DNA of 63,306 nt, the filler included, from Chiloscyllium plagiosum (lineage: Eukaryota), in the NCBI RefSeq assembly GCF_004010195.1. It is 4 parts of 4 records of this genome, joined end to end, with 100 filler letters (N's around TTAATTAATTAA, not from the genome) between each part and the next. Parts side by side here need not be neighbours in the genome. Positions count along the whole stretch, not along the records: positions 15,136 to 40,958 come from NC_057720.1; 3 more parts are not named here. One strand, 5' to 3'. Under the pieces are notes generated by a model. That model saw nothing but the letters and a program-made list of their open reading frames with translations, was not told the origin of the DNA and ran no database searches. Positions 1 through 63,306 of this stretch are shown here, piece after piece; position 1 is the first letter of the stretch, and each line of letters begins with the position of its first letter. A program made the translations under genes and the position numbers.

Positions 1-960
1 GTGTTGATTTCCGTGCTATGTCTCTTACATACCAATGATGGAGACTCAAATTTAGGAGGATTAACCAGTGAATTCACAGATGAAATGAAAACTGTCATGT
101 GGGTAAGTCATGAGCATAATGGCTTTAGATTGCAGGAGGATATAAAAGGGTTGGTTGTATGTGAAGAGAAAAGTTGCAAATGGAAATTATTCTGGATAAA
201 TGTAAGGCGATGTAATTCGGCAGAGGAATCTGTGAGGTATGATGTTTTGAATGGTGGAACCCTGGAAAGGCCTGAGGATCTTTGGCACATGTACCCACCG
301 ATCCCCTATAGTACTGTGTCGTCTGGATAAAGAGGCTAAGAAAGTGGGAGGATATTTGCTTTTATTAGCTTAGACATTGACAATGAAGAGTAGGGAGATG
401 ATACTGGAACTTAATAGAACACTGGTTAGGCCACACTGAAGCGTTGTGTGCATGTTATCGAAGGAATGTGATTACACTGAAGGCAGTATTGATGAGATTT
501 GCCTGGATCTTGCCTGGGTTGGAGGGTTTTAGTTATGAAACTAAATTAGATAGACAGGGGTTTTCCTTAGAGCAGAGGATAATTAGGGAGAAGGTTATCA
601 TGATGTCTAGAATTATTTTAGGCATAGACAGGGTCAACTGGATGAAATCTTTCCCCTTGATGGAAAGATCAATGCCTCAGGGGCACAGGGTGAAGGTAAG
701 GCCTGGACCTTCAAGTGGATCTCAGGAGAAAACAAAATCAAACAGAGGGTGGTGTTAGCCTGGAGCTCAGCACCTATAAGTCATGTAGAGACTGAGCCCC
801 TCATAAGAAATATGAAGTATTGAGATGTATCCTTGCAAGGGTAAGTCACATAAGGCAAATGGATCATGTGCTGGCACATGAGACTGGAATAGTTAGGTGG
901 CTGTTATTGATAGGCGTGAACTGGGATAGATCAAAGGGCCTTTTTTGTGCTGTATAAGGT
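1..960 (+). mobile_element. Highly degenerate CR1/HER1-like LINE, 3' part of the reverse transcriptase and tail
   Basis: Broken CR1 RT C-terminal motifs (LVRPH..., RRNVITL.AV..RF..ILPGLEGFSY) with stops and frameshifts. Boundaries are approximate. Confidence 0.6.
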
Positions 961-1043
961 GATTCTGTGAAAACGGTTAAAAATAATGCCTTATTCATAT
1001 TAATCCCAGATGCTCTGTTTATCTCAGTTCCCACAACACATAC

Positions 1044-1349
1044 CTGGACATGGCATTTCTTTGCTCTTGTGTGACCCGTTGTGTTGAACCTCACAGTAGA
1101 TTTTGCTGGGGCAACCTAACGCTGACTCGGGCAGGGTTAACTGGCTGCTCAGGGTGTAGGTTCCCTTCTTGTTTCTCACTATTGGGTAAGTCTTCAATCC
1201 AGTCATGATTAGCTCCCCACCTTTCTTCCAGGTTACCTTGGTGACGTCAGGGGAATAGTCCATCGCTAAACAACCAAAGATTGCAGAACCGGTGTTGTGC
1301 TCCTGACAGGAGGAGACCAGGCCATAAAGCGTGGGGGGAGACGGTGTCT
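1044..1349 (-). CDS. IGHM: Immunoglobulin mu heavy chain constant exon CH1 (cluster A)
   Basis: 306-bp open exon with a phase-1 acceptor (ttctattgtag|AG) and donor (CCAG|gtatgt). It translates (E)[44 protein letters not shown]...YTLSSQLTL...[19 protein letters not shown], a C1-set domain with the Cys-Trp-Cys triad that resembles shark IgM CH1. It is in frame with JH at 12145-12192. Confidence 0.93.
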
Positions 1350-1689
1350 CTACAATAGAATTACCATGCTAGTTTCTGTTCATTTGACCTTATCAGTTAT
1401 TCAAATGTATCCTCAGCTGTAAACGTTTGCCAGCATGCTCCCGCTGAGTCTACAGCATAACTGGGGTTTATTTTTGTTTCCTACCAGTTGCTGATCATGA
1501 TCATTGGTTCCCTCTTTAGAAACATGCCCTCGACCTTGACCATTGCCATATAATTTAGGAAGAAGAACATCCTGATCCCACCCCAGTAACTGTTTGAAGA
1601 TCTCACCAACTGACACTTTCACAGGATTGCTGTGAAGAGCAGAGAAGTTTCACAAAATACAAACCAAGGAAATGCAGATTCATCGAAAT

Positions 1690-2005
1690 TCTACAGTGTG
1701 TGCAAACAGACCATTTGGCCCAACAAGTCAACACCCACCCTCTGAAAAGTAACGCATCCAGACCCATTCCCCTACCCTATTATGCTACAGTTAACCCTGA
1801 CTAATGCAGCTAAACTCCCAATCACTGAATACAACATTTGCAATTCCCCCAGCTTGCACATCTTTGGACTGTGGGAGGAAACGCACACAAACATGGGGAG
1901 AAAGTGCCAACTGCACACAGACAGTCGCCCGAGGCTGGAACGGAACCCGAGTCCCTAGCACTATGAGGCAGCAGCGCTAACCAGGGAACCAGCGTGCTGC
2001 CCCAC
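1690..2005 (-). mobile_element. HE1-like tRNA-derived SINE (V-SINE type)
   Basis: Reverse complement of the family head (ggttagcgctgctgcctcatagtgctagggactcgggttc) and the central ...cccacagtccaaagatgtgc core. Same family as 62068-62372. Confidence 0.75.
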
Positions 2006-2072
2006 TAGGTACCGTGCTGCTGGAAATACCTAACAGCTGGCAGTACCCCCGGAGAGAAATCAAAATGAATCA

Positions 2073-2345
2073 TAGAACATAGAACATTACAGTGCAGTAG
2101 AGACCCTTCGGCCCTCGATGTTGCGCTGCCCTGTCATACTAATCTGAAGCCCATCCCACCTATACTATTCCATGTACGTCCATTTGCCTGTCCAATGACG
2201 ACTTAAATGTACTTAAACTTGGCGAATCTACTACCGTTGCATACCCTTACTACTCTGAGTAAAGAAACTACCTCTGACATCTGTCTTATACCTATCTCCC
2301 CTCACAGTAAAGTTGTGTCACCTTGTGTTTGCCGTCCCCATACTT
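2073..2345 (-). mobile_element. CR1/HER1-like LINE 3' end fragment
   Basis: catagaa-type tail repeat plus a 3' UTR matching the reverse complement of 3280-3490. Confidence 0.65.
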
Positions 2346-2819
2346 GAAAATCAGGTTCAGTGAGCCTTCCTCACTTATCAATGCAAGGCGGAATGTTCTC
2401 TCTGGGAGGGAGGTCACTGCAGCAGCAGCACAGGCAGGAGCTGAGCACTGGGACTAGGAGGATGGCTGTCATGGCTGAACTCATGCCAATTGTCTGGAAG
2501 TTGAAACATCTCATTTACAATTATCTGAATTCTGGAGGCCTCTGAAAAATGGAGGACCATTAAGGTTCAGAGACTTTGGATCGTTACAGCTGAGTATTTA
2601 CGTATATGATTTGAGAAATGAACAAGTGAACTTTAACTTTAATAACTATCAAACTGACACGCAGTTCACCACCAAAGCTCATCTTTCAGACTAACCACTG
2701 CACTTACTCTGTCTAGACCTAAATTCCCACTCACATTGACAAACCCTACCCTGCTATACACCCATTCATGCCCGGAATACACAACCGCTATCACACGAAA
2801 CACATCCAAGGCAATCCAT

Positions 2820-3490
2820 ATTGGTAGTGTAGCTGAGCAGAGAGATCTCGGTGTCCATGTACATAGATCCCTAAAAGTTGCCAGCAAGTTTGATAGAGTT
2901 GTTAAGAAGGCATACTTTGTGTTGGCTTTCATCGGTAGAGGGACTGAGTTTCAGAACCACGAGGTTAGGCTGCAGCCGTACAAAATTCTGGTGAGGCCAC
3001 ACTTGGGAGTATTGTGTACTGTTCTGGTCACCACATTACAGAAAGAATGTGGAAGCTTTGGAAGACTTCAGAGAAGGTTTACCAGGATGTTGTTTGGTAT
3101 GGTGGGAAGGTTTAATGAGGAAAGGATGAGGGTCTTGAGGCTGTTTTTATTTGAGAGAAGAAGGTTGAGAGGTTACTTAATTGAGACATAAAAGATAAAC
3201 AGAGGGTGGACAGTGAAAGTCTTTTTCCTTGAATAGTGATGGCTAGCAGGAGAGGACATAGATGACAGATGTCAGAGGTTGTTTCTTTACTCAGAGAGTA
3301 GTAGGGCCATGGAACGCACTGCCTGCAACAATAGTACACTCGCCAACTTTAAGGGCATTTAAAAGGTCATTGGATAAACATATGGATGTAAATGGAATCG
3401 CGTAGGATAGATAGGCTTCAGATTGGTTCCACAGGTCAGCGCAACATCGAGGGCTGAAAGGCCTGTACTGCACTGTAATGTTCTATATTC
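2820..3490 (+). mobile_element. CR1/HER1-like LINE, 5'-truncated RT C-terminus and 3' UTR
   Basis: QRDLGVHVHRSLKVASKFDRVVKKAY.VLAFIGRG.E...YKILVRPHL is a typical CR1 RT C-terminal segment. Confidence 0.85.
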
Positions 3491-4014
3491 CAGATGGACA
3501 TATGATCTCAATNNNNNNNNNNNNNNNNNNNNNNNNNNNNNNNNNNNNNNNNNNNNNNNNNNNNNNNNNNNNNNNNNNNNNNNNNNNNNNNNNNNNNNNN
3601 NNNNNNNNNNNACCCACCATTTTGCCAGACTCCGAGCTTTGCATTTTGACAACACGTCCCCCTGTCACTTCATTACAGTGACCTTCCACCCCCGAAACAT
3701 CCTGGCACTCTGCCCACCTCTACACTAACCAGCCCGGCACACTGTTCACCTCTCCATAAACCAGCCTGGCAAAGACAGACCTCCTGCATTTCAGCTCAAA
3801 CTACCCCTCACCTACCAAGCACAATTCGACCAAATTATCCTGTGACCATTACCATTTACCTTGATGCCACCTTGCCAGACAGAGTGCATGCAAGCTTACC
3901 AAGTAGCCAGCCAACACCTCACAGCCTATCAGCCCAAACTCTCCCACATGCCCAATCTCGCCCCTCACTTGCTCACCACCTTCCAACTTTGAGCCGACTC
4001 CACCATAAAGTCAG

Positions 4015-4660
4015 TGAGTCATAAAGTCGTACAGCACAGAAACAGTTCCTTTGGTCCAGCTCATCCATGCTGACCAGAGTTCCCAAATTAAACTAATTCC
4101 ACTTGCTTGCCTTTGGCCCATATCCATCCAGACCTATCCAGTTGCTGGAGCTGTTCAAATGTCTTCTAAATGTTGGACCTATCTCTGCATTTACCACTTC
4201 CTCTGGCAGTTCATTCCAATGTTTTGGACAGTTACAACATGAAGCCCTAACCCCTGCACTCAGTGCTCTGACCAATGAAGGTACATGTGCCAAACACCTT
4301 CAATACACTCCGTACTTGAGACAATGCTTTCACGAATCTATGAGTCTGAACCCTCAGGGTCCTCAGTGTTCAACATCACTACCCAGTGCCCTAACATTAA
4401 CTCTGTAAGAATCTATGAGTCTGGACCCTCAGGGTCCTCAGTGTTCAACATCACTACCCAGTGCCCTAACATTAACTCTGTAAGTTGTGACCTGACTTGT
4501 CTTCTCAAAAAGCAACACGTCGTATTCATTTAAATTAAACTCCATCTGCCACTCCTCAGCCCATTGGCCCAGCTGATCAAGATCTCATTGTACGTTTAGA
4601 TAACTTTCACTGCCAGTTATACCACCAATGTTGACATTACGTGCAAACTTACAAACCATG
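4015..4660 (-). mobile_element. CR1-like LINE fragments containing a 72-bp tandem duplication (about 4336-4480)
   Basis: WNELPEEVV motif on the minus strand; the block aatctatgagtctg...acattaactctgtaag occurs twice. Confidence 0.6.
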
Positions 4661-4747
4661 CCCCATTCAATGTTTTCATGGCTTTCAACCAATATTGTAG
4701 CCTGTTTCCCTTTCTCCCACATATCCGTAGCATTTTTTTAAGGATTG

Positions 4748-5812
4748 AAGAAATCTATCTCCTTATTGAAATAATTTAATGTTTTGTCCTCAATCAATTT
4801 CTGTGGTGGAGAATTCCAAAGGTTCACCATTCTTTTTCTGAACAGTAAACAATCAGGTTCAATGTTTTCGGTGTGTTGGGAAGACTGGTGAGCAGCAAGA
4901 TTAATGATGATCCCATGAATGGAATAGCCTTCTAGAGGGGCCGAGGTGCCTTCTTCACCTTCCATTTTNNNNNNNNNNNNNNNNNNNNNNNNNNNNNNNN
5001 NNNNNNNNNNNNNNNNNNNNNNNNNNNNNNNNNNNNNNNNNNNNNNNNNNNNNNNNNNNNNNNNNNNNNNNNNNNNNNNNNNNNNNNNNNNNNNNNNNNN
5101 NNNNNNNNNNNNNNNNNNNNNNNNNNNNNNNNNNNNNNNNNNNNNNNNNNNNNNNNNNNNNNNNNNNNNNNNNNNNNNNNNNNNNNNNNNNNNNNNNNNN
5201 NNNNNNNNNNNNNNNNNNNNNNNNNNNNNNNNNNNNNNNNNNNNNNNNNNNNNNNNNNNNNNNNNNNNNNNNNNNNNNNNNNNNNNNNNNNNNNNNNNNN
5301 NNNNNNNNNNNNNNNNNNNNNNNNNNNNNNNNNNNNNNNNNNNNNNNNNNNNNNNNNNNNNNNNNNNNNNNNNNNNNNNNNNNNNNNNNNNNNNNNNNNN
5401 NNNNNNNNNNNNNNNNNNNNNNNNNNNNNNNNNNNNNNNNNNNNNNNNNNNNNNNNNNNNNNNNNNNNNNNNNNNNNNNNNNNNNNNNNNNNNNNNNNNN
5501 NNNNNNNNNNNNNNNNNNNNNNNNNNNNNNNNNNNNNNNNNNNNNNNNNNNNNNNNNNNNNNNNNNNNNNNNNNNNNNNNNNNNNNNNNNNNNGGAATCT
5601 ATCTCCTTATTGAAATCATTTAATGTTTTGTCCTCAATCAATTTCTGTGGTGGAGAATTCCAAAGGTTCACCATTCTTTTGCTGGACAGTAAACAATCAG
5701 GTTCAATGTTATCGGTGTGTTGGGAAGTCTGGTGAGCAGCAAGATTAATGATGATCCCATGAATGGAGTAGCATTCCAGAGGGGCCGAGATGCCTTCTTC
5801 AGATTCCATTTT
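4748..5812. repeat. ~220-bp direct duplication on either side of an N gap (4748-4968 and 5594-5812)
   Basis: Similar but not identical sequences flank the gap; the ORF-track peptides match. Confidence 0.8.
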
Positions 5813-8800
5813 GCATGCTGACATGTCCCTTCAGCAGCATGTTCCAAAACTGTGATCCTTGAGGATAAGGGCGCACATGCGTGTAAATGCTTCACCTGAA
5901 AGCTCTCCTCCAAATTAGACTTTAACTTGACTCTCAACTATTTCCCTGCTCGTTTCCTCTTCCTCAATCACAGCCATGGGACTCACTTCCTAACAGCGCT
6001 GTGAATGTGCTAATACCACACAAACTTCAGCAATTCAAATAGGCTGATGATAACTGGTTTCTCAAGGCGATATAAAAAGTCTGACACTTCCACACCTGTC
6101 TAGGGATTCAAACAACCACTGGAAGAATTGAAAATTATTTGAGGCACTTGTGTGTCTACACAAGATGACATGGTTTCCTTTTGTGTGATTTGATTGTGTT
6201 TTCACTGAATGAACAGAGCTATTTCTTAATCATACAATAGGAATGAAGCTTCCCTTATTTTTAGCAAGGCAATCACACATTATATTTCTTTATTCCAGGG
6301 AAGTATAGGGTTAAGTTAATGAAATATGATGATTGGGATGTTTCAATTGGAAATTGTCAGAGATTTAAAGTTTACTTTCATGAGCAATTAATTCCAGCCT
6401 CATTGTGTCACAGTACTCACAGGAACGTCTTCCAGAAAGGGTGTCTCCCTTGGTTATGGGCAGTCAAATCAGTAAATCTGGGATAGTTTTTGCTTGTTAA
6501 TCAAAGGTGTTGAAGAGTTTTAGCCAAAGGGAGACCTGTGGATTTAGCTCACAGATGCTCCATGATCTAAGTAAGTGGTGGAACAGCTCGAGGGGCTGAG
6601 TGCCCTCCTCTTGCTCCTACCTTCCTATCATTGTGTCATTCATTAAGCTAGTACTGGTGGTGAACACTTTTTATTAAAATATTTCAACAAATTAATTGTT
6701 TCACACATGTTTTAAAAAAAACCTTCTGTTGATTATTTAGAACGGGATCGTTGACATTCTCTATTTGAGTGATCAAAATAACTTCTACCCAATTACAGCA
6801 GCCACTGCGCTCTGGAGTGTGTTGTTACTTCATAATAGTTTCTTGTGAAACTACAGCTCGAGATCAAGGCGCTCAAATTCAATGATTCTCTGATATTTAA
6901 TATCTCTGAACATTCGCAATTTGTTCAAATGCATCTTTTCTCTGAAGAACGTGTTTAATCGAACAGAACTTTTTTCAATGAAACAACACATTTTAAATGC
7001 TAGAAAACCAAAATAAAGACAGAAATTTCTGAAGAAACTCAGCAGGTCTAGCAGCTCCTGTGGAGAGAAGGCAAGGTGAACCTTTCGCATCCAGAGACCC
7101 CCCTCTTCAGCAAATTGTTTTCATGTTTTTGGCACAAGAGCTCACAACCTGTTGAGATAAGCAGTGATTACGTTGGCTTGACTCCTGTTGGAAAAAGGAT
7201 TCTTAGCAGAGGTACAGGATGGTCTGAGAAAGCAATTGAAGACCAACTGAAAAGCTATCACCATCTGCTGCAAGTGTTGGATTCAGAGGAACTCCCACTG
7301 TACTGAACATCAAATTCAGCTACAGCACTGGTTTAATATAAAGTAAAACAGCCTAAGCATAATCTCATCAAATATGCTTCGAAAATGATTCTTTTGGGTT
7401 AGTTATAAATGATATTGTTAGAACAGCAAGCCAATAGCTGGGATTTATTTGAGCACCTACTCCATTAACCCCATCCATCGATGCCCAAAAGCTTGTGAAG
7501 AAATATTGATCTGGAAAAAGCTGCTAACCACCAAAATTCTGTTTAATATCTAAGAGACACAAGTCAGGACAGCGATTGAATAGATTTCATTGGCCTCTGT
7601 GAGTGGAATTCCAACAAACACCCAAACATGTCAATCTGCTTTCTTGCACTGAAGTAACCTGATAAGAGATTTTGTTACATACCTCTCTAACAGGTTGTAA
7701 GTGAACACAGGCCACCTGGCACAGAATCAGGGACTCTACTACAACTTCACAACAGACCTGAATACAATGAGCTTGACACTATCACGGAGAACACAGCCCA
7801 CCTGTTTTGACAGTACATAAACCATGTTAGTTATTATCACCTTCCAACAACCAGGGATTGTTCCAAAATGTTTGTACAATGAAAGTAACATTTTAACATT
7901 TATCCAAGAATGCTTTGACAGCAGCTCCAAATTGTTCAAACTCTATGGGAACTACAGAGGAATAAATCTAGTAATTGCATTGCCATCAATTCACTGTCAC
8001 TGGATTCCAACCTAGAACTCCCTTCCTCTTTCCCCTGTGAATGTTGCTGCACCAGACGGCCTACTTAGTTTGGTAAAGATTAAAATGTTTTGAAGTGTAA
8101 TATGACCGTTGCCAGTGATATTAAAAGCTGATAATAGGTTTTCAAATAATAAGATGCAAAAAAAATTTCAAAACTCTTGCTATCTGCCTTTTGTTCCTGA
8201 AACGTTCGTTCTGATTGGAACAAGTTAGTCAGGGCTCTCAATTCTGAGGCACCTAATCGAATATTGTATTTCTGGCAGATAAAAGTGGTTTTGAAGCGCG
8301 AAATGAAATTGAACTGTCTGAGATTCAGGTATCCGAACAGGACAATTTACAAATGGTCAGGACCGTTGACAAGTTAGTCGGAGATAGCACTGAAGCAAAC
8401 TGCACAACAGACTTAATCCTAGAGGATACATTGCTCAACTCCTCACGTCAAATATATTCATTGTAATTGAACATTCATCAGAGGAACTAACCAGTGGATG
8501 AATGTGAACGAGAATGTGTTCACAATGAACATAAATAACCACTGAGTTAATAAACTTAATAAGTCATTGTATTTAACAAAATTATTGAGGTGGGAAATAT
8601 CGCCAATTAAAGCACAGATCCGGAGGAAATGGATTATTCTCTAAATTATTTTTACATATTCTTAAAACGATCCTTGAACTGTGGAGATTTTGCATGCACT
8701 GCATACAGTCCATACTGCATTCCAGTGTGGAAAGCATTTCTGTTGATGGAATTAGGGCGAGGTCATTTTCTTGTTAACTGCTTTTAATGAACGAAAATGT

Positions 8801-8869
8801 TTAAAAAGGTATGAATTGAAAACATGCTTCTGTCTGGAGTTGCCCGCTTTAGCGGATGTCTAAGTAAAT

Positions 8870-9160
8870 GTGGGCACTGCTGCCTCACAGAACCAGGTAC
8901 CCAGGCTCGGTTCCAGCCTCGGGTGACTGCCTATGCGGAGTTTACACAATGTCCCCTGTGTCTGTGTGGGTTTCCTCCCACAATCCAAAGATGTGCATGT
9001 CAGGTGAACTGGTCATGCTATATCCTCCATAGTGTTAGGTGCATTAGTCAGGGGTAAATATAGGGTAGGGGAATGGGTCTGGGTGTTTTACTCTTCAGAG
9101 GGTTGGTGTGGACTTGTTGGGCCAAATGGCTCGATACATACTGCAGGAAATCTAATCTAA
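8870..9160 (+). mobile_element. HE1-like SINE (degenerate)
   Basis: gcactgctgcctcacag head, acaatccaaagatgtgc core and aatctaatcta tail. Confidence 0.7.
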
Positions 9161-9404
9161 ATGATTGCCACACTTAACTAATGTGAGCAGATTCCTTCCG
9201 ATCGCTACAATGCAATAAATCGGTCAAGTATATTAATTAAAATAAATATTACTCTATTTTCAGTGTCTGAATAAACAATGTGCTCTGTTATCCTCTAGTT
9301 CATGTCTTCTGCAAATTTGTGAACTCTGCCAACGTCTGAACACATCGATGTAAAATTATTTCTCTGTGTTTGCAGCAATTACTCACATGATTTTAAGAGT
9401 AGAG

Positions 9405-9742
9405 TTCCTACAGTATGGAAACAGGCTATTTGGCCCAACAATTCCACACTGACCCTCTGGACAGTAGGTCGCCCACCCCCATTACCCTTAATTTATATTT
9501 ACCCCTGACGAATGCACCCTAACTTACACATCCCTGAACACTATGGCTGTGCTAAATTGCACAATCACCTGACCTGCACACCTTTTGGACTGTGGTAGGA
9601 AACCAGAGCGCCCGAAAGAAACCCACGCAGACAAAGGGAGAATGTGCAAACTCCACACAGGCAGTCACCCGAGAATGGAATCGAATTTGGAACCCTGGCG
9701 CTGTGAGGCAGCAGTGCCAACCACTGAGCCACCATGCTGCCC
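9405..9742 (-). mobile_element. HE1-like SINE
   Basis: Minus strand reads ggcagcatggtggctcagtggttggcactgctgcctcacagcgccagggttccaaattcgattcc, with pol III A/B-box-like motifs. Confidence 0.8.
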
Positions 9743-11340
9743 TGCGAGTTCATGAGTAGATTATTTTAATTAATTCGAAATTTGGCCTTGGTCACATAAT
9801 TCACTATAGCAGTTGTCCCTGAAAGAATGACATTTCAGTTGATATTTTGTTGTAAAATGTAACTATTTATTTAAAATGCACAGATTGGGAACACCTAAAG
9901 CAGTGTGCAGATAAAATAATTCAGTTAATGTTTTATTTTTATCCTGCAAATCCAGTTTACTCAGGGACATACCAATTAATTAACTCAAGTTACTTGTGAA
10001 ATTGATCTGTTCTTCATAGAATTGAGCAGAATTTCCAAATGGTCTTTGCCAACGATCTTTTCCAGCCAGAAAAATATGTATGTAGTGTACAGCGGAATTG
10101 AAAGGTGTTTGGTGATCAATTTTAACACAGTCATGGCATTTTTGCTCAAGAGCAAGAACTATTAGAACATTAAACTTTTGAAATTCTATTTATATTTCTC
10201 TATGACTTGCAAACTGTTTAAAGACAGACCCTGTGATTGAACTAGATAGTTGAGTTCTAAATTTGGATTGTAAAGCATGGATTAGATTAATCCTTAATTA
10301 TTTATGTTAAGTGAAAATGGCGCCCGAAGGGCTCTGTTATCCCTTCATCTCTAAAACCTTTGCGATTTGCCTTTCACTTAATAATAGGCTTTACGAAATT
10401 TCAACTCGCATGCTGACTGCATTGAATGAGGAACCTGGAGCGGTTCACTGTCACCAACCGTGTTAACATTGCAAAAACAATGTAGAAACCAGAAACGGTT
10501 TCCCGAATATAACATTTTTAATGTTACCCAAGCACAGTCCCTCCTCAACAGATCAAAGATCACCAGATCACAACACGGTGTGTTTGGAGCAGAACTATCT
10601 CTGCAAACAGTTTCAACAGAACCAAGAACATGATGTAACCTCATAAAAACCCAAATTGTAGTCTAACAAAGCTGCCCAGAATCCAGCAAACTAATGATTA
10701 AATTGATTAGAAATAACAAGTCATAACAACAACCTTGTTTGTGAGGGACCTTAACACTTAAAGCTGTAAAGTTTCTGGCAACAGTTCAATTTATTTCCAA
10801 CCTGTACACCCTTCTTGATCGTTACAATATGGTGCAGCGCACAGTAGAGCGGTTGTAGGCATATATTGATTAATCACTTCATGGTAAAAACAAAATTACT
10901 GAATGGACAAATATTACCACATTATAATTTTAAGTTATTTTCAATTATGTAATCTGATCAATTCTGCAGTTTCAGATTTTAGTCCCAAATTTTATTTTGA
11001 ATTAGGCTACTCAAAACAAAATTCAGTTAGTTTACAATTAGAACTGAGTATTTTTTTTAAAAAGTCAATGCATTAAAAACTCGTTTTTCTTTCATTTCTC
11101 ACACTTCCGGGTTTCTGCCTTAAGTTGTTTTTCAGACCGTTACAAATGGATGTAATGTTTTCAATCAAGCAGAGAAAAATGTGTCATATAAGTTTAACAA
11201 ATTCAGAAATGATTCATGAAAAACAAAAGAACGTCACAAATATTGGTTATGAAAAGTAGTCCAGAGAGTCAATCTCCTCACTAGAAAAAAAAACACCGAA
11301 TACAGAAAGCATGAAAACGCAGATCAATTTCACAAACTGA

Positions 11341-11635
11341 ATAAGAATCCAATCAACTCAATTCAACAGGATCAAGGAAAATAAAATCAGAATCCAATCA
11401 ACTCAAAACAACAGATTTGAATGAAACATAATCAGAATCCAACCAATTCAATTCAACAGAATCAAATAAAACAATTTCAAAAGCCAATCAACACAATTCA
11501 ACAAAACCAAGTAAAAACAAAATCAGAATCTAATCAACACACTTCAACCGAATCAACGAAACCAAAGCCAAAATCCAATCAACTCAATTCAATAGAATCA
11601 AGTAAAACAAACTCAGAATCTAATCAACAGAAAGC
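11341..11635. repeat. Tandem array of a 45-bp unit (~6.5 copies) in the JH-Cmu intron
   Basis: Units start at 11341, 11386, 11431, 11476, 11522, 11567 and 11612. Consensus is approximately atcagaatccaatcaactcaattcaacagaatcaagtaaaacaaa. Confidence 0.9.
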
Positions 11636-12144
11636 AACATAACACCGCAAGAAATTTTTATGACAGTTTCTAACCTGCTTGTCATCAACCAAATTAACAA
11701 AACAAATGAGAAAATATAATCAGGGTAAGAACATATATTCAAGAAATTAATAATGATATTTTAGCATATTTTAATCATGTTTGGTAATATCTCGAACATC
11801 TTTGAATTCTTAGCGTTTGTTGTTGATAATAAAACTCACAGTCAGGATGTCGCTGACATTAAACATTATTTATAGCTGACTGATTAATAGACATTAGGTG
11901 TTTCAAGTAACCCAGCCACACAGAATGCCCATCTGATCAAAAAAGAGATACGTTGAGCAACTGACTCCATCATCACCCTTTTAACTATTTGCTGAGCCTT
12001 AACTGAAGTCTGTAATCAGTCTGTACAAAAATCAATCCGAACCAAACCAAACTCAGCACAGAATCTGAGTTTCATTTAATTCAGATATTAGTCACATGAA
12101 TAGAAAGTTTTTAAAAAGTCACTAAGAAAGTTCAAGGGTCTTAC

Positions 12145-12192
12145 CTGAAGTCACAGTCACCCTGGTCCCTTGGCCCCAGTAATCAGGATAGT
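12145..12192 (-). CDS. IGHJ: IgH joining segment JH (cluster A)
   Basis: YPDYWGQGTRVTVTS with the WGxG motif, followed by a phase-1 donor TCAG|gtaag. Confidence 0.97.
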
Positions 12193-12231
12193 CACAGTGT
12201 TACATTATCTGGACTGGGTCACACAATAACT
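12193..12231 (+). promoter_or_regulatory. 23-spacer RSS of JH (cluster A)
   Basis: CACAGTG at 12193-12199, a 23-bp spacer, then ACAATAACT at 12223-12231. Confidence 0.93.
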
Positions 12232-12558
12232 AGCTCTGCACAAAACAAAGAAAAAAATTACCATCATTTTAAATTTTCAGAACCACAGGCAAAATAAAGT
12301 CACGATAAATCTTCATCACATAATTGCGCTAGTGAATTCTGATCATTCTTGATAAATTTTAATACTGTTTTATACTTCACAGAGTAACACATGAGCTGAT
12401 TCTCAAAATCCCCAACTGGTGTATCGATAATTACCCAACACTTTTACAAATTAAATAGTGATACTGGCATTAAACCCCACAGAACTCATACTGCACTGCA
12501 AGTTATGACGGTTTGTAGAAGTAATCACTGACTAGTTTCAAATAATGGATGCTGAATA

Positions 12559-12629
12559 GGTTTTTCTATTGATCATAATTGCAGTGTCACCCCAGTTATA
12601 TCACTGTGAGACACGTTGTGTCAAATACT
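12559..12629 (-). other. IGHD: IgH diversity segment D2 (coding 12587-12601, ATATAACTGGGGTGA) flanked by two 12-spacer RSSs
   Basis: Minus strand: AGTATTTGA, 12 bp, CACAGTG, D, CACTGCA, 12 bp, AGAAAAACC. It matches D2 of cluster C (50912-50981). Confidence 0.9.
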
Positions 12630-12950
12630 ATGACAGACTGTAAACTGTAAAATGCAGGGAATTTCTTCACTTCCGAGAAAGCAGTGATTCAGACTCCTCT
12701 AAAAACGATCTGGTGCATTATTTCAGCTTTTACTATTCATTGTATTTTGAAAGCTTGGAATACTTTTCCAGGTTTGGTCTGCATTTAACTTGACAATCAA
12801 CACGAAGAAGGTAGAAAAAAATTATACATTTGTACAAACTAGCACTACTGGATTGCGTTTAAATTGCATCTCACATTATTTCTCNNNNNNNNNNNNNNNN
12901 NNNNNNNNNNNNNNNNNNNNNNNNNNNNNNNNNNNNNNNNNNNNNNNNNN

Positions 12951-13208
12951 CCATGTCCAACGCGAAAATGTTGTTTGAAGTGTCTTTGGACGCAGTAAAT
13001 CGACCCTTAACCGCTGGTGCATAGTAATTGCTGTTTGAATTATAGTAGTACAGCAACCACTCCAGACCCTGTCCGGGAACCTGTCGGACCCAGTTCATCC
13101 AGTAGCTGCCAAGATCGAACCCGCTGGTTTTACAGGTCAGTTTCAGGCTGCCAGCGGGACGGCCAGTCTCTGCCTCTGGCTGAGTCAACACAACCTCCGA
13201 CTGGACAC
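12951..13208 (-). CDS. IGHV: IgM-type VH exon (cluster A), 3' end lost in the N gap
   Basis: Acceptor tttttttaaag|GT, then [52 protein letters not shown]...[17 protein letters not shown]. The frame is open up to the gap. Confidence 0.95.
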
Positions 13209-13336
13209 CTTTAAAAAAGAAAACAAATAAGCCTTGAGCATTAATGCTGATGAAATGATGGGTGAGTCTTTTACATTCCACCTGTAGACTAATATTGAGA
13301 CAGAAACAAAGAGAGACTTGAACAAAAAACACTCAC

Positions 13337-13385
13337 ATGATAAGAAAGTCAGTAACAAACTGAGAAAAATTGTCGACATAATCAT
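13337..13385 (-). CDS. IGHV: VH leader exon (cluster A)
   Basis: MIMSTIFLSLLLTFLS followed by a phase-1 donor T|gtgagt; 128-bp intron to the V exon. Confidence 0.93.
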
Positions 13386-13472
13386 TCTGATAACTTGTGG
13401 GAAGCGGTTCTGTCAAGATCTTTCTAAACAAAGCCGACCCAGGAGTGTTGAATTACGGTCTAGTGCCCAGGA

Positions 13473-13478
13473 TTTATA
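13473..13478 (-). promoter_or_regulatory. TATA box of the VH promoter (cluster A)
   Basis: TATAAA about 90 bp upstream of the ATG; same context (ccatataaatcc) as 49546-49551 in cluster C. Confidence 0.65.
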
Positions 13479-15035
13479 TGGCCAGCGGAAGGGGCAGGCT
13501 TACAGCTTCCGCGTGTTGGTTTCCTGCTGGAGGCTCAGACTGGATCCTGGTATCAGCTTGCACAGCCCGAACACATGGGATCATGTCTTTACATGAGGTT
13601 ATGTTTAAACATGGACACATACACATCTTGGGATATTTGTTTTGCTGAATAGCTTCTTTGGAAGTAAATTTGAGTAGTTTCAGGTCTGTTTCACATGATA
13701 GTTGCATGAATTCTGTTTAAAAAAACAAATCCAACTGGAAGTTAGCTCCCTTTATTTCTACATTCATTCACAAGCAGATAAAACTAAAATTAAAGTTCAA
13801 ACAGATTACCAGCCAATAAAACAGTTGAGCTTTTCTTCCCTGGATACTGCAAGTCTCTGTCGCACTACAAAATAACATGTAATTCATACGAAACATTTCA
13901 AAATTCAATTTAGGCAACTGAATACAGAGCGTGTCCGAAGTGATTATATTTAGAATATTCAATTAGAAGTTAACTCCCTTTAATCCTACATTTCACCACA
14001 AGCAGATAAAGCTAAAAAGAACTTCAATAATATTATTAGCCAACAAAATGAATGACTTTATTTGCTGTCACTCAAAGTCTCTCTCACATTACAAAATAAC
14101 ATACCATTTCTAATCTGCGTTTCTAAATTCAGTTTCGGCAACCTAATATAGAGCATGTCTAAAGTGATTATGTTCAGAATGTGAGTGTATGTCACTAAAC
14201 AGTTTGGACCCGGAGATTAGAAGCACCTCCTTACATTGCAGAATGTCTCTCCCTGAATCTTCTTTTTTCAAATTGCTCCGTCACTAAAATGCACAATAAA
14301 GGAAAGCTGTGTGCCTGAGAAACAAAATATGAGTCCACAGTGATACATAACACTGAGGTAAACTTTTGAAAGAGCATCTAATGAACTAGAACAAGACAGA
14401 CCATAAGTTTTTTTTAAAAATCCTCAATGTCTAAACCATTGCATGTAACAGTCTGGGTACATCAGGAATGTTTGGTTAAGTTAGAGAGTATTACAGTAAT
14501 AATTACCACGAATGTAGGTTATAAACAGTACATTTCTCTGCTCACTGATAGCTCTGACTGGGAAGTTAACTCATAAAAATCAGCAAATATTCACGTTTAC
14601 GCTACACCAGTATTAACCATGTATAAAGGGCTCACTCAGTTTTAATGAGATACATGAATCAGAGAATGGTGTAACAAGTGATGTGAGTTTGAACCAATTC
14701 AATTTTGTTAATTTACTTTGAGATGATAACAAATGTTACTGCAATGTGGGATTTTGGATCCATTAACTTCATATTCAGGAGCTTTAAAGATACTCAGTAA
14801 ACAGGCTGAACGAACCAGAACGTCACTGCATTCAATGTTCTGTTTTCTGATAGTCATACAGTGAATGCTGTATTCAGTGACGTTCCTTTTAAAGGGAGAA
14901 ATGCCAAGTGAAATGTATCCAATGTGAGTAAATGGGAAAATATAGCATGTTTCGTAGGATTTTACTTTAGTTGATTCATTTTCCCTTTAATCGGCCAGAG
15001 AGAACAGTTGGCAGCAATTAAGCTGACTACAGAAA

Positions 15036-15135
15036 NNNNNNNNNNNNNNNNNNNNNNNNNNNNNNNNNNNNNNNNNNNNTTAATTAATTAANNNNNNNNN
15101 NNNNNNNNNNNNNNNNNNNNNNNNNNNNNNNNNNN
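15036..15135. other. Artificial scaffold linker (44 N + TTAATTAATTAA + 44 N)
   Basis: The identical 100-bp construct occurs three times; the 12-mer is palindromic and has stop codons in all six frames. Confidence 0.95.
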
Positions 15136-15819
15136 TAGGGGCAGATCCTTCCAAAATCTACCCTGTCAGGTCCCTGGAGAATTTGAAATGTTTCAGTGAA
15201 ATCTCCTCCCAACCTTCTAAATTCCAGGGATGAGATCTGCAATCTCCTCTTGGCTTCCCAGAGAATCCGAGAATAAATCCCATTCCTCACCCAGTCCCCT
15301 CTCTCAATCATGAGACAATCCTCTCAACCCGACACATGAACTGTTGCTGGGTTTGATCATCTCAGTAAGAGTTTCAAGGAGGGAAGGAGAAAGAAAGACT
15401 CTTTCTGCTTTGAATCAATGCTATAAGTTGAAAAAGCAGGAAAATATTGCCACCAAGTATTGTTCACATACTCTTTCTATTCATCAAAGTGCTGGGTGAG
15501 GTTTCTTATGAATTTCAGGAGGTCACTGGTGGTGTCCTTATGTTCTTTATTCTTGCCTTGTCACTTGTTCATGTCATTTAGGAGAACGGAGTCAACCGAG
15601 AAGGAAATGAACAGCAGAGTTTGCTGTCTCTGTTGATTGAATTCACCTTGTTTGCTCCTTTGATCACCTGAAGAAGGGGCAAGGCTTGTGTCTTATAATA
15701 AGCCTGTTGGACTATAACCTGGTGTCCTATGATTTTTGACATTGGGGATTCCTGGATACAAGGTGTTCAGTAAAGATAGAAAGAGAGAAAATTGCGAGAA
15801 ATGGTGGGATGTGCTGGAG

Positions 15820-18800
15820 CCAGACAGTGCTGAACAATCTTAGGCCCTGAGATATGATGGAGATGAAGGGTGAACTCTGCTGGGCTTCAAATCACTGTTA
15901 CCAGAGTAAAACAGGGATTACCCATTTCACAAGAGAGTAAATGGAACTAACAAACCAGGTGTGTGTAAAACACCCACCCCGTCCCTGAGAGAGGGGGGAC
16001 AAGAACAGGGACATTCTCAGACAGAAAGGATGCTAAAAATGGTATCACTTCGAGAGCGAAGGGTGGGGATAGTGACAGCGACACTCCCCCAGAGAGTGGG
16101 GAAAGTAACACTGACACATTTAAAACTGTATTATCACAAGTGAGAATTCAAACAGCCACCCACTCCATCATATGGTGTTGAAGATGCACTGTTCTCATCA
16201 AAACATGTTTGCAAATCTCTTCACAATACTGTAAGGGGAGAGAAACATTGAAAACTGTATTATCCCAAGTGAAGGTCCATTTAAAACTTAGACCATGATG
16301 TTAAACGTTCCCAGCCGTAAAAGATAAACTAGTGTATTGACGTCATTATCTTATTAAACAATATTAAAACCTCGGCCAAACATTTTCCAGCGGACAGTGC
16401 ATTTAAAATATCAAGAGGCTTCCTACATTGTTGGTTTGATCAGTGACGGAGCAAGGAAGCAGCAGCTGCCCCATGAACTCCAACAAACGAATGAGAACAG
16501 GCTCTTCATACGGAGCTGGCTCCCGAGAATCCAATTCAACAGCAGGGATCAAAGAACAAGGAACAATACAGCACAGGAACAGGCCCTTCAGCCCTACAAG
16601 CCTGTGCTGACACATTTTGCCCTTCCATACTGAAACTATCTTCACCTACAGGATTTGTATTCCCCTATTCCCTTCCTATTCATGCATTACTGCAGGTGTT
16701 TCTTGAATACTTCTAATCTGCCTGCTTCCACCCCCTTCTCTGGCAGTGTGTTCTAGGTACTCAACTTCATTTGTGTGAAATACTTGCCTCGCACATCTAT
16801 TTTAAATTCCCCCCTCCCCTGCACCTTGAACCTCTGTCCCCGAGTAAGTGACCCCTCCATTTTGGGAAAAAAATACCTCATATTTTCCACTCTACCTATG
16901 CTATTCAAAACTGAATAAACTTCTATCAGGCCACACCTCAGTTTCCCTCATTCTGGTGAAAACAAAGCCAGTCTATCTAACCTTTCTTCAGAACTACAAT
17001 CCCCCCCTTCCTCCCCCACCCCATACCAGACAATATCCTGGTAAACATTTTCTGCACCATCTTCAAAACATCCACATCCTTCTGATAATGTGGTGACCAG
17101 AACTGTATGCAATATTCCAAGTGCGGCCGAACTAAAGTTCGATAAGGCTGCAGCATAACTTTTCTATCCTTATACTCAATGCCCCTTCCAATGAAGGCAA
17201 GCATGCCATAAGCCTTTTTCACAACCTTACCGCCGTGTGCTGCTACCTTCAGAGATCTGTGAACATACATACCCAGATCCCTCTGCATATCAATACCCCA
17301 AAGGATTCTGCCATTCACTGTATAATTCCCACCTGGACATCACCTTTCAAAATGCATCACCTCACATTTGTCTGGATGAAACATTTTCTGTCCGTGCATC
17401 CAACTGATCTATATCCTGCTGTATCCTCTGACAGTCCTTCTCATTATCTGTGACTCTACCAATCTTTGAATCAACTATAAACGTTTTAACTAGACCAGCT
17501 ACACTTTCCTCCAAATCATTTATGTAGACCATATGCAGCAGACTTCCCACAACTGATCCCTGTGGGACACCAGGAGTCATAGCCCTCCATTCTGAAAACC
17601 ATCCTCCCATCACTGCCCTCTGTCTCCTCTGACTCAGCCAGTTCTGTGCCCAATGCTGGGAACATTTTAGACAAGACACCTTGTTTCCAGCTCGTTACTG
17701 CAACTTGATCCAGTACGGTCAGAAAGAGAAAAAGGACAATGTGCAGATTGTTGAACAGGCCCCCACACCTGGGCCTGAGGCAGGAGCCCAAGCCCCAAGA
17801 CACTGGCCTCACTTCACACCAACGTTCAAACAGTGCGGGGTCATGAACTCCGGTCATCAATCCCTCTGGGACCGGGACGGAGTGAGGGGACAGGGACAAC
17901 TGTAGAAGAGTCAATAAGGAGTAAAACAAGATGGAGAGGGTGTGTTGGAAAGGGGTTAGAGGAGGAAATATACTTTGTCTCACTTAATACTGACATTGCC
18001 TACGTGTATCACAGAATGAACAAAACAGCACACTGTGAAGATAATCATATCACAGGAGACATTTTCATTGGGGTGTGATAAGTATCCTAGTTCAAAAGCT
18101 GTTTTCCCTCCCTCCCCCCCTGAAGAGGAGAGAGGCATGGGAAAAGAGAACTGACAATTCAAAATAAAAGCTCTTCACATATTGCCATCATTTGATATAT
18201 TAATGTGAGAGGATTATAGACCCTTAACAGCGAGAGTGTGGTGGCTCAGAGGCTAAAAGGCAAACAGCAAAGAGCAGCATTATTCCTTCTCAGGGTGTTA
18301 ATGTCATTGGCAAGCCTCATATTTATTGCCCATCTCCAGCAGTTCGGACTGAGTTCTTTGCTGAGCCAGATCATGGGGCCGTTAAGAATGAATCATGGCA
18401 CTGTGGGACTGGAGTCACAGTCTGGGTGATGACTGGATTCCCTTGCCTAAAGAACATACATAAAATGACATTGAGTTTCATGGTTTGTGTTTGGACACAT
18501 CTCAGCGCCGTCCTTCCCAGATATTAAATTGCTCACCACCGCCCTCTCCAGGACAATTAGGGAAGGGCAACCAATAGCAGACACATCAACGCTTGCCCCA
18601 TCCCAGGAGAAATCAAAATAAATGAGGGACAATTCAAATGATTAACCTGGGGGAGGCTTGAATTAATCTCTTTGAAAGACTGGAGCCTGCTTTTTCAGAT
18701 TACAAGTTGGAGTGCCACAACGATTGGTACTGGGATCAGGCACAATATGAATTGCAAAGGTCTTACAAACGGGTACAAAACCAATGTCACAAAACTGCAA

Positions 18801-18995
18801 AGAAAAAAACAGTTTATCAGGAAGAACTCAAGAGACTACAGAAAGCCATTAGTGGGCGTAAGACTGTAATGCAGATGTTGTTGAATACACCAGAAATACA
18901 ATTAAAGCGATTGGGATAGAGCAGGGCAATGGGATTAATTGAGTTTCTCTACTGAGAATTGGCAAGAAGCTTTCCTGCTTGTAATGACTCAGAAC
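15820..18995 (+). repeat. Segmental duplication, copy 1 (paralog of about 34830-38486)
   Basis: Collinear homologous blocks, e.g. 15930/34941, 16160/35815, 17645/36155, 18325/37613, 18940/38437. Confidence 0.85.
16551..17643 (-). mobile_element. CR1/HER1-like LINE insertion, absent from the paralogous copy
   Basis: GVPQGSV.G.LL..VYINDL and QRDLG.YVHRSLKVA...LVRPHLEYCIQFWSPHY motifs. The paralog reads uninterrupted at about 36155. Confidence 0.9.
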
Positions 18996-21274
18996 AATAA
19001 ATGATGAAGTGCAGCTCATATTGTAAACAATGTACTGCAGCGGGTAAGAAAGGATGGCGAGTGACATAAATGCTTAAAGTTGGGAAAATTTTCAGAATAA
19101 GACATGGGAAAGGCCACTGGGATTTTGGAATGAATATTGAGAGTGAGGAGATCGAAGAGAGAGTGGCCAGGACAGCTGTACTGAAGAATGGTTAAGTCAC
19201 ATCTGGAATATGGTGGACAGTTAGGGGCTTCTATGAGGTGCAATGCAGAATGGTGCAGGGATCGGGGATCTAGGTTACAAGGAAACACCAGAACAGGATC
19301 TCGAGCAGGGAGGGAGGGAATTCTGATATTCAAAATTCCTTAATGAAATCAACACAGTAAATGTAGATTTTCTGTCAATGATGGCAAACAGAAAGGCAAA
19401 ATGACACATTCTGTGGTCAAACACCAGGTACAGGAAGGAGATCAGGAAAAATATTTTGATGCAGAGATTGGAATTTAGTGAGTGCTGATAAACTGAGTCC
19501 TCCATTCATAATGGGACAGAATTACTCCTTGGAAATTGAACAGGTCTGAAGCAAAAGAGTAAATTACAATCAAATAGTTATTTGAGAATATTGTGGAAGC
19601 TTTTCGTTTTTCCCTCATCAGGGCAATTGTAAAAATACCAATCGAAAGAGAAAAAAACAACATTTATATTGCATGAGAGGAAAGTGCTGACAGGTTGAGG
19701 TGTTGTAACTATAAACACACCAGTTTAAATATTGTTTTCCTATGCTGTGGCATTTCTTGCAAATTGTCCTGATGCGTGCAAGACAAAAAGCTCCAACAAA
19801 ATGTTTAGTTTTTCAGCAACACTCAAATTAGAATCAGTTTGGAGAGAAAGTTAACCATGAAAATTGATCTGAATTCAGCAGAGACCACCTTAAGTTCACG
19901 TTGAACTTAATACAGCAATTATCAGGTGAAATTTAATGATCCACTCCATCTTCCACCAGTTTGATCATTTGAATTCTACATCGATTATTTTGATTTCTCT
20001 TGGGATGGGGAATGTATTGACCTGTCTGCTATTTATAACCCTTCTCCAATTGCCCAGGAGATAGCAGTGGTGAGCCATGAGTTTCTCGAAGAGGATCTGA
20101 CAGTGGGACAAGATCATGTGCTGGGCCTGAGTACAGCCAATTCTCAGGAGAATGAGCTGTGACACGGGGGAAAACCTGAGAGTGATGGAAAGGCACATGC
20201 AGCCTGACTAGACTGCGGAGGGGCAGGACCAATTTTGATGAATTAGCTGATCTCCTTCCGAGCTGAGATGCAGACTCAGACTTTCAGGGCAGCACAGTTT
20301 TTATTTATTTTTTTCTTTTCTATAACCCCCACACAGCTGCCTAACAATGGTGGTGCATAATTTTTCCTAGCACCCACATTGTGTGTGCAGATGTGAGACA
20401 CAGTGAAAAATGATAAGTGCAGAAGTCTTTATTCATTTTCCACCTCCAGGAAGAAAGGAAATACCCAAGTGGCCAGTGACAAGCAGTGTCCTTCACATCA
20501 AAGGGCAATGCTACGTAATCAAACAGTGAAGGGGAGATCAGGGAGTGAATCAAAATAGAGTCGGGGGGAAAATAAAACACTCCACACTCCACAGTGTCCA
20601 ACTCTTGGCTGCACAGCTTACACTGTTACTGACCATAGCTCCATGATTGATGAGATCTGCCCCAGGAGAACATCCACAGAAAGCTGCCTTCTGTGTGTCT
20701 GATATGTTTGTGTGTCTCTCAGACGTGACTGAGCAGGCAGCAAGAGTTTCAGCAGCAACAAAGATGTTACTCTAGTGCCCCTCCCACTTTCACCCATCGA
20801 CTTACAAACTCTTCTGGGGAAAGGGCTCAGCACCTGCCATAGCCTGCTTCAATGTCCCACACCCCAACCCTCCCCTACCCCCAATACACACACACATACA
20901 CACACATAATCATCATCTGTTCACCATCTCTCTCCTGAAGGCACTATCTCTGGTTGGGAAACAGCTCTAGCTCCCCCAGGTGGTCTCGTTCCTCCAAGTG
21001 TGAGCTGGGATGGGGAAGCAAGGCAGGCTATTGGTCCAGGAAGTGTCAGCCTGGTCCCAGTGGGGAGCACTCTCCCCTCCCACTCACAATGTAGCCGACT
21101 GGGTGGATGAGCCATTGGAAAATGCAGGGTTACAGGGATAGAGTCATGGTTTGGATCTGGGTGGGATGCTCTTCGGAGGATTGGTGTGAACTCTTTGGAG
21201 TGAATGGCCTGCTACGACATTGTTCAGATTCCATCATTACATGATTTTATCACTGAAGCAAATTATCCAGGCTG

Positions 21275-21498
21275 AGAGTGCAGTGGAGTGCTGAGGGAGT
21301 GCAGCACTGTCAGGGGGTCAGTACTGAGGGAGTGCAGCACAATCTGAGTCTCAGCACAGAGGGAGTGCAGGACTATCAGACGGTTCAGTACTCAGGGAGT
21401 GCTGCACTAGCAGACAGTTCATACTGAGGGGGTGTTGCACTGTTGGTGTGTCAATACGGAGGAAGTGTAGCATTGTCAGAGGTTCAGCACTGAGGGAC
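21275..21498. repeat. Degenerate ~39-40-bp minisatellite (gggagtgcagcactgtcagaggttcagtactga-like)
   Basis: About 5-6 recurring gagggagtgcagcac...cagtactga units. Confidence 0.75.
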
Positions 21499-21685
21499 TG
21501 TCTTCAGATGGGATGTTCTGATGTCTGCCCTCTCGAGGGCAGTGGAAGATGCCACTGCATATTAGAAGAGCAGGGCAGATACCCATGGTGTCCTGGTCAA
21601 TATTTATCTCCCAATCAACATTAGTGAAAACCTGATTCTCTACTCATTATCAGACTGCATGCTGGGATCTTGCTGTGTACAATCA
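21498..21685 (+). mobile_element. DeuSINE-type (SacSINE1/AmnSINE1-like) Deu-domain remnant
   Basis: gtctgccctctc...gaagagcaggg...ggtgtcctggtcaatatttatc...caacat...cattatc...tgggatcttgctgtg resembles the Deu-domain consensus as I recall it. Confidence 0.55.
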
Positions 21686-21989
21686 GAAGTGAGGGGCATT
21701 AGTCGTTCTAAGGTAGCAACAGGTGCTACACAAATGCAAGTCCTTCTTTTAGATTGCAGTCTACAGATCCTGACCATCACCCATTGTCAGAGCAGTGCCA
21801 TCTTCCAGGGGTCATGGGGTCATGAGGAGCAGCCTCACCCTTGACCTCAGCTCAGTGGAACCTTCTAAATGGGCACTCAACATGACTCCTTCCTGGAGTG
21901 TGTTGATCCCAGTCTGCTACAATGTTCTCGGATGAAGTTCTCCCGATCTGTGAGCGATTGGGGGTTTGTTAAAGAGATATTGAGACAAA

Positions 21990-22415
21990 GGACTGATGTC
22001 CTTTAGGGAAGAAAATCTGCTGTCCTTACCTTGTCTGGCCTACACGTGACTCCAGACCCACAGCAATGAGGTTAACTGTTACCCACCTTCTGTAATAGCC
22101 GAGCAAGGCCCTCCATTCTAACAATCGCTGGGAAGTCTCAGAAACAGAATGAAACCTGACGGGCCACCTGTCATCGATCTTGGCACCGGAAACAACATCA
22201 AACACAGCCCTGTCTACCTTGTTACATCCTCCTCACTAACATCTGGGGGCTGGTGCCAAATTCAGGGGAGCCGTCTCAGAGACTAGTCAAGCAACAGCCT
22301 GTCACAGTCACATTCACAGAACCATACTTTACCAACAATGTCCCAGACACCAACATCACCATCCCTGGATATGTCCTGGGCATATCAGCAGGACAGAACC
22401 AGCAGAGGTGGTGGT
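21990..22415 (+). mobile_element. LINE fragment: upstream region and N-terminus of an APE endonuclease ORF
   Basis: NIWGLVP...RLVKQQP..VTFTEPY.TNNVPDTNITIPGYVL...GG is a degenerate APE N-terminus. The clade is not determined. Confidence 0.55.
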
Positions 22416-22449
22416 GCAGTCTTTATCATTTCACGCACAAATTGTAAGA

Positions 22450-22862
22450 TCAAGGAGGATATGTTGGAGCTGGGCAAACCTGGTTAGGCCACAGCTGGAG
22501 TACTGTGTGCAGTTCCAGTCACCACACTATAGGAAGAATGTGATTACACCAGACGAGGTGCAGAGGAAGTTGCCTGGGATGGACGATCTCAAATGTGAAG
22601 AGACACTCAGATTGTTTTCTTTGGAACAGAGAATATTGAGTGGGGCTCTGACAGAGGTGTATAAGGTTATGTAGGGGATGGACAGGGGAAACGGAAAGCA
22701 GCTGCTCCCCTTAGTTGGAGGGTCAATAATGAGTTGGGTCACATTCAGTGTGAAAGACAGGAGCTTTAGAGAGGAGTTGAGGGAAACCTTTTTCTCCCAG
22801 AATGTGGGAGTCTGGAATGTACTGCCTGAGAGGGTAGTTGAGGTGGGGAACCTCACAACCGT
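22450..22862 (+). mobile_element. CR1-like LINE RT 3' fragment
   Basis: LVRPQLEYCVQFQSPHYRKNV...LFSLEQR...VWNVLPERVVE. Confidence 0.8.
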
Positions 22863-25626
22863 NNNNNNNNNNNNNNNNNNNNNNNNNNNNNNNNNNNNNN
22901 NNNNNNNNNNNNNNNNNNNNNNNNNNNNNNNNNNNNNNNNNNNNNNNNNNNNNNNNNNNNNNNNNNNNNNNNNNNNNNNNNNNNNNNNNNNNNNNNNNNN
23001 NNNNNNNNNNNNNNNNNNNNNNNNNNNNNNNNNNNNNNNNNNNNNNNNNNNNNNNNNNNNNNNNNNNNNNNNNNNNNNNNNNNNNNNNNNNNNNNNNNNN
23101 NNNNNNNNNNNNNNNNNNNNNNNNNNNNNNNNNNNNNNNNNNNNNNNNNNNNNNNNNNNNNNNNNNNNNNNNNNNNNNNNNNNNNNNNNNNNNNNNNNNN
23201 NNNNNNNNNNNNNNNNNNNNNNNNNNNNNNNNNNNNNNNNNNNNNNNNNNNNNNNNNNNNNNNNNNNNNNNNNNNNNNNNNNNNNNNNNNNNNNNNNNNN
23301 NNNNNNNNNNNNNNNNNNNNNNNNNNNNNNNNNNNNNNNNNNNNNNNNNNNNNNNNNNNNNNATTCAGACCCTCAACCATTGTCTGCACACTCTCACCTT
23401 CCAGGGGTCATGGGGTCATTAGGAGCAGTGATCCTGCCTGACTCTGGAATAGGAAGACTCAGTGCAGCCTCACCCATGACCTTCAGCCCAGCAGTGTGCA
23501 GCAAGTTTTGAAATATAATCTAGAACCTTCTACACAGGCACCCAACATGACTCTTTCCTGAAGTGTGTGGATCCGAGTCTGTTCCAACGTTATCGGATAA
23601 AGTTCTCCTGATCTGTGGGTGATCGGAGATTTGTTAAAGAGATATCGAGCTCCATCCCACTTTCCAGCTCTTGCTCCATAGCTCTGGAGGTGTCACTGTT
23701 TTAAGTGAATATCCAAGTGTTTTTTCAATATGATGAGGGTTTCTGCCTCTCCCACCCTTTCAGACAGTGAGTCCCACATCCCACCAGCCTCTGGGTGAAA
23801 ACAAATACCCTCAACTCCCCTATAATCCTGCCCCCAACTGATTTCAATCTCTCCCCATGGTTATTGCCCTCTGTGCTGGTGGAAATCAGTCATTCCTATC
23901 CAATCTATCCAGGCCTCTCATCATTTTATACACCACCTTCAAATCTCCCTTCTGCCTCCACTGTTCCAACGAAAACACTCCCAGCCAATCCAATCATTCC
24001 TCAAAGCTCAAAGTCCCCATTCCAGACAAACTCTTCCTCTGTCCTGGTCTCTCGAGGGATCACATCCTTCCTGTAATGTGGTGACCAGAACCGTACACTG
24101 TTCCCTCACTGTGCTCTAACTGGGGTTTTATATGGTTCCAGAATAAACAAACTTCTTCCTTTCGCTGTCAACCAAAATGGTATTATTGCTGAGCTGTTAA
24201 TCCAGAGATCCAGGTAATGTTCTGGGGACCAGGGTTAGAATCCAGCAGTTGGTGGCATTCAAATTCAATCAAAAAAAATTGAGGACATTAAGAGACTAAT
24301 GATGACCATGAAACCATCGTTGATTGTCAGGAAAAAGCCATCTGATTCCCTAATGTCCTTTAGGGAAGGAAGCGGCCATCTGTATCATGTGACCCCAGAC
24401 CCACAGTAATGTGGTTGACTCTAAACTGCCCTCTGGGTGATTAGGGATGGGCAATAAATGCTGCCGATCCAGAAATGCCCTCATTCCATCAAGGGAAAAA
24501 GAAAAACAGTTTATCCCATGTATCTTCTTAACCACCTTACTGACCTGCATTAATCACCATGCCCACATCTTCCACCTCCACACTCATCTGACTTCCCGCT
24601 TCAAAATGATGAGAGACATTCCATCATTATCTGAGAAACAGAAACATCAAACACAGGAACAGCAGTAGGCCATTAGGCCCTTCAAGCCTGCTCCACCATT
24701 TAATATGATCATGGCTGATCATCCAACACAGTCCCCTGTTCCTGCTTTCTCCCCACATTCTTCGATCCCTTTAATCCTAAGAACTATATCTAATTCCTTC
24801 TTAAATACACACTGCATCTAATTCCCTTTTGCTGGAAAAATGGATGACAATTATTGGGTTGTTGTTTTTTGACCAGTATGGACACAATGGGCTGATGGGC
24901 CTCTCTCTGACTCTATGACTCTATTACTATATATTATGAATAACTGAGTACCAAGGACTGACCCCTGTGGTGCCCTAAGTTGTAATTCCCTGTCATTCAG
25001 AAAAAGACTCCTTCTTTCTGTCCTGTCTACAAACCAGTTCCCAATCCATGTCAGTATGACCTCCAATCCTCTTGTTCATTTTGTCTAGATCTGGGAGTCC
25101 CACCCTTACTCTTTGTGGGAACAGATTCTGAACAATCTCTGTCTCGTCCTTCGAGGGCTCTCACTGCCCTGACACTGATTTCTGATCATGTCGCTGGTTC
25201 CGATCCACTTTTACCAAAGCACCACACAGTTTCATAAAATGAAAACTTTTACACTTGCTCCATGGTTCTCCATTTCCATCCATACTCTCAATCTCACTGA
25301 GTTCTGATCACTGTCACTAAAATGATCCCCCATTGATAGCCCTTCCAGCTGCCCACAATCATTCCATAAACAATGGTCCAAAACTGTCCCTTCTCTCTCT
25401 GCTGCTTCACCATCACCTTGTCAGGAGCAACTAGGGACAGTAATGAATGCTGGTCCTGCCAATGACACTCAGATCCCAAGAAGCAATTTGAACAATACCT
25501 GTTCCTTTGTTGGGTTTATTCTGCATTGACTACAAATGTTCCAAAAGATTGTATTGCCAGTGAATATTGTGAGGGTTGAATTCCCTTCAAATGGCAGGGA
25601 TTAAAATTGTTTCTCTTGTCTTTCAG

Positions 25627-25955
25627 GCCGTGAGAACTCTCAGCCCAAGCAGACCCTGCTGCCCCCCTTCCCGGAGCAGGTCAATGCCAAAGGCACTGCC
25701 ACCCTGGTGTGCCTTGCCAATCACTTCTATCCTGATGAGCTGGAGGTGTAGTGGAAGAAGGACGGTGCAGTCATTTCGGACGGGGTTCAGACCAGCAACT
25801 ACCTGCGAGCTTCGGACAGCACTTACAGTGTCAGCAGCCTGCTGACCCTCTCTGGGTCTGACTGGGAGTCCAACGCTCACTTCTCCTGTGCCCTCACCCA
25901 CGTGACCCTCTCCTCTCCCCTCAGCAAGAGCATCAGGAGATCAGAATGTGTGTAG
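25627..25955 (+). pseudogene. IGKC: Kappa-type (shark NS4/type III-like) Ig light-chain constant exon with a premature stop
   Basis: Acceptor tttcag|GC, then (S)RENSQPKQTLLPPFPEQVNAKGTATLVCLANHFYPDELEV*WKKDG...DSTYSVSSLLTLSGSDWESNAHFSCALTHVTLSSPLSKSIRRSECV*. In-frame TAG at 25749-25751; normal stop at 25953-25955. Confidence 0.92.
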
Positions 25956-26481
25956 AATGTTTGAGACAGTCCACAGAGGAGACACAACTTAAAACAGAAC
26001 AGGGCTGAGCTGGCAGGACAAAGATCATTGTCAGCACTGAATTTCAACTCTCTTCCTTCTCAGGACTGCTCAGAGAACCTTCTGAGGTTTGGATGTTAAA
26101 GCAGGTCATTGCAACAGTGTCGAGGGAGCTTTACACTGTGTCAAACCTCATGCTGTACCTTGTCCTGGGAGTGTTTGATAGGGACAGGGTTGACTTGTGA
26201 TGCCAAGTAAAATCTCTTGAAGTTGCTGAAGACTGTCAGATGTACAAAACAATGTGAACCTCAGAAGTCTCTGCTTCAGTAAACCAGATCTCCTTCCTGC
26301 TTAGCTGTCAGTTCCAATTTAAGATTTTGTCACTGTTTAAAGTAACAGGATTCTCATGTTATTGAGCAAACCTCCACCAGTGTTTTCCTCAAGCTCCATT
26401 GTGGCTGTGAATTTGAGCAGCTTCCTCTGTCTGGGCTGTTAATTGCAGGTTTTTTTCTTTCAATGTGAATGTGGAAAAGGG

Positions 26482-26487
26482 AATAAA
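26482..26487 (+). terminator. Polyadenylation signal of the light-chain C gene
   Basis: AATAAA about 530 bp after the stop, followed by a GT-rich element (tctctgtcttgtgtgc). Confidence 0.65.
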
Positions 26488-26861
26488 GATGAAGATTCAG
26501 TCTCTGTCTTTGTGTGCTTTGGAAATAGATGACCTTCGCCGCCCCCAGTTGATTGGCTGCATTTCAGCAGGTCTTTGTAGAGATTGGCTGGTTGGCCTGT
26601 CAATCAATTACTATCATCAATCATTAATCATTTTCAAATGATCCCTTTGATCATGGATTTGTGTAGGTTACAAGATTCCAAAAAGAACAGAAACTGAAAG
26701 CTGTTAGGACTCAATAAGTACAATCTGACGCATTCCCTCTTCACTCTGTTGGTCCAGGCCCACTGATGGGATCGCACTGTGCAATCTCTGCTGCATGTTG
26801 GGTAGCCCCTGAAACATTCTTCGGCCATTCACAGACATTGTCGGCCGTGTGCCTCTCTGAG

Positions 26862-27099
26862 GTAAAAACAAGGACTGCCAAAAGCTGGAAACCAGATTCT
26901 AGATGAGAGTGGTGCTGGAAAAGCACAGCAGTTCAGGCAGCATCCGAGGAGCAGGAAAATCGACGTTTCGTGCAAAAGCCTTTCATCAGGAATAGGGCTC
27001 TATTCCTGATGAAGGGCTTTTGCCCGAAATGTCGATTTTCCTGCTCCTCGGATGCTGCCTGAACTACTGTGCTTTTCCAGCACCACTCTCATCTCGAAT
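26862..27099. mobile_element. Palindromic Penelope-like terminal-repeat insertion with a 15-bp flanking direct repeat
   Basis: Inverted arms at 26896-26997 and 26998-27099; gtgtgcctctctgag at 26847-26861 and 27100-27114. Confidence 0.8.
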
Positions 27100-27244
27100 G
27101 TGTGCCTCTCTGAGTGTGAGTGTTTAACTTAATGCTGCCTGTAGGTGTCTCTCTCAGTGTGGATATGTTACTCAGAGAGACACCTACAGGCAGCGCTCAG
27201 TAACGCACCCACATTCGGAGAGACCTATCCGCAGCATGGAGTGT

Positions 27245-28760
27245 GAGCATACCATACAGAACCTCATCACCTCAGGAGATCTCCCACCCACAGCTTCCAA
27301 ACTTATAGTCCGGGAACCCCGCACTGCCTGGTTCTACCTCCTTCCCAAGATCCACAAGCCTGACCACCCTCGCTGACCCATTGTCTCAACATGCTTCTGC
27401 CCCACTGAACACATCTCTAACTATCTCAACACTGCCCTATCCTCCCTCGTCCAGGAACTCCCCACACACTTTCCAGACACCACCCACGCCCTCCACCGCC
27501 TCTAAGACTTCTGTTTCTCCGGCCCCCAACACCACATCTTCACAATGGATTTCCACTCCCTCTACACCTCCATGCGCCATGACCAGGGCCTCCAAGCCCT
27601 CCGTTTTTTTNNNNNNNNNNNNNNNNNNNNNNNNNNNNNNNNNNNNNNNNNNNNNNNNNNNNNNNNNNNNNNNNNNNNNNNNCCCGGCCCCCAACGCCTC
27701 ATCTTCACCACGGATATCCAATCCCTCTACACCTCCACCCGCCATGACCAGGGCCTCCAAGCCATCTGTTTTTTTCCTCTCCAGACGTCCCCAACAGTAC
27801 CCTTCCACCAATACTCTCACTCGTTTGGCCGAACTGGTCCTCACCCTTAACAATTTCTCCTTCGAATCCTCCCACTTCCTCCAGACCAAAGGGGTAGCCA
27901 TGGGCACACGTATGGGCCCCACCTATGCCTGCCTTTGTTGGCTACGTAGAAGAGTTGATCTTCCATAATTACATTGACACCACTCCCCACCTCTTCCTCC
28001 GCTACATTGATGATTACATTGGCGCCAGCTCGTGCTCCCGAGAGGAGGTTGAGCAATTCATCAACTTCACCAACACATTCCACCCTGACCTCAGATTTAC
28101 CTGGACCATCTCTGACACCTCCCTCCCCTTCCTGCACCTCTCCATCTCCATTAATGACGACCGACTTGACACTGACATTTTTTACAAACCCACTGACTCC
28201 CACAGCTACCTGGATTACACCTCTTCCCAACCTATCAATTGCAAAAATGCCATCCCGTATTCCCAATTCCTCCGCCTCCGCCTTATCTGCTCCCAGGAGG
28301 ACCAGTTCCATCACAGAACACACCAAATGGCCTCCTTCTTTAGAGACCGCAATTTCCCTTCCCGCATGGTTCAATGCCTCTCGTCCACATCCCGCAACTC
28401 CGCCCTCAGACCCGACCCCTCCAACCATAACAAGGACAGAACGCCCCTGGTGCTCACCTTCCACCCTACCAACCTTCGCATAAACCAAATCATCTGCCGA
28501 CATTTCCTCCAACTCCAAACAGACCCCACCACCAGGGATATATTTCCCTCCCCACCCCTCTCCGCCTTCCGCAAAGACCGTTCCCTCCGTGACTACCTGG
28601 TCAGGTCCACGCCCCCCTACGACCCACCCTCCCATCCTGGCACTTTCCCCTGCCACCGCAGGAACTGTAAAACCTGCGCCCACACCTCCTCCCTCACCTC
28701 CATCCAAGGACCTAAAGGAGCCTTCCACATCCATCAAACTTTTACCTGCACATCCACGTC
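27245..28760 (+). mobile_element. Penelope-like element (PLE), degenerate reverse transcriptase region
   Basis: FYLLPKIHK, MD..SLYTS, GVAMGTRMGPTYA, FLRYIDD, LPFL, YKPTDSH and C..RNCKTC linker motifs, with frameshifts. Confidence 0.9.
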
Positions 28761-29040
28761 TCAGCAAAAAGTTAACTTTTGTTTGGGGTCTGTGGAGCAG
28801 AAGAGGCTAAGGGGGCAATTGATGCAGACATAATGGTGAGTGATATAGACTGGGCCGATTGTGATAAATACTTCCGCGATGTAGGCATGTCTTAGACCAA
28901 TTGAATTAAGGTTAAAGTGAAAAATGAAGCATTTCGCGAGGATCTGATGGAAAAGCAAATTACCCAGGGGATGGGTCAAATATGGAACATGTTGCCTGAG
29001 AGGGTAGCTTATCTCTCCATGCTTCAGGCTCTCTGCCTTT

Positions 29041-29076
29041 ATTCCTGATGAAGGGCTTTTGCCCGAAACGTCGATT
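29041..29076 (+). ncRNA. Minimal type I hammerhead ribozyme motif (PLE-associated)
   Basis: CTGATGA, a, stem II (gggc-tttt-gccc), GAAA, CGTC. The predicted cleavage triplet is GUC, and stem III would be formed by the ACGU palindrome in a dimer. Confidence 0.7.
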
Positions 29077-29198
29077 TTGCCTGTCCTCGGATGCTGCCTG
29101 AATTGCTGTGCTCTTCCAGCACCACTGATCCAGAATACTTTCTCCCCAACCCCACCCTCCTCTAGCTTATCTCTCCACGCTTCAGGCTCTCTGCCTTT

Positions 29199-29234
29199 AT
29201 TCCTGATGAAGGGCTTTTGCCTGAAACGTCGATT
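29199..29234 (+). ncRNA. Second tandem minimal hammerhead ribozyme motif
   Basis: CTGATGA-agggcttttgcct-GAAACGTC; stem II has a G-U in place of a G-C pair. Confidence 0.65.
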
Positions 29235-30544
29235 TTACAGCTCCTTGGATGCTGCCTGAACTGCTGTGCTCTTACAGCACCACTAATCCAGAATCTGGTT
29301 TCCAGCATCTGCAGTCATTGTTTTTACCATGTTATTCATTGCTGCCTGTCTCAGAGAGTGCGTGTGTTACTTCGTGCTGTCTGTAGGTGTCTCTCTGAGG
29401 TATGTGTCTCTGATTGATGGATTGAGAATGGGCTTTGTGCTGGGGATTGAAGATTAGGCTTTAATCTTCTCAAATTATGAATGGAAAACAGTTCTGCTGA
29501 TTCAGTCTGAGACGGCAGCTCATTCAGATGGCCAAAGTTAAAAAGCACACAACACCAGGTTATAGTCAAATAGGTTTATTTGAAAGTAGAAGCGTTCAGA
29601 GCACTGCTTCTTCATCGGGTAGCTGGAGGGGCAGGATCTTTGGACACAGAATTTATAGTAAATTCAGATGGCAGCTGAGAAAGGTGAATACTGAGAGTGT
29701 ATTCTCAGTAATGGAGGGATTTCAGAGGCAGTGGGCACTGTGCTCCCTAATGCAGAAATGTCGATTTTCCTGCTCCTCAGATGCTGCCTGACCTGCTGTG
29801 CTTTTCTAGTACTACTCTAATCTAGACTGTACTCCCTAATGTGTTGCCCACTTACAAGGGGACTTTCTGGATCCAGGGTCAATCGTGGCTGCCTGCCCAA
29901 CCAATGCTGAGTCCCCATAATCATATTTCAGTGGTTTATTAACCCAAAACTAGGTGCAGCAATATTACCTTCCAGGGAGGGGAGCTGTCTGAGGGAGGGA
30001 GGTTGAACTCTTGCAGCCCCAAGAGAGGTTGCGGTGGATTAATGACAGGTATGACCACCATGAAGATGCCACCTTCTCTCCCCTTGCCCCAGCTGTGATG
30101 ACCCTCAGGTGAAAAGTGTGACTGCTCTGGGATGATGACCACGTTCCTGGGTGATGGACGGAAGGCCAACCTCTCCCAAAGGCAGCAGAGGCTGGATCGA
30201 AGGGACATCAAGAGTAAGCATGGGGAGATTGAGGGTGACAGAAGGAGGGGGTTGGTTGGCAGGTTGTTATTCAGAGTCAGGTCCCAGAGTATCAGTCCTT
30301 CTGACACTCCCCTTTTTATCTGTCAGCCAGGGCTCCCTGATTGGACACGGTTAACTGTCCCTGTCAGAGAACTCATATTTTATCAAAAAGAATAAAACAG
30401 TTATTGAACAAGGAGCTTAAGAGCTAAATGACACGAGACAAAATGAATGGTTTGAAAGGTTTCATTATGAACACCGCAAATGAGATTTGGTGAAGAACTT
30501 TTTCACTCAGCGGGTGGTGGGAATCTGGAATTGACTGTCATAGA

Positions 30545-30830
30545 ATCCCTACTGTGAGAAACAGGCCATTTGGCCCAACAAGTCCACACTGACCCTTGGA
30601 AGAGTAACCCACCCAAGACCCAATCCCCTATCTTATTACTCTGACTAATGAACCTAACCTACACATCCCTGATCACTATGGGCAACTTAGCATGGCCAAT
30701 TCACCTAACCTGCGCGTCTTTAGATTGTGCGAGGAAACCAGAGCACCCAGAGGAAACCTACGCAGACACGGGGAGAATGTGCAAACTCCATACAGACAGT
30801 TACCTGAGGCTGGAATTGAACCTGGGTCAA
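30545..30830 (-). mobile_element. HE1-like SINE, 5'-truncated
   Basis: Shares the ggaaaccagagcacccagaggaaaccta...gggagaatgtgcaaactcc core with the other copies. Confidence 0.75.
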
Positions 30831-31149
30831 AACATTCAGACTGGCCTTGACTTCGCTCCATCCTTGGCCTCCACTTCTGGCCTCACCCACTCTGCAACCA
30901 AGACTTAGTCTACATTTCCCAGAGTCACCCCTGAGTCCTACTGCCTACCTGCAGCCAGCCAGCACACTCACTCACCCTCCTCACCCATATACCCCCACAG
31001 TGCACCCTATCCCTCCACTTCTCCATCTTCACCTCATCCCCACCTTCCCACTCCCCCACCTCACTTCACTAACCACCTCTGCCCCAATCTCTTTTCTCTC
31101 CCACACCCATTCTCTCCTATTCACCCTTGCCCCCTCCCCTCCTTCAGCC

Positions 31150-33580
31150 ATCGTGGACCCCACTGAAAACCTCGTCTCCCACCCCGAGACTTGCCCCATA
31201 TTTACTATCCCCCCACGACCTCGAACCCTCTGAGGCCAAAAGGTCCATTCTGAGGAAAGGGCTCACGTTCGTTCCCCACCTCAAAAAATCCTGCACCCAC
31301 CAGGACGTGGAGTTCTTCTTCCGCCGCCTCTACCTCCGTGTCTTCTTCTTTAACAAAAGCTCCCAACCTCCCTCTGAGGACCCCTTATCCCACATCCACC
31401 CTTCCTCCTCCACTTGGTCACCCCCCACTCCCCACCACCCTCGAGCTCTTCATTGCTGACCACTGATGTGACATCAGCCGCCTCAATTTCTCCACCCCCC
31501 TCACCCTCTCCAACCACCCCCCGTCCGAATGTGCAGTAGTCCACTCTCTCTGTACCAACACCCCGTTTACCATCAAACCCGCTGACAAAGGTGGGGTGGT
31601 GGTAGTCTGGGGAACAGACCTCTATGTCGCAGAGGCCAAACCCCAACTCTCTGACACCATGTTCTACCTCCCCCTTGCCCATGACCCCACTGTGACCCAT
31701 CAGGGCAAAATTACTTGCACTTTCAGTGCCCCCATTGCCTCCAGTGATCTCCTCTCCACTGCCTCCAAACTCATAGTTCCCCAGCCCTGCAATGTCCAGT
31801 TCTACCTGCTCCCCAAGATCCACAAGCCCAACTACCCCGGCCGACCAATCATCTCAACATCTTCCTGCCCCACCGAACCCCTCTCATCCTACCTCAACTC
31901 CATCCTCTCCTCCATGGTTCAGGCACTTCCCACCTACTTCATTGATACCAACCATGCCCTCCATCTCTTCAGTAACCTCCAGTCCCCAGGCCCCCAGCTC
32001 TTTGGACAGTCCTTATATACATCCATACACAATAAGATCAGCCTCCTGGTCCTCTGCTTTTTTCTCTCCAACAGATCCATCCACTCGCCCTCCACCAATA
32101 CCCTCCTCCGCCTTGCTGAACTGGTTCTCACCCTCAACAACTTTTCCTTTAACTCCTTCCAGTTCCTCTAAATCTAGGGGGTGGCTATGAGTACCTGGAT
32201 GGGCCCCAGCTATCCCTCCCCCTTTATTGGCTATGTTGAACAGTCCCTTTTCAGTGCCTACACAGGCACTATGCCCCAGCTTTTCTACCATTACATTGAT
32301 GACTACATTGGTGCAGTGCACTGGAGCAGTTCATGGTCTTCGCCCACAACTTCCACCCCACCCTCAAATTCACTTGGTCCACCTTGGACACCTCCCTTCC
32401 CTTTATTGACCTCTCCATTCCCATTTCCGGTGACAGTGTTCAGATAGACATTTACTGCAAACTGACAGACTCTCATTATTACCCGGACTATACTTTCTCC
32501 TACCCAGTATCCTGCAAGAACTCCATCCCATTCTTCCAATTCCTCCGCCTCTGCTCTATCTGCTCGGATGAGGAGGCATTCCACTCCCAAGTATTCCAGA
32601 TACCCACCTATTTCGAACAACGTACTTTTGCTCCCTCTGTCATCCATCGCACCCCCTCCATTTCCCGTTCCATTGCTCTAAACCCACCCCCCTCCAAACA
32701 GAATAAAGACAGAGTCCCCATTGTCCTCACCTATCACCCAAAACAATCTTTGTATCAAACACATCATCCTTTTCCGCCAACCCCAACAAGACCCCACCAC
32801 CAAGAATGTCTTCCTCACGCTACCCCTGTCTGCCTTCCACAAGGACTGTTCCCTTTGACAATTCTTGGTTTGCGCCACTCTCTCCACTATCTCTGCTGAA
32901 CCCCCAGGAACCTTCTCCTGCAAAAGGAAACGATGCAAAGCCTGCTGGTACACCAACCCCTCACCTCCCTCCAGGGCCCCAAACAGTCCTTCCAGGTGAG
33001 ACAGAGGTTCACCTGCCCCTCCTCCAACCTAGTTTATAGCATCAAGTGCCCCTGATGTGGTCTTCTCTACATTGGGAAGACCAAACATAAACTTAGGCAG
33101 CGGTTGGTCGTGCATCTCAGCTGGGCCTGTAGGGGCCGACCAGACCTCCCAGTCACCACCCATTTTAATTCCCCTACCCACTCCCTTTCCAATATGACCA
33201 TCCTTGGCTTCCTCCATTGCCACAATGAACCAAACCGCAAATTGGAGGAACAATACCTCATCTTCCGCCTGGACAGCCTATAGCCCAGAGGATTCAACAC
33301 TGTGTTCTCCAATTTCAAATACCCTCCCTTGCCATCCCCTGACTCCCTCCTCAGCCCCTCCCATCTCTTTCACTCCTCTCTGCCACCAAAAGATTCATTC
33401 CTTCCATTGATGAACCAGGTCGTGTCCTCTGCCTGTCTTCATCTATCCCCGTTCTCCACCATTCCCCCGTCACCCCCTTTATCTGCAGCTCCCCCTACAC
33501 CCACCCCTATTCCTGAAGAAGGGTTACACCGCCTCATGCTGCCTGGCTTTCTGTGTTCTTCCAACCTCCTGTCTGTCAAC
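31150..33580 (+). mobile_element. Penelope-like element, near full-length but degenerate RT plus GIY-YIG endonuclease
   Basis: L.KGLTFVP, TIKPADKGG, FYLLPKIHKPNYPGRPIIS, GVAM...MGPSY and YIDD motifs; GIY-YIG-like VYSIKC...YIGKT near 33030-33085; partial terminal repeat with cctgaagaaggg near 33512. Confidence 0.9.
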
Positions 33581-33659
33581 ATCGAATGGAACCAGCACGA
33601 AAGGGTTAGATAATCAAGCGTCAGGGCCATCAACAAATGGGAATGGGGCATGCTACAGA

Positions 33660-34045
33660 TAGATGCATTGAGACAGTCAATCAGAAAGAGGTGACCAAAC
33701 TGGAAATTAAACGCTCATACACAGTAGATGGAATTTAATGTCAGAAAGTGTGAGACCATGCACTTTTTTCGGAATAATCGAAAGGCTGACTAGTATTTAA
33801 ATAGTGAGAGATTCCAATAAAGTGCAGTACAGAGTGATTGGGGTAGTATTGTGCATGGGACACTGAAAGTTAGTGCAGGTGCAGCAAGGAATTGAGAAGG
33901 CAAATGGATTTTTCACCTTTATTGTCTGGGTTTGGAATTTAAAAGTAGAGAAATCTAGTTGAAACTTTACAGGGTGTTTGTGAGCCTGCATTTGAAGTAT
34001 CGTGTGCAATTTTGGTCCCGGTATTTAAGAAAGGATGGACAGTCA
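33660..34045 (+). mobile_element. CR1-like RT fragment
   Basis: MEFNVRKCE.MHF and KLYRVFVSLHLKYRVQFWSRYLRKD. Confidence 0.7.
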
Positions 34046-34357
34046 TTGGAGTCCTACTCCTGCTTCAATTTCTCATGTCCTTGTGTGCTCCAGTGTCCTT
34101 CCCTTACAGCAGAACTGGTTTGTCCCCTGCCTGCAGTAGCAGCCTCCAGTCTCTGGGTGGTGCTGCCATATGATCTGCCTTGCCCAGGCTGTCACAATTC
34201 CCACATCACAACAATGCCTGGACTTCGGAAGTATTCAGTTGGCTGTAAGCTCAAAAACGGCATAATAGAAATATAATTCTCTCTCCTTTTATGTTTTGTC
34301 TCGAAGCCTTCCCACCTGTCATCCAACAACATCACACACTTATGTCAAATCTAGAAT

Positions 34358-34677
34358 GATTAGATTAGATTACATTACATTACATTACAGTGTGGAAACA
34401 GGCCCTTCGGCCCAACAAATCCACACCGACCCGCCGAAGCGCAACCCACCCATACATTTACCCCTTACCTAATGCTACAGGCAATTTAGCATGGCCAATT
34501 CACCTGACCTGCACATCTTTGGACGGTGGGAGGAAACCGGTGCACCCGGAGGAAACTCACGCAGACACAGGGAGAACGTGCAAACTCCACACAGTCAGTC
34601 GCCTGAGGCGGGAATTGAACCCGGGTCTCAGGCGCTGTGAAGCAGCAGTGCTAACCACTGTGCCACCGTGCCGCCCC
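34358..34677 (-). mobile_element. HE1-like SINE, young full-length copy
   Basis: Head ggggcggcacggtggcacagtggttagcactgctgc, CpGs retained, (tgtaa)n/(tctaa)n tail. Confidence 0.88.
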
Positions 34678-36726
34678 GGTGAATGGATCATGAATCTCTG
34701 GGAGAACTTACTTTGTGACAACACTGGGATTAATGACCACCTCCTCAGTGGGCTTTGAGGGTGAAGGTCAATAGCTGTCTCATTGGGACTTGATCTGAGT
34801 TGTCTCCAGTTAGTCAGTGTTATTGTTCTGGGTCCAGACAGTACTGACCAACCCTGTGTTCTGATTGAGATGAAGGGTGAGCTGTGCAGGGCTTTCACAC
34901 CTTGCACACACACATAGTGAAGCAGGGATTCCCTGTTTCAGAAGAGTAAATGGAACGAACAAACTGGGTGGATGTGACACCCCCACCCTGTCCCCAAGAG
35001 AGTGGAGACTGGAACAGTAATATTCTCACACAGAAAGGATGGTAAAAATTGTAACCCACAGAGAGAGAGAGGGGATAGGAAACGCAATGCTCCCTAAAGA
35101 CAGGGGACAGTATCTGTCTGTTCCCCACTTTCTTGTTGTGTTGTGACCTTGGGAAATTGATTTGGCTTATATTTTCTCAGTTGTATTTAGGTTTGATGAG
35201 GTGATTCAGTAACAAGGATTCCAATTGCATATTTCCTGTAGCAGCAGATCCATTGAAGATCACATTTTCATTTGGAGGTTGCCCAGGTTTCTGTCCAGGC
35301 TGATACAGCATGATCTGCCAGTGCTGCTCCTATTGGGCTAAACCATCACACACCAGGGAATCTGACGGGCACTTTCTTTTTGTGCTGGCAAAGGGAGGGA
35401 TTTGGTTTTACTGCGATGGTGCCCAGAGAAATTAGTCAGTGGATGTAGTTCCAGCTGAGCAGAATGTTCTGATGTTCATGATGGGATTTACCTCGACAGT
35501 TCCCACTTGCCTTTACCCCGACAGTGGGGCAGGAAGTCACCACACAGTGGTCTCCTGGCTCACACTGAGAAACCAAGTCGATGGTACAACTGCAGAGAGC
35601 AAGACAAAGGTTTAGACTCACCGAACAACCAGAGGCTTCAGCCAACAACTGGGTCACAGGCAAATGGCGTGTTGTGTAAACTCTCAGTATCTCAGGGAAC
35701 ATTCATTGACAAACATAACTAAAAAATGGAACAGGATATTGTTTATGAAAATTGGCATTGCAAAAATAAAATTCAAACACATTATAGATTTCATTTCAAA
35801 TACTACAGCATTTTCCACTCCGTCACACGGTGTTGAAGACGCACTGCCCTCATCATAACAGGTTTGCAAGCATCTGAATAACAGGTAAGGGGAGAGAAGC
35901 ATTGCAAACTGTATTATCACGAGAGAAGATCGATTAAAACCTCGAACCATAATGTTAAATGTTCCCTGCCATAAACAACACTGATGCATTCACATCATTG
36001 GAATGTTAAATGATTTAAATCTCAAGAGGCGTTGATGATTTTTTTCCAATTCCATGGCAAGGAAGCAGCAGCTGACATATGAACTCTAACAAAATGATAA
36101 CAGGCACTGAATACAGAGCTGGCTCCAGAGAGAGAGAAAAAATCAACAGCAGAGATCTGTCCAGTGCTGGGAACATTTTAGACAAGGCACCTTGTTGCCA
36201 GCTCGTTATTGCAGCTTGAAAACTCCAGTACAGTCAGAAAGAGAAAAAGGACAATGTGCAGATTGTTGAACAGGCCCCTACACCTGGGCCTGAGGCAGGG
36301 GCCCAAGCTCCAACACACTGGCCTCACTTCACACCAACCTTCACACAGTGCGGGGTCATGAACTCCGGCCATCAATTCCTCTGGGACGGAGAGAGGGAAA
36401 AGGGACAATTGTAGAAGAGTCAATAAGGAGTAAAGCAAGATGGAGAGGGTGTTTTGGAAAGGGATTAGAGGAGGAAATATACTCTTTGTGTCACTCAAAA
36501 CTGACATTGTCGACGTGTTTCACAGAATGAAAAAAACAGCACACTGTGAAGACAAACAAAAGTCACATCAAAGCGCTTTTCTTATCACAGGGGATATTTT
36601 CATTATGGTGCCCTCACTACCCTACTTTTAAAGCTGCACTGGCTCTCTATGGATCTTTACAGATTGAGCCAGTTAGCTCCAAGCAGGGCCCCAGTTTATT
36701 TTTTTACTGATCAGGGACAGTGAAGC

Positions 36727-36745
36727 AGCTGCCCTCTAGTGGCGA
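36727..36745 (-). promoter_or_regulatory. Candidate CTCF binding site
   Basis: Minus strand TCGCCACTAGAGGGCAGCT closely matches the CTCF core CCASYAGRKGGCRS. Confidence 0.6.
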
Positions 36746-37767
36746 GAGAGCGTTTGCCCTGCTGCTGAGGATTATGGGTAAAGTCCCCTTCCATTCGCGC
36801 CCACACAAACCAGCAGCCACTTCAGCTGCTTTATTGAAAACCACAAGCTTTCAAGGCGCTGATCTTACAACGGTGGAACTGGCCACACGATCATACGAAT
36901 TAGGGACAAATGAAGGAGATTCATCCTCTTGAGCCTGCTCCCCATGGCTGACCTGATTATTCCACATTCTTGCCTCACTCTGATAGATTCTTGATAAGCA
37001 ATGACTGTCTACTTCCTCACTACAAGCATTCAGAGGTTTCATTTCTTTGCTTGAAGAAAAGTTCCAAAGACCTATGACCTTATGCAAGAATAAAAAAAAA
37101 CCTGCTTATCTCAGTCTTCTATGAGGGAACTTGTATTAATTTGATATTCTCCCCGAAAAGGAAGCATTCTTTTCACATCCACGCTGTATTCTATGTTCAT
37201 GTTGATATGGCATCTGCTTTAATCAGCTGCTCTGTCATGAGAACAGCTACCTATCCTGCCACCTTCAGTGACTGATGCTCATAAACATCCAGGTCCTACT
37301 GCCCCTACATCCACCCATACTTGTACCCTTTAGTTTGTTTTGTCTTTCCACGTTTTCCTTCCAAAATGAATCAGTGACATCTCTTTCCATTAAATTGTTT
37401 CTACAGCCATCTGCTCATTCCATTAACTTATCTACATCCTTTTTGAAGTTTGACGCTATCTTCTTCATCAGCCATAATACTTCCAAGTTTCATACCATCA
37501 GCAAATTTTGAAATTATGCCTTGTACACGCAGGTTAACATAGATTTAAATATTTTAAATATTTTTTTAAAAATGAACTATTTTATAAATTATTGTAAATG
37601 AAACCTCAAATTTATTGCCCATCTCTAGTTACTCGGACTGAGTTCTGAGCCAGATTATGGGGCTGTTAAGAATGAATCGCGTCACTGTGGGACTGGAGTC
37701 ACAGACCGGGTGATGACTGGGTTCGCATGTCCAACTACATTCATGAACATGACATTGAGTTTCATGG

Positions 37768-37893
37768 AGAAAGTGAGGGCTGCAGATGCTGGAGATCAGA
37801 GCTGAAAATGTGTTGCTGGAAAAGCGCAGCAGGTCAGGCAGAATCCAAGGAACAGGAGAATCGACGTTTCGGGCATAAGCCCTTCTTCAGGAA
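37768..37893 (-). mobile_element. Short PLE terminal-repeat insertion with an intact hammerhead core (37863-37890)
   Basis: Minus strand CTGAAGA-a-gggcttatgccc-GAAACGTC. The insertion is absent at the paralogous site near 18480, and agtttcatgg is repeated on both sides. Confidence 0.75.
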
Positions 37894-38485
37894 GTTTCAT
37901 GGGTTTCATTGAGGAAGTTTCATTGAGTTTCATGGGTTTTTTTGTTCAGATCCCAGTGCCTTCCTACTCAGATATTACATGGCTCACCACCGCCCTCTCC
38001 AGGACAATTAGGAAAGGGCAACAAATAGCAGACATTTTTGTGCCCGCCCATCCCAGGAGAAATCAAAATAAATGAAATACTCTTCAAATGATCAAACTGG
38101 AGAGGCTTGAATTAATCTCATTGAAAGACTGGAGCCGAGGCTAGAAGTAGAGCCATGACATGGGTGAACCTGGTTTGTCAGACTGCAAGGTGGAGTGTCC
38201 TTCTGATTAACACTGGGATCAGGCACAAAATGAATTACACTCAAAGACCGAACAAACGGCTCTCAAAGCGGGTCACCAAACTGCAAGGAGCAGCAATGTA
38301 TCTGGGAGAACTCAACAAGTATCAGTGGGTGTAAGAGCATTAGGCAGGCAAGTGTCAGATATTGTTCAACACACCAGAAACACAGTCACACAGAAAGGGA
38401 AGCTATTGGGATAGAGCAGGGAAACGGAAATAACTGAATTTCTACACTGAGAGCTGGAAGGGGTTTTTTCAGTTGTAACTGAGAA

Positions 38486-38530
38486 CGCTTCTCGGCCTTT
38501 TGGCTAAGATCAAGTGTCTGTTCTTATCAG
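38486..38530 (+). pseudogene. RNU2: U2 snRNA 5' fragment (nt 3-52 with a 5-nt internal deletion) fused to the retrotransposon 5' end
   Basis: CGCTTCTCGGCCTTTTGGCTAAGATCAAGTGT equals U2 nt 3-34 and CTGTTCTTATCAG equals nt 40-52. The rest of U2 is absent. Confidence 0.92.
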
Positions 38531-38688
38531 GACAGGGGTCGAGTTGCGAGTCATCAGAGCTAGTGGAGATCATCGCTGGATCGTGATTGGACGTTGGAGG
38601 ATCGTTTGGTTGTGCTGACCTGCTATTGGTGGATCTTCATGCTGGCTTCGGCCTAACGCCAATTCAGGGACCAGCCAACCTCAGAGCT

Positions 38689-40115
38689 ATGGCCTCAACA
38701 GCTGCCCGCACCCCAGGCCAGGGGGTTCGAAACACCGTCCGGGTGTCTGTCAAGAAGGTGGAAGAGCGTACACCAGTCGATCGGACGGTGTTCGTCAAGA
38801 AGGTGCTGTTCGAGTGCTGTGGGTTCGCCGCAGCAGATGTGTACTGCCTGCAGGATTTCCCTGGGGCAGGCTACTTCGACGTCACCTTCAGGAGCGTGAA
38901 GCAATGTGAGCAGCTCCTGAAGGTCTTCAAGGAAAAGGAAGGGGAGCCGCTGTGCTCCATCTTGTCGGTGGTCCCGTTGTGTGTGCTTCCTCCACAGAGG
39001 AGCCGGGTTGTTCCGATCCACATGTACAACCCCTACGTGCCAGCAACCGATGTTCTGACATTCCTGGGAAGATATGTGCAGGTCGAGGGACAAAGCACTG
39101 ATGTGGTTGACCCTTTCGGGATCTGGACCAGCAAACGACAGGTCAAGGTAACCCTGAAGGTGGATGCCAGCGGGAATATCCTCCACCCACCTCCAGCTTT
39201 GCTATCGGAGGGAGCAGAGCGTACCTGACTTATGCAGGGCAGCCGAAAGTGTGCCGAACCTGTGGGAGGTCAGGCCACATGGCGGCGGACTGCAAGGTCA
39301 CGATCTGTCGCAATTGCAAGAAGGAGGGTCACCCGACCAAAGAGTGCAAGGAGGAAAAGAACTGCAATCTGTGCGGGGAGGCGGGCCACGTGTACAGGGC
39401 CTGCCCAAGACCAGGGGCGGCCACCTATGCGCAGATGGCCGGAGGCGGGCCACAAAAGGACGGCAAGGCACTGTAAACCGGCAAGGGAATGGTGTCAGGA
39501 GGCATGCAACAGGAAGGACAGGCCGGAGCAGAGCAGATGACAGTTACCGGAGAGGTACAGCTGCCGAGCGAAGCTCCGACAGGACAGATGGAGGAGGAGG
39601 AGATGGAGAAGGGAAAGAAGGAGGCAGAGAAATGGACCATGGTGCAAAACAGGAGGAGGAAAATCCACCCGGCCACCAAGACCTCCCAGAAAAAGGGGAA
39701 AAGGCAGCTGCATGGGGAAGACACGAACAGCTGTTCGGAGGGTGAGGACGGGCATAAGGAGGGTCGTCACCAAAAGAAGAGGCAGAGCGCTGCGAGGAGA
39801 AAGGAGGGCAGCATCTGCCAACCAAGGGATGAACCTCCTGAGGAAACCACCACCCCCCACCAGGTGAAAGCCAGGATGGCCCCGCCGCCACACAGCTCCA
39901 GGTCACTGGGAGCAGCAGATATAGAAACAGACAGCGTGGACCCTGGTCTCGGCCCGATGACACCGAAGCGGGCAAATGGGCCGAGTGAGGAACTGGACAG
40001 CTACCTCAGCCCAGCGAGGGTCCAGCAGTTTGCGTACTGCACGGGGATGCAGACAGCTACCCGAGAGGGGCAAGACCAGCGACAATCGGACATGGGTAAC
40101 CTTACAACCTGTTAA
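38689..40115 (+). pseudogene. Retrotransposon ORF1 (gag-like, 3 x CX2CX4HX4C), disrupted
   Basis: MASTAARTPGQGVRNTVRV...; 1-bp frameshift near 39190; CRTCGRSGHMAADC, CRNCKKEGHPTKEC and CNLCGEAGHVYRAC knuckles; in-frame TAA at 39474-39476; charged C-terminal tail. Confidence 0.85.
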
Positions 40116-40119
40116 CAAA

Positions 40120-40958
40120 ATGGGGTTTAAAATTGCAACTATCAATGTGCGCAGCATAAAATCTGCTGCGCGATGTGTTTCAACACTGGCCTTCCTGGCC
40201 AACGTGAAAGCCGATGTCCTGCTTCTGCAGGAGTGTGGGAGACCGCACCTCAGCAGTTACAGGAGATGGTCGAGCTTGTGGGCCCATGAGCCGTCAGTGT
40301 GGTCGGGGGGTAACGATAACCGCTCCTCGGGCCTGGGTATTCTGTTACGGGGAGGCAACTTCACCATCTCCGAGGTTAAGGAGGTGGTGGGCGGGCGACT
40401 CCTCGTCGTTGCTGATGTTACATACAGAAACGCTCCCGTGAGACTAATCAATGTGTACACCCCAGCGGGTAAGAGTGAACGGTTGGCCGTCCTGCAGCAG
40501 CTTCCACTGTTGCTGGCTACGTCCAGGCCGGTCATTCTGGCCGGAGACTTCAACTGTATCATCGATGCAGATGGACGATCCGGCGGGGGGGATAGTAAAC
40601 TGGACACCACGTCCAGAGCCCTGATGGACACGGTAAAAGATGCCAAGCTGCACGACGTCTTCAGCACCCCTGCAGACGGAGCGCAGCGTAGATATACATG
40701 GTCACGGGCAGACGGGTCTATCCGCTCAAGGATAGATTACCTGTTTGTGTCCCGAACGCTCTCGGTCAGATCCACCGACGTCAAGCCGGTGTTCTTCTCT
40801 GACCACTGCCTCCTGCTGGCCGACTGTCACCTACAGAATGAGCAGCAGGCTGGTAAGGGAATATGGAAGCTGAACACTACGCTGTTGACCCCAGGAAACA
40901 TTGAGGAGCTCAAGAGGGACTACGCAGGTTGGAGAACCGTGAAGCCCCTCTTTGAGCC
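40120..40958 (+). CDS. Retrotransposon ORF2 N-terminus: AP-like endonuclease (open to the scaffold end)
   Basis: MGFKIATINVR, LLQE, INVY.P, LAGDFN, YTW, SRIDY, FSDH and WKLN motifs. Confidence 0.9.
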
Positions 40959-41058
40959 NNNNNNNNNNNNNNNNNNNNNNNNNNNNNNNNNNNNNNNNNN
41001 NNTTAATTAATTAANNNNNNNNNNNNNNNNNNNNNNNNNNNNNNNNNNNNNNNNNNNN
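40959..41058. other. Artificial scaffold linker
   Basis: 44 N + TTAATTAATTAA (41003-41014) + 44 N. Confidence 0.95.
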
Positions 41059-41264
41059 GCGGTGAGGGAGACTCTCGAGCTCTGGGGACTGGAAGGGGGG
41101 ACGTGGGGGGTAGGGGGTCACTCAGACTGTGGGAGTGGGACTGTGGTGTTGGGGGGGGAGGGAGACACGCAGAGCCTTGGGTGTGGGAATGAGGAGACAT
41201 GCAGACTCCGTGAAGTGGGGAGGGGGATGTGGGGTGTAGGGAGACACACAGATTCTGAGGAGTT

Positions 41265-41700
41265 GGGATAAATTTTCTGGGGCTGTTTTCCCCGAAGAGT
41301 TGGAAGCTTAGGGGTGATCTTATAGAAGTTTGTAAAAGAATGATGAACATGGATACGATAAATAGACAAGGGATTTTCCCTGGTGTTTGGGAGTCCCGAA
41401 CTACTGGGCATAGATTTAAGGTGAGAGGGGTAAGACATAGAAGGGTCCTAAGGGAACAAGGTTTGACGCAGAGGATGGAACGTGCATGGATTGAGCTGCC
41501 AGAGGAAGTGGTGGAGGCTGGTCCAATTGCTACATTTAAAAAGAATCTGGGTGGTTACATGAGTACGAAGATTTCAGAGAGATATGGGGTAAGTGCTGGC
41601 ATATGGGGCGAATTAGTTTCAGATAACTGTTCAGCATGAATGAGTTGAACCGAAAGGTCTGGTTTAGAACTGCATAACTCTATGACTTGATGACTCTAGT
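41265..41700 (+). mobile_element. CR1-like LINE 3' end
   Basis: GLFS...LRGDLIEV, SRTTGHRFKVRG, W.ELPEEVVEAG and a tctatga-type tail. Confidence 0.75.
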
Positions 41701-41794
41701 GAACAGTAGTCCCAGTCCACAGCGACAGGGATTGAACTCGGGTCTCTTATATTGTAAGGCAGCAGTGCTAACCACTGTGCCACCATGCACCCAA

Positions 41795-44700
41795 AACGAA
41801 AGTGACACCAACATGTTCATTCTAAAATATGAGAGACTTAACAAACAATCCATGTCTTTTTCAAAATATAATTTCAGTTAGGTCACACTGCAAACATTTG
41901 CGATAAATTCTGTGTCTTATGGTCTTATACTCTAAAACCACCCAATGAAGGAGCAGCTCTCCGAAAGCTAGTGCTTCCAAATGAACCTATTGGACTATAA
42001 CCTGGTGTTGTGTGATTTTTAACTTTGTAAGTCACAGTCCAACACCAGCATCTCCAAATCCACGAGAGATTGAATTGCTGAAAAAGCACATCCAGTGATA
42101 TAAGCTGACACGAGTTGGGTCATTACTGAGAGAAAGTCCAGCGTATTTTAGATAGAGTCTTGTATTCAATAAATAAAGGAACTATCTTAGCCCAGGAGAA
42201 GACATGGTGTATTAACTACAAACAGACAAAGACACCAGTATTTTAGAATATAATAGAAAAGTTATTTATAGTATATGGAAATGCAAACAGAGACATGAAT
42301 TTGTGTTTCTGTGTCCTTCCTAGCTAAATTAATTACGTCAAAAATCCCTGTGCTAAATGTCATTGTCACCTCGTCGTCCCATCTGCAAACCTCGCTCGGT
42401 CCTTACTAAATTTTCTATTACCCTCTTCCTGGATCCCAATGGTTGGTAGGTTCGTGTGAGAGCAACTTGAGAAGCTGTTCATTGTTTACCAAGAGCTTAG
42501 TCAAAACTATAAATGAAAGCAGTCACAGGTCCAAACACTTCCACCTGCAAACCATCCCTACGGATCTTCCTTGAGTCGAAAAAAAAACAACTGCCCATTT
42601 TGATCCATAATTTCTAAACTTTGCTGGCATGTCAGTTGTAAAGAACGTTTTCAAATAACTTTAAACGTGTAAATGGTTCACATCAATCGGATTAAAGTAA
42701 CATCTCGTGTGTTACCCGGCAAAAAAAATAAACAAGTTGGTTCGCAGGAATTACTCTAAGCATGTCTACGATGGATCATTTTATCAAACAAAATAATTTC
42801 CAATGTTATGAGGGCTCATCTTTCTTCATTACAATGTTCTGAATTTTAAGTTGTGTCTACTGAGACATGAAACTGTCTGATCTGCCTAAGTGTATGGAGT
42901 GTGCTTTTCAGTTTGTTAATTTAATTTATTGACCTTAGTTGAATAAACTTAAAAATCACACAGCTCCAGGTTATAGTCCAACAAGTCTTATTTGGAAGCA
43001 CTAGTTTTCGGAGCGCAGCTCCTTTATCAGATGGTTGTGGAGTATAAGATCGCTAGACACAGAATTTATAGCAAAATTTTACAGTGTGATATAATTGAAA
43101 TTATGTAATGAAAATACCTGGCTTGTTTGCTAAGTCTCTCATCTTTTAGAATGATCATATTGGTTTCAATTTTTTCATATGCAAATCGCTGAACTCTTCA
43201 AAGTTACATTCTCAAGTGAACTTTAACAATTGGTATCATGTCGGCCCAGATAATGCGGTTAAGGTGTGAGGTGCCCTGTGCGAGACTGTCCATGAGAGTG
43301 ATTCTAATCTTTAAAAAAAAACTGATTCTCATCTTAAAAAATAACTGATTTACAGAATCTTACATGGATTCAGGCAATTTTTGAGCAGAATAAAATCTAA
43401 TTCTGCAAGTACAAATTCAACTCACAAACTTCTTTGTGGTTGTGTCTGTGTGTGTGTGTCACGGAGGGGTGGAGAGTGTGCATATGTGTGCAAGTATGAG
43501 TGTGAGTGGAAAGGGGTATAAGTCTGTGAGTGGATGCATGTGAATGTGGGAGTGTACGTGTGACCGTATGAGAGAGAGCTTGTCTTACGAGAGAGCCCGT
43601 GTGAGGAATAGACAACAGGCAATAGACAAAGGTGCAGGAGTAGGCCATTCTGCCCTTCGAGCCAGCATAACCATTCATTATGATCATGGCTGATCCTCAA
43701 TCAGTATCCTGTTCTTGCCTTATCCCCGTGACCCTTGGTTCCACTATCCTTACGAGTTCTATTCAACTCTTTCTTGAAAGTATCCAGAGACTTGGCCTCC
43801 ACTCCCTTCTGGGGCGGAGCATTCCACACACACACCACTCTCTGGGTGAAGACGTTTCTCCTCAACTCTGTTCTAACTGGCCTACCCCTTATTTTTAAAC
43901 TGTGACCTCTGGTTCGTGACTCAGCGGAAACATGCTTCCTGCCTCCAGAGTGTCCAATCCTTTAATGATCCTGTACGTCTCAATCAGATCCCCTTCTAAA
44001 CACAAGCGGAGAAAAGCCAGTCGCTCCAATCTATCAGCATAAGATAGTCCCGCCATTCTGGGAATTGACCTCGTGAACCTACGCTGCACTCCTTCAATAG
44101 TCAGAATGTCTTTCCTCAAATTGTGTATCTGTAGGAATGTTTGACGGTCTGTAGGAGTGTGTGTGTGCATCTGTATCTGTGTGTGTGTGTCTGTGTGTGT
44201 GTCTGTGTCTGGGTATGTATCTGGTTTTCTCTCTTTGTGTGTGGACATGGCAGGCACGCATGTGACTCATCCAACGTTGTCTATCTCATACACTGTAGGC
44301 AAGGATGCTATGCGGCATAGTACTTTGGTGGGAATGAGCAGAAGCTCCTGCAACATATGAATGGACACCACACAACAATTAACAGACAGGAGTGTTCCCT
44401 TCCAGACGGTGAACCCTTCAGTGGTCCAGGACATTCGACCTTGGATCTTCGTGTGATTGCCCTCCAAGGTGAACTCCAGGATGGGCACCAAAGCAAAGTG
44501 GCCAAGCAGGTGCTTATAGCCAAGTTCGGTACCTGTGCGGATGGCCTCAAACGGGTCTTTGGGTTCATGTCACACTACACACTGCACTACACACACACAC
44601 ACTCATCACCTCTCCCATTCACACACTCACACACACACACACAAACAGACGTAAACCCAGATAAAGACATGCGCACACATACAGATGCATGCACATACAC

Positions 44701-45625
44701 ATACACAGCCACACACATTCCTAGACGCACGCTCCTACATACACACACACAATCCTACAATTACACTCATGTGGGTCCTCTCATGCACAAGATCTCTCTC
44801 TCATACACACACATACAGATGCATGCACAGACACAGACACACCACACACATTCCTAGAGGCACGCTCCTACATACACACACACAATCCTACAATTACACT
44901 CATGTGGGTCCTCTCATGCACAAGATCTCTCTCTCATACACACACACTCACATGGTCAGACGTGCAGCCTCTCACAATCACACACATACACATACGCTCA
45001 CACGAACGCTCATAACCTCCCCCCATACACACCCACACACACAAACACACACAAAGAAATTTGTCGGGAGAATTTGTACTTGCAGAATTACATTTTATTT
45101 TTCTCAAAAACTGCACGAATCCATGTTAGATTCTGTAAATCCTTTTTCTAGATCAGAATCAGCCTGAACATTGTGCCACAGACAGTCTCACAGAGGACAC
45201 CTCACAACTTAAATGCATTAGCTGGGCCGACATGACACTAATTGTTAAAGTTCACTTGAGAATGTAACTTTAAGAATGTCCTATGATTTACATATGAAAG
45301 AACTGAAACCAACATGTTCATTCTAAAAGATGAGAAACGTAAATTAAATATTTAACTGGATTGTCTTAATTTTCTCATCTTTTAGAATGAACATGTTGGT
45401 TTCAGTTCTTTCATATGTAAATCGCAGAACATTCTTAAAGTTACATTCACATTGTAAACTTTTGCTGCAAATTCTGTGTCTTACAATCTTGTACTCCACA
45501 ACGACCTGATGAAGGAGCAGCGCTCCAAAAGATAGTGCTTCCAAATAAACCTGTTGAACTATAACCTGGTGTGGTGTAATTTTTCACTTTCTAACCCCAG
45601 TCCAACACCGGCATCCCCAAATCAT
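41795..45625. mobile_element. Cluster of a second PLE family: terminal repeats at ~41795-42060 (+), ~42945-43435 (-) and ~45060-45625 (+), and a GIY-YIG 3' fragment at ~44255-44580 (+). Interrupted by a CR1 fragment (~43605-44120, -) and CA/GT-rich repeats.
   Basis: Shared block ctgatgaaggagcagcgctccgaaagctagtgcttccaaataaacctgttggactataacctgg; degenerate NVVYLIHCRQGC endonuclease motif. Confidence 0.7.
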
Positions 45626-48600
45626 TATTTGAATAAAGGGATGTTATGCCAGGCAGCATTTGGGATCATTAATTGGACCATTAATTTCCACATCACTAGA
45701 CAGAGTGTCGGGTGGACTTTATTGATTTGGGATATCATTGAAATGAAAGTTTGAAACATTTCCCGTATAAATCATATGAATTACAGCCTTCGAATTCAAC
45801 AAAGTAGGAAGAGTGGACTTAGAGTAATAGAAATGTTTAATGACAGAGAGGGATCACTTTGCCCATCAGGCCTGTGCCACGTAAATACAGAAGCTCCCAA
45901 CCTACACCCACTTCATAGTATATTATCCGTAACTCTTCAGGTGATAGCACATGAAGTATATAGCGAAGCTCATTTTTAATGATTTGAGTTTTCCTGCATC
46001 GACTATCCTTTCAGGTTGTGAATTTTCCGAATCTTCCCCGTGAGTTTGCTGTCTATCACTTGTGTCTAAGCACCTTAGTTATCGAACTCGCCACCGCCTC
46101 CCCCCCTCCCCAGCCAAGCGAAGGAGGCTTTTCCCATCTATTTTATCCATGCATCACATTTGAGTGTTTCTTAGGAAAAATATCCCTCAACCTCCTCTGC
46201 TCCAAATGAACAGCTCCAGCTGAATCCGAATTTCGTTATTACTGCTTTATTCCAGTCTCAGCAGCATCCTCCGAGACTCATTCGAAAACACTTCCATTCT
46301 GACAGTAATGATGTGATCAGATGAGTGTGTGCGCCCACGAGTTTGTCTGCATGGATGTCGTAATTTTTGTTTCAATTGTCATTGTTCTTCTGTTTTGTTT
46401 CATGAACGTTAAGTGATATTGTGTAAACTATCACTTCACCAGCAACTGTGGAAAGTACTTGTATTCACGTCAAAATATGATGGAAATAGTGCAAACGGCA
46501 ATGCGGAGCCATTACAGTCGGGATCATTGTGTAAGGTCAAATCCATTGTCCACACAGACATGATATCCAATGCTATTAAATACTGGCTTATAGGAAAACT
46601 GTAGGCAGAACTATATCATGATTCAAACAGTTGGTGCACCCTGAGAATCCTAATGACCCGTTTCTCATCGTCGTTTCTCGAGTTATTTTAACTCATCTTG
46701 ACTTACTTATTAAATTTAAGTTAACATGAAAATTAAATCACATTATCCCCCAGAAATGCTGCCAACAATATCCCTTTTTTCAGTCAAGATCAGCAACATG
46801 AATTAAGAAAGTTAAAACAAAATATATTTATTTTACTTAATACTGACAATAAGGTTTTCACAAAGGGCAAAGGGGAAGGTGTGGCGGCGTGCAGAAAGGG
46901 TATTCACTGTTCCCTGGTGTCTAATTGCGTTTGTGAACAAGAGGTGCACTTGTGAAGTACATTCAGGATGGTAATGTAGTTATCTCAGTAGACATTGTGC
47001 GCACAGAGATCTCCCTTGAATCAGCAATGACATGGACAACTGATTTTGTGATGATGTTTGGAGCAAAATAAAATTGAACAATACAGGAAGGACAAGTCCC
47101 TTTCAATTCTTTGAAATAATATCAAGGAATGTAATATATTGGGGATGCAGGAGGATCTCTAATTTAAACACACGGGAAAATGTGAGGCACAGATCCACCG
47201 TTGGAAATCCAGGTGGTTGGAACTTCTTTCACTGGAGCTTAAGAGTTCGAGAGGTGACCTTGTACAAGTTTGTAAAAGTCATGAGTGGTAAGGAAAATGG
47301 CAAATGTCTTTTCCCTAGGGTGGGGGATTTCAAGAGAAGAGAACTTTTTTTAAGGTGAGAGGAGAAAAGTTTTAAAATGATATCAGCGGCAACTTTTACA
47401 CAGAGAATGGTTCGTGTGAGGAATTATCTTCCAGAAGAAGAGTTCGATACGAATACTGTTATAACTTTTAAAAGACTTTTAGTTAAGTCCATGAATACGA
47501 GCTGTTTGGGAGGATATGGGCCAATACAGGTGGGATTAGTTTAATTTGGGATTATGGTTGCCCATGGACTGTTTGGACCGAAGGGTCTGTTTCTAAGTGA
47601 TTTCTCTCCATGACTCCATGAACAGCTATCCATCTGTTTTTTTCTCAATTTTATAGAGTGCTGGAGTGATCCTCCAGTGAAAAGTTGATTTTTCGGTTGT
47701 GACTGAGACTCTGTGAATATTTGTTTTAATGGGAGAAGGGACCCGTTCTCCAAGTTGCACAGCTGAAAATTAATATTTCCTGTAGCATTGCTGCTGAGTA
47801 GATTTATTTATGCCGAGGCACTGGTTATAGTTTGACGTTGGCTTTCTGGCAAGTGGTCAACAGTGAGACAAAATATCTTTGATCAACTGCAGAGACTCCA
47901 GATGCTTCCGGTAAATGAAACTGGAAGCTCGAGAACCATTTCTGCAGTCGGCTTAATTGCTGCCAACTACTGTATCTGGTAGATTAAAGGCAGTATGAAT
48001 CAACTAAAACAAAATCTAACCAAACAAACTGTACTTTCCCGTTTACCCAAAATGGACACACTTCACTTGGCATTTCTTCTTTAATAAGGATGGCCACTCA
48101 ACACAGCATTCATTGTGTGACAATCAGAAAACAGGAAATCGACTGCATGACAGACATTTATATTAACTCCGGCTGAACATCAGCCTAGTTAGTAAACCGT
48201 TTGTATTGAGGATTTTTAATGTTCTTGAATATGACGTTAATGGACCCAAACTCCCACATGGCACTAACATTTGTCATTTTCTCAAAGTAAGTTGATAAAC
48301 TTGAATTGGCTTGAACTCGCATAACCAGTTGCACCATTCTCTGATTAATGCATCTCATTAAAACCGAGTGTGCCATTTATACATAGTGAGCACCGGTGCA
48401 GTGTAATGCATAGTTTTCGCTGATTTCTACTCGTTGAAAGTCCCGTGTCACAGTTACCAATGCGCGGAGAAATGTGCTGTTTATGACCTACATCCGTGGC
48501 AGTTATTGATGTAATACTCTGTAACTTGCCAGACACTCCTGATGTACCCAAACAGTTACCTGCAATGGTTTAGATGTTGAGAAATATTTTCAAACTTCTC

Positions 48601-49545
48601 ACCAGCCTTCTCCACTTTATTAGATTCTCTTTCAAAGGTTGACCTGAGTGTTACGTATCACTGTCAATCCACTTTTTATTTCTCGGACACACAGCTTTCC
48701 TTTACAATACGTTTTCAAATATTTATCTTGTGGTCGGTGCATGTTAAAAAAAGATACGAGGAGAGAGATTCTGTAATATGGTGAGGTTCTTCTAATCTCC
48801 GTGTCCAAACAGTTTAGTGACATACACACACATTCTTAACATATCCATTTTAGACATGCTGGATATTAGCTTGCCTGAACTGAATTTAGAAACGCCAAAT
48901 ATAAATGATATCTTATTTTGTAATTTGAGAGAAACTTGAGTGGTTGCAGAAATAAAGTCAGTAATTGTATTGTCTGACAATGGTATTGAACTTCGTTTTA
49001 GCTTTTTCTGCTTGTGGTTGAATGTAGAATTAAAGGGAGTTAATTTCCAATTGAATATTCTATACATAATCACTTTGAACACGCTCTGTATTCAGTTGTA
49101 TAAAGTGAATTTAGAAACATCTGGTATGATTTACAGGTTATTCGGAGACTTGTAGTGTCCAGAAAAAAGTATGGCCAGTTAATTATTTGGCTGATAATAT
49201 CTTCGAACTTTGATTTTAGTTTTATTTACTCGTGAAAGTATGTTAAAATACAGAGAGCCAACTTCCAATTGAATTTGTTTTGTTGTTTTAAACAAAATAT
49301 CTGAAAACTTCATCTGAAAAATACTTCAAGCTGTTAAATTTCACTTTCCCCATTCAAAAAACACTTCCTAGCAGGCTATTCAGCAAAACAATATCCCAAG
49401 TGTGTATATTTCCATGTTTAAGAATAATCTCGTGTAAATATGAACCTATCTGTAAGGGCTGTGCAAGGTGATACGAGGATCCAGTCTCAGCCTCCAGCAG
49501 GAAACCAACAGGCGGAACCTGTAAACCTGCCCCTTCTGATGACCA

Positions 49546-49551
49546 TATAAA
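49546..49551 (+). promoter_or_regulatory. TATA box of the VH promoter (cluster C)
   Basis: TATAAA about 90 bp upstream of the ATG, conserved with cluster A. Confidence 0.65.
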
Positions 49552-49638
49552 TCCGGGTCGCTGTGCTTTAGTTTAACACTCCTGGATCTGGTTTGTTTAG
49601 AAAACTCTTGACAGAACCGTTTTTCACAAGTTATCAGA

Positions 49639-49687
49639 ATGATTAAGTCAACAATTTTTCTCAGTTTGTTACTGACGTTCTTATCAT
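49639..49687 (+). CDS. IGHV: VH leader exon (cluster C)
   Basis: MIKSTIFLSLLLTFLS followed by T|gtgagt. Confidence 0.93.
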
Positions 49688-49818
49688 GTGAGTGTTCTTT
49701 TGTTCATGTCTCTCTTTGTTACTGTCTCAATGTTAGTCTGCCTCAGAAACGTAAAAGATTCAGGCATCATTGTATCAGCATTAATTCTCATGGGTTCTTT
49801 TTTTTTTCATTTTTAAAG

Positions 49819-50123
49819 GTGTCCAGTCGGAGATTGTTTTAACTCAACCAGAGGCAGAGAGTGGCCATCCCGGAGCCACGCTGAGTCTGACCTGTAAAAC
49901 CAGCGGCTTCGATCTTACCAGTTACTGGATGTACTGGGTCCGACAGGTTCCCGGACAGGGGCTGGAGTGGCTGCTGAAATACAAAAGTTCATCCAGCAGT
50001 AACTATGCCCCAGCGATTAAGAATCGATTTACTGCGTCCAAAGACACTTCAAACAACATCTTCGCGTTGGAGATGAAGAGCCTGAAGATCGAAGACACCG
50101 CCATCTATTACTGTGCAAGATAC
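49819..50123 (+). CDS. IGHV: IgM-type VH exon (cluster C), complete and open
   Basis: ttttaaag|GT; [101 protein letters not shown]. Confidence 0.97.
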
Positions 50124-50162
50124 CACAGCGAGAGGAACTAGGGCTGGACCCGTTCAAAAAAC
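50124..50162 (+). promoter_or_regulatory. 23-spacer RSS of VH (cluster C)
   Basis: CACAGCG, 23 bp, TCAAAAAAC. Confidence 0.9.
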
Positions 50163-50522
50163 AGCTCAAGGGGACATTTTGCCAATTTCATCGTTAACTG
50201 ACGGTCAGTATCCGTTTTAAATTCAGTTCAACCAACTGTGATCTGAAGCCCACCTCGGGCTGCCTTTTACAACCCTATCATAGAGGAAACATACCATTGA
50301 AATTTACAAACTGGGTGATATCATGGGACAATGTTTTTGGCATGTCGTATGTACTGCTTACTCTTCCACCAATTAAATGATTGGACATAATGTTAGTTTT
50401 AATGTATCTGACAGTTTGGGAAATGTCTGCTAAGCGTGTTCTGTAAACCATGCCGTTAATTCTAAACACTATCAGCACTAAATGTCTATTTCATATGAAA
50501 ATTGAGACCCAGAGTGTATTAC

Positions 50523-50602
50523 AGAAAATGTACAGGTGTAAATCGCTGTGATACTACAGTGGGTCACAGTGATGTGCACAGTGACATGCTCATACAAAAA
50601 TC
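50523..50602 (+). other. IGHD: IgH diversity segment D1 (coding 50551-50564, ATACTACAGTGGGT) with a 5' 12-RSS (degenerate nonamer) and a 3' 22-RSS
   Basis: AGAAAATGT, 12 bp, CGCTGTG, D, CACAGTG, 22 bp, ACAAAAATC; lies between VH and D2 as in shark IgM clusters. Confidence 0.88.
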
Positions 50603-50911
50603 ACTGACAAGGGTCTATTTCAAGCTGGCGATAATTACCATTGAAGGACAGGGAAAATAATGTGAGACTTAATTTAAATCCCATCCAGGAGTGACTCGTT
50701 TGGACAAATGTATAAAAATATTCTACTTTCCTCATGTTGATGGCCACATTAAATGCACGCTAAACTTGTAAAAATATTCCGACCTTTTAAAATACAGTGA
50801 ATAGGAAAAGCTAAAATACTCCACTAAATCATTTTTAGAGGAGTCTGAATCACTTCTTTCCAGGAGTTGATGAAATTAAGTATCTACATTTTTCAGTTTG
50901 CAGCCCGCTGT

Positions 50912-50981
50912 AGTATTTGACACAATGTGTCTCACAGTGACATACTGGGGTGACACTGCAATTATAATCAAAACAAAAACC
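50912..50981 (+). other. IGHD: IgH diversity segment D2 (coding 50940-50953, ACATACTGGGGTGA) with 12/12 RSSs
   Basis: AGTATTTGA, 12 bp, CACAGTG, D, CACTGCA, 12 bp, ACAAAAACC. Confidence 0.92.
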
Positions 50982-51317
50982 CGCCCAGCACCCATTGTTT
51001 GAAACGAGTCAATGTTTACCTGTACAGACTACCTAAACTCGCATTTCAGTATTAGTTCTCTGGGCTATTGTGCAATTATCATTGTTTAAATTGTAAATTT
51101 AATTCGCAAAAGTGGTGATTATTATTGTAGCAGTTGGTGGTTTTGAGAATCAGCTCTGTGTTACTCTGTGAAGTATAAAACATTATAGTAATTTAATAAG
51201 AATGATCAGTATCCACTGTACAATTATAATGAGATGAAGATTTATCGCGACTTCATTTTGACAGTGGTTCTGAATATTTAGAATAATGCAGGTTTTTGTT
51301 TGTTTTTATGCAAAGTC

Positions 51318-51356
51318 AGTTATTGTGTGACCCAGTCCAGAGAATGTAACGCTGTG
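51318..51356 (-). promoter_or_regulatory. 23-spacer RSS of JH (cluster C)
   Basis: AGTTATTGT, 23 bp, CGCTGTG; spacer nearly identical to that of cluster A. Confidence 0.9.
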
Positions 51357-51404
51357 ATTATCTTGGTTACTGGGGCCAAGGGACCATGGTGACGGTGACT
51401 TCAG
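51357..51404 (+). CDS. IGHJ: IgH joining segment JH (cluster C)
   Basis: YLGYWGQGTMVTVTS followed by TCAG|gtaaga. Confidence 0.97.
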
Positions 51405-52706
51405 GTAAGAATGTGAACTTTCTCAGTGACTTTATTTTTTGCTAACGTTCCATTCATGTGAATAATTCCTGAATTAAATGAAACTTAGATCCTGTGCTGA
51501 GCTTGGTTTGGTTCAGTTTGATTTTTGTTAAAACTGACAATAGACTTACATTCAGTCTCAGAAAATGACTGAAGTAGTGGTGGCGGATTCAGATACTCAG
51601 TGTATATATTTTTTAAAATCAGATGGGCATTCTGTGTGGCTGACAGAAACACCTAAAGTCTCTCAATCAGTCAGGTATAAGCAAAGTTTAATGACACCCA
51701 CTATCTGTGAGTTTTATTATCGACAACAAATGGCAAGAACTTAAAGGTGTTGGAAATATCACTAAACTGGATGAAAATATGTTAATTTATTGAATATATT
51801 CCCTGGGTGCACAATGCTCTTACCATGATTGCATTTTGTCATTTGAGTTGTTAATTTTGTTGATGACAAGCACGTTGGATACTGTCATGGAATCTTCTAG
51901 CGGTGCTGCATTTCATTCTTTTGACTGGATGCTGAATGTGTTTTATTTGCTTCTGTTGAAAAGTTGATTGGGTTCTGACTTTGCTTTATTTGATTCTGTT
52001 GAATTGAGTTGTTCCATCTTGTGGAATTGAACTGCGTTTTCATGCTTTCAGTAATCGGTGTTTTCTATCAGCAAAAGAGATTGTCACTCTGGATGACTCT
52101 CAATTACGAATATCTGTGAAGTTCTTTGTTTGTACTGAATCGTTTCTGCATTTGTTAAACGCGAGGCAATAGTTTTTCTGATTGATTGAAAACACTACAT
52201 CCGTTTGTAACTGTCTGAAGACCAACTTAAGGCAAAAACACGGAAGTGTGAGAAATGAAAAAAAAGACGACTTTTTAGAGCTTTTTTTATATACACAATC
52301 TCAGTTCTCATTTTAAACTAGTTAAAGTCTGTTTTGAGTAGCCTCATTCAAAATAAAATTTGGGACTAAAATCTTAAGCTACCGAATTCATCAGATTTCA
52401 TGATTGAGACTAACTTATCATAACATTCAATTATAATGTTTATCCATTGAACTAATTTTATTTTGACCTTAAGGCGATTAATCAATAGATGCCTTCAGCT
52501 GCTCTACTGTGCAGTGCACAAGATTGACATGATCAGAAATACTATATAGGTTGATAACAAATTGACTTGTTGCCGAAAATGTTAAAGCTTTAAGCGTTGT
52601 TCAATAAGTTATATCAGAACCAAGGCAACTGTTATGACTTTGTATTTCTATTTGATTTAATTATTCGCCTGTGTGATGGTGAGCAGTTTTGATGGTTTCC
52701 AATTTG

Positions 52707-52806
52707 NNNNNNNNNNNNNNNNNNNNNNNNNNNNNNNNNNNNNNNNNNNNTTAATTAATTAANNNNNNNNNNNNNNNNNNNNNNNNNNNNNNNNNNNNNN
52801 NNNNNN
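52707..52806. other. Artificial scaffold linker
   Basis: 44 N + TTAATTAATTAA (52751-52762) + 44 N. Confidence 0.95.
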
Positions 52807-52859
52807 TGTTCAAAATGGTCCAAGATGGTTCACAAAGTTACAGTAAGAGGAACTGCAGG

Positions 52860-53009
52860 AGCTATCACAGCCCCCTGCACAATTTTGTCCCCACATTGAA
52901 TCCACACAAATCTTGAATTCACATAGCACCTTCAAGCTATCACAGCCCCCTGCACAATTTTGTCCCCACATTGAATCCACACAAATCTTGAATTCACATA
53001 GCACCTTCA
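52860..53009. repeat. Exact 75-bp tandem duplication
   Basis: agctatcacagcc...catagcaccttca occurs twice. A further ~33-bp repeat lies at 52807 and 53011. Confidence 0.9.
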
Positions 53010-53649
53010 ATGTTCAAAATGGTCCAAGATGGTTCACAAAGTTGCAGTAAGAGGAATGGGGGGAGGGGGTGGAGGAACATAAGAACTAGGAGCAGGAGCA
53101 GGCAATTCAGCCCCTCGAGCCCACTCCACCATTTAATACAATCATGGCTGATCCCATCTCAGCCTCAACTCCACTTTCCTGCCCACTCTCCATCATCCTT
53201 TAACCCATTACACATTAAATATCTGTCCATCTCCTCCTTGGTGTGAGACAGGGAAGGGACCACTCCATTTCAGAAAAGACTGACTGTGGAAGGGGAAGGA
53301 GAGGGGAAGGGATTGGAACATGTTGTGAATGGACAGGATGGGTCAGTGGGTCAGAGCCTGTCCTGTCCCTCCAGCTCTCACTGATGGCCTGAGGATCTCC
53401 TCTCTCTGCTGGGCCTTCATGGAATGAGGTTTGTGTCCAAACCAGTCCCCAGTGAGAATAGATCAACAGCACAGAACTGTCCTTCATTTCACAAGAATCA
53501 TCTGTCTTCCTGAGACAGGCCAAACCCTGGTCAATGTGGGAAATGGGGCTTTACTCCAGGAGAAGATGGGGGTCAAGGGTTAACATCTATTAATGGGGCA
53601 GAGCAGAGGGAGATTTATGCAACATTCAACTGTCACCACCTGGGACACT

Positions 53650-53881
53650 GTGAGAAAGAGAGAGAAGCGAGACAGAGAGAGAGAGAACAAGAGTGTCTGT
53701 CTGTGTGTGTGAGAGAGAGAGAGTGAGGAACATCTGAGACAGTGTGAGATATGTGAGGGAACCAAGAGAGAGGTAGAGGGAGGTATAGAGGGAGGTAGAA
53801 ATTGTGAAGTTGAGGGATAGAGAGAGAGAAACAAGATGTGAGACAGTGTGACTGAGAGGGATGGAGAGAGACAAAGGGACA
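53650..53881. repeat. GA-rich low-complexity tract
   Basis: Interrupted (GA)n/(GT)n runs ending at an N gap. Confidence 0.8.
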
Positions 53882-55060
53882 NNNNNNNNNNNNNNNNNNN
53901 NNNNNNNNNNNNNNNNNNNNNNNNNNNNNNNNNNNNNNNNNNNNNNNNNNNNNNNNNNNNNNNNNNNNNNNNNNNNNNNNNNNNNNNNNNNNNNNNNNNN
54001 NNNNNNNNNNNNNNNNNNNNNNNNNNNNNNNNNNNNNNNNNNNNNNNNNNNNNNNNNNNNNNNNNNNNNNNNNNNNNNNNNNNNNNNNNNNNNNNNNNNN
54101 NNNNNNNNNNNNNNNNNNNNNNNNNNNNNNNNNNNNNNNNNNNNNNNNNNNNNNNNNNNNNNNNNNNNNNNNNNNNNNNNNNNNNNNNNNNNNNNNNNNN
54201 NNNNNNNNNNNNNNNNNNNNNNNNNNNNNNNNNNNNNNNNNNNNNNNNNNNNNNNNNNNNNNNNNNNNNNNNNNNNNNNNNNNNNNNNNNNNNNNNNNNN
54301 NNNNNNNNNNNNNNNNNNNNNNNNNNNNNNNNNNNNNNNNNNNNNNNNNNNNNNNNNNNNNNNNNNNNNNNNNNNNNNNNNNNNNNNNNNNNNNNNNNNN
54401 NNNNNNNNNNNNNNNNNNNNNNNNNNNNNNNNNNNNNNNNNNNNNNNNNNNNNNNNNNNNNNNNNNNNNNNNNNNNNNNNNNNNNNNNNNNNNNNNNNNN
54501 NNNNNNNNNNNNNNNNNNNNNNNNNNNNNNNNNNNNNNNNNNNNNNNNNNNNNNNNNNNNNNNNNNNNNNNNNNNNNNNNNNNNNNNNNNNNNNNNNNNN
54601 NNNNNNNNNNNNNNNNNNNNNNNNNNNNNNNNNNNNNNNNNNNNNNNNNNNNNNNNNNNNNNNNNNNNNNNNNNNNNNNNNNNNNNNNNNNNNNNNNNNN
54701 NNNNNNNNNNNNNNNNNNNNNNNNNNNNNNNNNNNNNNNNNNNNNNCTGTTAGAATGTTATACATTGCAGTCAGACCTCCTCTCATCCTTCTCAACTCAA
54801 GTGAGTTCAGGTTCAGTTGAGGTAGACCCTGAGAGGAGAATTGAGGAATGTTTTTCCCCAGAGGGTGGTGGGAGTCTGGAACTCACTGCCTGAAAGGCTG
54901 GTTGAGTCACAAACTCTCATGACATTGGAGCAGTGTTTAGATATCCGCTTGTGTTGCTGTAACCTCCAGGGTAATGGGCCAAGAGATGGAGGATGGGATT
55001 AATGACTCTCTGAGACAGTGAGAAAGAAAGCGAGAGAGAGAGAAGAGGAAGTGTGAGGGG

Positions 55061-55141
55061 CTGACGTGGCTCTCTCTGTCTGACGCCATTTTCATACTGA
55101 GGAACACCCAGTCAGACTCTCACAGGCTGCAGCTTTATAAA
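55061..55141 (+). promoter_or_regulatory. Light-chain V promoter: two CRE-like TGACG half-sites, octamer variant ATTTTCAT (55088-55095) and TATAAA (55136-55141)
   Basis: The motifs lie 60-140 bp upstream of the leader ATG; the octamer has one mismatch to ATTTGCAT. Confidence 0.6.
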
Positions 55142-55201
55142 GCAGAGCCCAGTGAAGGGAGAGTTTATCAGGAACCAGGCACAGGGACAGGAGCACACAC
55201 C

Positions 55202-55250
55202 ATGATTTCACACATCCAGCTGATCTGGCCCCTGGCATTCTGTGTCGCAG
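55202..55250 (+). CDS. IGKV: Kappa-type VL leader exon
   Basis: MISHIQLIWPLAFCVA followed by a phase-1 donor G|gtacaa; 160-bp intron. Confidence 0.9.
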
Positions 55251-55410
55251 GTACAAATCTCTCTCCTTCCACTTTGAATCTTTAGCTGCTCTCCATTTCA
55301 CTCCAATTCCACTGACTCGTGATTGAAGGGAAAATGCTAAAACCAGAGGAATGCTCAGTGTCTCCAACAATCTCTCATTGACTTCACTGTGTTTCTCTCT
55401 GACCCCTCAG

Positions 55411-55709
55411 GTATCAGTGGGGACATCACCATGACTCAGTCTCCCCCGGTGCTGTCAGTGGGACTGGGCCAGACCGCAACCATCACCTGTACGGCCAGTC
55501 AAAGCATTAGCAGCTACCTTGCTTGGTACCAGCAGCGAGAAGGTCAGAAACCCTCTCTCCTGATCTATCAAGCAACAAATCGATTCACAGGAGTCTCCAA
55601 TCGATTCACCGGCAGTGGATCAGGGACCAGTTTCACCCTGAAAATCAGCAACGTTCAGAATGAGGATGTCGCTGACTATTACTGTCAGCAGCATTACAGC
55701 TACCCTCGA
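55411..55709 (+). CDS. IGKV: Kappa-type (NS4/type III-like) VL exon, open
   Basis: cctcag|GT; [52 protein letters not shown]...[35 protein letters not shown]. Confidence 0.96.
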
Positions 55710-55737
55710 CACAGTGATACAGATCCGTACAAAAACC
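55710..55737 (+). promoter_or_regulatory. Consensus 12-spacer RSS of VL
   Basis: CACAGTG, 12 bp, ACAAAAACC. The V-12/J-23 arrangement is the kappa-type configuration. Confidence 0.97.
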
Positions 55738-56165
55738 TCAATACACACAGCATCACCTCCTGTACTGACATATCCCAGAGTAATATAAAATGTATAATAC
55801 TGGACACACACAGTCCCACCACCTGAACTGACATATCCGATAGTTAGATATAAATGAAACTGAACAAATTACCCCATGCTGGGATTGTTACTGTCCACGG
55901 CACACTCCAGTCCCTGTGGTGTCCACCGCTCACTAAAGGCCTCACGTTTCCCTCTTACATTCTATGGCCACATGTGAAGGGCAGCTGCAAGATTTAACAT
56001 CGAATTTCACAACTCTCCCAAGCCCAGCTGCACACAACCGAGAGACACAGAGACAGAGACACAAAGACACATGAATGAGGGAAAGACAGAGAGGGGCAGC
56101 AAGAGGGTGAGAGTGAATGAGAGACTGGGAGAGGTTGAGAGTGATGGGGGGAAGCAGAGATCAGA

Positions 56166-56204
56166 GGTTTTTGTACAGCCTTTCCACTAGGAGCTCTCAC
56201 TGTG
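56166..56204 (-). promoter_or_regulatory. Consensus 23-spacer RSS of JL
   Basis: GGTTTTTGT, 23 bp, CACTGTG. Confidence 0.97.
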
Positions 56205-56239
56205 GCTTACGTTCGGTAAAGGAACCAAGCTCAGACTGA
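56205..56239 (+). CDS. IGKJ: Kappa-type JL segment, canonical splice donor missing (possible pseudogene)
   Basis: LTFGKGTKLRL with the FGxG motif. The expected A|GT donor reads A|GA at 56240-56241. Confidence 0.88.
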
Positions 56240-56287
56240 GAATCCTCCGTTATTAACCCTGTCAATACTGAAACACACTTTCTAAAA

Positions 56288-56470
56288 TACAGTTGCTGAA
56301 TTGTTGAAGGTGTTAGTAGGGAACTGCAGTGAATGAAATGGTTAATTGAGGAGCACTGTGTCTAACAGGGTGTCCAGCTACAGTTGCTGAATTGTTGAAG
56401 GTGTTAGTGGGGAGCTGCAGTGAATGAAATGGTTAATTGAGGAGCACTGTTCTCTAACAGGGTGTCCAGC
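56288..56470. repeat. 91-bp tandem duplication just downstream of JL
   Basis: tacagttgctgaattgttgaagg...ctaacagggtgtccagc occurs twice with a few substitutions. Confidence 0.85.
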
Positions 56471-57324
56471 TGTATTTCTTTAGTTCCATTGCTCCCTTTA
56501 AAAAACAAGATATGTCAGTTAGTTTTACTCACCGTGTGGAGGAGCTCTGTCCATTTGCAGCCTGTGGTCCCATTCCTGCAGCATGGAGTGAAATCAGTGA
56601 GTAGCCTCCTGCCAGTTTCAGTGTGACGGACACGGGCAGATTTTGATGTGAGCTCTGGCTCCCTGTCCCAGTCTCTGATCTCACTGACCTCAGCAGCAGC
56701 AGCAGCAGCAGCACAGTGAGACACCGAGCTCCCACCTCCCCCAGCTTTAACTCTGCTCAATCACACAATCACAGAATTGTTACAGTGCACAAGGAGGCCA
56801 TTCTGTCCATCCTGTCTGTACTGGCTCTCTGAATGAGCAATTCACTGAGTGTCATTCTCCTGCCTTCTCCCTGTCACCCTGCACATTGTTCCTTTTCAAA
56901 TAGCATTCTCATTCCCTTTGAAATGTTTCAATTGAAATTGCCTCCACCACACTCTCAGGCAGTGCATTCCACACCTTAACCACTCACTGGCTGAACATGT
57001 TGTTCCCCATCTCACTTTTGTTACTTTTCCCAATTACTTTCAATCTGCGGTTTCTCAATCTCAATCCTTTCTCAATTGGGAACATTTTCTTCCTATTTAC
57101 TATGTCCAGGCCCCTCCTGGTTTTAATTCCTCGAACAAATCTCCTCTCAGCCTTCTCCAAAGAAGACAATCCCAAATTCTCCAATCAAACTTCATAACTG
57201 AATTATTCACCTCCTTCCTGAATTATTCACATTTTCTATGTCCCTCATGATTTTATAAACCTCTACAAGGTCACTCCTCAGACTCTTACACATCAGAGTA
57301 AAAAGTCTCAGCTTTTCCGGCCTC

Positions 57325-59071
57325 TCATTGTCATGGAGTTATACAGCGTGGAAACAGACCTTTCAGTTCAACTTGTCCATGCTAACCAGATATCCTAAAC
57401 TGACCTCATCCCATTTGCCAGCATTTGGCTTACATCCCACTAAATCCTTCCTATCCATGTTCCCATCCCAATGTGTTTTAAATACTGTAATTGTATCTGC
57501 CTCCAACACTTTCTCTGGCAGCTTGATCCATACACATACCACCCTCTGTGTGACAAGTTACCCCTCAGGTCCCTTTTGAATCTTTTGCCTCTCACCTTAA
57601 ACCTACACCATCTTGTTTTGGACTCCCTTTCCCAAGGAAAAGACCTTGGATATGCACCCTGTCCATGCCCCTCATGGTTTTATACACATCTATAAGACCA
57701 TCCCTCAGCCTTGAATGCTGCATGGGAAATAGCCCCAGTTTCTTCAGCCTTTCCCTTTAGCTCAAACCTTCCAATTCCTGGTCATGTCCTTGTAAATTAT
57801 TTCTGCAGCTTTTTAAGTTTAACAACATCCTTCCTATCGCAGAATGATCAGAATTGTTCACATTATTCCCAAAGTGGCCTCACCAGTCTCCCATACAGCT
57901 GCACCATGATGTCCTCACTCCTGTACTCGATGCAGTGACCAATAAAGGCAAGTGTACTCAACACCTTCTTCATCAACCTGTCTACCTGTGACCCCACTTT
58001 CAAGGAATAATGCACCTGCATCTTCACCCCCAGGTCTCTGTGTTCAGCAACACTCCACAGGGCCGTACCATTAACTGTATAACTCCTGCCCTGGTTTGCC
58101 TTTCCAAAATGCAACATCTCACATTTATCTAAACTGAACTCCATTTGCCACACCTCTGCCCATTGCCCCATGTGATCAAGGTCCCACTGTACCCTGAAAT
58201 GATTTTCTTCACTATCCACTGTCCCACCAATTTTGATGTCATCTACAAACTTACTGAAACTCCTATATTCATATCCAAATCATTTCTTTAAATGACAAAA
58301 GCAGTGCACCCAGCACCAATGCTTGTGACACACAGCTATTCACAGATCTCCAGTCTGAAAACCAACCCTTTACCACCACTCTCTGTCTCCTATCTTCAAA
58401 CCAATTTTTTTACCCCAATGGCTCACTCCCCCTGGATCCCATGTCTAACCTTACTAACCAGTCTATCATGTGGAACCTTGTCAAACACTTTACTAATGTC
58501 CATATAGACAATGTTTACTGTTCTGTCTTCATCAATCTTCTTTGTCACCCCTTCAATCCAATTCAGGAGACATGAATTCCTATGCATAGAACCACATTGA
58601 TTATCCAAAGAATGTAAATCCTATCCCACAGAATCCACTCCAACATCTTACCCAGCACTGACATCAGGCTCACTGGTCTATAGTTCCCTGGCCTTTCCTT
58701 ACAGTCTTTCTCAAATAATGGCAGAACATTAGCCAACCTATCTGGTTCTCCAGCACCTTATCCATAGCTGTCAGTGATGCACATATCTCAGCAAGGGGCC
58801 CAGCAATCTCTTCCCTAGTTTCCCACAATGTTCTGGGATACATATGATCAGGTACTAAGGTTTATCTATCTTTATGTGTTTTAAGATCTTTTGCGTCTCC
58901 TCATTTGTGTGTGGTCTCTTTTCAAGACATCACTATTTTTCCAAATTCCCGAGCTTTCTCCCCAATAAATACTGACCTGAAATATTTGTTTGGGATCTCA
59001 CCCATCTCTTGTGTCTTACCAAAATACAGCACTCACATTTATCTGAATTAAACTCCATCTGCCATTCCTCA
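57325..59071 (-). mobile_element. CR1/HER1-like LINE, degenerate RT region
   Basis: VYMDISKVFDKVPHDRLVSKV and WAEVWQMEFSLDKCEMLHFG...DLGV motifs. Confidence 0.88.
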
Positions 59072-59729
59072 NNNNNNNNNNNNNNNNNNNNNNNNNNNNN
59101 NNNNNNNNNNNNNNNNNNNNNNNNNNNNNNNNNNNNNNNNNNNNNNNNNNNNNNNNNNNNNNNNNNNNNNNNNNNNNNNNNNNNNNNNNNNNNNNNNNNN
59201 NNNNNNNNNNNNNNNNNNNNNNNNNNNNNNNNNNNNNNNNNNNNNNNNNNNNNNNNNNNNNNNNNNNNNNNNNNNNNNNNNNNNNNNNNNNNNNNNNNNN
59301 NNNNNNNNNNNNNNNNNNNNNNNNNNNNNNNNNNNNNNNNNNNNNNNNNNNNNNNNNNNNNNNNNNNNNNNNNNNNNNNNNNNNNNNNNNNNNNNNNNNN
59401 NNNNNNNNNNNNNNNNNNNNNNNNNNNNNNNNNNNNNNNNNNNNNNNNNNNNNNNNNNNNNNNNNNNNNNNNNNNNNNNNNNNNNNNNNNNNNNNNNNNN
59501 NNNNNNNNNNNNNNNNNNNNNNNNNNNNNNNNNNNNNNNNNNNNNNNNNNNNNNNNNNNNNNNNNNNNNNNNNNNNNNNNNNNNNNNNNNNNNNNNNNNN
59601 NNNNNNNNNNNNNNNNNNNNNNNNNNNNNNNNNNNNNNNNNNNNNNNNNNNNNNNNNNNNNNNNNNNNNNNNNNNNNNNNNNNNNNNNNNNNNNNNNNNN
59701 NNNNNNNNNNNNNNNNNNNNNNNNNNNNT

Positions 59730-62700
59730 ACAGCAGGGCTCACAGTCCAGTGGGTTCAGTGTTCCAGGGGTTTGGGGAAACTCTCCAGAAGTCTTTAAGA
59801 AACAGGAGCAGAAATCAGCCATTCAGCCCATGGAATCTGCTCTGCCATTTGATCTTGGCAGATATGCTTCTCACCCTCATTCTCCTACCTGCTCCTCAGG
59901 AACCTTCCATCCCCTTAACAATCATGAACCTATCTATCTTTGTCTTAAATACGCTCAGTGACTTGGGCTCCACTGCCCTCTGTAACAATGAGTTCCACAG
60001 ATTCCCCACCGTCTGGCTGAAGAAATTCCTCCTCATCCCAGCTCTAAAGGGTCGGCCCTTCATTCTGAGGCTGTGCCTTGGTTACCTAGTCTCTCCTGTA
60101 TTTGGAGACATCTTCTCTGCATCCACTCTATCCAGGCCTATCAGTATTCTGTAAATTTCAATAAGATCCCTCCTCATCCTTCTAAACTCCATCGAGTACA
60201 GACCCAGGGTCCTCAACCACGCCTCATATGACAAGCTCTTCATCCCCAGGATCATTCTTGTAAACACCTTCAATGCCAGCACATTGTTTCTTAGAATATG
60301 GGTCCCAAAACTGCTCACAATATTCCAAATTCAGTCTGACCAGAGCCTTACACAGCCTCAGCAGTACATCTCTGCCCTAGTATTCTAGCCATATTGAAAT
60401 GAATGCTAACATTTCATTTGCCTTCCCAAGCACAAACTGGATCTGCCTGTTAACCTTAAGAGAAACCTGAATGAGGTTTGTGCTTTAAATCTCCAAAGGC
60501 TTTCTTTATTTAGAAAATACCTCCATACCCTGACTCCATTGATGCCTGGAAGATCATCACCAATGTCCCCACAATCTCCTCAGTGATCTCCTTCAGAACA
60601 CACTGGTGTAGTTCATCCAGTCTGGGTGAGTTATCCACATTCAGACCTTCCAGCTTCCCCAGTACCTCCTCCTTAGTGATGGCCATTACACTCCCCTCTG
60701 CCCCCTGACAGTCTTGAAGCACTGGGACATTGCTGGTATTTTCCATTGTGCAGACTGATGTAATGTATGGATTCAATTCCTTTTTCTTCATTTTCCTATT
60801 ATTCTTTTTCCAATGTCTATTTCTGCCTCCCTCTTCATTTTTATATATCTGATGAAACTCTTGCAATNNNNNNNNNNNNNNNNNNNNNNNNNNNNNNNNN
60901 NNNNNNNNNNNNNNNNNNNNNNNNNNNNNNNNNNNNNNNNNNNNNNNNNNNNNNNNNNNNNNNNNNNNNNNNNNNNNNNNNNNNNNNNNNNNNNNNNNNN
61001 NNNNNNNNNNNNNNNNNNNNNNNNNNNNNNNNNNNNNNNNNNNNNNNNNNNNNNNNNNNNNNNNNNNNNNNNNNNNNNNNNNNNNNNNNNNNNNNNNNNN
61101 NNNNNNNNNNNNNNNNNNNNNNNNNNNNNNNNNNNNNNNNNNNNNNNNNNNNNNNNNNNNNNNNNNNNNNNNNNNNNNNNNNNNNNNNNNNNNNNNNNNN
61201 NNNNNNNNNNNNNNNNNNNNNNNNNNNNNNNNNNNNNNNNNNNNNNNNNNNNNNNNNNNNNNNNNNNNNNNNNNNNNNNNNNNNNNNNNNNNNNNNNNNN
61301 NNNTACAGCTGAGCCTCCCGTGGTGCCATGGACTTGCCTCTGGCTGCACTCCCCAGATGAACCATCATTCTCATCAGGATTCTGAACTGAATCTTGGTTG
61401 TAGAGTGGGATGCACTCGGGGGATTTCTGTACTAGCTGCCTGGTCCTGTTGGACTGTCTGCTGCTCCCCCATTCCCTCTCTCCCTGCATACTCTGAAGCT
61501 GCAGAGTGACCACATCTAGAAACGTGCTCTCCATGGAGCTCTCAGCCTCACGGATGCTCTGCACTGACACCTGCTGCTGCTCAAGCTCCGAACCCTGGAG
61601 CTCCAACTGCTGTCACTGACCACACTTCATGTACTCATGGTATTCCAGGAGCGGGGAAACATTCTGAAGTTCCCACATGGATGCACACTCTTTCCACTCT
61701 TGGATTGTCTCTTTGCAGAGTTCTGATGACAAACAGCTATAGCAGGGCTCACAGTCCAGTGGGTTCAGTGTTCCAGGGGTTTGGGGAAACTGTCCAGAAG
61801 ACTTTAAGAAACAGGAGCAGAAATCAGCCATTCAGCCCATTGAATCTGCTCTGCCATTTGATCTTGGCAGATATGCTTCTCATCTCCATGCTCCTGCCTA
61901 CTCCACAGGAACTTTCCATCCCCTTGACAATCATGAACCTATCTATCTCTGTCTTAAATACACTCAGTGACTTGGCCTGCACTGCCCTCTGTAACAATGA
62001 GTTCCACAGATTCCCCATCCTCTGGCTGAAGAAATTCCTCCTCATCTCATCTCACCGTGCCGTGTGGGTGGCACGGTGGCACAGTGGTTAGCACTGTTGC
62101 CTCACAGTGCCGGAGACCCGGGTTCAATTCCCGCCTCAGGCAACTGACTGTTTGGAGTTTGCACATTCTCCACGTGTCTGTGTGGGTTTCCTCTGGGTGC
62201 TCCGGTTTCCTCCAACAGTCCAAAGATGTGCAGGTTAGGTGATTTGGCCATGCTAAATTGCCCATAGTGTTAGGTAAGGGGTAAATGTAGGGGTATGGGT
62301 GGGTTGCGCTTCGGCGGGTCAGTGTGGACTTGTTGGGCCTGTTTCCACATTGTAATCTAATCTAATCTAATTTAAAGGGTCGGCCCTTCATTCTGAGGCT
62401 GTGCCTTGGTTACCTAGTCTCTCCTGTTTTTGGAAACATCTTCTCCCCATCGACTCTATCCAGGCCTATCAGCATTCTGCAAATTTCAATAAGATCCCTC
62501 CTCATCCTTCTAAACGCGATTGAGTACAGACCCAGAGTCCTCAAACATGCCTCATATGACAAGCCCTTCATCCCCAGGATCATTCTTGTAAACACCTTCA
62601 ATGCCAGCACATTGTTTCTTAGAATATGGGTCCCAAATCTGCTCACAATATTCCAAATTCAGTCTGACCAGAGCCTTACACAGCCTCAGCAGTACATCTC

Positions 62701-63306
62701 TGCCCTTGTGTTCTCGCCATATTGAAATGAATGCTAACATTTCATTTGCCTTCCCAAGCACAAACTGGACCTGCCTGTTAACCTTAAGAGAAACCTGACT
62801 GAGGTTTGTGCTTTAGATCTCCAAAGGCTTTCCTTATTTAGAAAATACCTCCACACCCTGACTCAATTGATTCCTGAAAGATCATCACCAATGTCCCCAT
62901 AACCTCCTCAGTGATCTCCTTCAGAACACACTGGTGTAGTTCATCCAGTCTGGGTGAGTTATCCACATTAAGACTTTTCAGCTTCCCCTGACAGTCTTGA
63001 AGTACTAGGACACTGCTGGTGTTTTCCATTGTGCAGACTGATGTAATGTATGGATTCAATTCCTTTTTCTTCATTTTCCTATTATTCTTTTTCCAATGTC
63101 TATTTCTGCCTCCCTCTTCATTTTTATATATCTGATGAAACTCTTGCAATCTTCTTTTATATTACTTGTTCGCTTTCCCCCACATTTCACCTTCTGTACA
63201 CTGAATGTTTTTTTTTAGTTATCCTCTACAGGTTTTTAAAGACTTCCTAATCCTCTGGCTTCCCACTATTCTTCACCACATTGTATGCCTTTTCCTTTTG
63301 CTTTTA
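59730..63306 (-). mobile_element. Tandemly duplicated composite of CR1-like fragments (59730-60867 repeated at about 61737-63150)
   Basis: Near-identical blocks; FTRMILGMK.LSYE..LRTLGLYS and SPRLDELHQCVLKEITEEI motifs; a CR1 ORF1-like piece at 61305-61700. Confidence 0.8.
62068..62372 (+). mobile_element. HE1-like SINE, full length, inserted only in the second copy of the duplication
   Basis: gtggcacggtggcacagtggttagcactg...gggttcaattccc (A/B boxes) and a (tctaa)n tail; the empty site is near 60040. Confidence 0.9.

What the first reader, a model, noticed from the sequence alone, without database searches (positions are those of the whole stretch)
38437..40958. U2-headed Keno-like retrotransposon inserted outside a U2 gene, with its empty site in the same scaffold
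Seen: the element begins with U2 nt 3-52. The DNA upstream is not a U2 gene flank but the duplicated block, whose paralog continues uninterrupted (…gtaatgactcagaac|aataaatg at ~18995 versus …gtaactgagaac|gcttctcgg at 38486). Known: Keno elements (Tx1 clade) target U2 snRNA genes. Inference: the source copy was transcribed from a host U2 promoter starting at about +1, and the chimeric RNA was fully reverse-transcribed into an off-target site in an Ig region. This would be a direct trace of snRNA-promoter use and relaxed target specificity. ORF1 shows only two visible lesions and the visible ORF2 none, so the copy is fairly young.
Basis: partly seen in the sequence, partly recalled or inferred. 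Interest (0 to 1): 0.7.

Follow-up and report, generated by a model that had tools for sequence, protein, structure and literature searches.

The report
U2-headed LINE bred in U2 genes
This is a broken copy of a jumping-gene family whose many scattered full-length copies start with the front of the U2 splicing RNA; close relatives sit inside real U2 genes, whose promoter likely launches the copies, and this copy is likely two copies fused into one, with the DNA between them lost.

Summary
The U2 head is real but is not a one-off escape. It is U2 nt 3-52 with a 5-nt deletion, shared by 43 of 43 heads examined, none behind a U2 promoter; the genome gives 633 candidates. The family is Keno-type with relaxed targeting: 0 of 35 dispersed 3' flanks are U2, yet 6 of 12 U2-promoter loci hold a relative inserted in U2 nt 34-56, and one shows promoter, U2 1-52, element, poly(A), U2 41 onward, the geometry that makes this head. 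An extra G before U2 +1 (17 of 25) fits capped RNA starting there. The 'empty site' holds for the 5' junction only: the recovered 3' end resumes at another site 14-20 kb away in paralogues, without target duplication, and the two halves belong to different subfamilies, so this is likely a recombinant of two copies (or a scaffold mis-join). The copy has six lesions. U2-headed Tx1 LINEs are described in crocodilians, and this scan noted the family before in this genome and in other genomes. New member of a known kind; useful because it makes their promoter question testable.

The parts
38486..38530 (+). U2 snRNA-derived head: U2 nt 3-52 lacking five bases (nt 34-38 or 35-39); the first two bases are also a microhomology with the target
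38531..38688 (+). Rest of the 5' untranslated leader of the LINE
   Evidence: shared by the family's copies
38689..40115 (+). ORF1 (two ZCCHC3-type RNA-binding domains, CCHC knuckles), broken by four lesions; 483 codons open in sibling L091
40120..40958 (+). ORF2 start, apurinic-type endonuclease domain, no stop in this part; element continues through a 2,602-N gap to a poly(A) end at C11:91721194 outside the window
34824..38485 (+). 5' flank: duplicated block of the Ig light-chain region, paralogous to 15810-18995
18469..18995 (+). Distant paralogue (about 70%) of the 5' flank, uninterrupted at 18995|18996; empty site for the 5' junction only
25384..27144 (-). Paralogue (77-88%) of the element's true 3' flank, on the opposite strand; overlaps an Ig light-chain constant exon
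25590..25920 (+). Ig light-chain constant exon (C1-set) with an in-frame stop

Best explanation
This is a dead copy of a dispersed Tx1-clade, Keno-type LINE family whose full-length members begin with a U2 snRNA head that likely arose, and is likely still transcribed, in copies lodged inside real U2 genes, and this copy is likely a recombinant of two family members. Steps: (1, shown) relatives insert into U2 genes and duplicate 12-14 bases of U2, leaving promoter, U2 1-52 (or 1-39), element, poly(A), rest of U2. (2, inferred) RNA polymerase II starts at U2 +1 under the external U2 promoter and reads through the element, giving a capped RNA with the U2 head. (3, shown for the outcome, inferred for the chemistry) full reverse transcription places head plus element at nearly any T-rich site with an 8-18 bp target duplication and often an extra G at the 5' end. 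(4, shown) one lineage lost five U2 bases at the nick site and expanded; (inferred) the loss protects the head from being cut again and removes most of the branch-site pairing sequence. (5, inferred) here two copies of different subfamilies, some 14-20 kb apart in the Ig light-chain region, recombined and deleted the DNA between them.
For: Head is family-wide: 30 of 30 loci, 43 of 43 heads with the deletion and 0 of 43 behind a U2 promoter, 633 candidates with 40 scored. Non-U2 sites are the rule: 0 of 35 distinct 3' flanks are U2, with a weak likeness to the U2 target (4.83 against 3.76 of 14 bases, p 7e-5). U2 targeting persists: 5 of 5 matches to poly(A)+U2 nt 39 (control 0) follow a Tx1 tail, one 95.9% identical to this copy's 3' end; 6 of 12 U2-promoter loci carry a relative starting within U2 nt 34-56 against 0.0002-0.002 expected. 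L250 shows U2 1-52, element, poly(A), U2 41 onward; L249 a full-length sister with U2 1-39 before and U2 27 onward after. G before an intact ATC start in 17 of 25 (background 23%, p 2e-6), while the U2 genes seen have T there. Target duplications in 12 of 19 siblings with both ends. Two-copy origin: 5' half matches subfamily 1 at 9 of 10 diagnostic sites and the 3' half subfamily 2 at 5 of 5; its nearest 5' relatives share 0 of 9 minority states in the 3' half; flanks are collinear with C101896 but 20.5 kb apart there; reciprocal junctions not found; gap size 2,602 against 2,341 in L090.
Against: No copy with this deleted head was found behind a U2 promoter (0 of 12 loci, 0 of 3); the promoter-resident copies are sister subfamilies (78-94% where aligned). 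Two subfamilies and an ORF1-only derivative share the same deleted head, which an internal promoter would explain as well. The extra G could be a genomic base of the source copy; only L095 separates it clearly from the target duplication. The 43 heads were retrieved with a query that carries the deletion, so 43 of 43 is biased; intact heads exist (3 of the 6 matches are this subfamily). 7 of 19 siblings also lack a clear duplication. L092, L098 and L108 have mixed tail states, so intermediates exist, and the groups were defined on the same data. The join lies in an assembly gap within 92-97% identical duplications. The tree is a quick one and holds no verified Keno.
Confidence: 0.6

Rival explanations
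1. The head arose once in a U2 gene, but the family now carries its own internal promoter in the leader, so dispersed copies are the sources and the U2 bases are a passenger.
For: No deleted-head copy behind a U2 promoter; two subfamilies and an ORF1-only form share the head; the deletion had to be inherited through several source copies.
Against: No shared 5' extension beyond U2 +1 other than one G among 43 heads; sister subfamilies have different heads (1-39, 1-52) that match different duplication lengths in U2 genes; young copies and U2 arrays are poorly assembled here (many N gaps), so the absence is weak.
Confidence: 0.3
2. At this locus the two halves are two separate insertions wrongly joined by the scaffolder across the gap; no deletion happened.
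For: The switch of subfamily lies in or beside a 2,602-N gap; both flanks have many 92-97% paralogues on unplaced contigs; one paralogue starts right after a gap and cannot be judged (L262).
Against: Neither reciprocal junction was found: 0 of 30 paralogues of the 5' site's continuation follow a Tx1 tail, and two exact patterns gave 0; the gap estimate fits one element; flank order and strand match C101896 and C101760.
Confidence: 0.25
3. One reading: one insertion from a U2-resident parent into the site that is empty at 18995, possibly with loss of target DNA.
For: The 5' junction is a clean insertion point with a 2-base microhomology; intermediate subfamily states exist.
Against: 3' flank is another site, no duplication, and the halves have different nearest relatives.
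Confidence: 0.15
4. Each copy gained its U2 head independently by template switching onto free U2 snRNA, as proposed for SINEU heads.
For: Template switching is the published proposal (PMC4494074, sections 17-18); U2-plus-tail chimeras occur here (L209, L212).
Against: All 43 heads share one junction at nt 52 and one internal deletion that the genome's best U2 gene lacks; independent switches would give varied junctions.
Confidence: 0.07

Closest known systems
Keno (Tx1 clade, U2 snRNA gene-specific; Kojima and Fujiwara 2004, not held; seen through passages of PMC6136364, PMC4640811 and PMC4494074)
   Same: Two ORFs, apurinic-type endonuclease; some copies end in poly(A) followed by U2 from nt 39, the published Keno 3' target; relatives sit in real U2 genes.
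   Different: 0 of 35 sampled 3' flanks are U2; the U2 5' piece travels with the element; nick positions in U2 genes vary (nt 27, 39, 41).
U1/U2-headed crocodilian Tx1-Mar LINEs (Tx1-11_Crp with a U2 head; Tx1-2_Crp, Tx1-2B_Crp, Tx1-4_AMi with U1 heads; PMC4494074, sections 11, 16, 17, 18 read, supplements not available)
   Same: Tx1 LINEs that cluster with Keno, carry an snRNA head and lie outside snRNA genes.
   Different: Those prefer a Mariner target and are 85-87% identical to consensus; this family is about 95% identical between copies, has no repeat target among dispersed copies, and still has relatives inside U2 genes, which links the head to the insertion geometry rather than to template switching.
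Weakly specific Utopia families of reptiles (PMC4640811, sections 6 and 8 read)
   Same: U2-targeting LINEs that also insert outside U2 genes at sites with short likeness to the target.
   Different: Utopia has a restriction-like endonuclease and one ORF; this element has an apurinic-type endonuclease and two ORFs.
LINE-LINE non-allelic homologous recombination (PMC4344489, abstract read)
   Same: Two direct copies over 4 kb and about 95% identical recombine and delete the interval, leaving one chimeric copy.
   Different: Here inferred from subfamily markers and paralogues across an assembly gap, in a shark-like Ig light-chain region; not shown by spanning reads.

Membership tests
Tx1 clade non-LTR retrotransposon | ORF1 with CCHC knuckles; ORF2 with apurinic-type endonuclease, reverse transcriptase and C-terminal zinc motif; poly(A) end; target duplications | tested here: met
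   Pfam hits (RT taken from sibling L096); poly(A) ends; duplications in 12 of 19 siblings
Keno | Apurinic-type (not restriction-like) endonuclease | tested here: met
   Exo_endo_phos E 5e-18
Keno | 3' junction at U2 nt 38/39 in at least some copies | tested here: met
   L209 (95.9% to this copy's 3' end) ends in poly(A) plus U2 39-100, though not inside a U2 gene; 5 of 5 pattern matches follow Tx1 tails
Keno | Target-specific for U2 genes (over 20% of flanks, the criterion in PMC4494074) | tested here: not met
   0 of 35 distinct 3' flanks, 0 of 43 5' flanks; collapsed U2 arrays could hide copies
Keno | RT groups with verified Keno proteins | tested here: inconclusive
   Quick tree joins the family with amphibian elements (93) and a teleost clade holding BAC82621.1 (89); that BAC82621.1 is KenoDr1 is recalled, and searches did not confirm it
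snRNA-headed Tx1 (Tx1-11_Crp type) | Fixed U1- or U2-derived 5' end on copies outside snRNA genes | tested here: met
Tx1-Mar | Preference for Mariner-N4_AMi or related transposons | tested here: not met
   Flanks are unrelated to each other apart from other Tx1 tails and two common-repeat pairs; no Repbase library was available for naming
Utopia | Restriction-like endonuclease, single ORF | tested here: not met
U2-promoter-driven element | Transcription from a U2 promoter starting at +1 | not testable with these tools
   Indirect only: promoter-resident relatives and extra 5' G; RNA 5' ends were not read

The most novel reading that the evidence does not exclude
The family breeds only inside U2 genes: each U2-resident source takes the gene's promoter and stamps the U2 bases up to its target duplication onto all offspring, and the successful lineage deleted exactly the five bases that hold its own nick site and most of U2's branch-site pairing sequence, making its head immune to re-cutting and harmless to splicing. 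Its scattered, promoterless copies then act as recombination substrates that delete parts of the Ig light-chain cluster array.
Probability: 0.3. Interest if true: 0.65.

Novelty: new member of a known kind. Interest (0 to 1): 0.42.

Why it matters
How snRNA-headed retroposons are transcribed is stated as open in PMC4494074 (section 18), because snRNA promoters lie upstream of the transcribed part. This genome holds the intermediate states side by side: relatives inside U2 genes with the head equal to the duplication boundary, and hundreds of young dispersed offspring that start at U2 +1 with a cap-like extra G. That turns the question into a long-read and 5'-end experiment. The locus itself is an ordinary dead copy, but it likely records a LINE-mediated deletion in an antibody light-chain region. 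Searches listed no paper describing such a family in cartilaginous fish; Repbase and Dfam could not be checked, and supplements of PMC4494074 could not be seen.

Tried and rejected
3' flank as U2 remainder or as continuation of 18996: rejected. Search for the true 3' partner of the 5' junction: one unrelated match, none among 30 paralogues, none by exact patterns; these do not prove absence. The duplication search for this copy ran on an empty 5' slice; the verdict rests on the flanks printed. One search was swamped by a common repeat. Verifying BAC82621.1 as KenoDr1 failed. The careful tree did not finish; only the quick one is used. RNA: no indexed RNA holder listed. On a sibling's 3' end, raw run X21 gave 538 reads, 286 with a poly(A) loose end but only 56 at 99% or more, and X22 gave 0; oligo-dT priming on genomic A tails inside introns would look the same, so this says nothing on the promoter. 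RNA 5' ends at the head remain unread. No paper passage for cap-templated G was found; that reading is from my own knowledge. No V or J segment was found by motif scan in the stretch or in the first 30 kb of C101896, so loss of an Ig gene segment is not claimed. Rfam miRNA hits are below gathering score and were ignored.

Full report
Setting. The finding lies in the stretch 15136-40958 of the pack, which is G000 contig C11 (window 38480 = C11:91715031). The genome has 3.56 Gb; the closest named relatives of the endonuclease are whale shark and horn shark proteins at 72-73% identity, so the host is inferred to be a shark. The stretch holds an Ig light-chain constant exon with a stop.

Observation. 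Bases 38486-38530 match the genome's best U2 gene (L034) at 45 of 45 aligned positions, covering nt 3-52 with five bases missing, nt 34-38 or equally 35-39. Behind it lie a leader, ORF1 with two ZCCHC3-type RNA-binding domains and CCHC knuckles, and ORF2 with an apurinic-type endonuclease. ORF1 has four lesions against siblings. Beyond the window, after a 2,602-N gap, ORF2 has a 1-base deletion (intact length in 18 of 18 sibling matches) and a stop where 28 of 28 matched siblings have a tryptophan codon; the element ends in poly(A) at C11:91721194. The copy is dead and about 95% identical to most siblings.

The head is a family trait. A 281-base query gave 633 candidates, 40 scored. All 30 loci returned start at or within a few bases of U2 +1 and have unrelated upstream DNA. 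Over 43 heads from 42 loci, all lack the five bases and none has a U2 promoter upstream; the query carried the deletion, so this count is biased. A pattern for the intact head gave 6 matches (control 0): 3 of this subfamily or its ORF1-only form, 2 older relatives, 1 sister family, none behind a U2 promoter. The 3' end gave 2,457 candidates, 40 scored. Of 35 distinct 3' flanks none is U2; they match the U2 target at 4.83 of 14 bases against 3.76 in background (p 7e-5), mostly in the first positions. Of 41 loci examined, 19 siblings had both ends; 12 show a target duplication of 8-18 bases, often overlapping the first bases of the head, and 7 do not.

U2 targeting persists. The published Keno and Utopia 3' flank is U2 from nt 39 (PMC6136364, passages; PMC4640811, section 6). 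A pattern of A run plus U2 39-58 gave 5 matches (control 0), each behind a Tx1-type tail; L209 is 95.9% identical to this copy's 3' end and is followed by U2 39-100 and a second tail, outside a U2 gene. The upstream region of a U2 gene found 12 loci (12 of 12 scored). Six carry a relative that starts within U2 nt 34-56 (L238, L239, L240, L242, L244, L245; L238 was recognised by reading, as its sequence overlaps that of L244); one has a fragment in the promoter, two are intact genes, one is U2 1-93 then other DNA, two are cut short. Chance would give 0.0002, or 0.002 with ten times more copies. Two loci are complete. L250: promoter, U2 1-52, element, poly(A), U2 from nt 41, with a second insertion at the same point. 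L249: promoter, U2 1-39, a full-length sister (RT 88%), poly(A), U2 from nt 27. The two head types in the family, 1-52 and 1-39, thus equal the two duplication boundaries seen in U2 genes. None of these resident copies has the deleted head.

Start site. Among 25 heads with an intact first three bases, 17 have G just before them (background 23%, p 2e-6); the U2 genes seen have T there. From my own knowledge, reverse transcriptases copy the m7G cap as an extra G; no paper passage was found. This fits capped RNA starting at U2 +1 but does not tell an external from an internal promoter, and a genomic G in the source copy is possible. That nt 33-38 of U2 pair with the intron branch site is established knowledge; the deletion removes four or five of these six bases and touches the Keno nick between nt 38 and 39. 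A protective role is a hypothesis.

This locus. The 5' junction is a clean insertion point: the window paralogue at 18995 and 11 closer ones among 14 examined run on past it. The 3' junction is also clean, but at another site: its closest paralogues (94-97%) are preceded by a different sequence, and in the window it matches 27144 to 25384 on the minus strand. There is no target duplication. In C101896 both flanks occur in the same order and strand about 20.5 kb apart (5' side 89-91%, 3' side 78-90%), in C101760 about 14-15 kb apart at 73-77%. Among 21 siblings with both regions, 5' and 3' markers define two linked subfamilies (7/0 against 1/11, p 1.6e-4; L108 and L113 left out; groups defined on the same data). 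This copy is subfamily 1 at 9 of 10 sites in its 5' half and subfamily 2 at 5 of 5 in its 3' half; L108 and L098 share 6 and 5 of 10 minority states in the first kilobase and 0 of 9 in the 3' half. Mixed tails in L092, L098 and L108 weaken this. A mis-join predicts two reciprocal junctions elsewhere; none was found among 30 of 30 paralogues, one of them unreadable, or by exact patterns. The gap estimate fits one element. I put recombination between two copies at about 0.55, mis-join at 0.25, a single insertion with target loss at 0.15-0.2.

Phylogeny. The RT of sibling L096 is 37-60% identical to the listed hits and 44% to BAC82621.1 of zebrafish; human L1 ORF2 scores E 3e-44. A quick tree of 69 rows puts the family, with its U2-resident copies, in one clade (100), next to amphibian elements (93) and a teleost clade with BAC82621.1 (89). 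That this protein is KenoDr1 is recalled and unverified.

Comparison and verdict. It works like a Keno that has relaxed its target and carries its old target's 5' part. It is not filed as Keno in the strict sense, because U2 specificity was tested and not met. U2- and U1-headed Tx1 LINEs of the Keno group are described in crocodilians (PMC4494074, sections 11, 16, 17, 18 read), and relaxed U2 targeting for Utopia (PMC4640811, section 8). Earlier notes of this scan describe the same or like families in this genome and others; they were read after my own reading was set and are not counted as support. New member of a known kind; interest 0.42.

Noticed in passing
L104, L229, L253, L254 (for example G000:C50:5142000-5151000): About 1.9-kb elements with the same U2 head and leader, an ORF1 about 80% identical to this copy, no ORF2, and a Tx1 tail: an ORF1-only non-autonomous derivative.
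   Followed up: partly
L038-L043, L048, L050; L210: A diverged full-length U2-like sequence with a shared 3' extension at unrelated sites; in L210 it ends in a Tx1 tail and is itself hit at U2 nt 39. Candidate U2-derived SINE-like family.
   Followed up: partly
L003, L005, L006, L007, L091, L110: Head-to-tail tandems: another Tx1 tail lies about 15 bases upstream of the U2 head; in L091 the spacer is the target duplication, so the same site was hit twice.
   Followed up: partly
window 38840-38875 homologue in L103, L106, L233, L235, L236: Copies insert repeatedly into one spot of ORF1 of other copies.
   Followed up: no
L219, L233, L239, L240: A sister subfamily has a different head (U2 1-39 plus its own leader); some copies have two U2 heads in a row.
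   Followed up: partly
L031:5800-6120 (C11:91720800-91721120): A 330-base common repeat has inserted into this copy's 3' untranslated part, so the copy predates that insertion.
   Followed up: partly
L046, L047, L051, L052, L053: U2 variant copies that share a short upstream piece and the 3' box region but not the long promoter block; status unclear.
   Followed up: no
window 55488-56232: Open Ig kappa-type V exon with a 12-spacer signal and a J with a 23-spacer signal, in another stretch of the pack.
   Followed up: no
window 26893-27102 and 45247-45462: Palindromic MITE-like elements that give sub-threshold miRNA hits.
   Followed up: no
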